Below, piece by piece: positions 1-64,000 of a stretch of DNA of 64,000 nucleotides (position 1 is its first letter; every line of letters begins with the position of its first letter). Source of the stretch: a virus. Its lineage: Duplodnaviria > Caudoviricetes. The notes below the pieces were generated by a model that saw only the letters and a program-made list of their open reading frames with translations, did not search any database and was not told the origin of the DNA. The translations under genes and the position numbers were made by a program. The DNA lies in the IMG/VR virus record IMGVR_UViG_3300011008_000040, positions 8,738-72,737 of that record, one strand, 5' to 3'.

Positions 1-124
1 TTCTATAAACTTATGAATGTCAGACCAATATGTGTCTGCTGTTCTTTCCATATTAGTTAATAGTTCATCAACAATTTTGCCTCCGTGCTTGGAAATATAA
101 TCAGAATGGCTCATTTGCCTCACC

Positions 125-153
125 TCCTATATTAGGAGCTGTAAAACTTACGA
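125..153 (-). promoter_or_regulatory. Phage-specific promoter-like motif, copy 1
   Basis: TCGTAAGTTTTACA-GCTCCTAATATAGG followed by GGAGG RBS and an ORF running off the window edge. Confidence 0.6.
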
Positions 154-161
154 CTAATAAT

Positions 162-431
162 CTACCTAGAAAAATTCGTTATCACTCTTCCGTTCGCACA
201 ATAAAATCCGCCAACGTGGTGCACGCAATTCTGATGACAATAATATAGATTAGGAGCTTTCCAATCAGACACTTTATCTCCAAATTCACATTCATTACAG
301 CACACTATTGTCTTGCTCGGAATGGCACAAATATCATTAACTACTTTTTCACTATTTGTTTCAATGTATCCGAACACAGTTAATGAATCGATGTAGTTCA
401 AAACATCTTGTCTTTTTATATACTCGTTCAT
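162..431 (-). CDS. Hypothetical phage protein (YIKRxD, Cys-rich family)
   Basis: 89 aa, RBS, MNEYIKRQDVL start and C-terminal CxxC...FYCANG; paralogous to 16399..16662. Confidence 0.75.
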   Translation of the reverse strand: MNEYIKRQDVLNYIDSLTVFGYIETNSEKVVNDICAIPSKTIVCCNECEFGDKVSDWKAPNLYYCHQNCVHHVGGFYCANGRVITNFSR

Positions 432-445
432 TCAGATTTCCTTCT

Positions 446-495
446 CTTTAACTACAAAAAAAGAAATGGGAGCTGTATTTAGCTCTCCACTTCTT
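446..495 (-). terminator. Rho-independent terminator
   Basis: Minus strand GGAGAGC-TAAATACA-GCTCCC followed by ATTTCTTTTTTT. Confidence 0.55.
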
Positions 496-763
496 TTCTA
501 ATGATGTAATAATGATCTGTGATCTTATACCCATATTGATCGATATAGATAAGAGTCCAGCTATCTCCAGACCTCCAATCCTCGGCAATATCACGTTCAG
601 AGCAGAGACCGTCATTACGAGTATCGTGGGCTCTCTTAAACCCATCAAGAATTCGTCCGACTCTCTCCCGCTCAAAATAAACGCCAATAACCTGAATTGA
701 TTTGTCCGAATAATCTGGTGCCTTTATCGTGGTCATTTTCATAAGAATATAAACTTCGTTCAT
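479..763 (-). CDS. Hypothetical protein
   Basis: 94 aa ORF with GGAGG RBS, in operon orientation. Confidence 0.65.
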   Translation of the reverse strand: MNEVYILMKMTTIKAPDYSDKSIQVIGVYFERERVGRILDGFKRAHDTRNDGLCSERDIAEDWRSGDSWTLIYIDQYGYKITDHYYIIRKEVES

Positions 764-807
764 TTATTTCACCTCCATTTTAAGAGGTGTATAAATTACG
801 ATTTAGG

Positions 808-1110
808 CTAATTTGTGCATGTAATCTTATACGGATCAAAAGTTGGAGTGTCTCCAGGAATATTGACGTATCTGATTGGATTATCGACATACGGTGTTGT
901 ATGCAAAGCTACCTGATACTCAGCAGAATACTTTTTGCATGTTATGTACACCTCAACGATTTCTTTTGGAATGCTATCAAAATTACTAATATTTTCCAAA
1001 TATCTTTTTAACTCAGTCGTTCCTTTTTCATATGCGTCCCTATACTTACATACATTTCTGTGAAGGCATACCGAGCATTCTTTAATAAAAATATCGCATT
1101 CGTTTGTCAT
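808..1110 (-). CDS. Hypothetical Cys-rich protein
   Basis: 100 aa, CxxC..C motif, ATGA overlap with upstream ORF. Confidence 0.65.
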   Translation of the reverse strand: MTNECDIFIKECSVCLHRNVCKYRDAYEKGTTELKRYLENISNFDSIPKEIVEVYITCKKYSAEYQVALHTTPYVDNPIRYVNIPGDTPTFDPYKITCTN

Positions 1111-1340
1111 TTCACTTCCTCCTTTGGTGGATAAAGTAAACAGCTTAATCGCCTACAGCATTCAGGACAAATGTCAGGAACATGCTCATTAGGATAATTC
1201 AATGTAATAATTTGCTCGCAAATAATGCATGGCTTACCATAGGTCATACTGGGCTGCTTATTTGTAATGACTCGATTTTCTATTGAATCAGGAAAGCTCA
1301 TTGTGCAATCAAGAGTTCCTTCGTCTACAACTTCACTCAT
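1107..1340 (-). CDS. Small Zn-finger-like protein
   Basis: CIIC...CPEC; similar to 16205..16474; coupled by ATGA overlaps. Confidence 0.65.
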   Translation of the reverse strand: MSEVVDEGTLDCTMSFPDSIENRVITNKQPSMTYGKPCIICEQIITLNYPNEHVPDICPECCRRLSCLLYPPKEEVK

Positions 1341-1588
1341 TTGTCTATTCTCTCCACATAAATCATTTCGTGAGGACGTAAATCATCAACCTCTTTGAAT
1401 TCAAATGTTTCAAAGCGTTCAGGATGATTCTCTGGATCTTTGCAAGGTCCGTTTAATGCATATCTGGAATCGAAGGTATGAAGGCAATAACCACCTTTGC
1501 TTTTGCAACCCATTTTGCATTCCGGTTTCTTTTCATTACAAATATAACAGACCTTCTTAACTGGCTTGTTTCCTTTTAGTAGGCTCAA
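1337..1588 (-). CDS. Hypothetical Cys-rich protein
   Basis: 83 aa, ATGA overlaps on both sides. Confidence 0.6.
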   Translation of the reverse strand: MSLLKGNKPVKKVCYICNEKKPECKMGCKSKGGYCLHTFDSRYALNGPCKDPENHPERFETFEFKEVDDLRPHEMIYVERIDK

Positions 1589-1767
1589 CCATAGTCCTCC
1601 TCAATATCTTCTACTCCGGCTTCATAAATATCATTTCTCCACCAACCGATACTTACTTTGCCAGTAACAGTGTTTGTTAAAACCTGAACCGTACAATTTT
1701 CATAAATTTCTTCCTGGTCATAAACATCCATGTCTACAGACAGAATTTCTTCATCCTCATTCTCCAC
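1585..1767 (-). CDS. Small acidic hypothetical protein
   Basis: 60 aa, GTG start with AAGGAG RBS. Confidence 0.55.
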   Translation of the reverse strand: MENEDEEILSVDMDVYDQEEIYENCTVQVLTNTVTGKVSIGWWRNDIYEAGVEDIEEDYG

Positions 1768-2050
1768 TTGGATGGTACTCCTTTAAAACTATGTTTGCAC
1801 TGACACGGTCCATGCCGATGTTCTCAAGATTTTGATACGCCTGCTCTATCTCCTGCTCATTGCCACTGATTTTTGCAGACCATAAAATATCAATCAGATC
1901 CCTCAGCATTTTCGTTCTCTCTTTCTTTAAGTTCTTCCATTTTCTGTCTTACTTCTTCTCTCAGTTCTTGGTCTTCCCTTTTACGTCTCTCAACTAGTTT
2001 AAGATACTCTTTATTGGCGGTACTGATGAGCATCTTTTTAACCGCGTCTG

Positions 2051-2506
2051 TCATGATGATTTTTTCTTTTTAACTCTCCAAGTTTTTTCGTATTCTTCTT
2101 CTGCGGCTTTCTTGAGCCGTTCCATTTCTCTGCGAACTTTTACTTCTTCGATGGCAATAATTTGTTTGATATCGTTCTTATACTTAGAGTACGATGGGCC
2201 AAATATCTTTTTAAGTGTTGCTGCATAAATTCCGGCTTCATAACTAAACCAATCTCCATCCATGCATTTAACAACAGTCTTAGTTCCATCTGACCAGAAA
2301 ACTATTGTAGCCGGTTCATTAAATATAACCTTTTCAATACTTAATGAAACTTCTTTTATTTTGTCGCTTACTGCCAATAAATCAGTCACATTAGGAACGT
2401 TTCCAGTATGCTCAATAGGAATAAACATACCAGGTTTAATTTCTGCAAAAAATGCTTTATCATTATTTTCGTTAGGTCCCATATTACTCCTCTTTAACAG
2501 AAACAA
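2051..2506 (-). CDS. Conserved phage hypothetical protein
   Basis: KVIFNEPATIVFWSDGTKTVVKC motif recognised from phage proteins; true start probably at MGPNE. Confidence 0.75.
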   Translation of the reverse strand: MFLLKRSNMGPNENNDKAFFAEIKPGMFIPIEHTGNVPNVTDLLAVSDKIKEVSLSIEKVIFNEPATIVFWSDGTKTVVKCMDGDWFSYEAGIYAATLKKIFGPSYSKYKNDIKQIIAIEEVKVRREMERLKKAAEEEYEKTWRVKKKKSS

Positions 2507-2674
2507 TTTCTACAAGTTCTGTAGGTATGCCGCTATTGTCTGAATCAATGACAACAGCGTCAACGCCGATGGAATTGTCAGGCTTACCAAATATAATGTT
2601 ATTAGGCTTAGGTTCTTCACGTTCTACTACGTTCTGCTTCTTTCTGACTTTAATTACTTTCAATTTTGTTCTCC

Positions 2675-3112
2675 TTAATCAAGAAACATCTCTGGAGTCT
2701 TCTTAATATTAAGATCTACAGGAATCGGGAAATGGAGGTCTCTAAGTCTGGCAAAATATAACACTATCCATTCTCCGTCGCCAAGAATCACGTTCTCAAA
2801 CTGATAACCATTCCAGTAATCAGCAGAAATATAAATGTTGTCCTTAACGATTCCATCTCCTGTGAAGTTCGCTTTAATGATGAGAATATAATCACCGGTG
2901 TCATCTGCACTAGGATTTCCGGTCTTCCACAATTCATTTTTACCGTGGACAATCTTTACATGCATGTTCTTTTGCTCATCGCAAATCATGTCTTCGGCCA
3001 TTTCAAGACCATCGACAAAGCCTTCAACATACATTGAGTCCTTCGTGACTTTCGTTTTCATCATTAATCGAGCTTCTTGAATCTTTTTTAACACTCTGGT
3101 TGCCACACTCAT
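2675..3112 (-). CDS. Hypothetical protein
   Basis: 145 aa with GGAGG RBS. Confidence 0.7.
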   Translation of the reverse strand: MSVATRVLKKIQEARLMMKTKVTKDSMYVEGFVDGLEMAEDMICDEQKNMHVKIVHGKNELWKTGNPSADDTGDYILIIKANFTGDGIVKDNIYISADYWNGYQFENVILGDGEWIVLYFARLRDLHFPIPVDLNIKKTPEMFLD

Positions 3113-3286
3113 AAATATCCCTCCTATCTCTTATTTCTATACAATCATAGACCTTTGCCGTTGTTGGTCTTATATATCGTATCTTGCTATCGGGAAGAGC
3201 CAATCTAATTGCAATAATACTCATTACAACAACAGCTGTAACGAGCAGGAGAATAGCTATTATTGCAATAATATCAGTCAGTTTCA

Positions 3287-3877
3287 TTAGAATGGGAGAT
3301 CGCTGTCGTCCTCATCCATTGGTGAAGCAAAATTGCCAGACGGACCACCAATAATCGGGATTCCTGCAAACTCTTCATTGTTATCGAAATCATCTTCCCG
3401 AATATAAACAATAAGCTTATTCAGATATGCTGCAATTCCAACATTAGGACCTTTTTCATAAGTGCAAAGAGCTACTTTCACGTCAGCCCGCTCAATGAAC
3501 TCATGGTCAAGATTTCCTACTGTATCAATATCAAGCTGCATTTTTCCTCTTGGAACAACTCTCCAAATTGCTTCCGGGGCAATTTTTCCGAATGTAATTT
3601 TGAGAGAGTAGCTAGGTTCCCCTTCTCCGTCTTGAGGAAGCCGAGTCTTAATATTGCAACCTCTGATCACATTACCCTTGGTGCCATGAAGCTCAACATT
3701 GCGAAGATCTTCAGCCATTTCCTGAGTAAGTTCAATGCTGAAATATCTTTTTCCAATCGGGTTTCCCTGAGAATCCTGACCAACTGGGGCATTATACTCA
3801 CCTACTGCACCAGAGAAATTTCTCCAGGTTCCCGGAAGGATGCGGACGTTTTTAAATACTTTCATTACAGATGACAT
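3287..3877 (-). CDS. Putative single-stranded DNA-binding protein
   Basis: 196 aa with acidic tail ending DDDSDLPF; located in the replication module. Confidence 0.65.
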   Translation of the reverse strand: MSSVMKVFKNVRILPGTWRNFSGAVGEYNAPVGQDSQGNPIGKRYFSIELTQEMAEDLRNVELHGTKGNVIRGCNIKTRLPQDGEGEPSYSLKITFGKIAPEAIWRVVPRGKMQLDIDTVGNLDHEFIERADVKVALCTYEKGPNVGIAAYLNKLIVYIREDDFDNNEEFAGIPIIGGPSGNFASPMDEDDSDLPF

Positions 3878-4193
3878 TTTTTAATCTCCTATTTTTTATA
3901 TTTTTAAATATAATTATGAGGCGGATGCAGTATCTCAGTACTAGCTTAATCCACCTCGTTTATTTCTTTTTGCGTTCTTCGCGTTTTGTTGGCAGCATAA
4001 CAATACCCTTTTCGAGATACTTAAGCTGCCTTGAATGATTAAGCTGATTATGCCTCCGTGCTTTCTGAGCCATTACTGTTCTTCCTTTCATAAATATAAA
4101 TGTAAGCCATACCAAGCACAGCCGCAATGACAATCAAACTTGCAATGCAGCATGTGAAAATATCAAGGAACCGCATACCAGTAAAGAATTTAA

Positions 4194-4583
4194 TCATCTT
4201 TTATACCTCTCTGTGAATGGAGGATAAGTTTCTCCAGCGTATTCATGGATCTCCTTATCCATTTTCTCAGTTGACCACCAATAATCCTTATCGTTGTTTT
4301 CTTCTCGATCAAAATCAAACAAATCGCCATACTCTTTTGCGATTTCAGTAATTGACTCCATCATCTGAGTGCAAATATCACCATTGATGATGCCCATACG
4401 ACCAAGAGCTAAAATTGCCATATCAATTCCATATGCAGTTCCATTGTCTAGGCCTTCATTGTATGCTTTCTGTCTGATTGGATCGAACTTCTCAGTCACA
4501 AATTTATTAAGGAGAGCAGCAAAATATCTATCGTGGTCCGCTTTAGTATAGAATGCGGCATAGAATTTATTCTTCGGCGCCAT
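4194..4583 (-). CDS. Hypothetical protein
   Basis: 129 aa with AGGAG RBS. Confidence 0.7.
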   Translation of the reverse strand: MAPKNKFYAAFYTKADHDRYFAALLNKFVTEKFDPIRQKAYNEGLDNGTAYGIDMAILALGRMGIINGDICTQMMESITEIAKEYGDLFDFDREENNDKDYWWSTEKMDKEIHEYAGETYPPFTERYKR

Positions 4584-4742
4584 TTTCTGACTCCTTTTTC
4601 ATATATCTGCTTCGCTCATAATCTATAAGATCCTTACAAGTTTTACAGAGATATACGTCATGATTAATTTCGTCTTTGTAAAGAGGACCATGTGAATCGC
4701 CACAAACCCGACACTTTACAACAGTTGATTGAAGTTTGTTTT

Positions 4743-4949
4743 TCATTTAGTCTCCTTAAATATCCATATGACTGCACCGAGAATACAAGCTAGTTCGTGG
4801 TCAGACAAATCCGTTTTTCTATTAATAATTGGCCCGACAGTGCTTGTAGCAGTCATTAATGTTTGAGGTAATCCAATCACTATTCTATTTCGGCGCTTAC
4901 TATATTCAATGCTGTACCCATCATTTGTGCTAAGGAAATCAGCCATCAA
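4743..4949 (-). CDS. Hypothetical protein
   Basis: 68 aa with GAGGAG RBS. Confidence 0.55.
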   Translation of the reverse strand: MMADFLSTNDGYSIEYSKRRNRIVIGLPQTLMTATSTVGPIINRKTDLSDHELACILGAVIWIFKETK

Positions 4950-4950
4950 A

Positions 4951-5142
4951 CTACTCCTCTTCCTGTAATGGGCAATAACCAGAATGCCGGAAATTCGCCA
5001 TTGATACAGGATAGGGATATGGTGGATCAGCTTCTTTCAGTTCTTTTGTCAACCTTGCTCGAAAACATTCCTTTGGGCAAATATCACTATTGTAATTAGA
5101 GCAATGACAGAAATCACTATGGTCATACTTAAATTGGTTCAT
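4951..5142 (-). CDS. Small Cys-rich hypothetical protein
   Basis: 63 aa, CHC..CP..CFR..CP. Confidence 0.55.
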   Translation of the reverse strand: MNQFKYDHSDFCHCSNYNSDICPKECFRARLTKELKEADPPYPYPVSMANFRHSGYCPLQEEE

Positions 5143-5327
5143 TTTTATTCTCCGATGGATAATATTTTTTAATTATTTCTTCATCATAATAAGGACAATT
5201 GCTCCATCTTTTATAGCATCTGTCGCACCCATTTGGAGCTTTACAGGATACTCCATGATCTCTTAAAAGAAAATAAAACTTACACCTACTTTTTACATTA
5301 GGACTCCAATCTGGCCAATATCCTTCT

Positions 5328-5756
5328 TTAAGTATCTTTTTTATTTTCCTCACTTTGAAGTTCCTTTTCCATAGACTCAATCATCCAATCCAAATATACT
5401 CTGGCTTTTTTCAGATCTTCGAGGCCATTCTTTTCACGGAATCTCCAAATGTACTTAAGAACATTCCCTTTACAGTAATCTTGAAAACCAGAAGGAGGCA
5501 TTGATGCTTCAATTGCTTTGATGCACTCAATACCTCCCTGTGTATAGTGGTTCGGATGATTGACATTGTCATGGGATATCCCTTTTACCTTTGTTTTATT
5601 TGGAACATCCTGATCATTATAAACAGAAGCCGAGTCTTTTTCTTTTGGAATAAATCGTGAGTTTGGTATGTTATTCAAACACTCATGCTCACGATCTCCA
5701 TAACAAGTTCTTCCAAAATTTAAACATTCATTGCATAACTCGAAAATATCAATCAT
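5328..5756 (-). CDS. DUF3310-like protein (T7 gp1.7-like nucleotide kinase family)
   Basis: DNVNHPNHYTQGGIECI...GNVLKYIWR...KNGLEDLKKA signature. Confidence 0.8.
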   Translation of the reverse strand: MIDIFELCNECLNFGRTCYGDREHECLNNIPNSRFIPKEKDSASVYNDQDVPNKTKVKGISHDNVNHPNHYTQGGIECIKAIEASMPPSGFQDYCKGNVLKYIWRFREKNGLEDLKKARVYLDWMIESMEKELQSEENKKDT

Positions 5757-5762
5757 CTCCTT

Positions 5763-8700
5763 TTAGCTTGAAAACCATTCAAAGTCACCGAACTTGCCTA
5801 TTGTTTCAATGGCATCGTCAACTAATGAAATATAAAATGTCTCGTCAATGTCATTCTCACGGCCTTGTTCTTTGACCACTTCTGATTCCAGCCAACGATA
5901 TCCAAGCGCTCCGGCGGTCGAAGCATATTTGCCATTTTCCCCACGAACCAACACTCCGCCACCACGTCCCTTTTTAATTGGACAGAATTGGCCTGTTTTT
6001 CCAATGAATTGATAACAATGATGTCTGGCAATTTCTTCTTTGAGGTCTTCAATCGTATAATTAGACAAGTCGAAATTCAATTTTCGAACTTTTTCAGGAT
6101 GCGCAGCGTTATACTCTCTGGTTGCCAACTCTTTCGCAAACACTTCATCATCAGGAAGATTTTCATTAAAGTCCAAATATAACGCTGAAGTTGTGTTTAC
6201 AGTTTCGCACATGTCTGAAAACTCAATAGGCTCTTTACTGAAAAGCTTCTTAAAGACATAAGGAACTGCAAATTGCTTTCCGGTTGCTGTCCATTGACCT
6301 GGACTTTCTTCATCATCAGCTGCACACTTAGCAATATAAACAGCATTGTTAACTAAGCAGATCTTTTCAAATTTATGTTCAACTTCAAACGTATAGCCAT
6401 AACGTTTGCCAAAGTTAAGAATATAATTCTGAAGATCTTTTGACGGATTGGCTACTTTTATACTATCTGTTTTGATATGGATAACCTCTCCGCCCCTAGC
6501 AATTACTTCACTAAGCAAGTCGATCATGAATAATGCTCCACGCTTGGCAACAATATTATCTTTATTCCGCACATCTCTAAATGGACTTTTATATCCATCT
6601 CGTTCTGTCTGAGCAGTTAAACCATATACACTGTTAATGACAATTTTCAGAGCATTTGACAAAGCTTTAGGATTACTGTCAGCCGTAAGATACTTTGCAA
6701 GTTTACCGCCAAACATCTTTCCAGCTCTCTCATAATCCTTATGCTTAATCGCAATTCGAGCTTCCATTAAGTCATTGAAAATATCAGTGTACTCACCAAA
6801 CAAGTATTCGGAGGTAATACTATGCGGGTGCATTGATGCTACGTCATAGGTAATTACATTCTGATACATTCCTGGCTTTGCCCAAACGAAACCGCCTTCA
6901 CCTGCAAATTGACCTTTGTATGATGACCTTTCATCTTTTGGCTTGGAAATATCAAATGTATAGCCTTCAAAGTATGGCAGCAGACTCTTTGCTTCGCCAT
7001 GTGGTTCAGCCATCATTTCAGGAAAATTCTTCCTGAGGAATTTTTCCATATTAGGATCTAAATCAAATATAGGTTCGGCAAGATTCCTGTAATGGAAATG
7101 AGACTGAGGCTGCTTATTGGTTCCAAATATCAATTTTGCAGATAAAGCATTAGTCGTATCATTGATTGCACCTTCTGCCAAATCAGCAAGAATTTCTCTG
7201 GCTAAGAAGTCCCCTTGAAGATGTTTCCACAATGCTTCTGTAGCGATAACGTCATTAAGACAATACTTAGCAACTTCATCCCACATATCGTCTGGAACAG
7301 GTTGATCCCATCTTAGGCCAAGTTCCTGATGATGCTGTCCTAATTCAATTTCCCATTTTTTCAATCCTTGCTTTTTTGCAGGAAATTCAAGCGTATCGGC
7401 ATAATGAATATTCCATGCGCTTCCAATATATCCATCTCGATTGTTTGATGTTATTTTGGAAGAACGTTTAAATACTTCAGGTATGCTGTCTCCTAAAATA
7501 ATTCCAGCAGCTATATGATTGTCGTAAGACCTTGTATTATGACCTACAAGTTTATACTTCAATAGCTGCTCTATAATTTTTGGAGAAGGATTTAAAATAT
7601 AATGAGGATCTTTATCAACAGCTTTGTATGCTACCAGATTTCCATTAGGAAATACTTCGAAGTCCCAGATAACAATGTCGTCACTTGCATAACCAGTGAA
7701 CACATTATTATCCAATGGCGCCTCTGACTTAAATTTCATTTGCGGGATTAAAGCCATACATTCCTGAGCATGATGAGTACTCCTTCCGGCAAATGTTGTG
7801 AGAGCAGGCCTCATATCACTTACGTCATAATCCATTCCACTTTCATAAGCATCATCAAGAATTTTCTTAATGAATTTAACGCTTGTAACAGTTGCATGTG
7901 GGGGATACTCTTTTAACATACTTCGCCGAATGACAGTTCTTATTGCTGTTTCATTTTTTAATCCGTCAAAATTTATCACTTTTTTCTCTTCTTTTATTGG
8001 CAATCCGCTGCTTATGCTTGCTATAGGAATATCATTGCAACGAATTACTTTTCTTCTTAGGGAACTCTTACCTGTAAATACTTTAACTTCGATGCCATCT
8101 TCATAGATTCGACTTAGGTCATCGGCATTTCCGCCAGTGTAAATATAAGTAAGATGAAGCCCTTGACCTCCTTTACTTACTTCAGCATATGTCTTTGGCC
8201 ATTTAGATGCTGCTTCGATATTACGTTCAAGAGATTTGTTCCCTTCTCTATCACGAAGATCAAAGTCAATTACAATCCAATTTTTATACTCGTCGGGAAA
8301 AAACAAATAGTGAAGCTTATCAGTTGAAATATCACTTAACTTTGTCTTCACTTTGTCCCATGGTTTAATTGGAGTTTCATCTTCTTTAGCATACTGTGCA
8401 GGCCAATCCTTACAAATATCATCCATTAACGAATGCGTGCAATTCAAATCAAGCCAGTTGTCAGACTTCTGTGCAGGCTCTTTTTTCTCATCTTTTGTCT
8501 TCTTGGGAGATGTCTCTGCTGCATCCATAACAACATTTGTAAATTTATCAGTTATGAAACCTTTGTACACATTCCAGGCTCGAGCACCTGTTTCATCGAC
8601 AGCATCCCGCTCTACAAATTCTTTAAAATATGATTTCAATTCTTCTTTAAATACACGCTGCTGATAACGAAACGGCACCCTTGCATCATCGCAGTACTTA

Positions 8701-9851
8701 TTATACCGTTCCCATGCTATCTTTAACGTCGTTCCATTTTCATTTTTGAATTGCTCATAATATTCAAGAACAAAGTTGTAGAAGTCATTCGATGCTCCAA
8801 TCATTGACGTCGGAATGTAGTCATCATAATATTTCGGATCTTCCTGATAAATATCAAGACAATGCTTTGCAATGCCGCCAAGCTCAAACTTAATCTTAGC
8901 CATTAATTTGTCATACTCAGATCTAGGAACTTTCTTGCCTGATGGAGAAACGTCTATCAACCTTCGTATAATACCTGACTTTGAGTCTGTGATCTTGACG
9001 GGTTTATTTGTTCCCATAAATAAAAAGCTGTTAAACTGCATAGTGTAAGCAGTTTTGAACTTCTCATTCACTACCATTAATTCATGAGCTACAAGACTAT
9101 TAAGCCGAGTATTATCTTCAATTCTACTTAGGTCACCGTCATGCTGTATTGCAACAAGAGGATTTGACTTAAATGCCTCGAGTGCAAACACGTTTGTCGC
9201 TGATCCAAGCGCTCGTGAATCAAAAATTGAAAAATATCCATCGAACAAATCCTGCATAATGTTAAGCACAGTTGACTTACCTGTTTTTGGAGCACCATAC
9301 ATCACAATAAATTTTTGAATATACTTTGAATCACCGGACACAACAGCTCCTATTGCCCATTCAAGCTTATGACGCTCCTCCGGTGCATACAGCACATTCA
9401 TTAATTCATTCCATGCAGAAATATCACATTCTTCCAATGGATACTTTAATTTCTTACTTGCATAATCAGCCTTGGTAGTTTCAGTGTTTGAGAAAACCAA
9501 TTTTTCATCAAGGGGAACAAAGTTGTCTCGGCATTGATTTCTAAGATAGCTGTGCCATTTATCGACCATCTTATTGTCGCCATCCCACATATACAGGACA
9601 TTAACATCTTTTGCTTCGGGATGATCTTTTTTGAATTTCTCAGCATAAATATCAAGCTCACGGTCAATAAGATTTAATGCAGTTTGCTCAACCGTCGACC
9701 ACAAATGATGTTCTTCATCCCAAACAGCGTAGAAATCTCCGCCTCGAATCATTACATCTGAGTTTAATCCTACTATGAATTTCGGATAGATTTCATATAC
9801 ATCTTTCCCCGGTTTTGCCTTTCTAAACCAAGGTTTCATAAAATCAGGCAT
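5763..9851 (-). CDS. Multifunctional replicase: SF3 helicase + primase-polymerase-like domain + 3'-5' exonuclease + family B DNA polymerase
   Basis: Walker A GAPKTGKS; AEP-like DFD and GQGLH; Exo WDFEVF, HNTRSYD, YCLND; PolB YDVASMHP, KIVINSVYG, KTDS. Confidence 0.85.
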   Translation of the reverse strand: MPDFMKPWFRKAKPGKDVYEIYPKFIVGLNSDVMIRGGDFYAVWDEEHHLWSTVEQTALNLIDRELDIYAEKFKKDHPEAKDVNVLYMWDGDNKMVDKWHSYLRNQCRDNFVPLDEKLVFSNTETTKADYASKKLKYPLEECDISAWNELMNVLYAPEERHKLEWAIGAVVSGDSKYIQKFIVMYGAPKTGKSTVLNIMQDLFDGYFSIFDSRALGSATNVFALEAFKSNPLVAIQHDGDLSRIEDNTRLNSLVAHELMVVNEKFKTAYTMQFNSFLFMGTNKPVKITDSKSGIIRRLIDVSPSGKKVPRSEYDKLMAKIKFELGGIAKHCLDIYQEDPKYYDDYIPTSMIGASNDFYNFVLEYYEQFKNENGTTLKIAWERYNKYCDDARVPFRYQQRVFKEELKSYFKEFVERDAVDETGARAWNVYKGFITDKFTNVVMDAAETSPKKTKDEKKEPAQKSDNWLDLNCTHSLMDDICKDWPAQYAKEDETPIKPWDKVKTKLSDISTDKLHYLFFPDEYKNWIVIDFDLRDREGNKSLERNIEAASKWPKTYAEVSKGGQGLHLTYIYTGGNADDLSRIYEDGIEVKVFTGKSSLRRKVIRCNDIPIASISSGLPIKEEKKVINFDGLKNETAIRTVIRRSMLKEYPPHATVTSVKFIKKILDDAYESGMDYDVSDMRPALTTFAGRSTHHAQECMALIPQMKFKSEAPLDNNVFTGYASDDIVIWDFEVFPNGNLVAYKAVDKDPHYILNPSPKIIEQLLKYKLVGHNTRSYDNHIAAGIILGDSIPEVFKRSSKITSNNRDGYIGSAWNIHYADTLEFPAKKQGLKKWEIELGQHHQELGLRWDQPVPDDMWDEVAKYCLNDVIATEALWKHLQGDFLAREILADLAEGAINDTTNALSAKLIFGTNKQPQSHFHYRNLAEPIFDLDPNMEKFLRKNFPEMMAEPHGEAKSLLPYFEGYTFDISKPKDERSSYKGQFAGEGGFVWAKPGMYQNVITYDVASMHPHSITSEYLFGEYTDIFNDLMEARIAIKHKDYERAGKMFGGKLAKYLTADSNPKALSNALKIVINSVYGLTAQTERDGYKSPFRDVRNKDNIVAKRGALFMIDLLSEVIARGGEVIHIKTDSIKVANPSKDLQNYILNFGKRYGYTFEVEHKFEKICLVNNAVYIAKCAADDEESPGQWTATGKQFAVPYVFKKLFSKEPIEFSDMCETVNTTSALYLDFNENLPDDEVFAKELATREYNAAHPEKVRKLNFDLSNYTIEDLKEEIARHHCYQFIGKTGQFCPIKKGRGGGVLVRGENGKYASTAGALGYRWLESEVVKEQGRENDIDETFYISLVDDAIETIGKFGDFEWFSS

Positions 9852-9892
9852 TACATGTTAATTCCCCTTTCTCCGAAATATCAAAGAGGAAC

Positions 9893-10138
9893 TTATTCTT
9901 CAGTCTTCCCCTCTGTGTCTTCTTTAAATACGACGGTTCCGGACTTATTTTCAATCTCAACTTTTTTCCCCAACCGTCTTTTAACAGCTTTTACGATGCC
10001 AATTCCAACATTAATAGTAAAAATAGCCGAGAATACGCCCATGGTCATTCCATAACCGAAATCCTTACCAAGTTTCTTTACTTGCTTTGCTGTCATCATC
10101 GGAAACTCAATTTCAAATACATATTTCTCGTTTTCCAT
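9893..10138 (-). CDS. Small membrane protein
   Basis: 81 aa, one hydrophobic segment, AGGAG RBS. Confidence 0.6.
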   Translation of the reverse strand: MENEKYVFEIEFPMMTAKQVKKLGKDFGYGMTMGVFSAIFTINVGIGIVKAVKRRLGKKVEIENKSGTVVFKEDTEGKTEE

Positions 10139-10161
10139 TTCTTATTCTCCTTTTAAATATA

Positions 10162-10794
10162 TCAATACTGATCGTATAATTCGCCTAAGTACCAATTCAT
10201 TTGATACCATAATTCTGCATTTCTCATATCAAGATCAGGATTCTTAATCGAAAATAATCCGCCATCACCATTCCGACAATAATTATGGTCTATTACATTA
10301 GATACTATTCGTGAAACCATATACTCATCGTAATACTCATCCGAATATCTATCCAGATGAGTATTCTTGAGCATTCCGCAGAACCATTCACCGGAACGAT
10401 CACCTACTTCTGGATCTCCCATGATATGGTCCTCACATTTTCGCGCAAGTGCAGTCATCATTTCAAGCATATTGCAGTCATGAGTCAAATATCTATACAC
10501 GTCATGATATGTGTATTTAAGTTCGCTCAATCCCTCTATTGCTTCTATGAAACGGAACCGCATTTCGATCCCATCCTGAACGCGATTACAGTCGTTTGGG
10601 TAAATAGAAGTGAAGTTAATGGAATATAAATACTCCATCAGCTTCACAAAACTAACCCCATACATGTCGCTGCACCAATTATTTGTTAGGCCAATCAACC
10701 AGTGTTTATAATCGTTACGAATCTGGTCCCTCATTATTGTCCTTTCTGTTAGGTTGCCGACATGTAATCTGAATAAGTCATATCCTGTGTGCAA
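10162..10794 (-). CDS. Conserved phage hypothetical protein
   Basis: Long ORF in the operon; true start probably at MRDQIR. Confidence 0.7.
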   Translation of the reverse strand: MHTGYDLFRLHVGNLTERTIMRDQIRNDYKHWLIGLTNNWCSDMYGVSFVKLMEYLYSINFTSIYPNDCNRVQDGIEMRFRFIEAIEGLSELKYTYHDVYRYLTHDCNMLEMMTALARKCEDHIMGDPEVGDRSGEWFCGMLKNTHLDRYSDEYYDEYMVSRIVSNVIDHNYCRNGDGGLFSIKNPDLDMRNAELWYQMNWYLGELYDQY

Positions 10795-11372
10795 ATATCA
10801 ATGTCAAGATTTGCATCGAAATTCCTAACGCATATTTCATCTTTACGCATCTTACGAATATAATCAATTGGATCAACAGGATTATTGTCATCAAGAAGCA
10901 TCAAATACCCAGTCAACCAATCTCGTGGGTCAGTTCGCTCGTACATTTCATCGGTGAAAACGTCATCTGAGAATCGGAACAAGGTTACTTTGGTCCTGTC
11001 ATTTGTATAACTTGCAAACTCAGATGGAGTTATTTCATACAAATATCCAGGAGCGTCAACCTGAGTATCGTCCTCAACTTCTGTGTCCGGATACTCTTCC
11101 TGCTCTTTTTCTTTTTCCTGACGAATCTTCTCAGCATAAATAGAAGGGTCAGGTTTATTCTTTGCAGCTGCTGCTTTCTCGATTGCTTCTTGATTAATTC
11201 TGGCAAAAGTTTCTTTAACGGATTCAATTTCTTCCTGTGCCTGAGCCCTATACTTTTCTTTAACAGCTAACCATGTGATTACTGATCCTATAGCCGACCC
11301 AGCAACAAATATCAATGGCTCTTTAATCGTCTTCAGATTCAAATTCATTTTCAGTTTCATCGGCAAGCCCAC
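10749..11372 (-). CDS. Hypothetical protein with N-terminal membrane anchor
   Basis: FVAGSAIGSVITWLAV followed by a charged coiled-coil-like region. Confidence 0.7.
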   Translation of the reverse strand: MGLPMKLKMNLNLKTIKEPLIFVAGSAIGSVITWLAVKEKYRAQAQEEIESVKETFARINQEAIEKAAAAKNKPDPSIYAEKIRQEKEKEQEEYPDTEVEDDTQVDAPGYLYEITPSEFASYTNDRTKVTLFRFSDDVFTDEMYERTDPRDWLTGYLMLLDDNNPVDPIDYIRKMRKDEICVRNFDANLDIDICTQDMTYSDYMSAT

Positions 11373-11559
11373 CTCTCTTTATAAATGAAATTACAAATTT
11401 CTCCACCTGGCATTTTTCCAGATCATCTTCTATACCTTCAAGTCTTTTCGAAATATCATTGTATAGAGATTTAATCTTCTTCATGTCCTCTGGATTTGAT
11501 TTAGGTTTTAGCTCCGGTGCATATGTATCAGCCTGTACTATATACTTATTAAACGCCAT
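11323..11559 (-). CDS. Hypothetical protein
   Basis: 78 aa with GAAAGG RBS. Confidence 0.55.
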   Translation of the reverse strand: MAFNKYIVQADTYAPELKPKSNPEDMKKIKSLYNDISKRLEGIEDDLEKCQVEKFVISFIKRGGLADETENEFESEDD

Positions 11560-11577
11560 TCAATTTCCTTTCAAATA

Positions 11578-12558
11578 TCAAAGAAGATCCATTACATTTC
11601 CATCTACATTGAAATCAAGAATAACTGACTCTGCTTGATACTTTTCATCATAGAATTCAATTGGAACAAACTCAATTCTGTTATCACCTGTCGGATAATC
11701 AGGGTCATAATGCCATCCAACGACCTGACCTTCTTTGGTACGATCAAAGCCAAGCCTATCATATACTTCATTCAGGAAGACCGTGTGATTAGGTCTGTAC
11801 CTAAGAAGCATGTTGAAATAATCCTGTGCCTTAATAATATAGTCTCTGTTGTACCAAGATGTCGCCAAGTCGCCAACATCTCCATCAAACTCTTTGCTAT
11901 GCTCCTTATCAAATATCCGAGCATACATACTATAGCAATCAAGCTCGTCCTCAATTGTAGACCTTACTACTTTTCTGGTCTTCGGGGCACCGTTCTTATC
12001 AAGTTTCTGCTTTCCATCCTTATCGAGATCAGGAACTGCATACTCCTTATTCTTCAGTCCAAAACGGAACTCACGATCGGCATCTTCACCGAGAATATCA
12101 ATTACGTTCTGTCTATACTTAGCATACTGGCGCTCCATAAGAGTGCATGCTGCCAAAGTGCTGACATAACGATTATTCAGTTTGCCGTAGCCAATAGACA
12201 TTAAAGCTATTGATCCAATTTCAGTAACTGCCACAGGAGCATACAATTTACCAACTTTAAAACCAGCCTGAATATAGGCTTTAACAAGGGCTTTGCGATA
12301 GTCATTAATCGGAAGAACTCCCTCAACTTCTTCTTCATCAAATCCCTCCACAGGTTTTTTTGCATGCACTTCATCCAGAATATCCTGAACATCGCACATA
12401 ACTGCATCATGTTTCTTTGCGGCGCGCCACATTAAATATAAACTAGCGACAGATCCTACTGCTCCAACACAAAACGCAATTGTCGGACCTGCTTTATACA
12501 TCTTGATCGCAGTCTTGCTAACGACCGGATTATTTGCTATTGTCTCTTTCAAATTCAT
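11578..12558 (-). CDS. DUF6353-like phage protein, paralogue 1
   Basis: N-terminal hydrophobic helix; C-terminal FLNEVYDRLG...GW; shared with 13421..14275 and 14535..15386. Confidence 0.7.
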   Translation of the reverse strand: MNLKETIANNPVVSKTAIKMYKAGPTIAFCVGAVGSVASLYLMWRAAKKHDAVMCDVQDILDEVHAKKPVEGFDEEEVEGVLPINDYRKALVKAYIQAGFKVGKLYAPVAVTEIGSIALMSIGYGKLNNRYVSTLAACTLMERQYAKYRQNVIDILGEDADREFRFGLKNKEYAVPDLDKDGKQKLDKNGAPKTRKVVRSTIEDELDCYSMYARIFDKEHSKEFDGDVGDLATSWYNRDYIIKAQDYFNMLLRYRPNHTVFLNEVYDRLGFDRTKEGQVVGWHYDPDYPTGDNRIEFVPIEFYDEKYQAESVILDFNVDGNVMDLL

Positions 12559-12582
12559 ACTTTTTGCCTTTCTAAAATATAA

Positions 12583-12801
12583 TTACATTAATTCCAGGAG
12601 ATTTGTTTGCCCTGGAACTTGCTTTTTCTTGACCATGCGAGCTTTATTCATTGGTATCTTTCTTTTTGTATGAGATTTATAAATTGCATAAATCTGGGCA
12701 TCAGGCATATCAGAGATCCTTTGACCTCTGATAATGCCCGAAGGATAAATAGTAATGAGCTTAGCCCGCATTTCCTGAATTTCTCTATCCATAAATATCA
12801 A
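12583..12801 (-). CDS. Hypothetical protein
   Basis: 72 aa basic ORF, ATGA overlap. Confidence 0.6.
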   Translation of the reverse strand: MIFMDREIQEMRAKLITIYPSGIIRGQRISDMPDAQIYAIYKSHTKRKIPMNKARMVKKKQVPGQTNLLELM

Positions 12802-13406
12802 CGAGGCAGGATCTTAGCTTTCGGAAGAGTAATAATGTATCCTTCTTCAGCCTGACGAACTTCTGCAAAATCCAGATTCTGCCAACCCCAATCCTGAAGA
12901 GTATAGTTAGATGTTGGAACTTTTGACAAATTGTACATATCGAGAACTGTTGCGACCCGGCAGCGTGCAATTTGATTCTTCAATTCTGTAAGAACTGCAT
13001 CTGCCTCTCCATACGTCGGATACGTAAATTCATCATAATCAAGCTGAGTGGCCATAGTTGGTTTTGGCGTCGCTTGCTGCTGATAGTAATTGCTATACGA
13101 ATATCTTTCGGCTGGCAATTTACTTCTATCAACTGGTTTATAGTCAGAGTAAACCATCATCCTGACTGCATTTGTCACTGTGTCGATAGCTGCCTGAATG
13201 AATGACCAAGATAAATCTTTAATTTTAGGGGCAACCCACTGTGTCATCAGTCCCTGTTCAATGTCTCTAAAGTCTTGTGCAAATATCATTCGTAAAAGCT
13301 TATTATTCTTTTTCTTACGAACAGTCGGCTGCTTAGACACAACAGCATCCAAAGCTTTCTTATTTTCTTCTTTCGATTTATTCGAATTGGACGGGTAATT
13401 ATCCAT
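12798..13406 (-). CDS. Conserved phage hypothetical protein
   Basis: 202 aa, GGAG RBS. Confidence 0.75.
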   Translation of the reverse strand: MDNYPSNSNKSKEENKKALDAVVSKQPTVRKKKNNKLLRMIFAQDFRDIEQGLMTQWVAPKIKDLSWSFIQAAIDTVTNAVRMMVYSDYKPVDRSKLPAERYSYSNYYQQQATPKPTMATQLDYDEFTYPTYGEADAVLTELKNQIARCRVATVLDMYNLSKVPTSNYTLQDWGWQNLDFAEVRQAEEGYIITLPKAKILPR

Positions 13407-13420
13407 ATTAAATATCTCCC

Positions 13421-14275
13421 TTACATTCTATCTCTTGCCCAAGAAGGTACATAATGCGGAGGAACTCTGAAGTTCAGAACCCAGCATGGCCTATCGTCAA
13501 CAATCAATGATGTTGGACTCAATTCAATCAATCCTTCTTTATCGAGTCGCCACATAAGACTTTCTGCTGAACCAGCCTGAGGAAGTCCAAGTGCCAAATA
13601 TACATCATTAAGTGTCGCATAACCATCAAATGCCATTGCTTCTTTCAACATGTTCTGATTGACAGCATTTATCTGGCTTCGAATATAATCTATATCGGAA
13701 TAGAAATATCTTCCGCTCCAATAATCAAAGCACAAAGTCGTGCCATCTCGCGTGTCATATACATTGATGATATGACCTTCGTCATCAGTCAAAAGTTCCA
13801 TACGGTCACGCATTATTTTCTGACCGATTTCTTTCTCTTTTTTATCCCCGACAACTTCTTTTGTCGCATTTCTATACTCATTCAATGCAGTCTCAGACAA
13901 CTGATATGCTGCTGCCATTGCTGCCGTACGCTTAAGACCTTCTTTCGTTGACAGCACAGCGCACACTGCTCCTCCTGTAAGAGCTAAAGCTGATGGAATA
14001 TAATACTTCCATCCAAGTTTAACAACTTCTTTAGGAGGAATCTCAATTGCATCAGTATCGACCGGAACGATAGTGTCATTATTCTGAGCCTGAATATCTT
14101 TTGCTATTTCGTCCTTCTTATCTTCTACTTTTTTGCACGTCTTTACAGTCGCAACAACTGCCAAAGGAACTGCCGCAGCCATCAAGCTTATACCGAATCC
14201 TGTCAAAACTTCTGGCTTATGTGCTTCTGCCAGTTTAAAAAGATTAAGCCATGACCGTTTAAAATCGACTTTCAT
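13421..14275 (-). CDS. DUF6353-like phage protein, paralogue 2
   Basis: KPEVLTGFGI..AVVAT, RYFYSDIDYI..IN, LNDVYLALG. Confidence 0.7.
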   Translation of the reverse strand: MKVDFKRSWLNLFKLAEAHKPEVLTGFGISLMAAAVPLAVVATVKTCKKVEDKKDEIAKDIQAQNNDTIVPVDTDAIEIPPKEVVKLGWKYYIPSALALTGGAVCAVLSTKEGLKRTAAMAAAYQLSETALNEYRNATKEVVGDKKEKEIGQKIMRDRMELLTDDEGHIINVYDTRDGTTLCFDYWSGRYFYSDIDYIRSQINAVNQNMLKEAMAFDGYATLNDVYLALGLPQAGSAESLMWRLDKEGLIELSPTSLIVDDRPCWVLNFRVPPHYVPSWARDRM

Positions 14276-14301
14276 ATAATCTTCCTTTCCAAATATAATT
14301 T

Positions 14302-14334
14302 TTGAAAAAGAAAAAGAGGCTGTTAAACCTCTTT
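14302..14334 (-). terminator. Rho-independent terminator
   Basis: AAAGAGGT-TTAACA-GCCTCTTT followed by TTCTTTTTC. Confidence 0.7.
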
Positions 14335-14481
14335 CGCTTCTTCAGTGCCATTATTATCGACATTCTCTTTTGTCTGATCTGTCGTCGTGTACTTATAAAG
14401 TTCTCTTGCTCCCATGAATGTCTGTGCAAGACCGCCTACAATACCGGCAATGATCGAAACCAATTTAATAGTGTTGTCCAT
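14323..14481 (-). CDS. Small membrane peptide, 52 aa (not in the ORF track)
   Basis: MDNTIKLVSIIAGIVGGLAQ...; preceded by the promoter motif (14503-14530) and RBS, followed by a terminator. Confidence 0.65.
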   Translation of the reverse strand: MDNTIKLVSIIAGIVGGLAQTFMGARELYKYTTTDQTKENVDNNGTEEAKEV

Positions 14482-14534
14482 AATTTATTTAACACCTTCC
14501 TTTCTATTATACGGCTTGTAATTTTTACGAGATA

Positions 14535-15386
14535 TCACTCTGTCGGGCCAATTCCGGAAAACTTCTTATAAGGTTCTCCGCAACCATAGCCATAGCCCCA
14601 TGCAAATGCTTCGCCGTCAGAACTAAATTGAGGCTCCCAAGTAAACTGAACAACATTGATTTTTTCGCCTGTACTCTCATCTGTAATATTCCAGTGCTCA
14701 AAATCAATCCATGGCTCAATTCCCCAGTCTTCCATCATAATTCCTACGTCATATCCATATGCATCTCCAAATTCTTCAGGAAACATGTCAATTATTCCAA
14801 GAAATGCGAAGAACTCTCTGACAGAAGCAGAACCACGCAGAGCAAAATTTCTGTTTAAATGGTACTCCGCCTCTATTACGTCAGCTGCAGTAGACTGGAA
14901 ATATATATCGCCATGATCTGGAATATCTTTTATGCAAAACCATTCTACACCGGGCTCAGATTTCTTATGGTCTAAGCCCTGAACTACCTCAGCAGCTACA
15001 GCCGGAGCAGCGAGTGCACGATATCTTGCCATTTTGTCTCTGGCTGAGATGAATGCCGAATTTATCATGCTATTATATGCAATCCATTTCTGATTCGATT
15101 TATGGATGCAATAAATAGTTGTTGCCGCCGATGCAATAACCGGAGCATAGTTTCTGATTGTATTTTTAACTATTTCTTTCCGAGTCATTTTGTTTTCCAG
15201 ATTTGCATCCTCGGGAATTTTCTCGGATTCATATTCAACCTGCTTTCTTGTGCAAGCGATTGCAAAACCGGTAGTAACCAGTACTCCAATTGCAGCATAC
15301 ATAGAATATGCTTTTGGAGAATCTAATTTCTTTAACGTAGCAAGAACCTTCTCAAATTTACTTGGATCAATTTTCAATTTTCGCAT
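14535..15386 (-). CDS. DUF6353-like phage protein, paralogue 3
   Basis: YFQSTAADVIEAEYHLNR..LRG..SVREFFAFLG. Confidence 0.7.
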   Translation of the reverse strand: MRKLKIDPSKFEKVLATLKKLDSPKAYSMYAAIGVLVTTGFAIACTRKQVEYESEKIPEDANLENKMTRKEIVKNTIRNYAPVIASAATTIYCIHKSNQKWIAYNSMINSAFISARDKMARYRALAAPAVAAEVVQGLDHKKSEPGVEWFCIKDIPDHGDIYFQSTAADVIEAEYHLNRNFALRGSASVREFFAFLGIIDMFPEEFGDAYGYDVGIMMEDWGIEPWIDFEHWNITDESTGEKINVVQFTWEPQFSSDGEAFAWGYGYGCGEPYKKFSGIGPTE

Positions 15387-15538
15387 GTATGTTCTCCTTT
15401 ATATTTCTTAAAAATATCTTTCAGATAATCAAATGGCGGGTCATACAATCCAGCTTTACCAGTTTTGTAATGGTAAATCATATGAACTCCAAGTTCTAAA
15501 GCAACAAGAAAACTTAGAACAAAGAACAATACACCCAG

Positions 15539-15815
15539 CATAAATATCAATCTTCCTTTCTCTTTATGCGGTAATTTCTATCTTTAACACTGGCTGAACT
15601 CCATATTCAGTCATTTCAACCAACATTGTAATCCACAACACTTCATGGCTCCAATATTTAGAATCTGATGGCAAATTTCCAAATGGCTCAAAATCTAATA
15701 TCGTTTCCATTTGTCCACTATCATTATCAAATGTATTCAGAAAAACTGCCTCTGATTTAAGCAACGCGCCTGATAATTCGGCCAATGTCATAAATATCAA
15801 TCTTCCTTTCTCTTT
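15539..15815. repeat. 27-bp exact direct repeat (15539-15565 and 15789-15815) flanking a 78-aa ORF
   Basis: CATAAATATCAATCTTCCTTTCTCTTT occurs twice. Confidence 0.9.
15564..15800 (-). CDS. Hypothetical protein
   Basis: 78 aa ORF; RBS and start lie within the repeat. Confidence 0.6.
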   Translation of the reverse strand: MIFMTLAELSGALLKSEAVFLNTFDNDSGQMETILDFEPFGNLPSDSKYWSHEVLWITMLVEMTEYGVQPVLKIEITA

Positions 15816-15933
15816 TCATTAAATGTTCGTATAAGTTCTTTTAGTTCTTCTTCAGACAAAATCTGAGTTATTAATAAATCATTTTCCATAATCACAAAAA
15901 ATAAAGGCAGCTGTTTAAGCCGCCCAACCTAAA

Positions 15934-16230
15934 TTAAGAAACCGGTCCCAACCATACCTTATGTTCTCCTGACAGCGTTCCTATCCAATGAAGATTTCCA
16001 GCCGTATCATAGTATTTGCAATATACTTCTTCATTTAGAACAGCATCTCTTAATTTATCTATCATGTTATTAAGGATAACTGTGTTTGCCCAATACGTTC
16101 TGTCAAAGCAGCATTGAATGACAAGTGGCTTTTCAATTTCATGAATCTCTTCACCGTCAACGAAATCATGATGAAGCACTAACTTATAGCGTTCAAATTT
16201 TATATCACTCACCGTCCGCTGCATCCTCAT
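15934..16230 (-). CDS. Hypothetical protein
   Basis: 98 aa ORF followed by a hairpin and U-tract (15897-15927). Confidence 0.6.
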   Translation of the reverse strand: MRMQRTVSDIKFERYKLVLHHDFVDGEEIHEIEKPLVIQCCFDRTYWANTVILNNMIDKLRDAVLNEEVYCKYYDTAGNLHWIGTLSGEHKVWLGPVS

Positions 16231-16474
16231 AAAGAATCTTCTTCAGCCTCTTTTTGCACTCATCGCATATTCTTGTGGTTGGGATATAGCTACCGTAGTT
16301 CCCGAATCCAAGCGGAATAAAACCATCACAAATCATGCAACTTGTACCAACTTGGCACGGATATGGTTCAAACTCAATAGTTCCAATGTTGTCTTCACTC
16401 ATGTCCCGCCATCCATTCTTGCACCATTTGCACAAAAGAAATCGTCTCCGTGACACGCCGTGGTCAGAACACAA
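16205..16474 (-). CDS. Small Zn-finger-like protein
   Basis: CMIC...CDEC; true start probably at MSEDN. Confidence 0.55.
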   Translation of the reverse strand: MCSDHGVSRRRFLLCKWCKNGWRDMSEDNIGTIEFEPYPCQVGTSCMICDGFIPLGFGNYGSYIPTTRICDECKKRLKKILYEDAADGE

Positions 16475-16662
16475 TAATAACTATTGGAGTTACCATATAT
16501 TCTTCCATAAAAGCAATCCTTACACCTTACCACTTCCGCAACATCTGCGGATGGGATTTTGTTGATTGCTGATTTCATTCTGTATTCCATATCTTCATCA
16601 ATATAACCACGGAAACGATGAATTTCATTTAATGCGTCTTCACGCTTGATGTATTCAGCCAT
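16399..16662 (-). CDS. Hypothetical protein (YIKRxD family)
   Basis: MAEYIKREDAL...IPSADV.EVVRCKDC...FCANG. Confidence 0.75.
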   Translation of the reverse strand: MAEYIKREDALNEIHRFRGYIDEDMEYRMKSAINKIPSADVAEVVRCKDCFYGRIYGNSNSYYCVLTTACHGDDFFCANGARMDGGT

Positions 16663-17000
16663 TCAAGTTCTTCCTTTACAATGTCATCTTTGTACCAATG
16701 TTCTTCTAAATTATAAATACCACAAACTTCTGCTATCTGTTTGCAAACATTAAATTTTGTTCTTTCGATAAAATTTGCCATTTCCTCATTCGACATGCGA
16801 CGGATAAGGTCGGCATTGGTATCACCATTGACAAATTTCAGGAAATCATCTCTATTCAAGAAAATAGTATAGAGAACGTAATCAGCACAGATACGGACAG
16901 CTTCCTGTTCTGCTTCTGACAGCGTATTTTTGTTCCAATCCCCATTGACATCCTGACCATGAAATAGAAGATTTTCAAAGTAATGCTCAAGATTACTCAT
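16629..17000 (-). CDS. Hypothetical protein
   Basis: 123 aa, contains TNADLIRRMSNEEMA. Confidence 0.65.
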   Translation of the reverse strand: MSNLEHYFENLLFHGQDVNGDWNKNTLSEAEQEAVRICADYVLYTIFLNRDDFLKFVNGDTNADLIRRMSNEEMANFIERTKFNVCKQIAEVCGIYNLEEHWYKDDIVKEELEWLNTSSVKTH

Positions 17001-17230
17001 TTATCTACCTCTTCCTCTTCTCTTATGACTATTAGGTCACACTCTCCATTCTCATCTATCGAAACATAACTCGAGTCTATGCAATAACCATCCTCATTGC
17101 TCAAGCAGTTACTTACAGCACATCTCATAAAATACTTTTCCTCTTGTTGTTTTATTTTATACAAACTACAGTCGTAACAAGTTAGTTTAACGCATTTATG
17201 CCCTGTAAATTCACAATTTTGGCTTATCAT
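16997..17230 (-). CDS. Small Cys-rich protein
   Basis: 77 aa, ATGA overlaps. Confidence 0.6.
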   Translation of the reverse strand: MISQNCEFTGHKCVKLTCYDCSLYKIKQQEEKYFMRCAVSNCLSNEDGYCIDSSYVSIDENGECDLIVIREEEEVDK

Positions 17231-17865
17231 ACCAATGAATCTTTTATGTTAATAAATTCAGCACCAATTTTTGATAGAGTTTCATTGCCAGCAGCAGCAA
17301 TTTTTGTCAAAGCATCGCGTATATCTTCTTTCTCCATTGGCTTACTTAACACTCTATCTAGAGTAATAATCTCACTAAATGGCAGGCTCTTAATCCAGTC
17401 ACAGAAATCATGCCACTCGTCGAGTTTATGGTTCTTGCGCTTAGGATAGATACCAGCAAGCACTTCATAATTCAGCTGCACTGTACGCTTCTGGTTATAG
17501 GAACTTGGAAGAAGCTGGATCATTTGCCACCACCAGTACTTATCTTTGGTTTCGAGGTATTTATCTCTGTAAGCATTTAATACTCCAATAGTATCTTTTA
17601 AATTATCAAGCGCACTATCCTTATAATATTGATTATCCCATGTTATTAGAATCGGATCTTCATCCAGATGCTCATAAGAGAAATCATCAAGATCAAATTC
17701 CTTAGCAGCAATCTTATGCATGGTACTACAGCTATTCGCCACAGTGCCTACTTTGTAAGTGTCAATTTCCTTCCATAGATACAGTGGAGCCGTAATATCA
17801 ACAGTGACATTGATCATACGCCGATACTTAGCATCAACCGATCCCGCTCGAGCAAGCCGCATCAT
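17227..17865 (-). pseudogene. ThyX-like (flavin-dependent thymidylate synthase-like) protein, C-terminal part
   Basis: DITAPLYLWKEIDTYKVGTVANSCSTMHKI; the N-terminal part lies inverted at 18240..18476. Confidence 0.7.
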
Positions 17866-17867
17866 AA

Positions 17868-18053
17868 GATGTTACTTCTGTAAAACATGGAGAGTGGGAA
17901 ATCTTGGAATCATTTTCTCTGGAATACGATAATTCTCATAAAGATCGTTGCAGATGCACAAGCTGTGGATTTATTCATGAGTTTACTGACTTTCATTATG
18001 GCCAATATAATTTTTGCCCAGAGTGTGGGGCTAAAATGGATGGTGTAAAATGA
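17868..18053 (+). pseudogene. C-terminal half of a YIKR-family protein (DVTSVKHGEW...CPECGAKMD)
   Basis: No start codon of its own; continues the minus-strand ORF 18472..18672 if the segment is re-inverted. Confidence 0.7.
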
Positions 18054-18247
18054 TAACATTAAAAGGCGGGGTATTTCCACATGTTGGAACTATTCCTAAT
18101 GAATTTGAAGTTGCGTATCAGATTGTTTCAGAATTGCAAAGGACTAATGTGCTCAAAGTAAGAAAAGAAATGATCGGGGATACACCTTATTATGTTTGGG
18201 AGCTAAAAATAGAAACTATACATATAGGAGAAAGAACGAATGATTAA
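18050..18247 (+). CDS. Hypothetical protein within the inversion
   Basis: 65 aa, overlaps its neighbours at both ends. Confidence 0.6.
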   Translation: MITLKGGVFPHVGTIPNEFEVAYQIVSELQRTNVLKVRKEMIGDTPYYVWELKIETIHIGERTND

Positions 18248-18491
18248 ATTTGAGCATACAGAAGTAACCGGTTGGGAAGCTGCTATTCGTGGAATGAGAA
18301 ACCCGATGAACAGTTGGGATAAGAGTGATACATTCTGCAACTTTGAAAAATGTAGTGAATGCTCTGACAGACCTAAATGCGATCATGAAATGATGCCTGG
18401 ACCTCCAGCCGGTCGTCCATATCGATCAACTAATTTAAACTTTAATTATATTGGCCCAAACGATCATGACCTTATGCTTGGAGATTTTTAA
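18240..18491 (+). pseudogene. ThyX-like protein, N-terminal part
   Basis: MIKFEHTEVTGWEAAIRGMRNPMNSWDKSD...IGPNDHDLM joins in frame to MRLARAG. Confidence 0.75.
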
Positions 18492-18672
18492 TCGATTCGA
18501 TGTGTCTGTCACAAGCCATATTCACAGTTTCTATATGATCTTTTATTCCTTCTCCACTAATGTCTATCATAATCTTTAACACATTTTCAGAAGGAACTAT
18601 CTTATCTTCTAATATGACTTTGATAGCATCTTTACGCTTAATTAACTCATCAATCATCTTTAATAACTCCAA
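18472..18672 (-). pseudogene. N-terminal half of a YIKR-family protein
   Basis: MIDELIKRKDAI...IKNLQA ends at the inversion junction. Confidence 0.65.
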
Positions 18673-19021
18673 TTGTTCTTTTCAACAAATATGAAAGTTC
18701 CATTAAATCATTAGATGCCATTGAATATCCACATTCGTATCCTTCTTTATAAGATTTTCGAATTGCATCGTCAACTTCTTCATTTGTTTTCTTTAATGCA
18801 TTATTTCTTCCATTTTCAAATGATATATTGATTAATTCAATAACTCTTTTCCCGGAATACGTTCTATCTGGATATATCGTCTCTCCGCCAAGTCTTATTT
18901 TATTCATTTTCTTCCTTTCCAACTTATTCTCCTTTAATCCATATAATCTGTCAAATGAACTGACTAATGCTATACAAAACATACAAGCGCACATAATAAT
19001 AATATTTAGAATATCACTCAT
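18650..19021 (-). CDS. Hypothetical protein
   Basis: 123 aa ORF; start uncertain. Confidence 0.55.
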   Translation of the reverse strand: MSDILNIIIMCACMFCIALVSSFDRLYGLKENKLERKKMNKIRLGGETIYPDRTYSGKRVIELINISFENGRNNALKKTNEEVDDAIRKSYKEGYECGYSMASNDLMELSYLLKRTIGVIKDD

Positions 19022-19318
19022 TTATTCTCCTGCTTTCCATTCAGTAATATGAATCTGATAGTTTTTAGGAGCATAGTCCTCATTAATATTGACCATAACT
19101 ATTTCAGATTTATTGAACTCACTGGCAACAAGAGAATAATTATTGTGCTTCTCTGGAATATAACAGCCTTGCCATTTCATACTAAATTGTCCAGAATCAA
19201 CTACATAAGTAGTAATATTTCTATTAACCGGCACATGGCGACCATCAGCTAACCGAAATATAATGGATTTAATCCAAATGTCTTTGTCATTATTTGTTCC
19301 TTTAAATGTTAATGCCAT
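19022..19318 (-). CDS. Hypothetical protein
   Basis: 98 aa ORF in the operon. Confidence 0.6.
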   Translation of the reverse strand: MALTFKGTNNDKDIWIKSIIFRLADGRHVPVNRNITTYVVDSGQFSMKWQGCYIPEKHNNYSLVASEFNKSEIVMVNINEDYAPKNYQIHITEWKAGE

Positions 19319-19743
19319 TTCTTTTTCTCTATTTTGTATTCAGGGCAATACCTAATTTGATAAGTAATATCCCCGTCTTTCATTATTGGTTCTGCTTCCC
19401 AACCCTCTATTGGAGTAAATTCAGAACTCCAACTGCATCCGCCATAACAATTTCCACAAGTCCAACATGGTTGATCATGAGTTTTTGGTACTATAGTGTA
19501 TGTTTTAACGGCAGGTCCAAGGATAATATCAAAATATTCAATAGAGCCATCTTCATTTTTTACAGACAACCGGCTGCCATTTTTTAAGCATCCACGAGTA
19601 TACCCATACCGTCTACCAAGGAAAGAATCAGCTTCAACAAGTGATCGAAATGGATACTCTGTTTTATCTTTAAGCGAAATCAGTATGCAAGATCTGGTTC
19701 GTCTGCTCTGTTTTGGCTCCAATAGTGCTTGCTGCGATTCCAT
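19309..19743 (-). CDS. Hypothetical protein with NUMOD1-like helix and Cys motif
   Basis: FRSLVEADSFLG...; CWTCGNCYGGCSWS. Confidence 0.6.
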   Translation of the reverse strand: MESQQALLEPKQSRRTRSCILISLKDKTEYPFRSLVEADSFLGRRYGYTRGCLKNGSRLSVKNEDGSIEYFDIILGPAVKTYTIVPKTHDQPCWTCGNCYGGCSWSSEFTPIEGWEAEPIMKDGDITYQIRYCPEYKIEKKKWH

Positions 19744-19948
19744 GATTCATAGCCTCCGTATTAATCTTATAGCACACAGATGGAATATCACTAAGGTAAA
19801 TACTTCCAATTTCGTCAAGTTTGTCCCTATGCCGTATAATCAAATGGTCAATCAATGTAGGAAGAAAATTAGCTGATCTAACGCCATAGTCAGTAACTAT
19901 TGTTCGGCCACAAAATTTACACACATAGTCTTTCTTTGTCTGGCTCAT
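19670..19948 (-). CDS. C2H2-like Zn-finger protein
   Basis: CKFC...HLIIRH. Confidence 0.55.
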   Translation of the reverse strand: MSQTKKDYVCKFCGRTIVTDYGVRSANFLPTLIDHLIIRHRDKLDEIGSIYLSDIPSVCYKINTEAMNHGIAASTIGAKTEQTNQILHTDFA

Positions 19949-20213
19949 TTTCTACTCTCCTATAGATCTTACTGATAAGAACACCATGGTCTGTACCGTA
20001 AAACAATTTATGAAGCTCGTAATTATGCCGATGACAATTTCGAAAATGATCAACCAGAGCAAATTCTCCGTGAATCGGCCACATTACATTAGCCGGAAAA
20101 TAAACAAGTCCACCATCCGGATTATCGAACATGGTGAACTTCTCATTACAGAATTTGCATTGAAAGACATGAATAACGTCTTTAACCGGCATTTTTAGCC
20201 TCCAGTTGCTCAA
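19917..20213 (-). CDS. C2H2-like Zn-finger protein
   Basis: CKFC...HFRNCH; resembles the adjacent ORF. Confidence 0.55.
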   Translation of the reverse strand: MSNWRLKMPVKDVIHVFQCKFCNEKFTMFDNPDGGLVYFPANVMWPIHGEFALVDHFRNCHRHNYELHKLFYGTDHGVLISKIYRRVENEPDKERLCV

Positions 20214-20362
20214 GTCCCAACTTTTCTTTTCTTCTTGCCTCTACCTCATAATTCCAACCACATTTGATGCAAGCTGAAATATCTTTGCATGAACAGTCAA
20301 CTCCCTTTGGACGAATAAAGCATCTGTGAATCTTTGATTCAGATTTTCCCTTAAGGTTAATA

Positions 20363-20782
20363 TTAATACTCATGAATAAGCCCTCCATCAGTTGTATAAA
20401 TATAATGAGCTTTTGTCAGCTCAGGGTTCACTTTAGCAATGCGAATAGTCTCATCGAATGTAGCTTTTGCACAATCATAGTTATCCCAAAGAACATGAAT
20501 GGCATCTGAAAGTGTATTAGATGTCTCCATTCTTGTTTGAACATCGATTATCTGGCCATTAAATATAAATGAAGTTTTTAAAACAAAATCTTCATAATCT
20601 AACGCAAAATCTCCAACTCCATCTGTTTTTCTCAATTTCACTAAATAAAATGCCATTTTAATAATCGGAAGAATTGCATAGTAGAATGTTGCTATCCCTA
20701 GCACGATTAAAAGAATTATAAGTAGACGCATGTAATCTCCTTTTGCAATAAAAATAGAGCCACATTTCTGTAGCTCTATCAT
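20363..20782 (-). CDS. Membrane-anchored hypothetical protein
   Basis: Probable start at MRLLIILL with AGGAG RBS. Confidence 0.6.
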   Translation of the reverse strand: MIELQKCGSIFIAKGDYMRLLIILLIVLGIATFYYAILPIIKMAFYLVKLRKTDGVGDFALDYEDFVLKTSFIFNGQIIDVQTRMETSNTLSDAIHVLWDNYDCAKATFDETIRIAKVNPELTKAHYIYTTDGGLIHEY

Positions 20783-20822
20783 TTAAATATGTTTTTTTTT
20801 AAGTTTTTTGATTCGTTTTTTA

Positions 20823-21113
20823 TTAGTTTTCTGAAAAATATTCTTCATAATCATCGGCGGGGCCATGCTCGTAATAAATCTCATCCTCGCCGCAGTCGTA
20901 GGTCTGGAATGCAGTATTTCCGCATTTTGGGCATACCCATTCTCTGCTTTCGTCATCCCAGATCATACGTTCGTCGCAAACGATGCAATCTACATCATTA
21001 ACGTCGAAAGTCAAATCTTCTCTACTTCTGTTCATTGAATAAACCTCCGTATTCAAAGTTGCCGACTTATTATACTCCAAAATGAGAATTTGGTCAAATG
21101 GGAGATTTATCAA
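20823..21113 (-). CDS. Zn-ribbon protein
   Basis: CIVC...CPKC; probable start at MNRSR. Confidence 0.6.
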   Translation of the reverse strand: MINLPFDQILILEYNKSATLNTEVYSMNRSREDLTFDVNDVDCIVCDERMIWDDESREWVCPKCGNTAFQTYDCGEDEIYYEHGPADDYEEYFSEN

Positions 21114-21456
21114 ATACTGTTTCCCAAGAATATCGAGGAAGAGGCTTAACTTTCATGCCCCACATAAGCTGCCTTACTGTGACAGTTGGGTATAGACCTT
21201 TTTTAGTTATAGGACCTGCCTTCTTATTGAAATAATCCAGAAATCGCTCATTCAAATATAAATCATCAACTAAATAACGATCAATTTCTGTCCAATACGT
21301 GCTTTTTGTCTCTTTATTAAACCTTTGCTGTATAACTGCAAGGCCACGGTCTTCTATCAAATATAAAGTGCATCTGCTATACACCGGATGGTCACACTTA
21401 TACGTGGTTCCATACATAGACAATGCGAGTTTTGGAGGGGTATAATGATATCGCAT
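21094..21456 (-). CDS. Conserved phage hypothetical protein
   Basis: 120 aa ORF. Confidence 0.7.
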   Translation of the reverse strand: MRYHYTPPKLALSMYGTTYKCDHPVYSRCTLYLIEDRGLAVIQQRFNKETKSTYWTEIDRYLVDDLYLNERFLDYFNKKAGPITKKGLYPTVTVRQLMWGMKVKPLPRYSWETVFDKSPI

Positions 21457-21500
21457 AAAAAGACAAGGGACTGTTTTTCACAATCCCTCTCCTTTCAGTC

Positions 21501-21917
21501 TTAAATCTTATGCTTCGGCATTGGAACTTGATGCCTATCGCTTTTCGATGTCAAAGAATATCCATTCTCTTCAAAGACCAATATCCGTTTGTTAATAATC
21601 AAATTCACAGCTAATGTTAGTACAGACATTCCAATAGACGTGACACACGTTGCTGTCCCCAAAATCAAATCGATACGATCTCTACGCTTTTTGCCGTTTG
21701 CTTCTTCTCTCATTTTATCTGCATCAGCATCAATTCTGAGTTCTTCTGCTCTGGCTTCTGCTTGAATCTTATCATCTTCATTTGCAGACTTCACCAGCAT
21801 GTCATAATGCTTAAATATCTTACTATATTCCTCTGAATCCGGTTCTAACCTGGACAATTTGTCATGAAGTCTCTCAATTTCTTCATCATGTGAAGCTCTA
21901 GTTAAATCGTTCATCAC
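21501..21917 (-). CDS. Hypothetical membrane protein (cassette cargo)
   Basis: 138 aa; promoter motif at 21941-21966, GGAGG RBS, downstream hairpin and U-tract. Confidence 0.7.
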   Translation of the reverse strand: MMNDLTRASHDEEIERLHDKLSRLEPDSEEYSKIFKHYDMLVKSANEDDKIQAEARAEELRIDADADKMREEANGKKRRDRIDLILGTATCVTSIGMSVLTLAVNLIINKRILVFEENGYSLTSKSDRHQVPMPKHKI

Positions 21918-21942
21918 ATACCTCCATATGTTTAATACTTCA

Positions 21943-22185
21943 TTAACTGGATTGTATATTTTGCGAATGATCTTCTTCGACTGCCACTCTGAATGTTATG
22001 GCTTTCATCGAAGGAATTTGCTCAGGAGGAATATTAAACTCGAAAAGATATGTGTCTTTTTCCTCTGATCTGCGAACATGAATAACGCCTTTTGGTCTAA
22101 AGTCCGGTCTGCCTTTCAATATAAGAAGACCAACAACAATTAGTAATGCGCCAAATATAACAAGTTCCCATGAAAATGTTGTCAT
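21943..22185 (-). CDS. Small membrane protein
   Basis: N-terminal transmembrane helix. Confidence 0.65.
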   Translation of the reverse strand: MTTFSWELVIFGALLIVVGLLILKGRPDFRPKGVIHVRRSEEKDTYLFEFNIPPEQIPSMKAITFRVAVEEDHSQNIQSS

Positions 22186-22583
22186 TTTTCAAGGCTCCTT
22201 TCAGTGATACCTAATTGGATCAGATCTTTAACTTCCTCAACATCAACAAACAGACAAGGAAGCACAATTAGTTGAGCGATTTTGTCGCCAACTTCAAAAT
22301 CAACTATCTGTTTACTTGTGTTTATAAGTATGACATGAATTGAGTCACGATACGAAGCATCAACAACCCCTTGAGAAATGACGCCTTTCTCTCTCATAAT
22401 TTTGCTCTTCCCGGCGATAATTCCAATGCTATCAGTAGGAAGCTTAACATGCACTCCAGTGTCAATGACTTTTCGCTCTCCTGGATATATTGTAAAAGAA
22501 TAAGGGGCCTTGAAATCAAAACCCCCATCCATCTGATGCCCACGAACTGGCAAATATGCTCCATCATCAAGAAATACTTTCAT
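22182..22583 (-). CDS. dut: Trimeric dUTPase-like protein, degenerate
   Basis: GGFDF, GVVDASYR and GDKIAQL present; motif V (RGxGGFGSTG) missing. Confidence 0.7.
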   Translation of the reverse strand: MKVFLDDGAYLPVRGHQMDGGFDFKAPYSFTIYPGERKVIDTGVHVKLPTDSIGIIAGKSKIMREKGVISQGVVDASYRDSIHVILINTSKQIVDFEVGDKIAQLIVLPCLFVDVEEVKDLIQLGITERSLEK

Positions 22584-22783
22584 TATTCGCCATCTCCATC
22601 GTACTGAACTTCTTTTATGTAATTAATATGAGGATTAACAAAACCATTTTCTGTAAAGAAATCTAAAAGAAGCTGTCCTAATTCTTTTATTTCAGATTCA
22701 GGTGTTCCAGCATGAATATTAAATTGTGTCTCATCTTCTTTCGTGTGCATAAAACCAACATTAAAAGTTTTATAAGCGCTCAT
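22583..22783 (-). CDS. Hypothetical protein
   Basis: 66 aa, coupled to neighbours. Confidence 0.6.
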   Translation of the reverse strand: MSAYKTFNVGFMHTKEDETQFNIHAGTPESEIKELGQLLLDFFTENGFVNPHINYIKEVQYDGDGE

Positions 22784-22989
22784 CCTCTTACTCCTTTTAT
22801 AAATGTTTTCGATCTTCCATAATTATCAGTAATTGTTACTTCTGATCCGGTTAAATACCACGATTTTTCAGAATCCCAGACAACATCAATAGAGGTTCCA
22901 TCCCATGTTGGAATTTCATAAGTATTTCCTTTATACGTTGCCTTATACATTACTCTTTTTAATTCTAGCATATTTATCTTCCTTTCCAA
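22780..22989 (-). CDS. Hypothetical protein
   Basis: 69 aa ORF. Confidence 0.55.
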   Translation of the reverse strand: MERKINMLELKRVMYKATYKGNTYEIPTWDGTSIDVVWDSEKSWYLTGSEVTITDNYGRSKTFIKGVRG

Positions 22990-23219
22990 ATATAGCCTGT
23001 GTGCTCGTATAGTAGCTTTGGAGAAATATAATAGTTGATCTTCCCCTTCTTAGAACTGATTTCCTTTACATCAAGGATCTCTTTGCCATCTCTTGTGGCC
23101 GTTCCAATCGGCAGCCATCCGGAAATAATGCCAGCTCGAACCCAACAGGCATCCTTTCCATATACTTTTGCAGCTGTCGATATCGGAACTGACCCAACTC
23201 CAAATATCAACTCATCCAT
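22974..23219 (-). CDS. Small DNA-binding protein (HTH/excisionase-like)
   Basis: SVPISTAAKVYGKDACWVRAGI...YYISPK. Confidence 0.6.
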   Translation of the reverse strand: MDELIFGVGSVPISTAAKVYGKDACWVRAGIISGWLPIGTATRDGKEILDVKEISSKKGKINYYISPKLLYEHTGYIWKGR

Positions 23220-23231
23220 TAAATTCCTCCT

Positions 23232-23480
23232 TTAATATATTGTAGAATTTTCAAGCATTTGATTGAGCTCATATGAGTCATATACATCATCGTTAAGAGC
23301 ATGGGCACCGACCGTCATAAGTATCGGCCATGTAGCATCTCCGTCAATATACATGCCCGGACCAATCTTAATTGCGCCATCATTAGAATATAAATAGGAA
23401 GCCATCAGACCTCCTATACCAATTCCAAATAAAATAGAACAACAAATAATAGCCGTAATTTTTGATGTTGACATATTCAT
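23232..23480 (-). CDS. Small membrane protein
   Basis: N-terminal transmembrane helix, AAGGAG RBS. Confidence 0.6.
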   Translation of the reverse strand: MNMSTSKITAIICCSILFGIGIGGLMASYLYSNDGAIKIGPGMYIDGDATWPILMTVGAHALNDDVYDSYELNQMLENSTIY

Positions 23481-23490
23481 AGCTGCTCCT

Positions 23491-23649
23491 TTAACCGCTA
23501 CCCAAGAACTGAGCCACTTGAGCTTCCGTTAGTTTAAGAATAGAAGCGATTTGATCATTACTGTATCCCTTTGAACGATACTCCATGATCTTATTCGCTT
23601 TCCAAACCGGTAACCTAACTTTGTTTCTGACGACATACTGAATAGCCAT
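23491..23649 (-). CDS. Small HTH-like protein
   Basis: KGYSNDQIASILKLTEAQV; start at MAIQY with GGAGG RBS. Confidence 0.6.
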   Translation of the reverse strand: MAIQYVVRNKVRLPVWKANKIMEYRSKGYSNDQIASILKLTEAQVAQFLGSG

Positions 23650-23683
23650 AAAAATACCTCCATAAAATTTGGCAAAAAATAAA

Positions 23684-23752
23684 AGAGGCTGTGGTCTTCG
23701 AAACCACGTCTCCGTATCCAATCACGGCGTGCTACCTTTACACCATTGCTAT
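23684..23752 (-). tRNA. Degenerate tRNA-like element (tRNA-Gln(UUG)-like)
   Basis: D arm GTGT-AAAGGTA-GCAC, anticodon arm CCGTG-ATTGGA-TACGG, T arm GTGGT-TTCGAAG-ACCAC; acceptor stem does not pair; no CCA. Confidence 0.55.
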
Positions 23753-23766
23753 TGCTAGTTACCTAC

Positions 23767-23796
23767 CTCTCATATGGTGGGCTGTAGTTTTTACGA
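23767..23796 (-). promoter_or_regulatory. Phage-specific promoter-like motif
   Basis: TCGTAAAAACTACA-GCCCACCATATGAGAG directly upstream of the tRNA-like element. Confidence 0.65.
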
Positions 23797-23915
23797 CGCA
23801 TTTTTGGATGATAACTATTATGCACATATTGCTGTCGTCTGCGTGTTGGTCTTTAAAAAATATATTTTTAGTCAGATGCTTCCAGCCACTTTTTCTAACC
23901 TAGATTAATGGTTTG

Positions 23916-23931
23916 TTTATTCTAGAATAAA
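23916..23931. promoter_or_regulatory. 16-bp perfect palindrome (operator candidate)
   Basis: TTTATTCTAGAATAAA; partial second copy TCTAGAATAA at 23940-23949. Confidence 0.5.
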
Positions 23932-24304
23932 AATTCTAATCTAGAATAACTTTTAAGATGTTTTAGCCATAAAATTAATGTTAACATTTTATTCATAAAC
24001 ATCGAAAAAGTTCTGAAATATACATAGCCCTACCCTTATCTTTTTATCTACAATGTAACCTTCTTATTTCACAATCCAAAAGGATTGTTGCAGTAATCCA
24101 AAAAATGAAATATTTCATCCAAATCTAATTACATTCCGTCTTAAAGCTTGATGACGGCGGTCTCTGGTTACGTAACAATTTAAATGGATTGTGAAGTAAG
24201 AAATCTACAAATTCGTCTAAATATCAAAAATCCGAAGTAACCTTAAAAGTTACCATATTTGCATTTTATTACAGGTATTACCCATTTATGCCAAAAAATT
24301 GTTA

Positions 24305-24333
24305 TTGATTTACTGTTGCAAGTATGCTATATT
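24305..24333 (+). promoter_or_regulatory. Sigma-A-type promoter
   Basis: TTGATT-N17-TATATT with an extended TG. Confidence 0.6.
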
Positions 24334-24369
24334 GCATTCGTAAAACATAACAAAAGGAGATATACTATC

Positions 24370-24774
24370 ATGAATAATCAGCGTTCCGAACTTTCTCAAT
24401 CTAATAAATACTGGATTCCTAAATACCGGTATCTTGAATTGAAGAACTTCTGCTTGCAATATCCTGATTGGGAAAAGCAAATAAAAGAGATCAGTTTTTT
24501 GAAAGCAAAAACTGAAATATCCACCTCGGGAAATTTTTCAAATCCAACAGAGAAACTCGCCATCATCCTGGAAGCTTCTAAATCTAAAATGGATCTTATT
24601 GAGACCACTGCTTATTTGGCCGATCCGGTTCTTTCCAAATGGATACTAATAGCTGTCACAAAAGCTTATACTTATGAATATCTTAGGTACAAACTCGATA
24701 TGCCTGCAGGAAGGTCAATGTACTATGACCGGTATCGCAAGTTCTTCTATCTTCTTGACCAGAATAGAAACTAA
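24370..24774 (+). CDS. Phage transcriptional regulator (ArpU/RinA, sigma region 4-like)
   Basis: AAGGAG RBS at MNNQ; LELKNFCLQY...C-terminal HTH-like GRSMYYDRYRKFF. Confidence 0.6.
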   Translation: MNNQRSELSQSNKYWIPKYRYLELKNFCLQYPDWEKQIKEISFLKAKTEISTSGNFSNPTEKLAIILEASKSKMDLIETTAYLADPVLSKWILIAVTKAYTYEYLRYKLDMPAGRSMYYDRYRKFFYLLDQNRN

Positions 24775-24995
24775 TATAATTTCTTAATAAACACTTTAGA
24801 TCCGGTCCTGCACCTCATGACAAAAAACTTGATCCGCAGCGTAATATACTCAATCCATGTTGCCCTGATTTTATAAAAAGCTAGCCCAGAATGCGTATAA
24901 CAAATTATTGACTCGTATCTGGATCGTTCTTCATCAGAGAAACTGAAATTGTTCCACTCTATATTCATTACTCCATATTCTTTTCTTTTAAACAC
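24771..24995 (-). CDS. Hypothetical protein
   Basis: 74 aa, GTG start, GGGAG RBS. Confidence 0.55.
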   Translation of the reverse strand: MFKRKEYGVMNIEWNNFSFSDEERSRYESIICYTHSGLAFYKIRATWIEYITLRIKFFVMRCRTGSKVFIKKLY

Positions 24996-25049
24996 TTTGA
25001 ATCACTCCCATTTTGAATTAAACGAAAAAGAAAGGAGATTGTTAATCTC

Positions 25050-25313
25050 CTAAGAGTTAACAACCTCCTCCGATACTGGAACCATCTCTCCTTTCTTCAA
25101 TTCGTAATACTCGTCCATAACATCGGCATTGACCTCTGCCTCAACAGACGAAGCACATGTCCAAAGCAGAAAAATCGTATTCGCAAGTGTCAAGACTGTT
25201 GTTCCGATCTGAACAAACTTCTTAACTCCTTCGCTCGTAAAGAATTTCCTGATTTTTGACTCTTTTCTGCTTTCAACTGCATTAACATTGTCACCCATTA
25301 TTATTTCCTCCAT
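25050..25313 (-). CDS. Small membrane protein (cassette cargo)
   Basis: One transmembrane helix; flanked by promoter motif and terminator. Confidence 0.65.
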   Translation of the reverse strand: MEEIIMGDNVNAVESRKESKIRKFFTSEGVKKFVQIGTTVLTLANTIFLLWTCASSVEAEVNADVMDEYYELKKGEMVPVSEEVVNS

Positions 25314-25409
25314 ATAAAATATTATTGATATTGTAGAGGTTCCTGTCCTCTCATATAGAGGAATGTATTTTTTACGAAAAAAGAAAGGCTCTGTTTTAGA
25401 GCCTAACTC

Positions 25410-25550
25410 TTATGAATAATCCCAGTCCATTGCTCCATAATCTTCAGTATCATCTTTGTCTTCTGTATAAGGCGCATACGTAATCGGTCCTTCACCTGTG
25501 TATACGTGCATGACCATCATCGTTCTTGTGTCTACTATTGTGCTAAACAT
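25410..25550 (-). CDS. Small acidic peptide, 46 aa (cassette cargo; not in the ORF track)
   Basis: MFSTIVDTRT...DWDYS; GGAGG RBS; flanked by promoter motif and terminator. Confidence 0.6.
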   Translation of the reverse strand: MFSTIVDTRTMMVMHVYTGEGPITYAPYTEDKDDTEDYGAMDWDYS

Positions 25551-25684
25551 TGTTCTGACCTCCGATTATTTAGTATTTGAGTTAATATTCTCATTATGTA
25601 AACTGTATATTTTACGACTTTAAATCACTAAAGAATCAAAGGCAAAAAGAAAGAGCCCTGCATTTCTACAGAGCTCTTCTTCTT

Positions 25685-25894
25685 TTAGATCAGGTCAATC
25701 AATGATCCAATCGCATCACTCGAAATATCAAGTTCTGCATCAATTTTTAGCTTAACTCTTCCCTCCTGTTCTACAGCATAAAGCTCATTAATAGATATCT
25801 TACCATCAACGCCGATCTTCTTTGCTAAGAATTTCGCTATGAGTTTTTTCGCTAAAGCATTTACTACCTTGTTCGATAATGCTAATTTTAACAT
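25685..25894 (-). CDS. Hypothetical protein (cassette cargo)
   Basis: 69 aa; AAAGGAG RBS; flanked by promoter motif and terminator. Confidence 0.7.
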   Translation of the reverse strand: MLKLALSNKVVNALAKKLIAKFLAKKIGVDGKISINELYAVEQEGRVKLKIDAELDISSDAIGSLIDLI

Positions 25895-25952
25895 ATTTTT
25901 ATAACTCCTTTCTCATTAGAAGAGTTGTAAATATTACGCAAAAAATGTAAAA

Positions 25953-26013
25953 GCGTTGCAAGAATCGAACTTGCATCTCTCTTTCGAGCGCATTACCTTT
26001 ATGCTAAACACGT
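25953..26013 (-). ncRNA. tRNA-like RNA lacking an anticodon loop
   Basis: Acceptor stem 6/7 paired, D arm GCAT-AAAGGTA-ATGC, CTC-GAAA-GAG in place of the anticodon arm, T arm GCAAG-TTCGATT-CTTGC. Confidence 0.65.
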
Positions 26014-26065
26014 ATATATCTCATATAGAGAAATGTATTTTTTACGAAATGACATTTTTGTAGGT

Positions 26066-26094
26066 TTGTGCCAAGTGTATGAGTATGCTAAAAT
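26066..26094 (+). promoter_or_regulatory. Sigma-A-type promoter for the integrase
   Basis: TTGTGC-N17-TAAAAT with an extended TG. Confidence 0.55.
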
Positions 26095-26124
26095 CTCTAC
26101 ACTTTAATCCAAGGAGAAAATATA

Positions 26125-27357
26125 ATGTTAATTACTTGTCCAGAATGCGAATTACAAGTTTCCGATAAAGCTATTTCATGCCCTCATTGCGGCTATCCAA
26201 TAAAAGAAACTAAACAAATGAGAGCACCATCTGCCAAAAAGCGCATGAGGCTGCCAAATGGTTTTGGACAAATATCAGAAATTAAAGGTCGGAATTTAAG
26301 AAACAGATTCAGAGCAATGATTACCGAGGGTACTTCTGAATATGGACGACCAATACAAAAGTTACTTCGACCACAAGCTTATTTTCCAACATATAAGGAT
26401 GCATATGAGGCATTACTTGAACACCATAAGAATCCATACGATACAAGTAAAGAACTAACTTTAGAAGAAGTTTACGATAAATGGATAGATAAGCATTCAG
26501 AAGAAGTATCCACTCAAGAAACACTAAAACAATATAAAAGTGCATGGCTTTATTGCGGTTCTCTTAAACAAATGAAAATTCGAGACATAAGGGCCCACCA
26601 CATAAAAGAATGTTTGAACAAAGGAACCAAAATATTAGAAGATGGTGAAATAGAAGCCACTCCACGAAAGAAAAGCAGTATTAAGATCTTATTCAACTTA
26701 CTTTTTGATTATGCACTTGAATACGAATACGTCGACAAAAATTATGCTCGCTCGTTTAAACTGCCTAAAAATATAAAAGAAGACATTGATGAATCTCTGG
26801 AGCATCATATGACGTTTACTCCAGAGGAACTTCAATGTCTATGGAATAATTCAGATTCAACAGAGGTTAAAGGAATTCTAATTCAATGCTATATGGGCTG
26901 GAGACCTCAAGAACTCTGCAATCTGGAAATATCAAATGTTAATCTTAATGAAAAGTCTATTATAGGAGGCATGAAAACTGCCGATGGCCGAGATCGAGTT
27001 GTTCCAATTCATCCAAAAATAGAGCCACTTATTATAGAATGCTACGAACAAGCTGCAGCGGCCAATTCAAAATATCTATTTATAATACCGGACAAACGTA
27101 CTGCCGGTAGAATGATCCATTTAACGTATAACAAATACTATAAAGATTTTCAAAATATCATGAAGTCGCTTGGCTTGCATGAAAACCACAAACCGCATGA
27201 TGCCAGAAAGCAATTTATAACAGCAGCAAAAGAAGCTAATGTAAATGACTTCGCAATAAAACTAATGGTCGGACATAAAATAACAGACATAACCGAAGCC
27301 GTTTACACTGAACGAAAATTTGATTGGCTTTACGAAGAGATCTGTAAAATACCTTGA
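26125..27357 (+). CDS. int: Tyrosine integrase with N-terminal Zn ribbon
   Basis: Catalytic R (GWRPQEL), K, HDARK, GH, Y; N-terminal CPEC..CPHC. Confidence 0.92.
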   Translation: MLITCPECELQVSDKAISCPHCGYPIKETKQMRAPSAKKRMRLPNGFGQISEIKGRNLRNRFRAMITEGTSEYGRPIQKLLRPQAYFPTYKDAYEALLEHHKNPYDTSKELTLEEVYDKWIDKHSEEVSTQETLKQYKSAWLYCGSLKQMKIRDIRAHHIKECLNKGTKILEDGEIEATPRKKSSIKILFNLLFDYALEYEYVDKNYARSFKLPKNIKEDIDESLEHHMTFTPEELQCLWNNSDSTEVKGILIQCYMGWRPQELCNLEISNVNLNEKSIIGGMKTADGRDRVVPIHPKIEPLIIECYEQAAAANSKYLFIIPDKRTAGRMIHLTYNKYYKDFQNIMKSLGLHENHKPHDARKQFITAAKEANVNDFAIKLMVGHKITDITEAVYTERKFDWLYEEICKIP

Positions 27358-27387
27358 AAAAATAAATGCCATGTAAACAATAAAAAG

Positions 27388-27540
27388 AGGCAGTATAGGA
27401 TTAGTGTAGGAATACTATCATTCTAACTAACCTATACTGCCTTTAACAGTTCTTCAAATTGCAGGAATACCTATAAAACTTAATACTTTTCTAGCATAAA
27501 TTTGCTGGCAAGTGTATTTGTAAACACTTAACTTGCAGCT
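27388..27540. other. Candidate attP region
   Basis: Inverted repeat AGGCAGTATAGG(A)TTAG / CTAACCTATACTGCCT; TGYAGGAATAC direct repeats at 27405 and 27460; immediately downstream of int. Confidence 0.45.
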
Positions 27541-27610
27541 TTGAGACGTTAAACGACATTAAAATATACGATTAATGTATGAACTAACTTCTTTGGACTG
27601 CTTTTTAAAC

Positions 27611-27796
27611 TTAATTCGACTTCTTAATAAGTATCCTATCCTCGCCAAACACTATTGCATCGCTCTCTTCATTAACCAGATAAATTGGAGCACCAGGAAG
27701 GGCACGTTTAAATTCTATGAATTCAAGCAGAAGTCTCCTTCGTCGTTCACCATACGCATATGGCAACCGCTCAGTTTTATTATCTGTAATATTCAT
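27611..27796 (-). CDS. Hypothetical protein
   Basis: 61 aa, GGAG RBS. Confidence 0.5.
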   Translation of the reverse strand: MNITDNKTERLPYAYGERRRRLLLEFIEFKRALPGAPIYLVNEESDAIVFGEDRILIKKSN

Positions 27797-27803
27797 TATG
27801 GCA

Positions 27804-28028
27804 TCACTCCATAATATTCAACATAATGGTATAATCTTGAGCTACTTCATCAAAGAAAAGCCAGTTACCGCTATCAGTTTCGATAAAATTACTTCCACCA
27901 CAAACATTCTTAGTCGGCAGCTTACCCTGTTCTCTTGCTGCTTCGTCACAATAGCCTTCAATAAAAGTAATTACATTACCATCAGGGGTAATCTCAACTA
28001 CTTTTTCAGATATAATGCGGACATACAT
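27804..28028 (-). CDS. Hypothetical protein
   Basis: 74 aa, GAGG RBS. Confidence 0.55.
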   Translation of the reverse strand: MYVRIISEKVVEITPDGNVITFIEGYCDEAAREQGKLPTKNVCGGSNFIETDSGNWLFFDEVAQDYTIMLNIME

Positions 28029-28045
28029 TGCTGCTTACCTCACTC

Positions 28046-28477
28046 TTAATATTTCTCCAGTGTCTCTATTGAACCTATTTCATTATTTAAATAACCATTA
28101 CCTTCAAGATCTTCATGGTAAACCTGCCACATCCGTTTCAAAGACTTATACTCTTCCTCACGTATACGTCCTTCAGATTCATACTTCTTACACAAGAATT
28201 TAATTCGATCATAAAGGATTTCCCTTAAACCAGCTTGGAGCGCAACTGTTCGTGTATTACTCCCCTGTGTTTCAGCATCCAATTCCTTAGAAAGCTTCTC
28301 GACCTTCTTACTAAGCTCAACGAGCTCATTTGCAATTTTATCAATTTTATCTTCCATTGTGTCTTTAGTCTCGTCAGCTTTATCCTGTTTCTCCCATTTG
28401 CGTTTCAAATATAAAGCGCCAATGGTGGCACAGGCAGTGACGAGTGCAGACCCAATAATTTTTAGTATTTCAATCAC
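28046..28477 (-). CDS. Lysis-module membrane protein (holin-like)
   Basis: N-terminal transmembrane helix, coiled coil, LYDRI...LEGNG; GTG start with GGAGG RBS. Confidence 0.6.
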   Translation of the reverse strand: MIEILKIIGSALVTACATIGALYLKRKWEKQDKADETKDTMEDKIDKIANELVELSKKVEKLSKELDAETQGSNTRTVALQAGLREILYDRIKFLCKKYESEGRIREEEYKSLKRMWQVYHEDLEGNGYLNNEIGSIETLEKY

Positions 28478-28766
28478 TTTACGACCTCCTGTTCTTGCTT
28501 ATCTGCGTGTAAAGTAATTCGTTTTTCAGTTTGCGGATGAAGCTTTGGCCCATGCTCGCAACACCAACACAGTTCTTTTCCCGGAGGAACTGAATCCCCG
28601 CATATCTTACATTTAGGAAGAACCAAAACCTTTATTTCCTTTTCTATCACTTGTACTTACCAAAAATGTTTAAAATATCCCTCTTTCACTAATTTAGGGA
28701 AAACCAACATACAGACGACGATGAAATATGCTAAATTCTCTTCAAGATATAAATCAGGAGAGAATC

Positions 28767-29762
28767 ATGTACGAACAGTTACGAAATGAACTTATGGCTA
28801 GGTTAGCTGCAACTTTTCCAACTGACGATATTCAAATGATGCTTTCTACTCTCGACAGAGTTATGCTTGACTATGATGTTCAAAAGAAAGAAACAGCCAT
28901 TCAAGTCTATGACGCTTCGATCTACAATTCAATGAAGCTTTACCTTCTTTGCAAGAAAGCTGCCGGATTAAAAGAAGAAAGCTTACTAAATCTTAAATAC
29001 ACATTAAAACGATTTGCCGATAGTATGGGAAAAGCGCTAACTGAAATATCAACTAACGACATACGAGGGTATCTATTTTATTATCAACAAAGGAATAACA
29101 CATCTCCTGCTACATTGGAGAAAATTAGAGAGCGCCTGAACACTTACTTTCAATGGTGCCAAGAAGAAGGACTAATCACAATTAATCCGGCTGCACGTGT
29201 ATCTAAAATTAAAGTTCCGAGATCTGAACGAAGAGCATTAACTGCTGAAGAGCTTGAATACTGTAGAAATCAATGCAAAACTTTAAGGGAAAAGGCGCTA
29301 TTTGAAGTCTTGTATTCTACTGGCGCTCGAGTAGCTGAAATATCAAACTGCAATTTAACTGACATCGACTGGTCGCATGGAAGCATACGTGTATTTGGAA
29401 AGAACTCTGAATACTATACCGTTTACTTAAATGCAAAAGCTAAGGTTTCTCTTAAACGATATCTAAAAACCAGGGACGACAATTGTCCTGCTCTATTTAT
29501 TACTACAAGGAAACCTGCAAGGAGACTATCTACTCGTGGAATTCGCAATGAAATAGAAGCTATAGGTAAACGAGCAGAAATAGATGTGGTAGTTTCTCCA
29601 CATGTAATGCGTCATACAATGGCTACAATGGCTCTACAGCACGGATCGTCATTAGAAATAGTGCAGCATTTACTGAATCACAAATCTCCATCAACAACAC
29701 AAATATATGCGGAAATGGATCGAACAGAGATTGCTGCAGCGCATAAAAGAGCTGTAATATAG
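28767..29762 (+). CDS. Second tyrosine recombinase (XerC/D-like)
   Basis: GARVAE, HVMRH, LNH, Y; start moved to MYEQ with AGGAG RBS. Confidence 0.9.
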   Translation: MYEQLRNELMARLAATFPTDDIQMMLSTLDRVMLDYDVQKKETAIQVYDASIYNSMKLYLLCKKAAGLKEESLLNLKYTLKRFADSMGKALTEISTNDIRGYLFYYQQRNNTSPATLEKIRERLNTYFQWCQEEGLITINPAARVSKIKVPRSERRALTAEELEYCRNQCKTLREKALFEVLYSTGARVAEISNCNLTDIDWSHGSIRVFGKNSEYYTVYLNAKAKVSLKRYLKTRDDNCPALFITTRKPARRLSTRGIRNEIEAIGKRAEIDVVVSPHVMRHTMATMALQHGSSLEIVQHLLNHKSPSTTQIYAEMDRTEIAAAHKRAVI

Positions 29763-29780
29763 CAAATATCAAGACATTTT

Positions 29781-29814
29781 AAGAGCTGCCCCTGGTTAAG
29801 AGACAGCTCTTTTT
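29781..29814 (+). terminator. Rho-independent terminator, probably bidirectional
   Basis: AAGAGCTG...CAGCTCTT-TTT. Confidence 0.75.
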
Positions 29815-29980
29815 ATGCCTTAGAAACGGTTCTTTTTACTACCCAATCGCTTCAAATTGTGAAATAGTTGTACAGGAAGGTAAAATCCCTATTACATCGT
29901 TCCGATTTGCACATAACTTGATACGCTTCGCATTATGCACCGAAAACCCATGCTTGCTTCAGATTGTGATTTAAATTGTG

Positions 29981-31597
29981 CTATGCCATTGTCAATGTGA
30001 TTCCTGTTGTGGTGCTATCATCAAGGAATGGCGAACCAATTCTTACACTTTTCAGTACACCAGCACCATAGTCAGCAACCATCAGGTCAAATGTTGGAGT
30101 GGTTACTCCACTCAAATGTTTGAGGTTAGCGGTAATAACCATTGGAATAGGTGTTGTTGCATCACTTTCCCAAATTTTATCATTATGACTATGGCCACCT
30201 ATCATGTATCTAACTTTGCCTGTTGCACTTGTAAAATCGTAGGAAATTGAGTTAAGAGTAATAGTTGTGTGGTTGTTATATGCATCGCACAGTAACTGTG
30301 CATTCTCGATTAAAGATGGAATGATATAACCGCCACTTGTTGACACCCACAAAATCTGTGCCCACCTATCTGCAACCGTCATTCCGTTGCTATGGTCTGT
30401 TCCAGAATCAAGCACAAAATAAGTTGCCTGCGGTGTGTTAAATGCGTAATATGCTTTTCCTTCCTGTTGGAACATAAGGTTTACAATCTGATTTTGCGTT
30501 AGTGTAACAGTTCCCTGTTCGTTGTTGTCATGGTTTCCAAAAACAGGATAATAAGGGAAGAAGTCCTTTTTCATTCTTCCATCGCATAACCCAAGTTTGT
30601 AGGCAACAGTTGTGTCACTTTCTTTAGCTGTTAACCAATCTCCACCGCATAATGTGAAACTTGTAGGAGTAAGTAGATATGTTCTATGCAGACATTCAAT
30701 ATAATCTCTATACTGTGTTTCCCATGTATTTGTATCGTTTAATACATGTGGGTCGGTGAACCAAAGAAACGCATCGCTTTTACCTGTTGCAGATACAAGT
30801 AGATTAGTGAACGGTCTTACATATTGCGATGCATTAAAATTTTCCACATAGTTGCTTTGGTAAAATAGATTATCAAAGTTATCTATTTCGTTTTCTGCAT
30901 CTGTCACCCTTGTATCAATATCCCCGAGTTTACTATTTGCGGATGTTGGATATTTTAAAGTAAAATCAGTACCATTAGTAGTAAAGACATAGTTTGTTCC
31001 TACTATTGAAGTTAAATTGGCAATACTTGCTGGGTATGAAATTACAGTGCGGCTTGGTGCTACTACACTCGTGTCTTCAGAAACGAACTCAACTTGAACT
31101 TGTACTTTATAGTTTGTATATTCGCCTCTTGCTATTCCAATTTCAAATGTTTTACTACCCGCTGTTCCATTTATGAAAGTTGTTGATTTCGTTTCGTTAG
31201 CTACGGTCATATACGAACTCATCAAGCCTGATGCAACACGAACACGAATTGGGGCATAACTACCCGTTGGTGTTACTGAACCATCTAAAACTGCTACAGT
31301 TAAGCGAAAAGAGCCCTTTGGTAGGTATGTTGTGTTTGCAATGATGCTTTGCATCCACCCCTCACTCGTTTTTGTGCCGTTGCAAATTATAGTATTGTCT
31401 GTATAGGACTTAATGGAGCATCCATGATATGTGCCAGAACTGTTTTTAAAACTCAAAAAGTTTTTGTTGCATCTTACAATGGTTAATGATTCTTCTTCTG
31501 TTGTAAAATCTGTGATTGCATCTGCAATATCAGTATTAAACTTTACAACTCCGTTTGTGCTATATGTTGGTTGGTTATATACGAATCCATATTTCAT
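29981..31597 (-). CDS. Tail fibre/spike C-terminal part with calcineurin-like metallophosphoesterase domain
   Basis: TDPH, GGD, GNHD, GGHSH motifs; beta-rich N-terminal half. Confidence 0.65.
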   Translation of the reverse strand: MKYGFVYNQPTYSTNGVVKFNTDIADAITDFTTEEESLTIVRCNKNFLSFKNSSGTYHGCSIKSYTDNTIICNGTKTSEGWMQSIIANTTYLPKGSFRLTVAVLDGSVTPTGSYAPIRVRVASGLMSSYMTVANETKSTTFINGTAGSKTFEIGIARGEYTNYKVQVQVEFVSEDTSVVAPSRTVISYPASIANLTSIVGTNYVFTTNGTDFTLKYPTSANSKLGDIDTRVTDAENEIDNFDNLFYQSNYVENFNASQYVRPFTNLLVSATGKSDAFLWFTDPHVLNDTNTWETQYRDYIECLHRTYLLTPTSFTLCGGDWLTAKESDTTVAYKLGLCDGRMKKDFFPYYPVFGNHDNNEQGTVTLTQNQIVNLMFQQEGKAYYAFNTPQATYFVLDSGTDHSNGMTVADRWAQILWVSTSGGYIIPSLIENAQLLCDAYNNHTTITLNSISYDFTSATGKVRYMIGGHSHNDKIWESDATTPIPMVITANLKHLSGVTTPTFDLMVADYGAGVLKSVRIGSPFLDDSTTTGITLTMA

Positions 31598-32054
31598 TTA
31601 TTGCTGTCTTTAACTCATCAATCTTCTCGGATTGGGTAGCAAGAGCAGCGCCAACAGAACCAGATCCATAAGTAGTTGAGCTATCATACTCAACATCTCC
31701 AGCATCCAAGCCATCGATGTCTGAACTCAGTTCACTAATTGCTTCACCGACAGATCCGGAAGTATGCGTTGCAGATCCATCGTATGAAATATCTTCGGCG
31801 GTCAATCCCTGAAGATCATCCATTGTGGGAATCACAACATCTTCTTCACTTGGGTCGACCCAGATATGGTTTCGCTCGGTTATAGGTTCGGTGTCCGAAA
31901 CGATTACAAAGTTCTCTACAGACTCATTATAAACCCAATCTTTTACTGTTTTACCTTTTGCTTTTTTGGCCGTCTCGCCCTGCTGAAGAACCAATAAGTC
32001 ATTGTCCTCTATCGCAACGGCTTCGACCAGTTCACTAATTTGTCTATCAGCCAT
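31575..32054 (-). CDS. Tail fibre N-terminal part
   Basis: MADRQISELVEA..., two DxxYDxS repeats, ends IDELKTAI; overlaps the next ORF out of frame. Confidence 0.65.
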   Translation of the reverse strand: MADRQISELVEAVAIEDNDLLVLQQGETAKKAKGKTVKDWVYNESVENFVIVSDTEPITERNHIWVDPSEEDVVIPTMDDLQGLTAEDISYDGSATHTSGSVGEAISELSSDIDGLDAGDVEYDSSTTYGSGSVGAALATQSEKIDELKTAINEIWIRI

Positions 32055-32095
32055 AATTATTACTCTCCCATTTTGAATTTTTCACTGAACTGAGC

Positions 32096-32317
32096 TTACT
32101 CCTCATCATTCTTACTCTTATTGTACTCAGCAGTACTGATACCAAGAAGAGCGCCAAGGAGAGTGCAAACAACTGCAGAGGTTTTAGCAACCTCAGTAGC
32201 AAACGGCCAACCCCAAATAGCTGCGAGGCCAACATAAGCAGTAGTGAGGGCGGGCAGGCAAATCATTACGACCCATTTAAGAATGTCGTACCAAGCATTC
32301 GGAAGTTTCATTTTCAA
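32096..32317 (-). CDS. Holin (Dp-1-like)
   Basis: YDILKWVVMICLPAL...LLGALLGIS; two transmembrane helices; adjacent to the endolysin. Confidence 0.85.
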   Translation of the reverse strand: MKMKLPNAWYDILKWVVMICLPALTTAYVGLAAIWGWPFATEVAKTSAVVCTLLGALLGISTAEYNKSKNDEE

Positions 32318-32328
32318 TTATCTCCTTA

Positions 32329-33048
32329 TTATTTAATAATAGTTATGGCAACTTCCCAATCATCTCGATTAGCAATGCCATCGACCTCTAAATTGTTCAT
32401 GTATTGAAATGTAGTAGTCGCATCAAGCGTATTATGCCAGAATTCTCCATCGGCTCCATCAGGTCCAACACTAATTCCCCAACAAAGCATTAAAGCCTGC
32501 CAAAGTCTAACTTTGTCTGATGGATTTTTCAGTCCATCTCCTAAAGCTACTTCATAAGCAAACTTATCCTCGGCCGGTTCATCATCGTCACTTGGAGTAT
32601 CGTCCTCTTCCTGCTCAGGCCATCTAAGAACACAATCCCAAGGGTAATTCCAATAACCCTGAACACGAATCTCATTCCCTGACTGATCTCCTGGAATACT
32701 ATTGCCTTCAGAAGATCTAGCATGAACAACCTGATGATTTCCTACATACATTGCAGTATGGTTTAATTCATTGAGAAGAATATCTCCCCTCTTCAAACCA
32801 TCACCATTATAAAGATTCACACTATTAGTAACGTTTTCAAATCCACAAGCTAAGAATACAGGTTTCATATTACCTGTATACGATGCTCCTCTGGATCTAA
32901 CAGGAACTCCGGCCCGCTCCCATGCAGTAATAACAAGCGAACTGCAATCGTAGTCCGGACCCCAACGATTTTGCTGAGAATATCCATGGCTATTATCAGC
33001 AGCAATGTTCTCCATAAAAGCCGTTGCTGCTTCTGCTCTAGATTTCAT
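32329..33048 (-). CDS. Endolysin (NlpC/P60-type peptidase + peptidoglycan-binding domain)
   Basis: GYSQ..RWGPDYDCSS, HTAMYVG; C-terminal DGEF..T..A...FQ...L.VDG. Confidence 0.85.
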   Translation of the reverse strand: MKSRAEAATAFMENIAADNSHGYSQQNRWGPDYDCSSLVITAWERAGVPVRSRGASYTGNMKPVFLACGFENVTNSVNLYNGDGLKRGDILLNELNHTAMYVGNHQVVHARSSEGNSIPGDQSGNEIRVQGYWNYPWDCVLRWPEQEEDDTPSDDDEPAEDKFAYEVALGDGLKNPSDKVRLWQALMLCWGISVGPDGADGEFWHNTLDATTTFQYMNNLEVDGIANRDDWEVAITIIK

Positions 33049-33254
33049 TTTGCATGCTCCCCATCGAGAGGTCCACCGATCAGCACTGCCATTTTCTCTG
33101 CTTCACAATCTCTGCAAAGATTGCCAGGATCATGTTTACCTCTGGAGACATACTCCCTTCCGCAAACAGCGCATGTAAATTTTTCGGCATGATCTTCGGC
33201 AAATATAATAATTTTTGCAGCCTGATAAAGCTGCCTTGCTTTATTGCTTATCAT
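33045..33254 (-). CDS. Small Zn-finger protein
   Basis: CAVC...CRDC. Confidence 0.55.
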   Translation of the reverse strand: MISNKARQLYQAAKIIIFAEDHAEKFTCAVCGREYVSRGKHDPGNLCRDCEAEKMAVLIGGPLDGEHAK

Positions 33255-33259
33255 TTCAT

Positions 33260-34003
33260 TTACCTCTCTTTGTGATTATCTGTAACAATAATTCTATCTC
33301 CACCAAACAAAATGCTGTCATAGTCTTCATTAGCAAGATAATACTGAATCGGATTTTCGATCATGTTCTGAATTTCTTCAGGAAGCAATAATGTTGGCGG
33401 CGTATCGTCGGTTCCATACAACGTATTCTCAAGGTCATTTAAAACTTCTTGAGTCAATAACGTGCTATCTATAGTTACTAATGAAACTGGCCTATACTGA
33501 CCTATTTTTATAGGTAGTGTGGTCAATTCCCAAGAAAAACTAATCGGCTCAGGAGCATCATTTATAATCTTATAAACACGCTGCTGAGCCGATGCTTTAC
33601 ATCCATAAAGAATATGGATTTTATACCCGAAATCATTACCTTTAAGGCTGTTTCCGAATACGGTTCTATAACAAAAAGCAAATGAGCGCCTTGACTGCTG
33701 TATAATTCTAGCTCCATCGGCTATATCAGCAACGCCAAAGCACTCATTAAACTCATCGGGAGAAGAGTAGGCTTCGATTGTTGCCTCCAACTCCTCCCGA
33801 GAATATAGATTTAAGTATTTTTTATCATCAGCATAGATACTGGATGCTTCTCCGCCAACTGATCGCTCAGTTACACCGATAAGGCCATTCCATGCTACGC
33901 CAGATCTGTATGTTCCATCATTATTTTGGACATACAGCACGCCTCGTCTGACACCCGTTTCAAAGTATCGTTTCTCGGCTTCATCCCAAGTTAATCTTGC
34001 CAC
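33260..34003 (-). CDS. Major tail protein paralogue 3
   Basis: ARLTWD...ETGVRRGVLY...AWNGL, as in 45854..47365; GTG start. Confidence 0.75.
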   Translation of the reverse strand: MARLTWDEAEKRYFETGVRRGVLYVQNNDGTYRSGVAWNGLIGVTERSVGGEASSIYADDKKYLNLYSREELEATIEAYSSPDEFNECFGVADIADGARIIQQSRRSFAFCYRTVFGNSLKGNDFGYKIHILYGCKASAQQRVYKIINDAPEPISFSWELTTLPIKIGQYRPVSLVTIDSTLLTQEVLNDLENTLYGTDDTPPTLLLPEEIQNMIENPIQYYLANEDYDSILFGGDRIIVTDNHKER

Positions 34004-34039
34004 TGTCGGATGCCATCCTTTCCACTACCATTTTGAATT

Positions 34040-37000
34040 TTAGCCATAAAGAATTAAATCTTCAATCCAAATTTCAGTTGCTGCCGAAGGATTTGTTACA
34101 ACGGACTCTACTCCTATAGTATAATTCCCTGTAAAATTAGATACATCCAACTCATATATAGCATAATCTGTTGTAAGGCTTAAGAGTTTTGCATCTCCTG
34201 TCGTATAACCCACTGTTTCTCTTGCATACAAATAAAGCATCCCATTTCCTGATCCAACATTCGGATAGTGTGCTTCGGCAGAAGTTGGTTTCTTAGCCTT
34301 TATCTGAATAATAGAATAATTTGTAAGATCGATCTGAGTATTTACTTTGAATCCACCATAATACACCAACTGAGTTGATATTACACTATTCCATTTCTGC
34401 CCCCAAACACCAGCATTCGTTTCTGATACGAACCCACCGGAAAATGGTACTTGTGTGCCACTACCCATAATGTTAAGGTATTGTTCATTAGTAGTATTCA
34501 CAGAGTATGGGTATTGCCCAACGCCATCAATGAAAACATCTAGATGTGTAGTCCAAGCGATCTCAACCTCTACCACATTACTATATGCAGAATCTGTGTA
34601 ATAAATTCCATCGCCAATAGCTTTAAGTCTATATTGGTAGGTTCTACCTCCAATCAATCCGACATTAGTATATGACACTGCCATAGAAGACAGCTGATCA
34701 GACACAACGGTGTACTCAGAATCAGTGCTTAATTTACGCTCAAGTTTGTAACTAGACGCATTAGCAACAAGATCCCAAGTTAATTCAACTGCTTTAGAAC
34801 CGCTGACGGTTGTTTCGACGCCAGACATAACTGGAGTTGCAAGCTGTTGCGCAACTGGCTGTTCTATCTCAATAGAATCATCCATTGGAACAGAATCACG
34901 AAATGTGACATAATCTCCAAGAGCAGTAATCTGATAGTCATATTCGGCGCCCCAAGTAAGATTAGCATCACTATAACTAGTAGCAGGACCAGAATAAATA
35001 GTAGACCACACAGTATCAGATGCTAATTTTCGCTCGAGTTTATACCCTATCGCATTTGAATTTGTTCCCCATGATGCAGTAACAGTGTTCACGTCTGTAA
35101 CCTGAGCAAGAGTAATACTCACAGGATTAAGCCAAATCAATCCAGCATATGGATCTGGCACTTCAAATACAGTTATTTCACTATAGTCAGAGCTAAATAC
35201 ATTAATCTCATTACCTATAGCTTTCATACGATAGTCATATGTCACCCCATAGGTAGTTCCCGTATCAACATACTGCCTTGTGGCCGAAGAAACCTGAATT
35301 CTTGTCCAATCTGCTCCGGCATCATAGCTTACTTTTCTTTCGATGTAGTAAGACTGAGCACCAGAAACAAAACTCCAAGAAATTTGAACACTACCTGCAA
35401 ATCTGTCAGCAACTGAAAGCTCAAACACAGGAGGAGCCAAAGTAATAATATCGCCATTCATAGCTATTACTGTTACGGCATTGCTTAATTCAGAATCGCC
35501 ATAATTAGCATTATTACCTAATGCCGTCAAACGATACGAATACTCTGACAAGTATTCAGTTGTCATGTCAATATATGACGTTGTTTCCGGAGAAAGGCTA
35601 GCCTCTAAAATATCATAAAGACCATCGCCTTTCTTTCTTTCCAACATGTATCCTTCAGCATGAGGAACTGCTTCCCAGTTTAACTCAATAAAGGCAAGCG
35701 GATCATAAATATAAGTACTTGTCAGAACTGGGGGTTCGCACCTACCACCTGCATTACCGTTTTCTATTAGAACAAGAAAACCTCCTGGAGGACCATCGTA
35801 GTATCCAGTTTCAGCAACAGGAAACATTAAATAAATATATGTTTCTCCTGCAACTGCAGATGTGTCTGTGAAAGTTAAAGCCGACGAATTATAAACTGTA
35901 ACATAAGATGACTGCGGCTCAGCCTCTAATTTGCGAAGGATTTTATAGCTTGCAGCATGATCTACTTCAGACCAAGTAAATATAACTGAGCCGTTTTCGA
36001 CTACAAAATCTGCAGTCTCAAACCATTTAAGCGCCGTTTCTGGCTCTTCATACACAATTATATGACTATCAGATGTTTCATAGTTTTCAGCAGTATTATA
36101 AGCTCTAAAATCATATGTTGTTCTACTAGATGTAAGTTTTGCATTATGCAGAGTTCCATATTTTGTTGTTTCAGTGCGACCAGCTAAAGCACTAAAGCCA
36201 AATGATGACCACCATGATCTATCATGTCGACGATACTCAAAATATGTCGTTTCAGCTCTGGAATCTCCATAAATAAACCATAAAATAGTATAACTATATC
36301 CTCCATACACATATGGAGCAGGGTCATATATAAATGGAGCGAACAATTTGTTCGACACTTCTGGCATAATTGCTGAAACAACATTGCTAAACTGAGATGA
36401 TAACTTGTCCGGACCACTCACAAATAACCGATAGTCAAATTCTTTTCCAATCGATGCTGTGCTTACACTATCAAGTGCGCCCATTCTGCTTGCTTGACTT
36501 TTTACCAAACTATACCACTGAGGATTTTCAGGTTTTCTTACTTCAAAGTTTTCATACGCTGTTGCTGCAGTTACAGGCTTTGAAATATCAGTAAGAAGGT
36601 ATATTTTAGCAGCATCTCCACTATAAATAGGAAATGCTCCTTTAATTGGATTAACAGGATAATAGTCTAATCCGAATCCGACAACAACCTCATTGGACCG
36701 CTCAGATTCACCATGATCTTCATCACCGTACGTTCTGATACGATACAAATATGTCGCATTCTTTTTTGGCGGATAGGCAGATTGAGTTCCATCATCAGTA
36801 AAGGTATACTCATCATCTCCACTAGGAACATCAAAATATCCTCTGGGCTCCCAGATGCCAAGCATTTTATTGTTGCTAAATTCCAAATATGCGGCTCCAC
36901 CATCATCGCCAGGAGTTGAACTTCCTGCTGGACCAGCCGATAGAATTTTACGCTCTATGTAATATCGATATCCTTCAACAAGATTTTGAGCCAAAACACT

Positions 37001-39268
37001 TATTGCATCAGATGAACTTCCAGATAGAGCAGTTAGTTCAGGAGTCGGCAATTTCTCTTCATTAGCAATTGTAAGAGGAACATCGGAATATGCAATGATT
37101 ATACCCCTTCCTCCGTCTCTACCAGGAGTTCCATATCGCCAAGTGTTGTAATTATAACCATCAAATGACGGTCTACCAAATGTGTCAGACTTTCTATGAA
37201 CTAACTTGTTTGAAGCATTATAGTAATTCTCATTACAAAATGCTCCCGGACCAGTTCCGCCTTCTGCATTAGCGCCACACCCGGCATTTCCGCCATTACC
37301 TCTATCAGTTTCCTCTTCTGGAACAAGACCATACGTTGAATTAGGAAGCGACTCATTCAGAACGAATTCCTCATAGTCTGCGGCATTTCTACTTGCTGTT
37401 TCATCAAGGTATGAAGTAACAGCTGGGGCTACAGCACTGCCTCCATTGACATATGCCATGCCTCCGCTTCCTCCACCTCCACCAGCTTTGAGGTCTACAT
37501 TTGAATGTTTAAAGAAGAAATTGTATCCTTTAGCACCTTTTCCGCCATAGTATCTAACGCCATTGTATACAACATCTTCGCCATCTTCGCCTTCTCCAGT
37601 ATCTCCTCTTCCGCCTTCTCCTCCATCAATTCCTTCTTTGCCAGTTTTTCCGTATACATCATTAGTATATGGATTCATGACTCCGGACTTGCATCTGTAT
37701 GCTTGAGAATCACCAGAAGAATATACTGTCTCGTCTGGGCAAGTAACAGAAGATTCTGTGTGGTTCAATCGATACCAATATCCAGTGTTGTCATACCCAT
37801 TTGTGCCTGTTCCACGCATACCAATTGAACAATGATAAGCACCTGCAGTAGGATTATTAATAACAACTTCTCTAATACTGCCACCTAGCCCAGGCTGACC
37901 AGCTTTTCCTGGTTCACCGGGAGATGAATCAATTGTAAGTTGCCCACCTTCCTCGCCTAAGCCGGGAGGAGGAGAACTCATTTCGCCTTTTAACCCACCT
38001 TGGCCGCCTGCTATAATAACAAAACGAAGTTTAGTGCAACCTTCAGGAACAATAATGTCACAAGGTTCAATTGCTTCAATATAATTAGTATAATTGTTGC
38101 CAAACCACTGCGACTCATAACCTGAAATAAATTCAGAAGTAGCTTTAACAAAAGAAGATGCATAAGTAGTAACTTTACGCAAATATGCCGTTACTTGTTC
38201 TCCAAATGCATCCAGAAAAGTATACCGATGCCCAACTGCCTCATTCACTATTTTAATATCGCCGCTTACAATTTTTGCAGAACTGTAATAGGCCATAATC
38301 CGATTCGCAACATTCTCACTATTGAGAACATTTATAAGCGTAGCATCGCTGATTTTAACTGTGTACTCTTCGCCATCAGTCTCATTTATCCTGCTAATGG
38401 AGCTCATGTTGTCATAATAAGGTACGCCAACTACAGTTCCAATTCCACTAACTACTACAAAATTAGGATGAGCAAGTTCGATAACCATACTATCCGTAGT
38501 TCTTAAACTTGGAACATAAATAGGGGCTTTATCAAATATAACTCTCTTATGGCTAACTGGAGTCGAGCTTGTATTATCAAATAGAGTTACTTCATCTTCA
38601 CTTTCATCAAACTGATAACTATGCTCAACAACCAACACCTCTGTTGCAACTGCAGGATAGCCTACTTTTCCGTCAATATAGATACGATCAGAATCAATTT
38701 CATCTGGCTCGTCTTCTGTTTTAAGGAAAGTAAAGCGCATATCCCCATCGGCATCTCTAAGAATAGAAATGTTATGAGCAAACATTAGCTGATGAAGGTT
38801 GTCTCGTCTGGATTTAAAAGGCAAATATCCAAATACCTGTGTCACTGCGACATCTTCGTCAATGCTGTATTCAACAATATTTCCAATTATCTCTTCCAGA
38901 ACATCCGATACAGTTTGACCTGTGTAAACTCCGCCAATATGTGACGATTTTGCAAGAAGCCCTATTGCTGACACACACTCAAGTTTAAATTCTATTTTGG
39001 TTACACGGGTAATCTCGTTAATAAAGAATTTATAAACAAGAGTTCCATTTTTAAAATACCAAACAGGGGTTCCAAATGGCAGCGTTCTAAGGCCATCAAC
39101 ATCTACTCCCCTATAGTAAACATTAACAGAAAAAGTATCGATTGAAAGCTTATCACCTATAATGTCTACATCCTGAATGGTACTAGGTTCTTTAATATCA
39201 TTATTTACAAAATAAAAGCTGGGATTTGCTAAGTCACTAATATAGATTTCGTAACTAGGAACGGCCAT
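34040..39268 (-). CDS. Tail tip / host-specificity protein with FN3 repeats
   Basis: 1742 aa after Dit; Gly-rich segment; repeated W..V..A..Y.LERK...Y.YRL.A.G. Confidence 0.85.
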   Translation of the reverse strand: MAVPSYEIYISDLANPSFYFVNNDIKEPSTIQDVDIIGDKLSIDTFSVNVYYRGVDVDGLRTLPFGTPVWYFKNGTLVYKFFINEITRVTKIEFKLECVSAIGLLAKSSHIGGVYTGQTVSDVLEEIIGNIVEYSIDEDVAVTQVFGYLPFKSRRDNLHQLMFAHNISILRDADGDMRFTFLKTEDEPDEIDSDRIYIDGKVGYPAVATEVLVVEHSYQFDESEDEVTLFDNTSSTPVSHKRVIFDKAPIYVPSLRTTDSMVIELAHPNFVVVSGIGTVVGVPYYDNMSSISRINETDGEEYTVKISDATLINVLNSENVANRIMAYYSSAKIVSGDIKIVNEAVGHRYTFLDAFGEQVTAYLRKVTTYASSFVKATSEFISGYESQWFGNNYTNYIEAIEPCDIIVPEGCTKLRFVIIAGGQGGLKGEMSSPPPGLGEEGGQLTIDSSPGEPGKAGQPGLGGSIREVVINNPTAGAYHCSIGMRGTGTNGYDNTGYWYRLNHTESSVTCPDETVYSSGDSQAYRCKSGVMNPYTNDVYGKTGKEGIDGGEGGRGDTGEGEDGEDVVYNGVRYYGGKGAKGYNFFFKHSNVDLKAGGGGGSGGMAYVNGGSAVAPAVTSYLDETASRNAADYEEFVLNESLPNSTYGLVPEEETDRGNGGNAGCGANAEGGTGPGAFCNENYYNASNKLVHRKSDTFGRPSFDGYNYNTWRYGTPGRDGGRGIIIAYSDVPLTIANEEKLPTPELTALSGSSSDAISVLAQNLVEGYRYYIERKILSAGPAGSSTPGDDGGAAYLEFSNNKMLGIWEPRGYFDVPSGDDEYTFTDDGTQSAYPPKKNATYLYRIRTYGDEDHGESERSNEVVVGFGLDYYPVNPIKGAFPIYSGDAAKIYLLTDISKPVTAATAYENFEVRKPENPQWYSLVKSQASRMGALDSVSTASIGKEFDYRLFVSGPDKLSSQFSNVVSAIMPEVSNKLFAPFIYDPAPYVYGGYSYTILWFIYGDSRAETTYFEYRRHDRSWWSSFGFSALAGRTETTKYGTLHNAKLTSSRTTYDFRAYNTAENYETSDSHIIVYEEPETALKWFETADFVVENGSVIFTWSEVDHAASYKILRKLEAEPQSSYVTVYNSSALTFTDTSAVAGETYIYLMFPVAETGYYDGPPGGFLVLIENGNAGGRCEPPVLTSTYIYDPLAFIELNWEAVPHAEGYMLERKKGDGLYDILEASLSPETTSYIDMTTEYLSEYSYRLTALGNNANYGDSELSNAVTVIAMNGDIITLAPPVFELSVADRFAGSVQISWSFVSGAQSYYIERKVSYDAGADWTRIQVSSATRQYVDTGTTYGVTYDYRMKAIGNEINVFSSDYSEITVFEVPDPYAGLIWLNPVSITLAQVTDVNTVTASWGTNSNAIGYKLERKLASDTVWSTIYSGPATSYSDANLTWGAEYDYQITALGDYVTFRDSVPMDDSIEIEQPVAQQLATPVMSGVETTVSGSKAVELTWDLVANASSYKLERKLSTDSEYTVVSDQLSSMAVSYTNVGLIGGRTYQYRLKAIGDGIYYTDSAYSNVVEVEIAWTTHLDVFIDGVGQYPYSVNTTNEQYLNIMGSGTQVPFSGGFVSETNAGVWGQKWNSVISTQLVYYGGFKVNTQIDLTNYSIIQIKAKKPTSAEAHYPNVGSGNGMLYLYARETVGYTTGDAKLLSLTTDYAIYELDVSNFTGNYTIGVESVVTNPSAATEIWIEDLILYG

Positions 39269-39272
39269 CGCA

Positions 39273-39665
39273 TCACGTCCTTTGCGGCTGCATTGGGACG
39301 AACTTTATGTCCATCTCATCCCAGCGTTTATAATCTGCATAAAAACCCTTATAGACATCAGTCCCGCTCAATATCTTCGCATCAAATGTCATTGTCGTCT
39401 GACCAAATGGCATTGTGATAGTATGATAATCAACAGGCTCTGAAATCTTATAATAAAATGAATCGTAATCAGTAGGATACTCCGGATCTGCTTTGACTTT
39501 CATAGAATATTCATAGGTTGTACCTATAATATCTCTAATAGAACGTCCTGAAATAGCTGTTCCGGAGTTTCTACCTTCCATAAGTTCAAACGAGCGTTTC
39601 AGTGTGTCATACTCCACCAGAACGCGATAAGTAATTGAATCAACCGTAATTCTGGTTGCGATCAT
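39273..39665 (-). CDS. Distal tail protein-like
   Basis: Located between the tape measure and tail tip genes. Confidence 0.65.
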   Translation of the reverse strand: MIATRITVDSITYRVLVEYDTLKRSFELMEGRNSGTAISGRSIRDIIGTTYEYSMKVKADPEYPTDYDSFYYKISEPVDYHTITMPFGQTTMTFDAKILSGTDVYKGFYADYKRWDEMDIKFVPMQPQRT

Positions 39666-39674
39666 AAACTCACC

Positions 39675-42600
39675 TCACGCATTAATTAAACTTTCACCTA
39701 ATCTGTTACCTTCTACAACAATAGCAGGCTGAAGAACAGCCGCCAGCTGAGCAAGAGAACCATTAAAGGTCATATTAACATTTACTGGCCGTTCATTGTT
39801 CACATCTGACATCGATGCCAGAGAAGTCGGGTCAATCGTTGCCACAAGTCCTTGACTTGCTTTATCAACTTCTGCCTGCTGCATAGCACCATACCCATAA
39901 GAAATATCGCCAACTGCACCAAGAGCATACTTGTTAGCTGAAAGGAAGTCAGTAATCTGTCGTGAACCTTCCTCAACATTACTAAGGTCAAGTACAGGCG
40001 TAATAGTTGGGTTGGTTTCGAGATCTGCAGTTAAAGCCTCGGCAATTCTTGTCATAGCATTTGACGCTGTATCAATTGCCATTCCAGCCATTTCTTCAGT
40101 TGACTTGACAACAGATCTAGTCTCAGATTCAATGCCAATAGCCATACCCAATGCCATATACTCACCTATCCGCATAAATACACGCGAAGGTGAACGAACA
40201 GAAAGGGCGTTACTTACTATATTCGTTGCTGTTGTTGCAATTGTATATGCTGCCGAATAAACAGATGCTGCTCCACTCCAAAGACCATTTGCCATACCAA
40301 TAGACATATTATAGCCTATTGTATTAAACCAACCAGTTGGAGCATTAGCGCCGTTATACGCATTAGCGCCAAGATTATACCCTGCATTATAAGCTGATCC
40401 TTGACCAGCCATAATGCCTCTAACAAAGTTATTAGCTATGTTAATGCCGGCATTACTTGCTGACATTGCCGCATTGTTGAGGGAAACGGTAAGATTATTT
40501 ACCATAGTAATGCCTGCAGCGCTTACCATTCCCATACTATTTTGAATTCCATTGGCAAGATTCATTGACATCTCATTACCAAGATTCAACATAGCCGCTT
40601 TCAATGACACTCCAAGAGTAGCAATCTGTCCAGCTACCTGAGAAAGGTTAGAAAGTGCCTGAGCATAACTAGCAATATTTGAAGCATCTCCTGTGAACTT
40701 ATTCTTATTAAGTTCTTTTACGCCTTTAGCTACCTCAACCAAACCTGTTCCAATACTGATAAGAGGTATCGACGCAAGAGTACCAATGCTTCTTCCAAAA
40801 TTCTCAATTCCAGTTCCAATAGCAGTAATGCTATCGCCAACACCAGACAAACTTGCAGAAATAGCATCAACACCAAGACTAATCTTCTCAAGACCGCCCT
40901 GTATACTTACACTTAAACCGTCAAATGCTACGCCTATCATAGCAGCAAGAGCATCAATTCCGGCTCCGATTGTTACCGCTCCAGCTGCAATAGCTGCTGA
41001 AACAGCCTGAATCGCCACGCCAATACCTTCACCAAGAAAATGTATACTGGCTCCAATTGCTTCATTAGCCGATGCAATTCCTTGACCAATAGCTGCAATT
41101 CCAAGAGCGATACCTGCTCCAATACTTGCTATGACAGCTGTTATTCCAGCTGCAACTGCTGCTAAAGCAACCCCTATACCTAATCCGATTGCTCCTATTG
41201 CTGTTCCGACAGATACTCCAAATCCAGCAATAACTGCTTCGATGCCTAAACCTAAAGCCGTAATTGCTACAGCAGCAACTGCTAGACCTGCAGCAAGAGC
41301 TACTACAGCAACAGCAGCAAGGGCTAATGCACCAGCTCCTGCTAAAATTGTAGGGCCTAATGCGCCAAGAACCATTAATGCAGCTACTACAATACCTAAT
41401 GTGGCTGCCAGTACTACAAGCCCTGCTATGCATTCAAATCCTTGCTTAGAAATAAGAATAAATGCTTCTAATGCTGCTGCCATAAGCAACAACGACGCAG
41501 AAACTATTGCGATTGCAGCTGCAGCTGCAAGAACAGATGGGCCAACGGCTCCTAAGACAACCAATGCTGCTGTCACAACCGCTAATGCGCCAACTAAACG
41601 CAATAGTCCGTCAGCAGCGGCGTCCTGTTTAGCTATTAGTGTAAAAGCTTCTAATGCTACAGCTAATACCAATAGCGATGCTGCCATAACGCCCATTGCC
41701 ACAGCCGCAGCAAGTAGTGCAACAGGGTTTACTAGCTTTGCCAACAATGCAAGCGAACCACCTGCAAGAAGGATCGAAATAGCCATAGTGCTAAGAGCAT
41801 TGGCTGTACCTTCCATATTACTTACTAGTGTAAATAATGCTAATGCACCGGCAAGAACAATAAGCGCGGCCGCAAATATCAAAATAGCTGCAGAAGTAGC
41901 AATAAGAGTCGCCGGATTGACCTTCAATGCTTGAATCGCTTTAGAAAAGCCAATTAGCATTCCTCCAACGCTAGCAAGTGCTCCCGTCATAATTCCAAGA
42001 GCAGTTGCCAACTTTTCAGGTTTGATTGCTGAAAGAACTACCAATGAAGCCGTCACAAGTGCTAAGCCTGCTCCAAGCATCAAAAGACTTCTTGAAACTG
42101 ATTCGATTGTCTTTGTAATTGTGCTACCACCCTGAGGAAATAGCATTCCAAGAAGTCCGCCTGAGTCACCGAATAGAGATCCTCCAAGCAAGCCCTTCTC
42201 TTTAAAACCAGAAACAAATTCACTAACAGCTTTCAGAACTTCACCGATATTGTTGCCAAGATTCGGAATCACTTTTGCAAGCTTCAGAGCCTGAACACCA
42301 ATATACCCAGCGGCTACTTTTAAAGCATCTCCAAATGAGAAGTTGCTGAGCATCTTCCTCAAAGTGGCTATAATATTGCTGAATAGTTTAGCAATTCCTT
42401 CAAATACATTTGTAACGCCATTTAGGTCAAGAGCATTCTTAATGCCTGTCCATAACCCTGAAAAGAACTGCTTAACTGGTTCTAGTACCCCTTTAAGGTT
42501 GCCAATTTTGCCAATGAAATTAGAAATCGCATTAGTAATTTTCTGAAATGGAGTAACACCATCATCTGTTGTCTTAAAGAAATCAGCAATAACTGTGCCG

Positions 42601-44435
42601 ACACCCTTAAGGCGATCGCCAATTGCTTTAAGGCCTTCGCCAGGCTGCCATTGCTCAAACTTAAGTCTGAGCTCCTCTATTTTACCAGCAAAGAAATTAA
42701 TAGCCTCAGCTGCAGTGGCTGAAACGTTGCCAAATAACTCTGTTAAATGGACTGTTTCAAGGAAATCGCCTACTCGATTAAAACCAGAAGTAAATAATTC
42801 TATTACATTTTTACCAAAACGCCCAACTGCGTTCACTGCTGGACTAAGCGAACTAAGAAAATCTTTAACTATTCGACCAACATTTTGAAGAACACGTCCG
42901 ACACTCTTCCCTAAACCAAACACAGTGTCTAAAACAGTTTTAAGTTTTTCACCTGCTGGAGTTAGTTCTTTACTATCACCAACATAAAGTCTAAACGCTT
43001 CTGTAAACTCTTTAAACCTCTGAGTAATATTTAAAAGAGTTCCGGCATTAAGTTCGCCAAAAAAGTTAGCCCATCTATCTTTAACTAAATCTAATAACTG
43101 CTTAATATTTGTAAGAGAATTAATAATACCATCAGCTAATTTCTGTTGACCGCCATAATCAGCCCATATCTTAAGCAATGAATTTCTTGCTTCTGTCCCA
43201 TGTGTAAAAATGTCGTATAGACCTTCAGCAACACCAGACCACAAAGTCTTAGCCTGATCATACTTACCAAACAGAAGTTCGAAAGTCTTCATCCAGCCAG
43301 AACTAACAGCATCCTTAGTTGCATCTATAGCATCTCTGAACGTTCTTGCTTCCTGAGCAGCTTTGTAAGTTTCAAGACTAAATTTGTATTCATCACTTGC
43401 CAATTTCTCAATTGACTGGGACAAATACTCAGATAGTTCAGCATTGCCTTTAAGCTCTTCTTCACTAATATCAAGAGCTTCGGCCATTTCTTTTGTAGTA
43501 AGCTTACCTTCCTTTTGAAGGTCGACAAGCTCGACCATGTCTTTAGCCCAAAGACCAGTTTGATCATGAATCTGTGAAATGAGTTCGGCAGCCTTACCAT
43601 ACTCAGTAAGAACGCCTTTTTCACCAACCAATGTCTGAGTGTCAAGCCAACCTTCGGCAAGCGTTTCTCTAAAATTAGAGACTGTAACAGCAGTGTTCTT
43701 TCCGGTCGTTACAATCTGATCCCCTACTTTTTTTAATGTGCCAGATGCAAGACCAGCCTGAATAGCCATCTCTTTGAACTCTTTGGTTCCCATATTAGCC
43801 AACTCAACTGATTTCCAGTCTTGAAGCTTAAGAGAACCCATGCCAATAGCCTGAGCAAGATTGTACATTACTCGGCTAGCTGTTCCAGCATTTTGACCTG
43901 ATCTAGCAGCCCAAGTAGCGATACCCTCCATTGCGCCCATGGCATTTTCCAATGGCACATCATTTGCTGTGAATTTACCAATGTTATTAGCCATATCGGT
44001 AAAGTTATAGCTAGTTTCATCAGTAAAGTAGAGCAGTTTCTCCATTTGGCCAGAAACTGCTTCGACATCAAGACCTGTTGCAGCCATAATAGTTGCAACA
44101 TTTGATGTCATTTCACCGTACTTTTCCCAACCTGCACTAATCTGGTCAATTGAGAGACTTTTTACAAGTTTTTCACCAAGATCAACTGCCTGAGCGCCTA
44201 TCCGCATCAAAGCACCCATAGCAATTGCTTCAAATGCAGAAAACTTCTCTCCGGCAGTAGCCACGGCATCACTTACGGCACCAAAATTAATCTTAGACCC
44301 AACGTCCTCAAACTTGGAAAAATTTAAGGCCTGTTTTAATTTATCTAAAGTTCCAATACTTGTCTGAACATTCTTTTCAAACTGCTGGTTGTCGAACCGC
44401 ATTTCTACAGTCCGGCTATCAATTACAGTACTCAT
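39675..44435 (-). CDS. Tape measure protein
   Basis: About 1586 aa, Ala/Gly/Leu-rich; start MSTVIDSR in an ATGA overlap. Confidence 0.93.
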   Translation of the reverse strand: MSTVIDSRTVEMRFDNQQFEKNVQTSIGTLDKLKQALNFSKFEDVGSKINFGAVSDAVATAGEKFSAFEAIAMGALMRIGAQAVDLGEKLVKSLSIDQISAGWEKYGEMTSNVATIMAATGLDVEAVSGQMEKLLYFTDETSYNFTDMANNIGKFTANDVPLENAMGAMEGIATWAARSGQNAGTASRVMYNLAQAIGMGSLKLQDWKSVELANMGTKEFKEMAIQAGLASGTLKKVGDQIVTTGKNTAVTVSNFRETLAEGWLDTQTLVGEKGVLTEYGKAAELISQIHDQTGLWAKDMVELVDLQKEGKLTTKEMAEALDISEEELKGNAELSEYLSQSIEKLASDEYKFSLETYKAAQEARTFRDAIDATKDAVSSGWMKTFELLFGKYDQAKTLWSGVAEGLYDIFTHGTEARNSLLKIWADYGGQQKLADGIINSLTNIKQLLDLVKDRWANFFGELNAGTLLNITQRFKEFTEAFRLYVGDSKELTPAGEKLKTVLDTVFGLGKSVGRVLQNVGRIVKDFLSSLSPAVNAVGRFGKNVIELFTSGFNRVGDFLETVHLTELFGNVSATAAEAINFFAGKIEELRLKFEQWQPGEGLKAIGDRLKGVGTVIADFFKTTDDGVTPFQKITNAISNFIGKIGNLKGVLEPVKQFFSGLWTGIKNALDLNGVTNVFEGIAKLFSNIIATLRKMLSNFSFGDALKVAAGYIGVQALKLAKVIPNLGNNIGEVLKAVSEFVSGFKEKGLLGGSLFGDSGGLLGMLFPQGGSTITKTIESVSRSLLMLGAGLALVTASLVVLSAIKPEKLATALGIMTGALASVGGMLIGFSKAIQALKVNPATLIATSAAILIFAAALIVLAGALALFTLVSNMEGTANALSTMAISILLAGGSLALLAKLVNPVALLAAAVAMGVMAASLLVLAVALEAFTLIAKQDAAADGLLRLVGALAVVTAALVVLGAVGPSVLAAAAAIAIVSASLLLMAAALEAFILISKQGFECIAGLVVLAATLGIVVAALMVLGALGPTILAGAGALALAAVAVVALAAGLAVAAVAITALGLGIEAVIAGFGVSVGTAIGAIGLGIGVALAAVAAGITAVIASIGAGIALGIAAIGQGIASANEAIGASIHFLGEGIGVAIQAVSAAIAAGAVTIGAGIDALAAMIGVAFDGLSVSIQGGLEKISLGVDAISASLSGVGDSITAIGTGIENFGRSIGTLASIPLISIGTGLVEVAKGVKELNKNKFTGDASNIASYAQALSNLSQVAGQIATLGVSLKAAMLNLGNEMSMNLANGIQNSMGMVSAAGITMVNNLTVSLNNAAMSASNAGINIANNFVRGIMAGQGSAYNAGYNLGANAYNGANAPTGWFNTIGYNMSIGMANGLWSGAASVYSAAYTIATTATNIVSNALSVRSPSRVFMRIGEYMALGMAIGIESETRSVVKSTEEMAGMAIDTASNAMTRIAEALTADLETNPTITPVLDLSNVEEGSRQITDFLSANKYALGAVGDISYGYGAMQQAEVDKASQGLVATIDPTSLASMSDVNNERPVNVNMTFNGSLAQLAAVLQPAIVVEGNRLGESLINA

Positions 44436-44818
44436 ATCGTCGTAATCTCCTTCCAAGCAGTTTCTGCAATTTGATCAAACAATGGTTGCATTGCAGGATT
44501 TATATAATCTCGACCTCTAACATAACCACCATTTCTAGTCCCATGACCATATTGAAGAATGATAGCTATATTGACGCCCTTGTTTTCATTTGTGTTGTAC
44601 CATTCAATAGAGGCAGAATCCTTAGATCGAACAATTCGATACTCCCAAGATTCAGCCGTCTTTCCAGATTGTCTTGGAGTTGCTGCAGCAAGAGCAGCGA
44701 CACCCTGCCGCCCATATTTGTCTAATTCTCCAAGTTTTACTACATTCAGGAGCTTTTCAAAATATTTGTTTGTTCTTGAAAAATCTCCTTTTTGATGAAA
44801 TGTAATCACGGTGCTCAC
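44432..44818 (-). CDS. HK97 gp10-like tail component
   Basis: TPRQSGKTAESW...QYGHGTRNGGYVRGRDYINPA. Confidence 0.7.
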   Translation of the reverse strand: MSTVITFHQKGDFSRTNKYFEKLLNVVKLGELDKYGRQGVAALAAATPRQSGKTAESWEYRIVRSKDSASIEWYNTNENKGVNIAIILQYGHGTRNGGYVRGRDYINPAMQPLFDQIAETAWKEITTI

Positions 44819-45367
44819 TTATCCTTTGGAATTATGCGCTTTCCGTCTTGATGCATTAAGTGCTGCATTCCTATTCATTATCTCACGCTTGCTCATCTTC
44901 TTAGGCGGAGTATTCTTAATACTGCACACCTTAATAAGCGTCAGTAGACGGTTAAGATGCCACTTTTCGAACTCAACAGGAACGTTGTATGCGATCATCC
45001 AGTAATAAATTAACTCGCTTGTTATGATTTCAGTACTTGGCTTTGCCTTCTGCAATTCATTAAAAGTAGTAGCTGTCATTGGATCATCTATGTATGCTTG
45101 AATCTTATCGCAATTAGCTTGCGTTAGATTGTAATATACATTCGGATCTACATTCTGGGTGATCGTCATGCAACGAATGTAATCAATAATCTCTTCCTGT
45201 GACTTAGGATTCTTCTTTGAAGACAAAAATGGCTTGTGCCACCTTGACTCCCATTTTGAAAGAGATAAAAGGGAATGCTCTAACTGCAACTTTTGCTCTT
45301 TTGTATAAACAAATTCGCTTGTAGCTTCATTAAACTTTTCAGTTCCCGGAACCACTATAGTAAGCAT
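44819..45367 (-). CDS. Tail assembly chaperone (downstream)
   Basis: Located before the tape measure gene; EKWHLNRLLTLI. Confidence 0.65.
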   Translation of the reverse strand: MLTIVVPGTEKFNEATSEFVYTKEQKLQLEHSLLSLSKWESRWHKPFLSSKKNPKSQEEIIDYIRCMTITQNVDPNVYYNLTQANCDKIQAYIDDPMTATTFNELQKAKPSTEIITSELIYYWMIAYNVPVEFEKWHLNRLLTLIKVCSIKNTPPKKMSKREIMNRNAALNASRRKAHNSKG

Positions 45368-45391
45368 TCCCTTTACCTCACCTATATAGAT

Positions 45392-45787
45392 TTACTGAAC
45401 TAATGTTTTTACGTTAGTAGCTTCCTGAACTTCACTTGGAAGGATACCTTTAATAAATGCAGCTGCCTTATCTGCATCTGTAACAAGTTCCATATACAGC
45501 TGATCATACGCAAGGGTCTGCTCAAATGCTTCAGAAATCTCCTCAGACTTAATAAAACGCCTTCCATCCGGGCTTTTCTGACCATATGCAATGTGCAGAA
45601 TCTTAGCAAACATGTCCATTATTGCATTGCCATCTTTGGTATTAATAATGGTTCTAAGCATCTGCTCAAGACCGCCAGGAACAGAAGTCTGAAGTTTCAT
45701 TAGCTCAGACTGTGTCAAATTAAAGTAAAAATCTTCTTCCAGTTCATTATCGTTGAAATCACGATATTTAATTGTCTTCTTTAACAT
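45392..45787 (-). CDS. Tail assembly chaperone
   Basis: Located after the major tail genes; acidic, 131 aa. Confidence 0.7.
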   Translation of the reverse strand: MLKKTIKYRDFNDNELEEDFYFNLTQSELMKLQTSVPGGLEQMLRTIINTKDGNAIMDMFAKILHIAYGQKSPDGRRFIKSEEISEAFEQTLAYDQLYMELVTDADKAAAFIKGILPSEVQEATNVKTLVQ

Positions 45788-45808
45788 CCTTATTCTCCTT
45801 TTTAAATT

Positions 45809-45844
45809 AAAAGGAGGTCCAATCGTCTCTCAGAAAGGACCTCC
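45809..45844 (-). terminator. Rho-independent terminator
   Basis: GGAGGTCC...GGACCTCC-TTTT after the major tail genes. Confidence 0.7.
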
Positions 45845-45853
45845 AATTGTTAA

Positions 45854-46504
45854 TTAAGTAAGCGCAGCTTTGATCGCGTTCGGAAGAGGAAGGGTAGCCG
45901 GATTACTTGCATCACCATAAAGTGTATCCAGAAGAGCTTCGAGTTTCGTCGAATTGCACTTCGTAGAATCGATAATAACGCAAGCAGTCGGCTTGAAACC
46001 AGTCACATCTACCGGAGTTGTTGTGATCTCCCAAGAGAATGTAATCGCCTCAGGAGAATCGTTAATGGTCTGATAAGACTTCTCAGAAGGAGATGCTTTG
46101 CAGCCATAAAGAATATGAATCTTATAGCCATAGTCCTCAGCAGCTACATCATTACCAAGAGCAGTTCTGTAGCAGAAACCAAAAGACTTTCTAGCCTGCT
46201 GTCCAATGTTCATGCCAGCAACCGGAGTTGCAGAACCATCACACTGAGCAAACTCATCAGGATAGGTATAAGCTTCAATTGTTGCGCCGAATTCCTCGAC
46301 AGAATACAGATTAAGGTACTTAATATCATCAGCATAGATAGCAGTTGCTTCAGCACCAGAAGGACTCTCTGTTACAGAAGTAAGACCGTTCCATGCTACA
46401 CCATTGGCATAAGTACCGTTGGCATTCTGAACATAGAGAACACCATTACGTATACCGGTTTCATAAAAATGCTCACCGGTTTTATCCCATTGCAGTCTAG
46501 CCAT
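45854..46504 (-). CDS. Major tail protein paralogue 2
   Basis: MARLQWD..GE..YETG..GVLY...IYADDIKYLNL. Confidence 0.85.
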   Translation of the reverse strand: MARLQWDKTGEHFYETGIRNGVLYVQNANGTYANGVAWNGLTSVTESPSGAEATAIYADDIKYLNLYSVEEFGATIEAYTYPDEFAQCDGSATPVAGMNIGQQARKSFGFCYRTALGNDVAAEDYGYKIHILYGCKASPSEKSYQTINDSPEAITFSWEITTTPVDVTGFKPTACVIIDSTKCNSTKLEALLDTLYGDASNPATLPLPNAIKAALT

Positions 46505-46525
46505 TTGTATTTCTCCTTACTTCAA

Positions 46526-47365
46526 TCAGGTAATCGTCAGAAGAGTCTTGATCTCATCCGGGAACGGGAGTCTCGGTTTGCCATCCCAAGCACTAGTTGT
46601 GGCGATCTCAGTAAAGTTATTTGCAATAGACGGAGTCGTACCAGAAACAGTAGCTGTCGTGCAAACATAATACTTAGAAGAACTCGTGCAGGTATCGCCA
46701 AGCGCATAGCTGTTACTAGAGCTGAACGCAGTGCTATCTGCACCATACAGATATGCTTCAAGAACAGCAAGAGCGGCCTTGAGCGCAGCATCTGTAGCAG
46801 GTGTAGCACTAGCAAACTTCGTAGAATCAATAACCACTGTGGCTGTCGGCTTGAAACCAGTAACAGCAACAGGAGTGGTCGTCAGTTCCCAAGAGAATGT
46901 AATCGCTTCCGGAGAATCATTAATGGTCTGGTATGCTTTCTCAGAAGGAGATGCTTTGCAGCCATAAATGATATGGAGTTTGTAGCCGTAGTCTTCAGCG
47001 GCAACGTCATTACCAACAGCAGTCCGATAACAAAGACCAAATGTCTTCCTGGACTGCTGACCGATTTCTGCACCAGTGACAAGAACAGCAGAGCCGTCGC
47101 ACTGACCAAATTCATCGGGATATGTATAAGCTTCGATTGTTGCACCGAATTCTTCAGCTGAATAGAGATTCAGATACTTAATGTCATCTGCATAAATAGG
47201 GGTTGCCTCGGCACCAGAAGGGCTTTCGGTAACAGCAGTGAGGCCATTCCAAGCTACGCCTTCAGGATAATCGCCATCATCCTCATCAAGGAGATAGAGA
47301 ACGCCTTTGCGTACACCAGTTTCATACAGATGTTCACCAGTACTATCCCATACAAGTTTAGCCAT
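46526..47365 (-). CDS. Major tail protein paralogue 1 with an extra C-terminal module
   Basis: Same motifs plus an approximately 60-aa Ser/Thr-rich insert (SYALGDTC..KYYVC). Confidence 0.85.
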   Translation of the reverse strand: MAKLVWDSTGEHLYETGVRKGVLYLLDEDDGDYPEGVAWNGLTAVTESPSGAEATPIYADDIKYLNLYSAEEFGATIEAYTYPDEFGQCDGSAVLVTGAEIGQQSRKTFGLCYRTAVGNDVAAEDYGYKLHIIYGCKASPSEKAYQTINDSPEAITFSWELTTTPVAVTGFKPTATVVIDSTKFASATPATDAALKAALAVLEAYLYGADSTAFSSSNSYALGDTCTSSSKYYVCTTATVSGTTPSIANNFTEIATTSAWDGKPRLPFPDEIKTLLTIT

Positions 47366-47383
47366 ATTAAAATAGCCTCCTCA

Positions 47384-47689
47384 TTAATAATAGATGGTGA
47401 AAATCCAATGATTGAGATTATCTGCCTCATAATACCGGTCCATAGTGCAATACTGAAGTTTCTCCAGTTCATCAGGAATGGTAGAATCAGGGTTCTTATC
47501 AATCACTGTGATCATATAACTTTTACGGTAATTGTAGAGGTCGTCATTGGCATACCATGGAATACCTCTTGCCCGCTCGTATATAATGCATGGGTATGTG
47601 AGTTTAACTGTTTCAGGAGGTTGAAAATATACACTTCTAGTACCCAGAACTGACTCCAGGAGTTTCTGCAGATTGAGCCTGCTCGCCAT
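47384..47689 (-). CDS. Tail completion/terminator protein
   Basis: VYFQPP...YPCIIY; position in the head-tail region. Confidence 0.7.
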   Translation of the reverse strand: MASRLNLQKLLESVLGTRSVYFQPPETVKLTYPCIIYERARGIPWYANDDLYNYRKSYMITVIDKNPDSTIPDELEKLQYCTMDRYYEADNLNHWIFTIYY

Positions 47690-48002
47690 TGTATACACCT
47701 CCAATCGACAGAATTAACCTCGGATACTGGACTTCGACACTTGAAACTTTCCACTTGGTTCCATTCCAATTGACGTATCTAATCCATGCTATATTCTGCG
47801 TTACGTAAGGATCAGATAGAATACTAATCTCGTTGCTAATATTAATGTTATCATTAATCTTCTGAGCAGTTTCCCACTTCCGAACAGCGCGATTAACATC
47901 TCCGTAATAAGTCCGTTCAGTTACTTGATCGATCCAAATACCAGATTCGGCAGGATACTCGACAGTCTGAACAAAACCGATCTGTCCATAAAACTTAGCC
48001 AT
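47637..48002 (-). CDS. Head-tail adaptor (head closure)
   Basis: IRYVNWNGTKWKVSSVE...RLIL; position after the capsid gene. Confidence 0.7.
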   Translation of the reverse strand: MAKFYGQIGFVQTVEYPAESGIWIDQVTERTYYGDVNRAVRKWETAQKINDNINISNEISILSDPYVTQNIAWIRYVNWNGTKWKVSSVEVQYPRLILSIGGVYNGEQAQSAETPGVSSGY

Positions 48003-48091
48003 AACGCACCTCTACAATATTGAAGGGAGCCTACCAATTAATAGACTCCCATTTTGAATTTTAGTTAATTTTCTCTAACTCTTGAGCAAAA

Positions 48092-50569
48092 TTAGGAGTG
48101 AGGCTCAAGAACAAGATTTGCAAGGCTATATACCTTGCTTACAGACACGCCGCCGACTGTTGCGGTGAGCTTAATCTTCTGAGTACGCTTGTTAACAACA
48201 CGGCCAACAGCATACATATCGGAAGTCATATCGACCGGAGCAGCTTCAGAATCCCCACCGAGCATCTGAACAGTAACAGTAGCTCCATCAGTCGCAGTAA
48301 CATCAAAGGCAATGTAGTAACCAGACTGCAGAGCAGGATTACCGGAGTAACCAGTGTATCCTGTTACATAATGCAGAGTGCCAGTAATATAGTCGTCGTG
48401 GAAGATGACATTCTCCTGCAGAGCAGAAACGAGCTTGCCATAACGAGTGGTCGTGCCATCAGTAGGCTCAACATTCAGGAATGCACTATAAGTCAGTTCG
48501 AGAGCAATAGCACTCTTCGGACGGATCATAGCACCAGAGCAACGGGTCTCAATGAGATACTTCTGAGCATTGAAGTCAATGTCGAAGTCATCGAACATAT
48601 TGACCTGACCACCCTTATCGGCGCCAACATTATAGTCATTCAGGTTAACAATGATGCCGGCCAGTTCAAAGGTCACGCCGTCTTTCTCACGCATGAGATC
48701 TTCCATCGGAGGAACAGCAACGATCTCTTTAACACGAAGAGCAGTTGCGAGTTTGTCGATGGAATCATAGATCACACGACCAGTGGTGTCTTCCATCAGC
48801 AGGCAATCATTGAGCATATCCTCAGTCGTGAACAGAGTCGGGTTGCCAGAACCACGGTACTCTTTGCGAGCCTTAACAGCAGACTTAATGAAAGCCTTTG
48901 CCTTAGCATCGTCGGTTGTGCTGTTGGTAACAGCGATCGTCTTTTTGATCGTGAAGAGATTATCATCAGTCCAAATCGGGCGAATGTTGGTTTCGCTGAT
49001 CTTGTCATTGGAAGCAGCGCTACGGCCATCGCCAACAAGAATTGCACGTGCGATCTCTTCATCGAGCATCATGCGCATCTCGCTCTTCAGCCATGCGACA
49101 ACATCGAAATCGGTAATATCGATCTGATCGTCGCGATCAATCTTCTGCTTCTTATAGATAGTCGTCGGGGTTGTTGTACGCTTCAGAATATTGAAGACTT
49201 CCTCAACTTTTGCATTGCCCTTAACATAGCCCTTTGCGCGAGCATCGGCCTCAGTCAGGTCAGCGTTCAGGCTCTTAATACGAGAGAACGGGGTCTTGTG
49301 AACACCATTCAGAACTTTGCCAACCCATTCATCAGGATCGCGATAGAATCCCGGAGTCTGGGTAACAGCTTTTGCTTCGGGGAACAGATAATCGATATCT
49401 TCAATGCCGTGAGCAAGAACAGCCTCTTTCAGGCTTCCGCAACGACGGGCATCGCTAAAGATTTCTGCCATTTCGGAATGAGAAAGAACGGTCACATCAT
49501 TCTTCTCTTCAGTTTCAAATACGTTGTGCTTCATTTCTTCTCCTTCGGGCGCCTTGCCCTCATCATTATTAGATTTCTTTGCTTTCTTGGCTTTGGCATC
49601 TTCAATGGCCTGACCAATCAAAGCATAAACAACATTTCTCTGTTTCTCAGACAGAGTATCAAGGACATCTTTGACGGTTTCACCATCTTCTTCGTCCTCA
49701 TTTTCATTATCGGCATGCTCAATTTCGGAATGCTCTACTTCTTTGCCTTCATTTTCAACATCTTCAATTGCCTGACCAATAAGAGCATAGACTACTTTCT
49801 TCTGCTTCTCGGTCAAAGTATTGAAAACGTCAGCAACAGTTTCGCCGTCATCCACTTCGGCTTCGACTTCAACAATCTCGCCAGCTTTTACAGCATGCTC
49901 AACTACTTCTTCCTGCTTGGGCTGTTTCTTTGCGTTTGCAGTCTGCTTTTTAGGTGCAGGAGCAGGTTCCGGCTCAGCTTTAACTTCTTCAACCGGTTCC
50001 TGTTTCGGCTCTTCAACAGGCTGTGCTTCAGGCTCAGGCGCAGGTGCAGGTTCTGGAGCAGGACCAGATACTGGTACTACCGGCTTTTCATCCGGATCGA
50101 TAATCGTATGCTCAAGGCAAAGCTCATCTTCACCATGATAGATAATGCCAGAATCCTCAAGAATCTCACCATGCTCCATAACAGCATCGATAAAAGCTCC
50201 CGGATTAGCACCGGCAAGGACAAGACTCACTTCACGAATCGTGCCATGAACAACATCATTGCCATACTGCTTCAGCTTGTTTGCGTAGATAGACAGAGAA
50301 GTTACATCGCCATGCTGTACAATCTGTTTAGCATTTACGCCTGCCGGTGTACTATTGAACGAGCAGTAAGCGTAAACACCTTCATCCCGATTCTCAAGCA
50401 AAGCATGCCCAAGAACGTTCATAGGATCGTTGTGATCGTGATTCCAGACCAGCGGAACCGTCTGTCCGTCATTGTGCTTAAATGCATCTTTACGGATCGT
50501 ACGTCCATCAGAGCACTTAAGATCATTTCTGGTTGCCCAGCCGCTAAAATCATAAGTAACTCTACTCAT
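48092..50569 (-). CDS. Prohead protease-scaffold-major capsid fusion (HK97-type) with a C-terminal accessory domain
   Basis: N-terminal FSGWA...SLSI...EVSLVLAGANPGA; acidic Pro-rich linker; capsid region; follows the portal gene. Confidence 0.88.
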   Translation of the reverse strand: MSRVTYDFSGWATRNDLKCSDGRTIRKDAFKHNDGQTVPLVWNHDHNDPMNVLGHALLENRDEGVYAYCSFNSTPAGVNAKQIVQHGDVTSLSIYANKLKQYGNDVVHGTIREVSLVLAGANPGAFIDAVMEHGEILEDSGIIYHGEDELCLEHTIIDPDEKPVVPVSGPAPEPAPAPEPEAQPVEEPKQEPVEEVKAEPEPAPAPKKQTANAKKQPKQEEVVEHAVKAGEIVEVEAEVDDGETVADVFNTLTEKQKKVVYALIGQAIEDVENEGKEVEHSEIEHADNENEDEEDGETVKDVLDTLSEKQRNVVYALIGQAIEDAKAKKAKKSNNDEGKAPEGEEMKHNVFETEEKNDVTVLSHSEMAEIFSDARRCGSLKEAVLAHGIEDIDYLFPEAKAVTQTPGFYRDPDEWVGKVLNGVHKTPFSRIKSLNADLTEADARAKGYVKGNAKVEEVFNILKRTTTPTTIYKKQKIDRDDQIDITDFDVVAWLKSEMRMMLDEEIARAILVGDGRSAASNDKISETNIRPIWTDDNLFTIKKTIAVTNSTTDDAKAKAFIKSAVKARKEYRGSGNPTLFTTEDMLNDCLLMEDTTGRVIYDSIDKLATALRVKEIVAVPPMEDLMREKDGVTFELAGIIVNLNDYNVGADKGGQVNMFDDFDIDFNAQKYLIETRCSGAMIRPKSAIALELTYSAFLNVEPTDGTTTRYGKLVSALQENVIFHDDYITGTLHYVTGYTGYSGNPALQSGYYIAFDVTATDGATVTVQMLGGDSEAAPVDMTSDMYAVGRVVNKRTQKIKLTATVGGVSVSKVYSLANLVLEPHS

Positions 50570-50703
50570 TTTGATTTTTTACCTCATAAAAAGTAATTTT
50601 ATATAAACCTTAGATCATTCGACTTAATTTCAATTCTAATCACAGCTTCGGAATACGGACTTAATCTCTTATTCCATATGCAATTCTAAATTGCCGTTCG
50701 GTC

Positions 50704-51957
50704 TCACTGGTCTGGAAAGTTTATACTATCTTCATTATCAGAATCCTGACTCCTTGTAGTAGCGAACTCTTGCCCTTGCTGTGCATTAAGATTCTTATTC
50801 CTGAGTTCATCGGCCTTCGCGTCATCAACAGGCTTCATGCCGACAACCTGCCTAATTTCATTCGAAGACATGATCTCATTCCTTGTAAACTTATCAGCAA
50901 TTTCAGCAAGTTGAGCCACCGGAACAAGTCTGAACGGATCTCTGAAGAAAACAATAGACTGCCCTCTTGTACGAGCAGTCTTAGTCAGAAACTTACGTTT
51001 CATTTCATCAACAATAGCCGCCATAATCGGCTCAATTGTTCGATTGTAATAGTTGAGCATTACCTGCTCAGTTGCGGTTCCTTCTAGAATTTCTTTAGTA
51101 ATACCAAGCTGGCTATAAAGCATATTAGTCAAATATTCAATCTGATTCATCAGATTGTTATCTACAGACCTGTTAAGCTGAGTAATATGCTCAGTATTGT
51201 CTATATACGCAATTCCATACTTTGTATTAGCCAGCTGCATTTCAATGTTTTTACGACGTTCTTCTGCCTGCAATCTTCTAGCATCAGATTTAACAACATA
51301 AGGAAGCTGAATGATGAGATCCAATTTCCCGGACCCGCTCTGTTCGTCGATAGCGTCCAAAAGATTCAGTTTCCTTATAAGTCTCTGAAGAGTTGAGTTA
51401 GGCTCATTCATAATTGCATACAAGGGGTTCTCAACAATTGAGACCATATTTTTCAGAAGAGTTACTTCCTCAAAATTCCCTGTTCGCTCATTGTATAACC
51501 TTACTCTAACATGATTTGGATACCACTGAACAATCTTTCCAGCCTTCATTGTTCGAATCTCATATGCTTCTGACAACAATGGATTGAACGTCGTATCAAC
51601 AGGTACAATAGCAACGCAACCTTCATCAAACATTGACATCACAATGTCCTGCATTAATGCTCGACCTGTCTGATCGATATTTGCTTCGACATTAAGACAA
51701 TTATTTAAGCCAGATTGTATTACCTCAACAAAACGACCATTCTCATCCAACTTAACATGTTGGACAGTAATGGCCGCACAGTCTACTGAAATTCTATTGT
51801 AAATAGCAGTTACTATCGAACGCTCGTTTCCTCTTGTTAATCGGATTCGATCAGGTCGATATGAAGAAACCATTCCAAGATCTCGATACTCATAAGGAGG
51901 ATCTCGATTCATAAATGCATTCCAGGCATTTTTCAGCCTGTCAGTTAAAACTGGCAT
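50704..51957 (-). CDS. Portal protein (HK97 family)
   Basis: 417 aa upstream of the protease; SSNEIRQVVGMKP. Confidence 0.88.
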   Translation of the reverse strand: MPVLTDRLKNAWNAFMNRDPPYEYRDLGMVSSYRPDRIRLTRGNERSIVTAIYNRISVDCAAITVQHVKLDENGRFVEVIQSGLNNCLNVEANIDQTGRALMQDIVMSMFDEGCVAIVPVDTTFNPLLSEAYEIRTMKAGKIVQWYPNHVRVRLYNERTGNFEEVTLLKNMVSIVENPLYAIMNEPNSTLQRLIRKLNLLDAIDEQSGSGKLDLIIQLPYVVKSDARRLQAEERRKNIEMQLANTKYGIAYIDNTEHITQLNRSVDNNLMNQIEYLTNMLYSQLGITKEILEGTATEQVMLNYYNRTIEPIMAAIVDEMKRKFLTKTARTRGQSIVFFRDPFRLVPVAQLAEIADKFTRNEIMSSNEIRQVVGMKPVDDAKADELRNKNLNAQQGQEFATTRSQDSDNEDSINFPDQ

Positions 51958-51977
51958 TTGAGGAGCACCTCCTTGTT

Positions 51978-52448
51978 TTATTTATATCTGTTCGAATAAT
52001 ACTCCGCAAATTTCTCATAATTTAAACGATCAACGTCATTTGCCCATTCAACAGCAAACTGTTCTCCATTGATCATTTTCACCTTAAAAACAGGATCATC
52101 TGGGCTATATCTATAAATGTCTACGGAACCATCTTTATAATTTTTTGATGTATGTGCTTCCACATAAGCACGACCAGCATGAAGCAATTCTGCAGCTTCC
52201 TCATAATCACTTTCTTTTATCTTGGAATAGGCAGCCATTGATGCCATCTGAGCCATCTGAGCACGACCTAATGCTGTTTTGTTAAAGTGCTTATCTAATT
52301 TATCGACCTGTTTTTTATTTTCACGAGCCTGCCTTTTCTCTTCTCTGACGCGCCCAGCAGCAGTCCGTGTGCCATCTTCATTCTGGAAACGTCTAACGCC
52401 CCAGCGCTGACCTTTAATACCATGATGCATCAATGTTTCTTCATTCAT
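51978..52448 (-). CDS. HHGxKGQxWGVRR-motif protein (DUF7211-like) A
   Basis: MNEETLMHHGIKGQRWGVRRFQNEDGTRT. Confidence 0.75.
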   Translation of the reverse strand: MNEETLMHHGIKGQRWGVRRFQNEDGTRTAAGRVREEKRQARENKKQVDKLDKHFNKTALGRAQMAQMASMAAYSKIKESDYEEAAELLHAGRAYVEAHTSKNYKDGSVDIYRYSPDDPVFKVKMINGEQFAVEWANDVDRLNYEKFAEYYSNRYK

Positions 52449-53058
52449 CGTCGTCATCCTCACTTTGTTTTCCAGAATTCATCTGGCCTATCTTTTTCTT
52501 CTTGTTAAATGCATTATACGCCTGTATAGAAGCATCGACAGTTTCTTTTCCGGCACTTGCCTCAAGCATCTTCTTAATTGCTATCGTCGCTGCACCTTCA
52601 ACTACTTTCTCAACAACATTCTTTGACGCATTAGCAACACCATTAGCAACTCCTTCAGCTACTTTTCCAGGAGCCATCTTAACGCCTTTTTTAACGCCCT
52701 GCTGCGCCTCTTTAGCTATGCTCTGAACATAGTTATGACCTTTAACTGCAGTATTAGCAACGGACTTCAATGTCTTTGACGACATCTTAGAAATCGCAGA
52801 ATTAATAGCCTCAGAATTATTAGTATAAAGATACCCTGCAGCTGCAACGCTACCGGCAATCAATGCTGCTTTCCCTACATTCTTAAGAACTGTTTTCTGA
52901 GAAGCAGTCAAACCTTTCTTGCTAGATCCAGAACTTTCACGATTCTCTTGTTCTCTAGCTTTCCCAGCAGCTGTACGAGTTCCATCCGCATTTTGAAAAC
53001 GCCGAACGCCCCACTTCTGGCCCTTGATGCCATGATGCATCAATACTTCTTCATTCAT
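52441..53058 (-). CDS. HHGxKGQxWGVRR-motif protein B
   Basis: MNEEVLMHHGIKGQKWGVRRFQNADGTRT; central hydrophobic helix. Confidence 0.75.
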   Translation of the reverse strand: MNEEVLMHHGIKGQKWGVRRFQNADGTRTAAGKAREQENRESSGSSKKGLTASQKTVLKNVGKAALIAGSVAAAGYLYTNNSEAINSAISKMSSKTLKSVANTAVKGHNYVQSIAKEAQQGVKKGVKMAPGKVAEGVANGVANASKNVVEKVVEGAATIAIKKMLEASAGKETVDASIQAYNAFNKKKKIGQMNSGKQSEDDDDE

Positions 53059-53069
53059 AACATACTCTC

Positions 53070-53504
53070 CTAACCAAGTCTTGATGCCACTCTTCTGAAC
53101 TCATTGATCTTCGCTCTATTTTCTAAAGCATACTCATCAACTTCAAGCTCAGTTGCTGTAAACGTGATCTTAGGATCAACAGTAGCATTGAGTCTCCACT
53201 CAAGCTCAGCAGCATTTTGCTTCATAGCATCAATAGCTGCAGAACTCTGAGGCGGATCGAAGAACAGCTTAACTTTTAAGAAAATATAGGTTTTAATACC
53301 AGCAAGATCTGTTGCGCTTCCAACAAAGTCAGACCAAACTGCTGTCTTATCTGATATCGAAAATGGAGTGGAAGGACCTACCCCAAGCTGATATAGGATC
53401 ATGAAGACTGTGTTGATATGCATCAGAACATCAGCATCAAAGAATGTATAACTTTCATCGATTCCAAGAAGTTTCTTAATCGATGTCAAAATTGATTCTG
53501 ACAT
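53070..53504 (-). CDS. Conserved head-region protein (head-tail connector-like)
   Basis: MSESILTSIKKLLGI...LKVKLFFDPP; GGAGG RBS. Confidence 0.65.
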   Translation of the reverse strand: MSESILTSIKKLLGIDESYTFFDADVLMHINTVFMILYQLGVGPSTPFSISDKTAVWSDFVGSATDLAGIKTYIFLKVKLFFDPPQSSAAIDAMKQNAAELEWRLNATVDPKITFTATELEVDEYALENRAKINEFRRVASRLG

Positions 53505-53568
53505 GTTGGAACCTCCATAAAACAAAAAGAGCCTGCCGTTAAGCAGACTCAAAAATACAAATACTTAA

Positions 53569-53766
53569 TTATTCTGTTTTCCACAGAATTTCTTCGCAGA
53601 TCTTTCCTCGTTCATTTGGTTCATAATTTTTATCTAAACCACGCAAAGTAAGTTCATCACCTACGGCAAGCATGATATCGCAAATGTCATCATCGGAAAG
53701 ATTGTCAAAATCAACTTTCAAGCCAATATCCTTTATCAACTCTTTTTGCTTTTCTGTGAAAACCAT
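53569..53766 (-). CDS. Putative immunity protein
   Basis: 65 aa, acidic, GLDKNYEPNERG..CE; directly after the toxin-like ORF. Confidence 0.5.
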   Translation of the reverse strand: MVFTEKQKELIKDIGLKVDFDNLSDDDICDIMLAVGDELTLRGLDKNYEPNERGKICEEILWKTE

Positions 53767-53782
53767 AGATGATTCTCCTTTC

Positions 53783-54202
53783 TTACTTTGATAGTTTTTC
53801 AGCAAGCTTAGAATGTGTTGGCCATACCGTTGTAATTACTCCATTATCTGGATTCACTGCAACGGTTGCTTTCTTTCCTATATATTGCTGGCTTGGCTCT
53901 CCCTGATCATTATACCTAACAGGTTTTATCCTAAGTGGATTTCTAAGAGCATTTACAATACTGCCATACTCCACTTTTCTCTCAGGAAGTTTTGACTGCT
54001 TATACGCATGCTCTGAAAATCTGGTAACCTTCGTGCCATTCTTAGTAGTGATAGACCCGCCTTCAACTATCTCATAAAACCGTTTCTTGGTATAATGACC
54101 TAATTCTTCTGGCGTTCGTCTTACTCCCCATTTCTGACCTTTAATACCATGATGAACCAAAACATCTGAGTTGTCAACTACTTTTCTTTTAACTACTACC
54201 AT
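53783..54202 (-). CDS. HHGxKGQxWGVRR-motif protein C with a putative RNase toxin C-terminus
   Basis: SEHA...ALRNPL...SQQYIGKKATVAVNPDNGVITTVWPT. Confidence 0.55.
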   Translation of the reverse strand: MVVVKRKVVDNSDVLVHHGIKGQKWGVRRTPEELGHYTKKRFYEIVEGGSITTKNGTKVTRFSEHAYKQSKLPERKVEYGSIVNALRNPLRIKPVRYNDQGEPSQQYIGKKATVAVNPDNGVITTVWPTHSKLAEKLSK

Positions 54203-54221
54203 TTTGAATTCCTCCGGCAAA

Positions 54222-55982
54222 TCAGTCAAACGAGTCCTTATTCAGCTTGTAAGCAACAAAGGCATCCAGCAAAGCAGCAACATTATCAATCTTCTCGCTA
54301 TGTCTCTTCTTGGATAGTTTGCGATTTCCGTTCGTATCCTGAATAGCAATAGCATTTCCCATCGCATATGTCATTAACTGCTCATCAAATACCAAAAGCC
54401 TGTCCTCTGCAAGCTTCTTCAGCTCACCAAGAGGAACAGACTCTGTCTTTGCTCCCTGTATTACCTTTTCAATACCATAAGCACCATTCTCAGTTTCCCA
54501 TCGTTCAACAAATGAACGGGCATTATACGGGTCAAACCCAAAACAACGAACGTCATACTGAGACTGAGCAATAAATGCATCCAGATCATCGTATACTTCC
54601 ATCAAATCCAAGATAGATCCTTCAAGAACTCGAAGACTCCCCTCTTTAATGAAGTCTTCATACTTTGTTCTAGTCGCCAACTGAAGCCGGCTGAATGTCA
54701 AAGACGAAATGTAGCTTCTGGCTTTAACTCCAAATCGACCTTTACTAAGTGGAAACAAAAATGTGAATGCGCAAAAGTCATCGCCCTGAGATAAGTCGGC
54801 GCCCATAGCGCATGGCAAATTCCAAAAGTCGCATCTCGAATGAGGAAGCGTTTCTTCATAAGTAAAGAAGTACGTTGATCCTTCCATCGGGATGTTAAAT
54901 CTCTTCGCTAAAATGTCATTTCGTGCAGCAGGAACCTTCTCGGCTCTTTGAACATCATTAAAGTAAGTCTCATAGCTAACGGTCTTTCCAAGATTTGGAT
55001 TAGCTTTTAACCAAATCATAGGATCTGTTTTTCCTAGCTCTATCTCATCAAGGCTATCAAGCTTATAATACCAAATCGACACATGCGGATTCAGATACTC
55101 ACCTTTCAAGATGTCCATAAGTTCCATCTTAATAGTGTCACCTATGCCATTTCGAACAGTTCCTTCTGAACTCGTAGCGACTATGATGTAGTCGTCAAGA
55201 CCACCTTTAGCAGCACCTTGAGCAATGGCATCAATCGGACTTTCTCTGATCTCGCAAGACAACCATTCATCTATCGTGGCGTACTTAACTCTCAAGCCCT
55301 GCAATTTACTAATACTCATAGGCCTGATTTCAAGCAGAGAGTTAGTAAGAAAGTTCTCAATACCATTCTTTGTACTGGCAAGCTTCTGCCTATTTGCTTT
55401 TGAACCAGTCGTATTTTGAAGTGAGCCCTCTGTTAAGAATTTATAGAACGGTCCTCGAGATCTTACAATAGCAGTTCTAATAGGAGAAAGAATCTCATCG
55501 GCCTGCTTCATTGTAGGAGCTGTCGTAATCTGATGAGTAGTCGAAGTATCGACATTCAATCCATAGTTCTGAATACAGGACCCATACATTGACTTTGCAG
55601 CAGCTCTTGGAATGATCAAATACTGAATATTGATCAGCCGTTTCTTAAACTGCTTGTTAACATACCGGCCGCCATGACCATCAGGAAATGGCTCGTACAC
55701 CGTTCTATCGACAAACTCATACCATCCATAAATTTCTTCAGCCCAAAGCTTAAATGTTTCCAAAAGATGCAGATCAGATCCGTCAGTAAGCGTCAACTCG
55801 TTTTCGCAAAACTCAATAAAACCTTCAACTGCCAAATCGTCATAGTAGTATCTAGGATCATCAATAAGAGCATCGATCCTACGCATCTCCATGGCTATAG
55901 TCTGGCATACCGGGATTTCCCCCCTCAAAACGGCCGCTCTAAACTCGCCATAATAACGTGGCGTTGCTGTGTTTGATAGCAT
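54222..55982 (-). CDS. terL: Terminase large subunit
   Basis: IPRAAAKS Walker A variant, ATIDEW, nuclease GADLSQGDD, KIDNVAALLD; start MLSNT. Confidence 0.92.
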   Translation of the reverse strand: MLSNTATPRYYGEFRAAVLRGEIPVCQTIAMEMRRIDALIDDPRYYYDDLAVEGFIEFCENELTLTDGSDLHLLETFKLWAEEIYGWYEFVDRTVYEPFPDGHGGRYVNKQFKKRLINIQYLIIPRAAAKSMYGSCIQNYGLNVDTSTTHQITTAPTMKQADEILSPIRTAIVRSRGPFYKFLTEGSLQNTTGSKANRQKLASTKNGIENFLTNSLLEIRPMSISKLQGLRVKYATIDEWLSCEIRESPIDAIAQGAAKGGLDDYIIVATSSEGTVRNGIGDTIKMELMDILKGEYLNPHVSIWYYKLDSLDEIELGKTDPMIWLKANPNLGKTVSYETYFNDVQRAEKVPAARNDILAKRFNIPMEGSTYFFTYEETLPHSRCDFWNLPCAMGADLSQGDDFCAFTFLFPLSKGRFGVKARSYISSLTFSRLQLATRTKYEDFIKEGSLRVLEGSILDLMEVYDDLDAFIAQSQYDVRCFGFDPYNARSFVERWETENGAYGIEKVIQGAKTESVPLGELKKLAEDRLLVFDEQLMTYAMGNAIAIQDTNGNRKLSKKRHSEKIDNVAALLDAFVAYKLNKDSFD

Positions 55983-55988
55983 TTCAAC

Positions 55989-56017
55989 TTGAACGACCTT
56001 TCTAAGTATGGTATGAT
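55989..56017 (+). promoter_or_regulatory. Sigma-A-type promoter of the counter-oriented moron
   Basis: TTGAAC-N17-TATGAT with an extended TG; AAGGAG RBS downstream. Confidence 0.65.
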
Positions 56018-56038
56018 AATACAAAGGAGTGTGATGCA

Positions 56039-56569
56039 ATGTATACTGTATCTGAGAAAAAGGCTCTTAAGCGACTCGGCATCCCCGATTTCCGTCATAT
56101 GACTAGCGAAAAGATTGTTGAATTCGTGAACATGACTCCGCATATGAATCCAGAAGTAGTTAAAGCAGCTATTGAGCAATTTCCTGAATTCAAAGACATG
56201 TCTATAGAAATGACAAATGCTCTGAAAGACATGGTCAATAAAGCATTTGACGCCAATAAAGAAAGCCAGCAGTATTTCTATGAATCATGCAATGGCATGT
56301 TGGAAACTCTTAGGGCTCAACTGGAAGATGAAGACATAGATGCTAATGAACGTAGCCAAATACGAGATAATATGATGCAAATCATTTCTTGGATGGCTAA
56401 AAAGGACAGCGAAAATAAGGAATTCATTGAACATGTTGCTGCATATACAGCAAAAGCAATTGTCGGAATCGCAGGTTTAGCAGTTGTCGCACTTGGAGCA
56501 GCATTCAAAGTGCCAATACAAAATCTGTTAAAGTCATCAAATGATGATGAAGACGAAGAAGATGAGTAA
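56039..56569 (+). CDS. Counter-oriented moron protein with a C-terminal transmembrane helix
   Basis: 176 aa, own promoter and RBS, acidic tail. Confidence 0.75.
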   Translation: MYTVSEKKALKRLGIPDFRHMTSEKIVEFVNMTPHMNPEVVKAAIEQFPEFKDMSIEMTNALKDMVNKAFDANKESQQYFYESCNGMLETLRAQLEDEDIDANERSQIRDNMMQIISWMAKKDSENKEFIEHVAAYTAKAIVGIAGLAVVALGAAFKVPIQNLLKSSNDDEDEEDE

Positions 56570-56570
56570 A

Positions 56571-57275
56571 TTACCTCTTATCTACCTTGTCTGACTTGTA
56601 AGCAACACGACCATCATCCCAAATACCACTTTTCACTCTATCCATATCGTAGCCCGGATCTGCGAGAGCTGTGTGAACACCATACTCTCCTCTCTTGGCT
56701 ACGAATTTTATTACCTTTCCAGAGGGAGAAGAAATATTGGCAACTTTTGTATTCATGATTTCAGCGAGCTTCTGGTTGTACTCATTCATGTACCGTCTGC
56801 CCTTACGCTCATTCTCGGATTTGATAGCATACTTCCGGTCTAACTGCTTAGTTTCTTTCCGCATCTCGCGCTGAGATTGTTTAAAAGCTTTATCGTGGAT
56901 CTTAGTAGCATTACGTCTGACCCACCGATCATCGGCTTTCTGGTAATGACGTTTCCCAGCTGGAGTAAGTGTGCCATCCGCATTTTGAAATCTTCGAACT
57001 CCCCATTTCTGACCACGAATACCATGATGCTGAAGTTCTCCGGTCTTAGGTATATACTTAGAAAACCTATTCTCTTCTCCAACAGTAAAGTCCTTAAAAC
57101 TCATTCCGTATTCTTTCATACGTTTGAGAATAGCCTTCGCCAATTCCTCTTCGTATTTAGGAGTAACATAGTTAAAGAATCGAATAGCCGATCTGACATG
57201 ATCTGCATCCGGCATAGGATACTTCTTCAGCTCAGGAATACCGTATTTCTTTTCATCTTCTATGCGAACTTCCAT
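56571..57275 (-). CDS. HHGxRGQKWGVRR-motif protein D (motif internal)
   Basis: N-terminal YGIPELKKYPMPD..HVRSAIRFF domain, then LQHHGIRGQKWGVRRFQNADG. Confidence 0.75.
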   Translation of the reverse strand: MEVRIEDEKKYGIPELKKYPMPDADHVRSAIRFFNYVTPKYEEELAKAILKRMKEYGMSFKDFTVGEENRFSKYIPKTGELQHHGIRGQKWGVRRFQNADGTLTPAGKRHYQKADDRWVRRNATKIHDKAFKQSQREMRKETKQLDRKYAIKSENERKGRRYMNEYNQKLAEIMNTKVANISSPSGKVIKFVAKRGEYGVHTALADPGYDMDRVKSGIWDDGRVAYKSDKVDKR

Positions 57276-57405
57276 TGCTGAGTTCCTCCTTTTCCGGATC
57301 ATCATTCTTGATCATAATAATAAACGCGCATGCAAATAGAATTGCTAGCTCTACAACATGAAGAATTAGTGAAACAATAACATGAATTAATGGTATTTCA
57401 ATCAT
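57253..57405 (-). CDS. Small membrane peptide, 50 aa (not in the ORF track)
   Basis: MIEIPLIHVIVSLILHVVELAILFACAFIIMI...; AGGTG RBS. Confidence 0.45.
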   Translation of the reverse strand: MIEIPLIHVIVSLILHVVELAILFACAFIIMIKNDDPEKEELSNGSSHRR

Positions 57406-57483
57406 ACTGCATTCACCTATTCTTTCTGTTTAAATCCGAGTTTCACGGTTGCCCAGGGGGTGGACAGTCGTGGTTTCCACATT

Positions 57484-57621
57484 TGGCGGTTGTAAAATAG
57501 AACGCAATCGGTTATCAATCACATTCCGCAGACTGAGCCGCTGCAGTTTTCTAAGCTTTGACGGTTATAAAACTACGACTGATACAGGTATCTGTCATTT
57601 GGAACTGAGCCGACGCAGTTT
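57484..57621. ncRNA. Two tandem copies of an unidentified pseudoknot-like RNA motif
   Basis: CGGTTRTAAAA...ACTGAGCCGNYGCAGTTT at 57484-57550 and 57560-57621. Confidence 0.55.
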
Positions 57622-57784
57622 GTATAAAAGTCCGTTCGTATATCAGCTTCAATGAGAGGCTTGAACGGCTCTGTCTGAATTTAGTTTACTTAATAATCGC
57701 TTCATCTCAGATTGTTAAGCATAGGAAATTGCGATTGCAATTACAATTAGCATAAATTCCATTCCTAGGATAAAACTACCAAAG

Positions 57785-58063
57785 TCAAAGTCTTTCATGT
57801 TTCTTTCCCAAAAGATACGTTTCCAAAATCTTTATACAGTCTCCATGTGATTGATATGCAGAACAAATTGTATTGAAAGCGTCATCAAATAATTCTTTAG
57901 GCACAACATCCTCTGCTGGAAGTTCCTTTATTGCATCAACAGGTACAGCATCAACACTACAAATACGATATCCACCTGTTTCATAAATCTTATCTTCAAA
58001 AATTTCTGAAAACTTTAGAACATCATTACGCTTAATGTATTCGTCAACCATCTTATACCTCAA
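57785..58063 (-). CDS. Hypothetical protein (YIKRxD family)
   Basis: MVDEYIKRNDVL...IKELPAEDVV. Confidence 0.65.
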   Translation of the reverse strand: MRYKMVDEYIKRNDVLKFSEIFEDKIYETGGYRICSVDAVPVDAIKELPAEDVVPKELFDDAFNTICSAYQSHGDCIKILETYLLGKKHERL

Positions 58064-58064
58064 A

Positions 58065-58253
58065 TTATTTCACCAAACACTTACCTAACCACTTTGGAAT
58101 CTCAAACAGCACTCTATATCTATATGCCAAGAAATACTGATTTGCTATTCCTACCGTGTGATGGTAAACATGTAAGTACTTCATCCACTTCATACACTTA
58201 CATCTGTTACATACTTTATATCGACATTGACCATTGGAATAGAAGCACTCCAA
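58065..58253 (-). CDS. Small Cys-rich protein
   Basis: 62 aa ORF. Confidence 0.45.
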   Translation of the reverse strand: MECFYSNGQCRYKVCNRCKCMKWMKYLHVYHHTVGIANQYFLAYRYRVLFEIPKWLGKCLVK

Positions 58254-58375
58254 ATAATATGCTGATTGTTAGTGTCATAAGCACAATGCGAACACCTGTA
58301 TCCTGTGACTATTTGACCGGCTACATAGTCCACATAATATGACATATAACAATTGCATTTCGGGCATCTTTCCAT
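58190..58375 (-). CDS. Small Zn-ribbon protein
   Basis: CPKC...CSHC; GAAAGGA RBS. Confidence 0.6.
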   Translation of the reverse strand: MERCPKCNCYMSYYVDYVAGQIVTGYRCSHCAYDTNNQHIIWSASIPMVNVDIKYVTDVSV

Positions 58376-58424
58376 GATTTGTCCTTTCGTCTACTTACAT
58401 TATCTTACGCAACTGCTTCGAATT

Positions 58425-58519
58425 ATCGGTTGTAAAACTCCCTAACCACACATCCGCAAACGTGTACAGCATTTTTGCACTGTTAAGTCAGGCAAGTCAA
58501 AACTGAGCCGATGCAGTTT
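58425..58519. ncRNA. Third copy of the pseudoknot-like RNA motif
   Basis: ATCGGTTGTAAAAC...AAACTGAGCCGATGCAGTTT. Confidence 0.55.
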
Positions 58520-58710
58520 GTTAAACGGAGAAACCGCCATCTGCACTTCCGCTAAAATTATAGCCAAGCCTTCTCCCAACAGCTATAATGTGCTCTATGC
58601 CATCCGATTTTAATAGCCTCGCACTAGGGCTTTGACAAGATAGAGCGTCCCTTAATAAATCGCCGTCAAGTGTGCTCGAAATTAAACCTGACGGAGGAGT
58701 TTTAATTAAA

Positions 58711-58866
58711 TTAACCGATCAGAGCAAGAAGAGCATTATACTGTTCTTCAGTAAGACGATTTGCTGCAAAATACACGTCGATCTTATCTTTCAGTTCTTC
58801 CAGCTTCTCAGTCTGACCGCTCTTCTTATAGCGATTAATCAGAGTAACACAAAGATTGTAAGTCAT
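58711..58866 (-). CDS. Small tail-fibre-associated protein, XkdX/CD1375-like, 51 aa (not in the ORF track)
   Basis: MTYNLC...KIDVYFAANRLTEEQYNALL; GGAGG RBS. Confidence 0.65.
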   Translation of the reverse strand: MTYNLCVTLINRYKKSGQTEKLEELKDKIDVYFAANRLTEEQYNALLALIG

Positions 58867-58868
58867 TT

Positions 58869-59204
58869 TTACTCCTCCATAAATAATTCAAGCATGCAGA
58901 TTCTTTCTTCATGATCTGCTGCTAATTCAAGTAAAAGGTCATCAAGATCTTCTTCTGGTTCTTCAGAAGGCTCTGTCCATGCAGCAGCCCGTGTAAACCA
59001 AGTATCAAAATTCTCAGCTGTAATCTCAGGACGAGTAAGGGTCTGCATATAAGCTTCATCACATACCCAATAAGTATATGTTTCGCCTTCTTCAGTGGCT
59101 TCTACCTCACGAATGTCCTGCCTAAGCCAAATGTCAAAAATATTCCCTCTCGCTTCAATATGAATCGGAGAAGGCTCCTGACTGGATTGCATTACGCAGC
59201 GCAT
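58869..59204 (-). CDS. Putative tail-fibre chaperone/assembly protein
   Basis: Acidic, ends DLLLELAADHEERICMLEL; typical gene downstream of a fibre. Confidence 0.55.
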   Translation of the reverse strand: MRCVMQSSQEPSPIHIEARGNIFDIWLRQDIREVEATEEGETYTYWVCDEAYMQTLTRPEITAENFDTWFTRAAAWTEPSEEPEEDLDDLLLELAADHEERICMLELFMEE

Positions 59205-60382
59205 AATAGTTGTCTCCTATCTTCTAAACTAATATTGTATGAAGCCATTTTGACTGTATACGCCACCAGTACAGACTGAATCTGCTTCTGGATTTTCAAA
59301 AATCTAATGAGCGCATGCTTCAAATAGCCATAGTAGGAAGTAACTCTTCTGGACATTTTCAAAGAGGATTTCTTTGTCCATATCCTGATGAAAGCTCTTC
59401 TCGCTCGTCTGAAGATTCTATGACGTACTTTGATTCTTCCATTTGCATGAATAACAAAGCCCATCATGTCGATTGCTTCTTTAGCATGATTTTTCACATG
59501 CCAGGTCTTAATAGAAATACCTAAAGAATCCAGCATATAATTCTCTACTCTTTTCATAGCTGTGAACAAATTCCTTCTATCATTACCGACAATCAGGAAG
59601 TCATCCATATAGAAAAGCGTGTGCAAAACTAAGCGAATTCTAGTCAGTCTTCTATACTTATGGAGGGTTTCAATAAAGCGATAAACATATGAAAGCATAT
59701 AATTGCATAAAAATTGACTCAGCAAACTACCAATTAAGAGTCCTACACCGTTTAAACCATGATACTTCAGCAGCTCTTCGACACACCAAAGGAGCTTCTT
59801 ATTCTTTCCAATATCTCTGCTCAGATGATCCATAATGATCTTATGCTGAAAACTGCCAAAGCAATTATTCACATCACCTTTGCAGAAATATTTGAAAGTT
59901 CCTTCCTTAACCCATTTCTGAATCTGTTTCGCACCGGAAACTTGACCTTTACCTTTAATGGACGCATACTGATGAAAGCAGATTTTCTTCCTCCAAAGTT
60001 CGTCCATACAGCCAACAACTACATGTTCCATAACTTGCTGCATAATAGACTCGAGAGCAATATTTCTAACTTTCCCGCTCATGCCATCTTTTCTTTTACT
60101 GATTTTAGGCTGCTCTAAATTCAGATTCTTATCCTCAAATCGCAAAGAAATATCGACGGCTATCAATCTAATTGCAACGTCAAGCTTGTCGCCAATAGTA
60201 TGTTCTTTTGCCATTGCACGAATTTCTTTCGGAGTATAGGAAGGAAACTTACAATATCCTGATACAAATGTAGAGTAATCTTTCCTGTCAATTTTGTCTA
60301 AAACGCAATCTCTGATAAATGGCTCAATAAATAAAATGTCCATCGGATTAACGTTCTTACAATATGTTTTCGCTTTACTCAC
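59192..60382 (-). CDS. DGR reverse transcriptase
   Basis: YFCKGDVNNCF, GLLIGSLLSQ, YMDD, DMMGF; adjacent TR/VR pair. Confidence 0.95.
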   Translation of the reverse strand: MSKAKTYCKNVNPMDILFIEPFIRDCVLDKIDRKDYSTFVSGYCKFPSYTPKEIRAMAKEHTIGDKLDVAIRLIAVDISLRFEDKNLNLEQPKISKRKDGMSGKVRNIALESIMQQVMEHVVVGCMDELWRKKICFHQYASIKGKGQVSGAKQIQKWVKEGTFKYFCKGDVNNCFGSFQHKIIMDHLSRDIGKNKKLLWCVEELLKYHGLNGVGLLIGSLLSQFLCNYMLSYVYRFIETLHKYRRLTRIRLVLHTLFYMDDFLIVGNDRRNLFTAMKRVENYMLDSLGISIKTWHVKNHAKEAIDMMGFVIHANGRIKVRHRIFRRARRAFIRIWTKKSSLKMSRRVTSYYGYLKHALIRFLKIQKQIQSVLVAYTVKMASYNISLEDRRQLLCAA

Positions 60383-60609
60383 CCTCCTAAAACAATAATC
60401 TTTTGAAATCTCGGAGACTTTCGGTCCTATCTACTAGCCTCATCCATGCCCATTCTATAAACCAACACGGTTACTACCCGGCATAAATCCCTCTGCCTCA
60501 AATCAAGCAGTTAGGCGTTTAATCGACACATTTTCGCCGCAGCGAGGAATTGCATTGCGAAGCTCGGGTCAGAGCCATCCCTATTTGTGTCAAAAATTTA
60601 TTTCATAAT

Positions 60610-60725
60610 CCGACCACCGATGTTCCAGTTCGTGTTGCCCAGATTGTTGTTACCATTAGCACAAGACAAACCAGCATTAGCATTGTTGTTCAAGTTGCCG
60701 TAAGCTTGCCACTCACGTGAGCCAC
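60610..60725 (-). repeat. DGR template repeat (TR)
   Basis: 116 bp, 12 AAY codons in the VR frame, non-coding; matches the VR except at adenines. Confidence 0.95.
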
Positions 60726-60796
60726 CGATCGGTGCAAATGCAATCCCAAAAAGTAAACTAAATTTAATTAACTATTTTGATCTATAATAAGGTAAA

Positions 60797-60815
60797 GGGC
60801 TGCGCCCCTCTGGGC
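60797..60815 (-). promoter_or_regulatory. GC-rich hairpin just downstream of the target gene (DGR homing element candidate)
   Basis: Minus strand GCCC-AGAG-GGGC-GCA-GCCC. Confidence 0.5.
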
Positions 60816-60819
60816 TTGC

Positions 60820-62715
60820 TTACGCCGCCCATTCACCCCGATTACCGGTAACCGAAAGCCGACCACCGATGTTCCAGCGCGTGTAGCCCAGATAGAGGTC
60901 ACCAACAGCACAAGACAAACCAGCATAAGCACCGTAGTTCAAGGGGCCGTAAGCTAGCCACTCACGTGAGCCACTAGTTCCTGCTTTTTCAATATAGCAA
61001 CTATCTCTTGTAAGCGTAGTGGAACTACCGCCAACCATGCTCGGATACATAACTTCCGGAAGATTTGGATCGTGTCCAAGTCTAGCTACACTCATCCATG
61101 CATTTGCAGACATACCAGTATTCGGGAATCCATAACTTGCCTGTACATAATCAGATGTAATACTCTCGGCAATCTTTGAAGCATCTCTGCAAACTGCAGC
61201 TCGTTCAACAGATACTCCATCAACTGTAGCATAGTTAAGAATTGCATCACCGATAACTGCATAACAGCCAACCAGAATCTCAATACCCTGAAGACGTACC
61301 GGGTATTTTGAACTTGATGGATTAATACCACCGTCATTGCCAAGACAGTCATCAGTTGAACCACTAAACCACGGCATTGTCAGAACATGATCAGATGTGG
61401 TAGTATTAAATGTCGTACCGCCATTGTCAATGTTAAGAGCCGTGTAATTTGTACCGCCAACATTTACTGTCTCGATAGAAGTAATTTTCTTCCTATCAAC
61501 TGTCTGAGTAGCAGCTCTTGCCGTTCCACCAAATGAAATTGTAGAACCAACCACAAAATTTGCTCCCTGAGCCGTCGTAACAAGAATTCTCTCAACTCCG
61601 GTCTCAGCAACTGCAACGGCATAATCATAGTTGTAGCTAACACATCCTGCCAGAACAGAGTCAGAATCGAGTCGACCGTACTTAAGGTACAGCATGATTT
61701 TAAGAAATGCATCGTCGGCAGTTGTATAACCGCAATACTGATTGCTCCATGCAGTTCTAACTCCAGATCTCTGACCATTATGTGAAACGGTATAAACTAA
61801 AGGAGCCTGACCAGAACAGCAAGTATATCCAGGACCGAAGAAGTACTTTGTATGAACAACCCAGGACCGAACAGAATTATCAGTTAACCGTACAGCTTCA
61901 GGAAGCGGATAATAACCATAAGCATTCTCAATATCGGTATACATATATGTATATCCACCATCAGCATCATCTGAATATTTCAGCCAGCCTGTAGCCTGAA
62001 GAACGCCAACAATTTTTGTGGGGTCATTCCGAACAAAGTTTCCGCAAATACCATCAATTGCTGTAATATGCGGTTCACCATCACTATCAAGGTAAACATT
62101 GCAGTCTACGATTGCAAACAAAGGAAGCTCTTCATAGTCATCTGTATTCTTTACAGCATTAGTTGAAGGAGTACAAGTCAGTCCTGCATTATCGCCGATC
62201 TTTGTTCCCGTCGATATAGTATTAGTAGAAGGATTAGCAAACTTCACACCACCGGTCCAACCAGTACGAGCATACTTATACCAAGTATCACAGAGAGAAG
62301 TGACATCAGACATCGCATTACAGCCATGCTCTGAAAAGAATCTCTTCATTGCTGATTTATAGCTAGAGCCTTCTATCATGACTGGAATTAATCTGGCATC
62401 AATCGCATCTCCGGTTGCTTTTGCATCTGCCGCCATACCAGAAGTGCTCAAAGAAGTATCTGTACCAAGCTGGATCATGGACTCAATAGATTGGACAATA
62501 TCATTCTTTCTCTCTTCAAGACTATCTATTGATTCCTGAGCACCAGCTACAATACCCTCTGCACGATTCTCCTGACCGTCAAGAAAATTAGACACATCGC
62601 TCATGATTTGGTCAGCATCTTCAGGAAGCGTCGTGCTAAATATTGCTGAACCTCTATAGGTTCCTGTCAGTGGATCTTTAATTTTCCACGCATCTTTTTT
62701 CATAGTAATTGACAT
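60820..62715 (-). CDS. DGR target: tail-fibre/adhesin-like protein with a C-type lectin-like C-terminus
   Basis: TDTSLSTSGMAADAKATGDAI fibre motif; C-terminal VR ending G.R. Confidence 0.88.
   Translation of the reverse strand: MSITMKKDAWKIKDPLTGTYRGSAIFSTTLPEDADQIMSDVSNFLDGQENRAEGIVAGAQESIDSLEERKNDIVQSIESMIQLGTDTSLSTSGMAADAKATGDAIDARLIPVMIEGSSYKSAMKRFFSEHGCNAMSDVTSLCDTWYKYARTGWTGGVKFANPSTNTISTGTKIGDNAGLTCTPSTNAVKNTDDYEELPLFAIVDCNVYLDSDGEPHITAIDGICGNFVRNDPTKIVGVLQATGWLKYSDDADGGYTYMYTDIENAYGYYPLPEAVRLTDNSVRSWVVHTKYFFGPGYTCCSGQAPLVYTVSHNGQRSGVRTAWSNQYCGYTTADDAFLKIMLYLKYGRLDSDSVLAGCVSYNYDYAVAVAETGVERILVTTAQGANFVVGSTISFGGTARAATQTVDRKKITSIETVNVGGTNYTALNIDNGGTTFNTTTSDHVLTMPWFSGSTDDCLGNDGGINPSSSKYPVRLQGIEILVGCYAVIGDAILNYATVDGVSVERAAVCRDASKIAESITSDYVQASYGFPNTGMSANAWMSVARLGHDPNLPEVMYPSMVGGSSTTLTRDSCYIEKAGTSGSREWLAYGPLNYGAYAGLSCAVGDLYLGYTRWNIGGRLSVTGNRGEWAA
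60859..60974 (-). repeat. DGR variable repeat (VR)
   Basis: 16 mismatches to TR, all at TR adenines; encodes GSREWLAYG...WNIGGR. Confidence 0.95.
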
Positions 62716-62739
62716 GTCATTTCACATCCTTATTAAATT

Positions 62740-63162
62740 TCAATGCCGCCAAGGGCATGTGTCATTAGGAACTCTATCTATCTCTGCTTTAGTAAGAAGA
62801 TCTGCTGTTCCATAATGGATTGCATTGTGCGTGTTATGACTGACACAGATCAGATTCTCTGGGTCAAAAATAAAAGACGATTCATCTATGATGTCTCGTT
62901 CTGTTATAGGATTTAAATGATGAAGAATTACTCGCTTATTAATTGGAAAATCTGGATGCGCTAAATCACATCCATTATCTCGAATAATAAGTTCTCTTCT
63001 TAATCGCTGCCATCTCGGATCACGCTGGTAAAAAGTTTGATTCAGATAACGATCGAATCCGAATGTTTGCTGCCCTATTACAGATGTAATTTTGCAATAC
63101 TCAAACCGTTCTTCAAATGATCGTATTTTGACTAACTCCGAGTAAGTGAGAAATTTACTCAT
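62740..63162 (-). CDS. HNH endonuclease (packaging-associated)
   Basis: LHHLNP...NL...HNTHNAIH. Confidence 0.8.
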   Translation of the reverse strand: MSKFLTYSELVKIRSFEERFEYCKITSVIGQQTFGFDRYLNQTFYQRDPRWQRLRRELIIRDNGCDLAHPDFPINKRVILHHLNPITERDIIDESSFIFDPENLICVSHNTHNAIHYGTADLLTKAEIDRVPNDTCPWRH

Positions 63163-63506
63163 TCGTCATACTCCTGGCCAACATCATCAAACTGACCATT
63201 GTATCGTCTAAATGCAGCAATGGCTTCTGTGTACAATTCTTCAACATGCTTTGCTGATTGTAGTGCTTCTGTCTTTGCAGTAAGCAACTTGATCTGCTCC
63301 TGCATCATCTCTTTCTCCATACGTTCTTTAGTCGAACCGAGTTTGAGGTAATGCGTAATCACTTGAGAAGATGCTGTTCCTTCTCTTAATTGTTTTTCGG
63401 CGAGATTAACTGCAAGTGAAATAAGCTGATTTTCACGAGCTTCTGGAGTCAAAGCTGAAGTGTATTCAGTGGTTGACTCAACCGATCGCTTTGCTACTTT
63501 CGGCAT
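63159..63506 (-). CDS. Putative terminase small subunit
   Basis: 115 aa helical protein upstream of the HNH gene; positional inference. Confidence 0.5.
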   Translation of the reverse strand: MPKVAKRSVESTTEYTSALTPEARENQLISLAVNLAEKQLREGTASSQVITHYLKLGSTKERMEKEMMQEQIKLLTAKTEALQSAKHVEELYTEAIAAFRRYNGQFDDVGQEYDE

Positions 63507-63602
63507 ACTTCTCGCCTCCTTGCTAGTAGTTTCGATCTGATTGCAACTAGTTTAAGGAGGGTCTCTTTATACTTCTTAGATAGTTTCCTCCTATTTTTCT
63601 TT

Positions 63603-63818
63603 TCATCCCATTTCTGATTCTTCTTGAATTGGATCATATCCACTATGATAAAAATTGCATCGAGATGGCGGGAGGGTACATTTTATTTGCCTTTCCCGAG
63701 CATAATGCGAGCAATTTTTACAAGGCCTCTCTTTATTAATTCGCTCAACGTCTTTCAACTTTTCGGCGAGTCTTTCTTTTGCTCCATAAGAAACTGAGCG
63801 ATCTTGCGTTGGTGACAT
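63603..63818 (-). CDS. Small Cys-rich protein
   Basis: 71 aa, CKNC..C..C; GAGG RBS. Confidence 0.55.
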   Translation of the reverse strand: MSPTQDRSVSYGAKERLAEKLKDVERINKERPCKNCSHYARERQIKCTLPPSRCNFYHSGYDPIQEESEMG

Positions 63819-64000
63819 TTTTAAATTTTCTCCTCTTTTAAATAATTTTTACATTATTTGCAGAGACGCAGGGGAAAGAGAATAAGATGAACTGAAACAA
63901 TGAGACACTGATCGAAAGGAAGATCAAAAAGAATCAGATAGCAAGAGTCACACAGATCCAAATGAAGAAGGTTCCGCCTAAACATGAGACAAGAGAAACC

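Follow-up and report, generated by a model that had tools for sequence, protein, structure and literature searches.

A well-supported family of small H-type RNA pseudoknots lies ahead of late genes and tRNAs in phages of gut and rumen Firmicutes

Introduction

The closest architectural counterparts of the phage RNA motif described here are the preQ1-I and preQ1-II riboswitches (RF00522, RF01054), which are likewise very small H-type pseudoknots (the phage motif measures 33-36 nt at its minimum) with a 5-bp first stem, a short L1, and a 3' loop segment rich in adenines beside the second stem. An optional hairpin embedded in L3 is shared with preQ1-II, and a placement in 5' leaders, sometimes in tandem, is common to all of them. 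However, the conserved nucleotides of the motif differ from those of both riboswitches, and no Rfam model matches it even at E<=10. In the preQ1 class, the Shine-Dalgarno sequence (SD) or the tail lies within P2/P3, whereas the SD of the phage motif is found beyond the knot, in many instances at a distance of 3-25 nt, and the units that follow are phage late genes and tRNAs rather than queuosine genes. The absence of a model match, the external SD, and the endolysin, capsid, and tRNA context led us to reject a preQ1-I or preQ1-II riboswitch.

Triplex-stabilised pseudoknots, such as the luteoviral frameshift knots and the xrRNAs, withstand helicases and exonucleases. The phage motif resembles the luteovirus (BWYV-type) frameshift knots and the coremin/xrRNA-C elements in the C of a 1-2 nt L1, the ACAA-type end of L3, a near-invariant stem, extreme conservation across unrelated viruses, and the occurrence of tandem copies. 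Unlike the luteovirus frameshift knots, it does not follow a slippery site within a coding frame. Coremin is built from a 3-bp and a 4-bp hairpin, the first closing a YGAD loop, together with a 10-nt spacer that is conserved (PMC6546385). Neither these hairpins nor the YGAD loop nor the spacer occurs in the phage motif, which instead has a 5-bp stem closing an 8-nt loop that pairs downstream, and an assignment to coremin/xrRNA-C was rejected on this basis.

Ribozymes of the HDV-like class carry their catalytic C in J4/2. Theta ribozymes, which are minimal HDV-like ribozymes, share with the motif its setting, being small pseudoknotted RNAs beside the tRNA genes of gut Caudoviricetes, as well as a junction segment in which a C and adenines precede the final 3' strand (PMC10879173). 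They fold into a nested double pseudoknot of P1, P1.1, P2, and P3 whose cleavage site abuts the tRNA 3' end (PMC10879173), whereas the motif has two helices, lacks P3, L3, and P1.1, and is placed 4-14 nt ahead of tRNA 5' ends. Membership in the HDV-like/theta group was rejected because 33-36 nt holds two helices only, the 8-nt loop is too small for P2 plus P3, and no Rfam HDV model matches; the pistol ribozyme was rejected because the topology lacks P2/P3. The processive antitermination RNAs, HK022 put and Bacillus EAR, are comparable in that each is a single, self-contained, conserved sense RNA within or heading a long operon that acts whatever follows, EAR being intercistronic and pseudoknotted as well. 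However, put comprises two stem-loops over ~70 nt and EAR extends over ~120 nt, and the motif shows neither sequence nor model similarity to either. The RNAs of type III toxin-antitoxin systems form a repeat array or motif directly 5' of a toxin gene within defence loci of bacteria or prophages. An RNA of this type (ToxI, CptI, or abiF-type) was rejected because late phage genes lie downstream of the motif, bacterial genomes are nearly devoid of it, and single copies are usual.

Results

Exactly three copies of the motif, with the minus-strand form AAACUGC-NN-CGGCUCAGU ... UUAYAACCG-NN, occur in the window, the 64-kb stretch of phage DNA that was analysed (58519-58425, 57621-57560, and 57550-57485; copies A, B, and C). 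The minus strand carries perfect matches to the pattern AACTGCNNCGGCTCAGT at 58518-58502, 57620-57604, and 57548-57532, and TTTTAYAACCG was present 3' of each copy at 58437-58427, 57572-57562, and 57497-57487. When up to three mismatches were allowed, AACTGCNNCGGCTCAGT gave five matches against 0.85 expected, a number reached in 0 of 100 shuffles. A covariance model of the motif scored copies A, B, and C at 57.2, 57.0, and 47.0 bits, with the next-best match in the window at 7.7 bits. The original prediction of three pseudoknot copies with real covariation was thus borne out, both by this model and by a 73-sequence alignment that covaries strongly.

In copy A (58425..58519, minus strand), S1 pairs AACUG (58518-58514) with CAGUU (58505-58501), L1 is C 58513, S2 pairs AUCGG (58512-58508) with CCGAU (58429-58425) over 5 bp, and the junction is CU (58507-58506). 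Its L3 (58500-58430) contains a long inserted hairpin and ends in UUUUACAA; the 67-nt part before ACAA (58500-58434) has a predicted fold of -20.8 kcal/mol. Copy B (57560..57621, minus strand) forms S1 between 57620-57616 and 57607-57603, with L1 at C 57615, and its L3 insert reads CCAA-hairpin-AGUUUUAUAA. In its S2, GUCGG (57614-57610) faces CCGUC (57564-57560), and the U.U opposition there is the single mismatch that had been foreseen for this copy. Copy C (57485..57550, minus strand) stands in tandem with copy B across a spacer of ~9 nt; its S1 is reduced to ACUG/CAGU (57547-57544 with 57535-57532), the outer A.C being unpaired, and its S2, (A)GCGG (57542-57538) with CCGC(C) (57489-57485), comprises 4 bp plus an A.C apposition. 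The L3 insert of copy C is similar to that of another locus, L043. The S2 pairings originally proposed, AUCGG/CCGAU for copy A and GCGG/CCGC for copy C, agree with these assignments at 5 and 4 bp, respectively.

Across instances, S1 comprises 5 bp (AACUG/CAGUU) with three constant inner pairs, L1 is a single C that spans the deep groove of S2, S2 comprises 5 covarying bp (NNCGG/CCGNN), and L3 usually carries an optional hairpin (~10 bp) and has a constant end, U-U-A-Y-A-A, directly 5' of the 3' strand of S2. The predicted 1-nt L1 and long L3 of an H-type fold therefore stand, and the predicted 0-nt L2 gives way to a 2-nt junction (N-U). The gap between the two conserved blocks ranges from ~6 to ~90 nt, and 19 + 8 (~27) nucleotides are near-invariant across phages of different hosts. 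In the 73-sequence alignment, two-sided changes were observed in 7 of the 11 tested pairs (22 cells); 0 of 500 shuffles equalled the alignment in covariation score, in percentage of paired cells, or in two-sided-change counts, 3 of 500 reached its number of further pair types, and sliding the register lowered pairing to 21-44%. Searches that left the helix under test free of pattern, conducted for S1 and S2 separately, recovered the compensatory S1 forms AGCUG/CAGCU (L127) and GACUG/CAGUC (L149), along with S2 changes from G-C to A-U (L195, L202) and from C-G to U-A (L193). S1 and S2 cross and both covary, as in a two-helix H-type pseudoknot, and the loop lengths are sterically compatible with this fold, L1 spanning with 1 nt a 5-bp S2 (which may stack to 7 layers) and L3 spanning a 5-bp S1 with at least 6 nt. 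Each copy is thus very probably a sense-strand, self-contained H-type RNA pseudoknot from a family that is uncatalogued and confined to the phages of gut and rumen Firmicutes.

In H-type pseudoknots, a 1-nt loop crosses the deep groove and not the shallow groove, which L1 would face if the plus strand were the functional one. Given this geometry, the predominance of G.U over A.C in S2 cells (6 versus 2), and the co-orientation of the motif with the ribosome-binding site (RBS) or tRNA downstream, seen wherever flanks were read, the active strand is the minus, gene-sense strand, which settles a point that the original prediction had left uncertain. The C-A apposition at the junction, initially described as invariant, proved variable, since the position opposite the nearly fixed A reads C in 66 sequences, G in 4, and A in 1, with one further C.C case. 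A longer S2 of 7 bp, obtained through C.A and U-A and yielding a 12-layer mimic of a tRNA acceptor/T-arm, was dropped as the main reading; in this extension, position 15 varies among C, G, and A without compensation and U16 changes to C once, leaving it neither supported nor excluded. Also rejected was the resemblance between the 5' block and a tRNA 5' end plus D arm, as in the true tRNA at L185, because it fails to match the covarying register.

Uncultured phages and phage-like MAG contigs supplied at least 70 distinct sequences with the same motif. Our first pattern search had returned 118 matches, about half of which were coding-sequence coincidences removed by means of the 3' block, and L058, L074, L172, and L210-L212 were rejected as chance matches. 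The carrier phages, 30-155 kb in size and otherwise unrelated, were binned with different Firmicutes families, across which the motif sequence is extremely conserved. Among 11 phage genome records searched (nine rated at least 98% complete and two partial), 10 had one locus each, with one to three tandem copies 3-12 nt apart, and one of the records searched added a weak 13-bit match elsewhere. A search of one genome per species across 185,579 species gave six true matches, and the motif was present in 2 of 151 Oscillospiraceae genomes, where three further weak matches within coding sequence were set aside as chance; outside phage-like contigs, bacterial genomes essentially lack the motif. As predicted for an uncatalogued RNA, a search of the window with the Rfam 15 covariance models returned nothing at gathering thresholds; relaxing the cut-off to E<=10 still brought up no match that overlaps the motif, and the Rfam models had no match on the motif in 13 related loci. 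Using blastn with the region and with a minimal instance against 50,697 phage records (cultured phage relatives) yielded nothing real, and the motif covariance model found no match in phages A511 and KVP40. ARAGORN detected no tRNA on the motif in 50 loci and none in the window, and literature searches by sequence string and by topic returned nothing relevant. The motif therefore represents a well-supported RNA family absent from Rfam 15, from cultured phage genomes, and from the literature searched by sequence.

In the genomes that carry it, the motif lies either 3-60 nt upstream of late genes or 4-14 nt upstream of tRNA 5' ends, the latter in ~10 lineages, and within tRNA arrays it follows the preceding tRNA by 24-30 nt. 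The gap from the upstream stop codon to the motif ranges from 0 to ~340 nt, and the genome position of the motif differs between phages. Endolysins of three unrelated catalytic types accounted for 7 of 10 tested downstream genes, and capsid, adaptor, and terminase genes also follow the motif. Across the instances examined, no promoter at a fixed distance, including sigma-70-like promoters, was consistent, and no expression platform was conserved; terminators were not enriched on either side of 73 instances (14 upstream, 18 downstream). In several lineages (L050, L033), the knot is followed by a hairpin plus U-tract and then by the RBS, with no room for a promoter.

Within the window, a 61-aa ORF with a zinc-ribbon-like CxxC...CxxC (58190..58375, minus strand) starts 50 nt past copy A, and a family search gave it no confident assignment. 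A 50-aa ORF (57253..57405, minus strand) starts ~80 nt past copy C, followed by the gene for a 244-aa protein (56571-57305; DUF7211 and DUF6582 matches below threshold) and by that for the large terminase, TerL (54222-56039; phrog_9 1.3e-103, PF20441). Linkage of the motif to diversity-generating DGR elements was rejected: the window DGR adjoins the motif, but no DGR was present at the other loci examined. Directly 5' of copy B and outside the pseudoknot, a terminator-like hairpin followed by ACUUUUAUAC (57631..57668, minus strand) was picked up by a relaxed terminator scan, 6 nt upstream of the copy. This hairpin bears a weak likeness to the abiF RNA motif (RF03085; 17.3 bits, gathering score 37, E 7.4), and much stronger abiF matches occur beside the pseudoknot in L085 and L204.

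Discussion

As a tentative reading, we favour the possibility that the motif acts as a self-contained, nuclease-resistant 5' boundary or stabiliser. Its L1 C, ACAA-ending L3, and invariant junction-proximal stem match, by analogy, the architecture of triplex-stabilised pseudoknots. The knot itself would be the working part, forming a compact boundary that is braced by a triplex and marks the 5' edge of the following transcription unit (endolysin, capsid or scaffold, terminase, or tRNA); the L3 end UUAYAA is suitably placed for minor-groove contacts with the invariant end of S1. Such a boundary would halt 5'-to-3' decay, for example by RNase J, begun upstream in a long late transcript, allowing the downstream message or tRNA precursor to outlast the rest, and tandem copies, as in the window, would supply redundancy. 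The minimal forms of 33-36 nt, the tandem copies, the lack of a consistent promoter or terminator, and the presence of the same motif before both tRNAs and ORFs argue for a self-contained unit, and the short distances to tRNA 5' ends and SD, while the upstream gap varies, tie this unit to what lies downstream. However, the single locus in 10 of 11 records is unlike the multi-copy punctuation of a general stabiliser. RNase P removes the tRNA 5' leader, and a shield in that leader would therefore bring a tRNA little obvious benefit. The 19 + 8 nucleotides that hardly vary across hosts may instead reflect binding to a conserved host machine or a catalytic core.

It is also possible, on similarly cautious terms, that the knot is the core of a new RNA class, either among the smallest natural self-cleaving ribozymes or a ~35-nt ligand- or RNAP-binding switch that times lysis and late functions in gut-Firmicutes phages. 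A new small self-cleaving ribozyme, cutting the polycistronic late transcript or a tRNA precursor at or beside the knot and freeing the downstream unit, would fit the conserved core around the helical junction (three S1 pairs, L1 C, junction U, and UUAYAA), around which the optional hairpin varies freely, and the phage-only, intergenic sense context with one locus per genome and no common downstream gene family; small ribozymes, including theta/HDV-like ones, adjoin tRNAs in gut phages (PMC10879173). However, the minimal form leaves only ~10 conserved unpaired nucleotides, no Rfam ribozyme model matches the motif, and the topology lacks P3/L3/P1.1 of the HDV-like class and P2/P3 of pistol; we consider a new ribozyme unlikely. 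A regulatory RNA that binds a conserved partner for late-gene control, whether RNAP in antitermination, as with HK022 put and Bacillus EAR, a phage or host protein, or a small ligand, is doubtful. The extreme conservation across phages binned with different Firmicutes families, the single locus per genome inside or heading late operons with its tandem copies, the order of knot, hairpin with U-tract, and RBS in L050 and L033, and the functional tie to endolysins of three unrelated folds all speak for it, as does the preQ1-I/preQ1-II aptamer architecture of 5-bp P1, short L1, A-rich L3, and embedded hairpin. Nevertheless, such a regulator would have to work with no conserved expression platform, with the SD never within the knot, with terminators hardly more frequent downstream than upstream (18 versus 14 of 73, no enrichment), and with downstream genes that share no metabolic theme; instances before tRNAs exclude translational control, and no co-occurring protein was identified.

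Quite unlikely, in our view, is a stable trans-acting small RNA that would serve, for instance, as a sponge or decoy against a nuclease, toxin, or defence protein of the host and be freed by flanking RNase P, RNase Z, or other cuts. Excision within tRNA arrays (L008, L141) would liberate an RNA of 70-95 nt, and RNAs of the abiF motif, which serves as the RNA antitoxin of AbiF (PMC12373285), neighbour the knot at L085:51-87 (35.1 bits, 9 nt upstream) and, weakly matched, in the window. Furthermore, copy number varies among close relatives of the window phage, with three joints (57623->58525, 57482->57562, and 57624->57487), suggesting selection on dosage. Nonetheless, the motif has no promoter or terminator of its own and is followed by an RBS within 3-25 nt in many instances, and because it is essentially missing from bacterial genomes outside phage-like contigs, it is no copy of a host antitoxin RNA. 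The location of the window copies upstream of terminase genes and the recombination joints at copies in related genomes could be taken to indicate a DNA-level element, such as a protein site, promoter, packaging site, or recombination site, with pairing as a by-product. This is highly improbable: block spacing varies from ~6 to ~90 nt, G.U pairs are tolerated, the genome position differs between phages, and no sigma-70-like promoter lies at a fixed distance. Moreover, the NN/NN pairs differ among the three window copies yet match within each, which rules out a single protein recognising them as half-sites.

The motif marks one special place per genome, most frequently the point at which the lysis cassette begins. 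If the nuclease-resistant boundary holds, the motif would offer a portable mRNA stabiliser for Gram-positive hosts, and phages, like eukaryotic RNA viruses, would shape RNA decay with knots. If it is a ribozyme or switch, it would constitute a new class at the lower limit of size and offer a way to study lysis timing in gut phages. At 33-36 nt, it is short enough for immediate biochemical and structural work in either case.

In one bovine-gut metatranscriptome, contigs of a relative, which cannot show RNA ends, span 57645-58379 and 58559-58832, taking in adjacent ORFs but lying outside the motif copies. Downstream of copy C, the window contains a second conserved block, ACUGUCCACCCCCUGGGCAACCGUGAAACUCGG (57436..57468, minus strand), in which no compensatory changes were seen; its sequence is kept, and the block is common to other phages, at times without the pseudoknot.

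Pseudoknot structure and covariation

The minus strand of the window carries a two-block element three times, in which AAACUGC-NN-CGGCUCAGU is followed, 25-70 nt on, by UUUUAYAACCG-NN. A pattern search placed the 5′ block with zero mismatches at 58518-58502, 57620-57604 and 57548-57532 (minus strand), and the 3′ block is present after each. With up to three mismatches allowed, the 5′ block pattern gave five matches versus 0.85 expected, a number reached in 0/100 shuffles. The covariance model found exactly the three copies of the original prediction in the 64 kb (57.2, 57.0 and 47.0 bits; next best, 7.7 bits), all within 1.04 kb, and the full 72.7-kb virus record holds the same three and no more.

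Aligned by the model, 73 instances from 69 sources revealed an H-type pseudoknot in which helix S1 pairs A4-U21, A5-U20, C6-G19, U7-A18 and G8-C17, and helix S2 pairs N10-N117, N11-N116, C12-G115, G13-C114 and G14-C113 (consensus columns). Loop L1 is C9 in 71/72 instances, the junction comprises N15 (C in 67, G in 4, A in 1) and U16, loop L3 ends in U107 U108 A109 Y110 A111 A112, and the base 3′ of S2 is mostly A (56/72). In this alignment pairing holds in 93% of cells, and two-sided changes occur in 7/11 pairs (22 cells). In 500 shuffles, the observed covariation score, paired percentage and two-sided-change counts were never reached, and three shuffles reached the observed number of additional pair types. 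When the 3′ partner was shifted by 1-3 columns, pairing fell to 21-44%. The pseudoknot pairing is real, and the covariation first read from the three copies extends across the family.

Because the first pattern had fixed most of S1 and the CGG/CCG core, variation was sought with patterns leaving those parts free. Among related loci outside the window (L-numbers), the S1-free pattern yielded AGCUG/CAGCU (L127) and GACUG/CAGUC (L149), both compensatory, and the S2-free pattern yielded G-C to A-U at 13-114 (L195, L202) and C-G to U-A at 12-115 (L193). The outer S2 pairs differ among the window copies yet match (AU/AU; GU/UC with one U.U; AG/CC with one A.C). No change occurs in the three inner S1 pairs or in G14-C113; the invariant core thus encircles the helical junction.

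Minimal forms total 33-36 nt (e.g., L161, L094, L008, L156), with 6-12 nt of L3 before its final ACAA; most often this portion is 34 nt and consists of a ~10-bp hairpin between short linkers. The hairpin subtypes recur across unrelated phages, one having a conserved apex, GGUCUAUAUGGCU, above a covarying lower stem (L137, L144, L165, L173, L174, L199, L202). The subtypes closest to copies A (58425-58519), B (57560-57621) and C (57485-57550) are those of L049/L007/L081, L064/L147 and L043, respectively. In one divergent copy, the upstream one of L147, a hairpin is inserted in L1.

Functional strand

The RNA strand is the minus, gene-sense strand, on the grounds of G.U tolerance, co-orientation and loop geometry. 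S2 contains six G.U cells versus two A.C cells, and the element is co-oriented with the following ribosome-binding site (RBS) or tRNA in all instances whose flanks were examined. In H-type pseudoknots, a 1-nt loop suits crossing of the deep groove and is sterically unfit for the shallow one; the sense strand is favored because its 1-nt L1 crosses the deep groove of S2, whereas the opposite strand would need a shallow-groove crossing. These observations remove the strand uncertainty of the original prediction, which had noted pairing extended by G.U on the plus strand. That extension corresponds to position 15 opposite A112, and since G or A can replace the base at position 15 with no compensating change, the two are not a pair on either strand.

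Comparison with known RNA classes

No family in Rfam 15 matched the element, in line with the novelty first proposed for it. The finding is real. Structurally the element belongs to a known kind of RNA, but as a family it is new, and its tiny size, very strong conservation and telling position in phage genomes make it worth bench work. HDV-like and theta ribozymes are ruled out, as there is room for two helices only; moreover, theta ribozymes abut tRNA 3′ ends (PMC10879173), whereas this element lies upstream of tRNA 5′ ends. It lacks P2 and P3 of the pistol ribozyme, as well as the two short hairpins and YGAD loop of coremin (PMC6546385), and a toxin-linked antitoxin array was rejected as its identity. 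The covariance model had no match in phages A511 and KVP40. The 5′ block resembles a tRNA 5′ end and D arm, UUACAA resembles the tRNA-Val anticodon loop, and the search pattern also picked up a true tRNA (L185). The covarying register is that of the pseudoknot and not of a cloverleaf, so tRNA identity was rejected and the likeness taken as coincidence.

Distribution and copy number

Scanning IMG/VR with the 5′ block gave 118 loci, about half of them chance matches in coding sequence and the others carrying the full element, AAACUGCGGCGGCUCAGUU-(variable)-UUACAACCGCC; three further scans, each leaving one structural part unspecified, added instances. A blastn search of 50,697 deposited phage genomes did not find the element. 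An exact 19-mer had 13 matches in 185,579 prokaryote species (one genome each), six of them true. Each of the six has phage-like surroundings, the contigs being binned as Oscillospiraceae, Selenomonadaceae, Ructibacterium or uncultured Clostridia or belonging to an unclassified MAG; only 2/151 Oscillospiraceae genomes carried it. Public runs containing the window phage or relatives are gut and bovine-gut metagenomes.

The search for further loci covered eleven phage genome records (40-155 kb; nine rated at least 98% complete, two partial), among them the window's own. One locus is present in ten of them; the remaining record, G010, has a weak 13-bit match in addition to its main locus. Copies are single in nine records, two in tandem at the main locus of G010 and three in the window genome. 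DNA contigs of close relatives (sequencing runs X2 and X3) contain joints at 57623→58525 (skip of 901), 57482→57562 (skip of 79) and 57624→57487 (duplication, back 138); copy number is thus polymorphic. The small ORFs between motif copies behave as a swappable cassette. The 92-aa ORF region is lost in relatives from the same runs (skip 57675→58210).

Genomic setting

The local genes lie on the minus strand. In transcription order, a 631-aa tail-type protein (60820-62715), which carries at its 3′ end the variable repeat of a diversity-generating retroelement (DGR), precedes the template repeat (60607-60725), the reverse transcriptase (59192-60382), a 111-aa ORF (58869-59204) and copy A. Downstream of copy A lie two small ORFs, then a hairpin and the tandem pair of copies B and C, after which a 50-aa ORF and the gene of a 244-aa protein lead to the large terminase (54222-56039). 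The DGR is complete (59192-62715, minus strand) and targets the tail-type protein; its 119-nt variable repeat (60856-60974) differs from the template repeat only at template adenines. No Avd-like gene was recognized in it, the 111-aa ORF being without family match. The large terminase shares 72-74% protein identity with those of Streptomyces phages Scarif and RosaAsantewaa, even though the gut phage here has 38% GC. Both terminase-flanking proteins (56571-57305 and 53783-54229, minus strand) matched DUF7211 (29.8 bits, above threshold, for one; 24.5 bits, below it, for the other) and identical PHROGs of unknown function; a small terminase was recognized in neither.

Across the family, a tRNA 5′ end follows the element by 4-14 nt in about ten lineages, and a Shine-Dalgarno sequence (SD) follows by 3-25 nt in many other instances. 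The upstream stop codon lies 0 to ~340 nt away, and the gene 5′ of the motif often encodes a large tail-fibre-like protein. Seven of the ten downstream proteins tested are endolysins, whose catalytic domains fall into three unrelated types (CHAP, Phage_lysozyme2 and Amidase_2, mostly with PG_binding_1), the remainder being two metallophosphatases and one glycosyltransferase; at other loci the next genes encode scaffold and major capsid, a head-tail adaptor or terminase. No promoter was found at a fixed distance from the motif. Terminator-like hairpins within 150 nt (upstream in 14/73, downstream in 18/73) were enriched on neither side. In a few lineages (L050 and L033), the order is knot, hairpin with U-tract, RBS, an arrangement that leaves no space for a promoter.

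Possible functions

This sense-strand pseudoknot with its invariant junction core is probably autonomous, as it has no expression platform, precedes tRNAs and ORFs alike, occurs in head-to-tail duplicates spaced 3-12 nt apart and keeps to the 5′ edge of the next unit. Triplex-braced, unwinding-resistant knots are marked by C in L1, an ACAA end of L3 and invariant junction-proximal S1 pairs, all of which the element shares. The best single reading, a tentative one, is that it may serve as a nuclease-resistant 5′ boundary, comparable to the known 5′ stabilizers of Bacillus and to viral xrRNAs: at the 5′ edge, the knot would shield the downstream late unit against decay starting upstream. However, each genome has a single locus, and the benefit to a tRNA leader is doubtful.

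The rivals of such a boundary are close. The element could instead be a regulator that binds a partner, whether RNA polymerase for antitermination (as put or EAR do), a protein or a ligand, which we consider somewhat unlikely; a new self-cleaving ribozyme is a little less probable still. A trans-acting or decoy RNA would accord with excision of the element by tRNA processing, with its polymorphic copy number and with its proximity to abiF-type antitoxin motifs, and is nonetheless improbable. A site acting at the DNA level is very unlikely.

Other motifs near the element

At L046 and L080, the endolysin SD (GGAGG) lies inside a small hairpin, CCUC-NUG-GAGG, immediately 3′ of the pseudoknot, which may control translation locally, independently of the knot. 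A second conserved block, ACUGUCCACCNNCUGGGCAACCGUGANAGUCGG, occurs downstream of copy C (57436-57468, minus strand) and at L165, L204, L205/L207, L206 and L095; no covariation was seen in it. In some cases in other phages, what precedes it is a third conserved block, GGGNCUGNGGUUG...GCAACGAUAAAA, and not the pseudoknot.

The abiF motif is the RNA antitoxin of AbiF toxins (PMC12373285). Such RNAs (RF03085) occur in the same late intergenic regions, at 57631-57668 (minus strand) in the window, L085:51-87, and L204:1856-1892 and 1938-1974, scoring just below gathering in L085 and L204 (35.1, 34.5 and 31.6 bits) and only 17.3 bits for the window hairpin. No abiF gene is adjacent to them, so they may be phage anti-Abi decoys. 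Related phage contigs also carry two orphan Rfam motifs, gut-2 RNA (RF02990; L047:688-735, 47.7 bits) and 6A RNA (RF02925; L023:2365-2415, 56.6 bits), the latter ~170 nt upstream of the pseudoknot.
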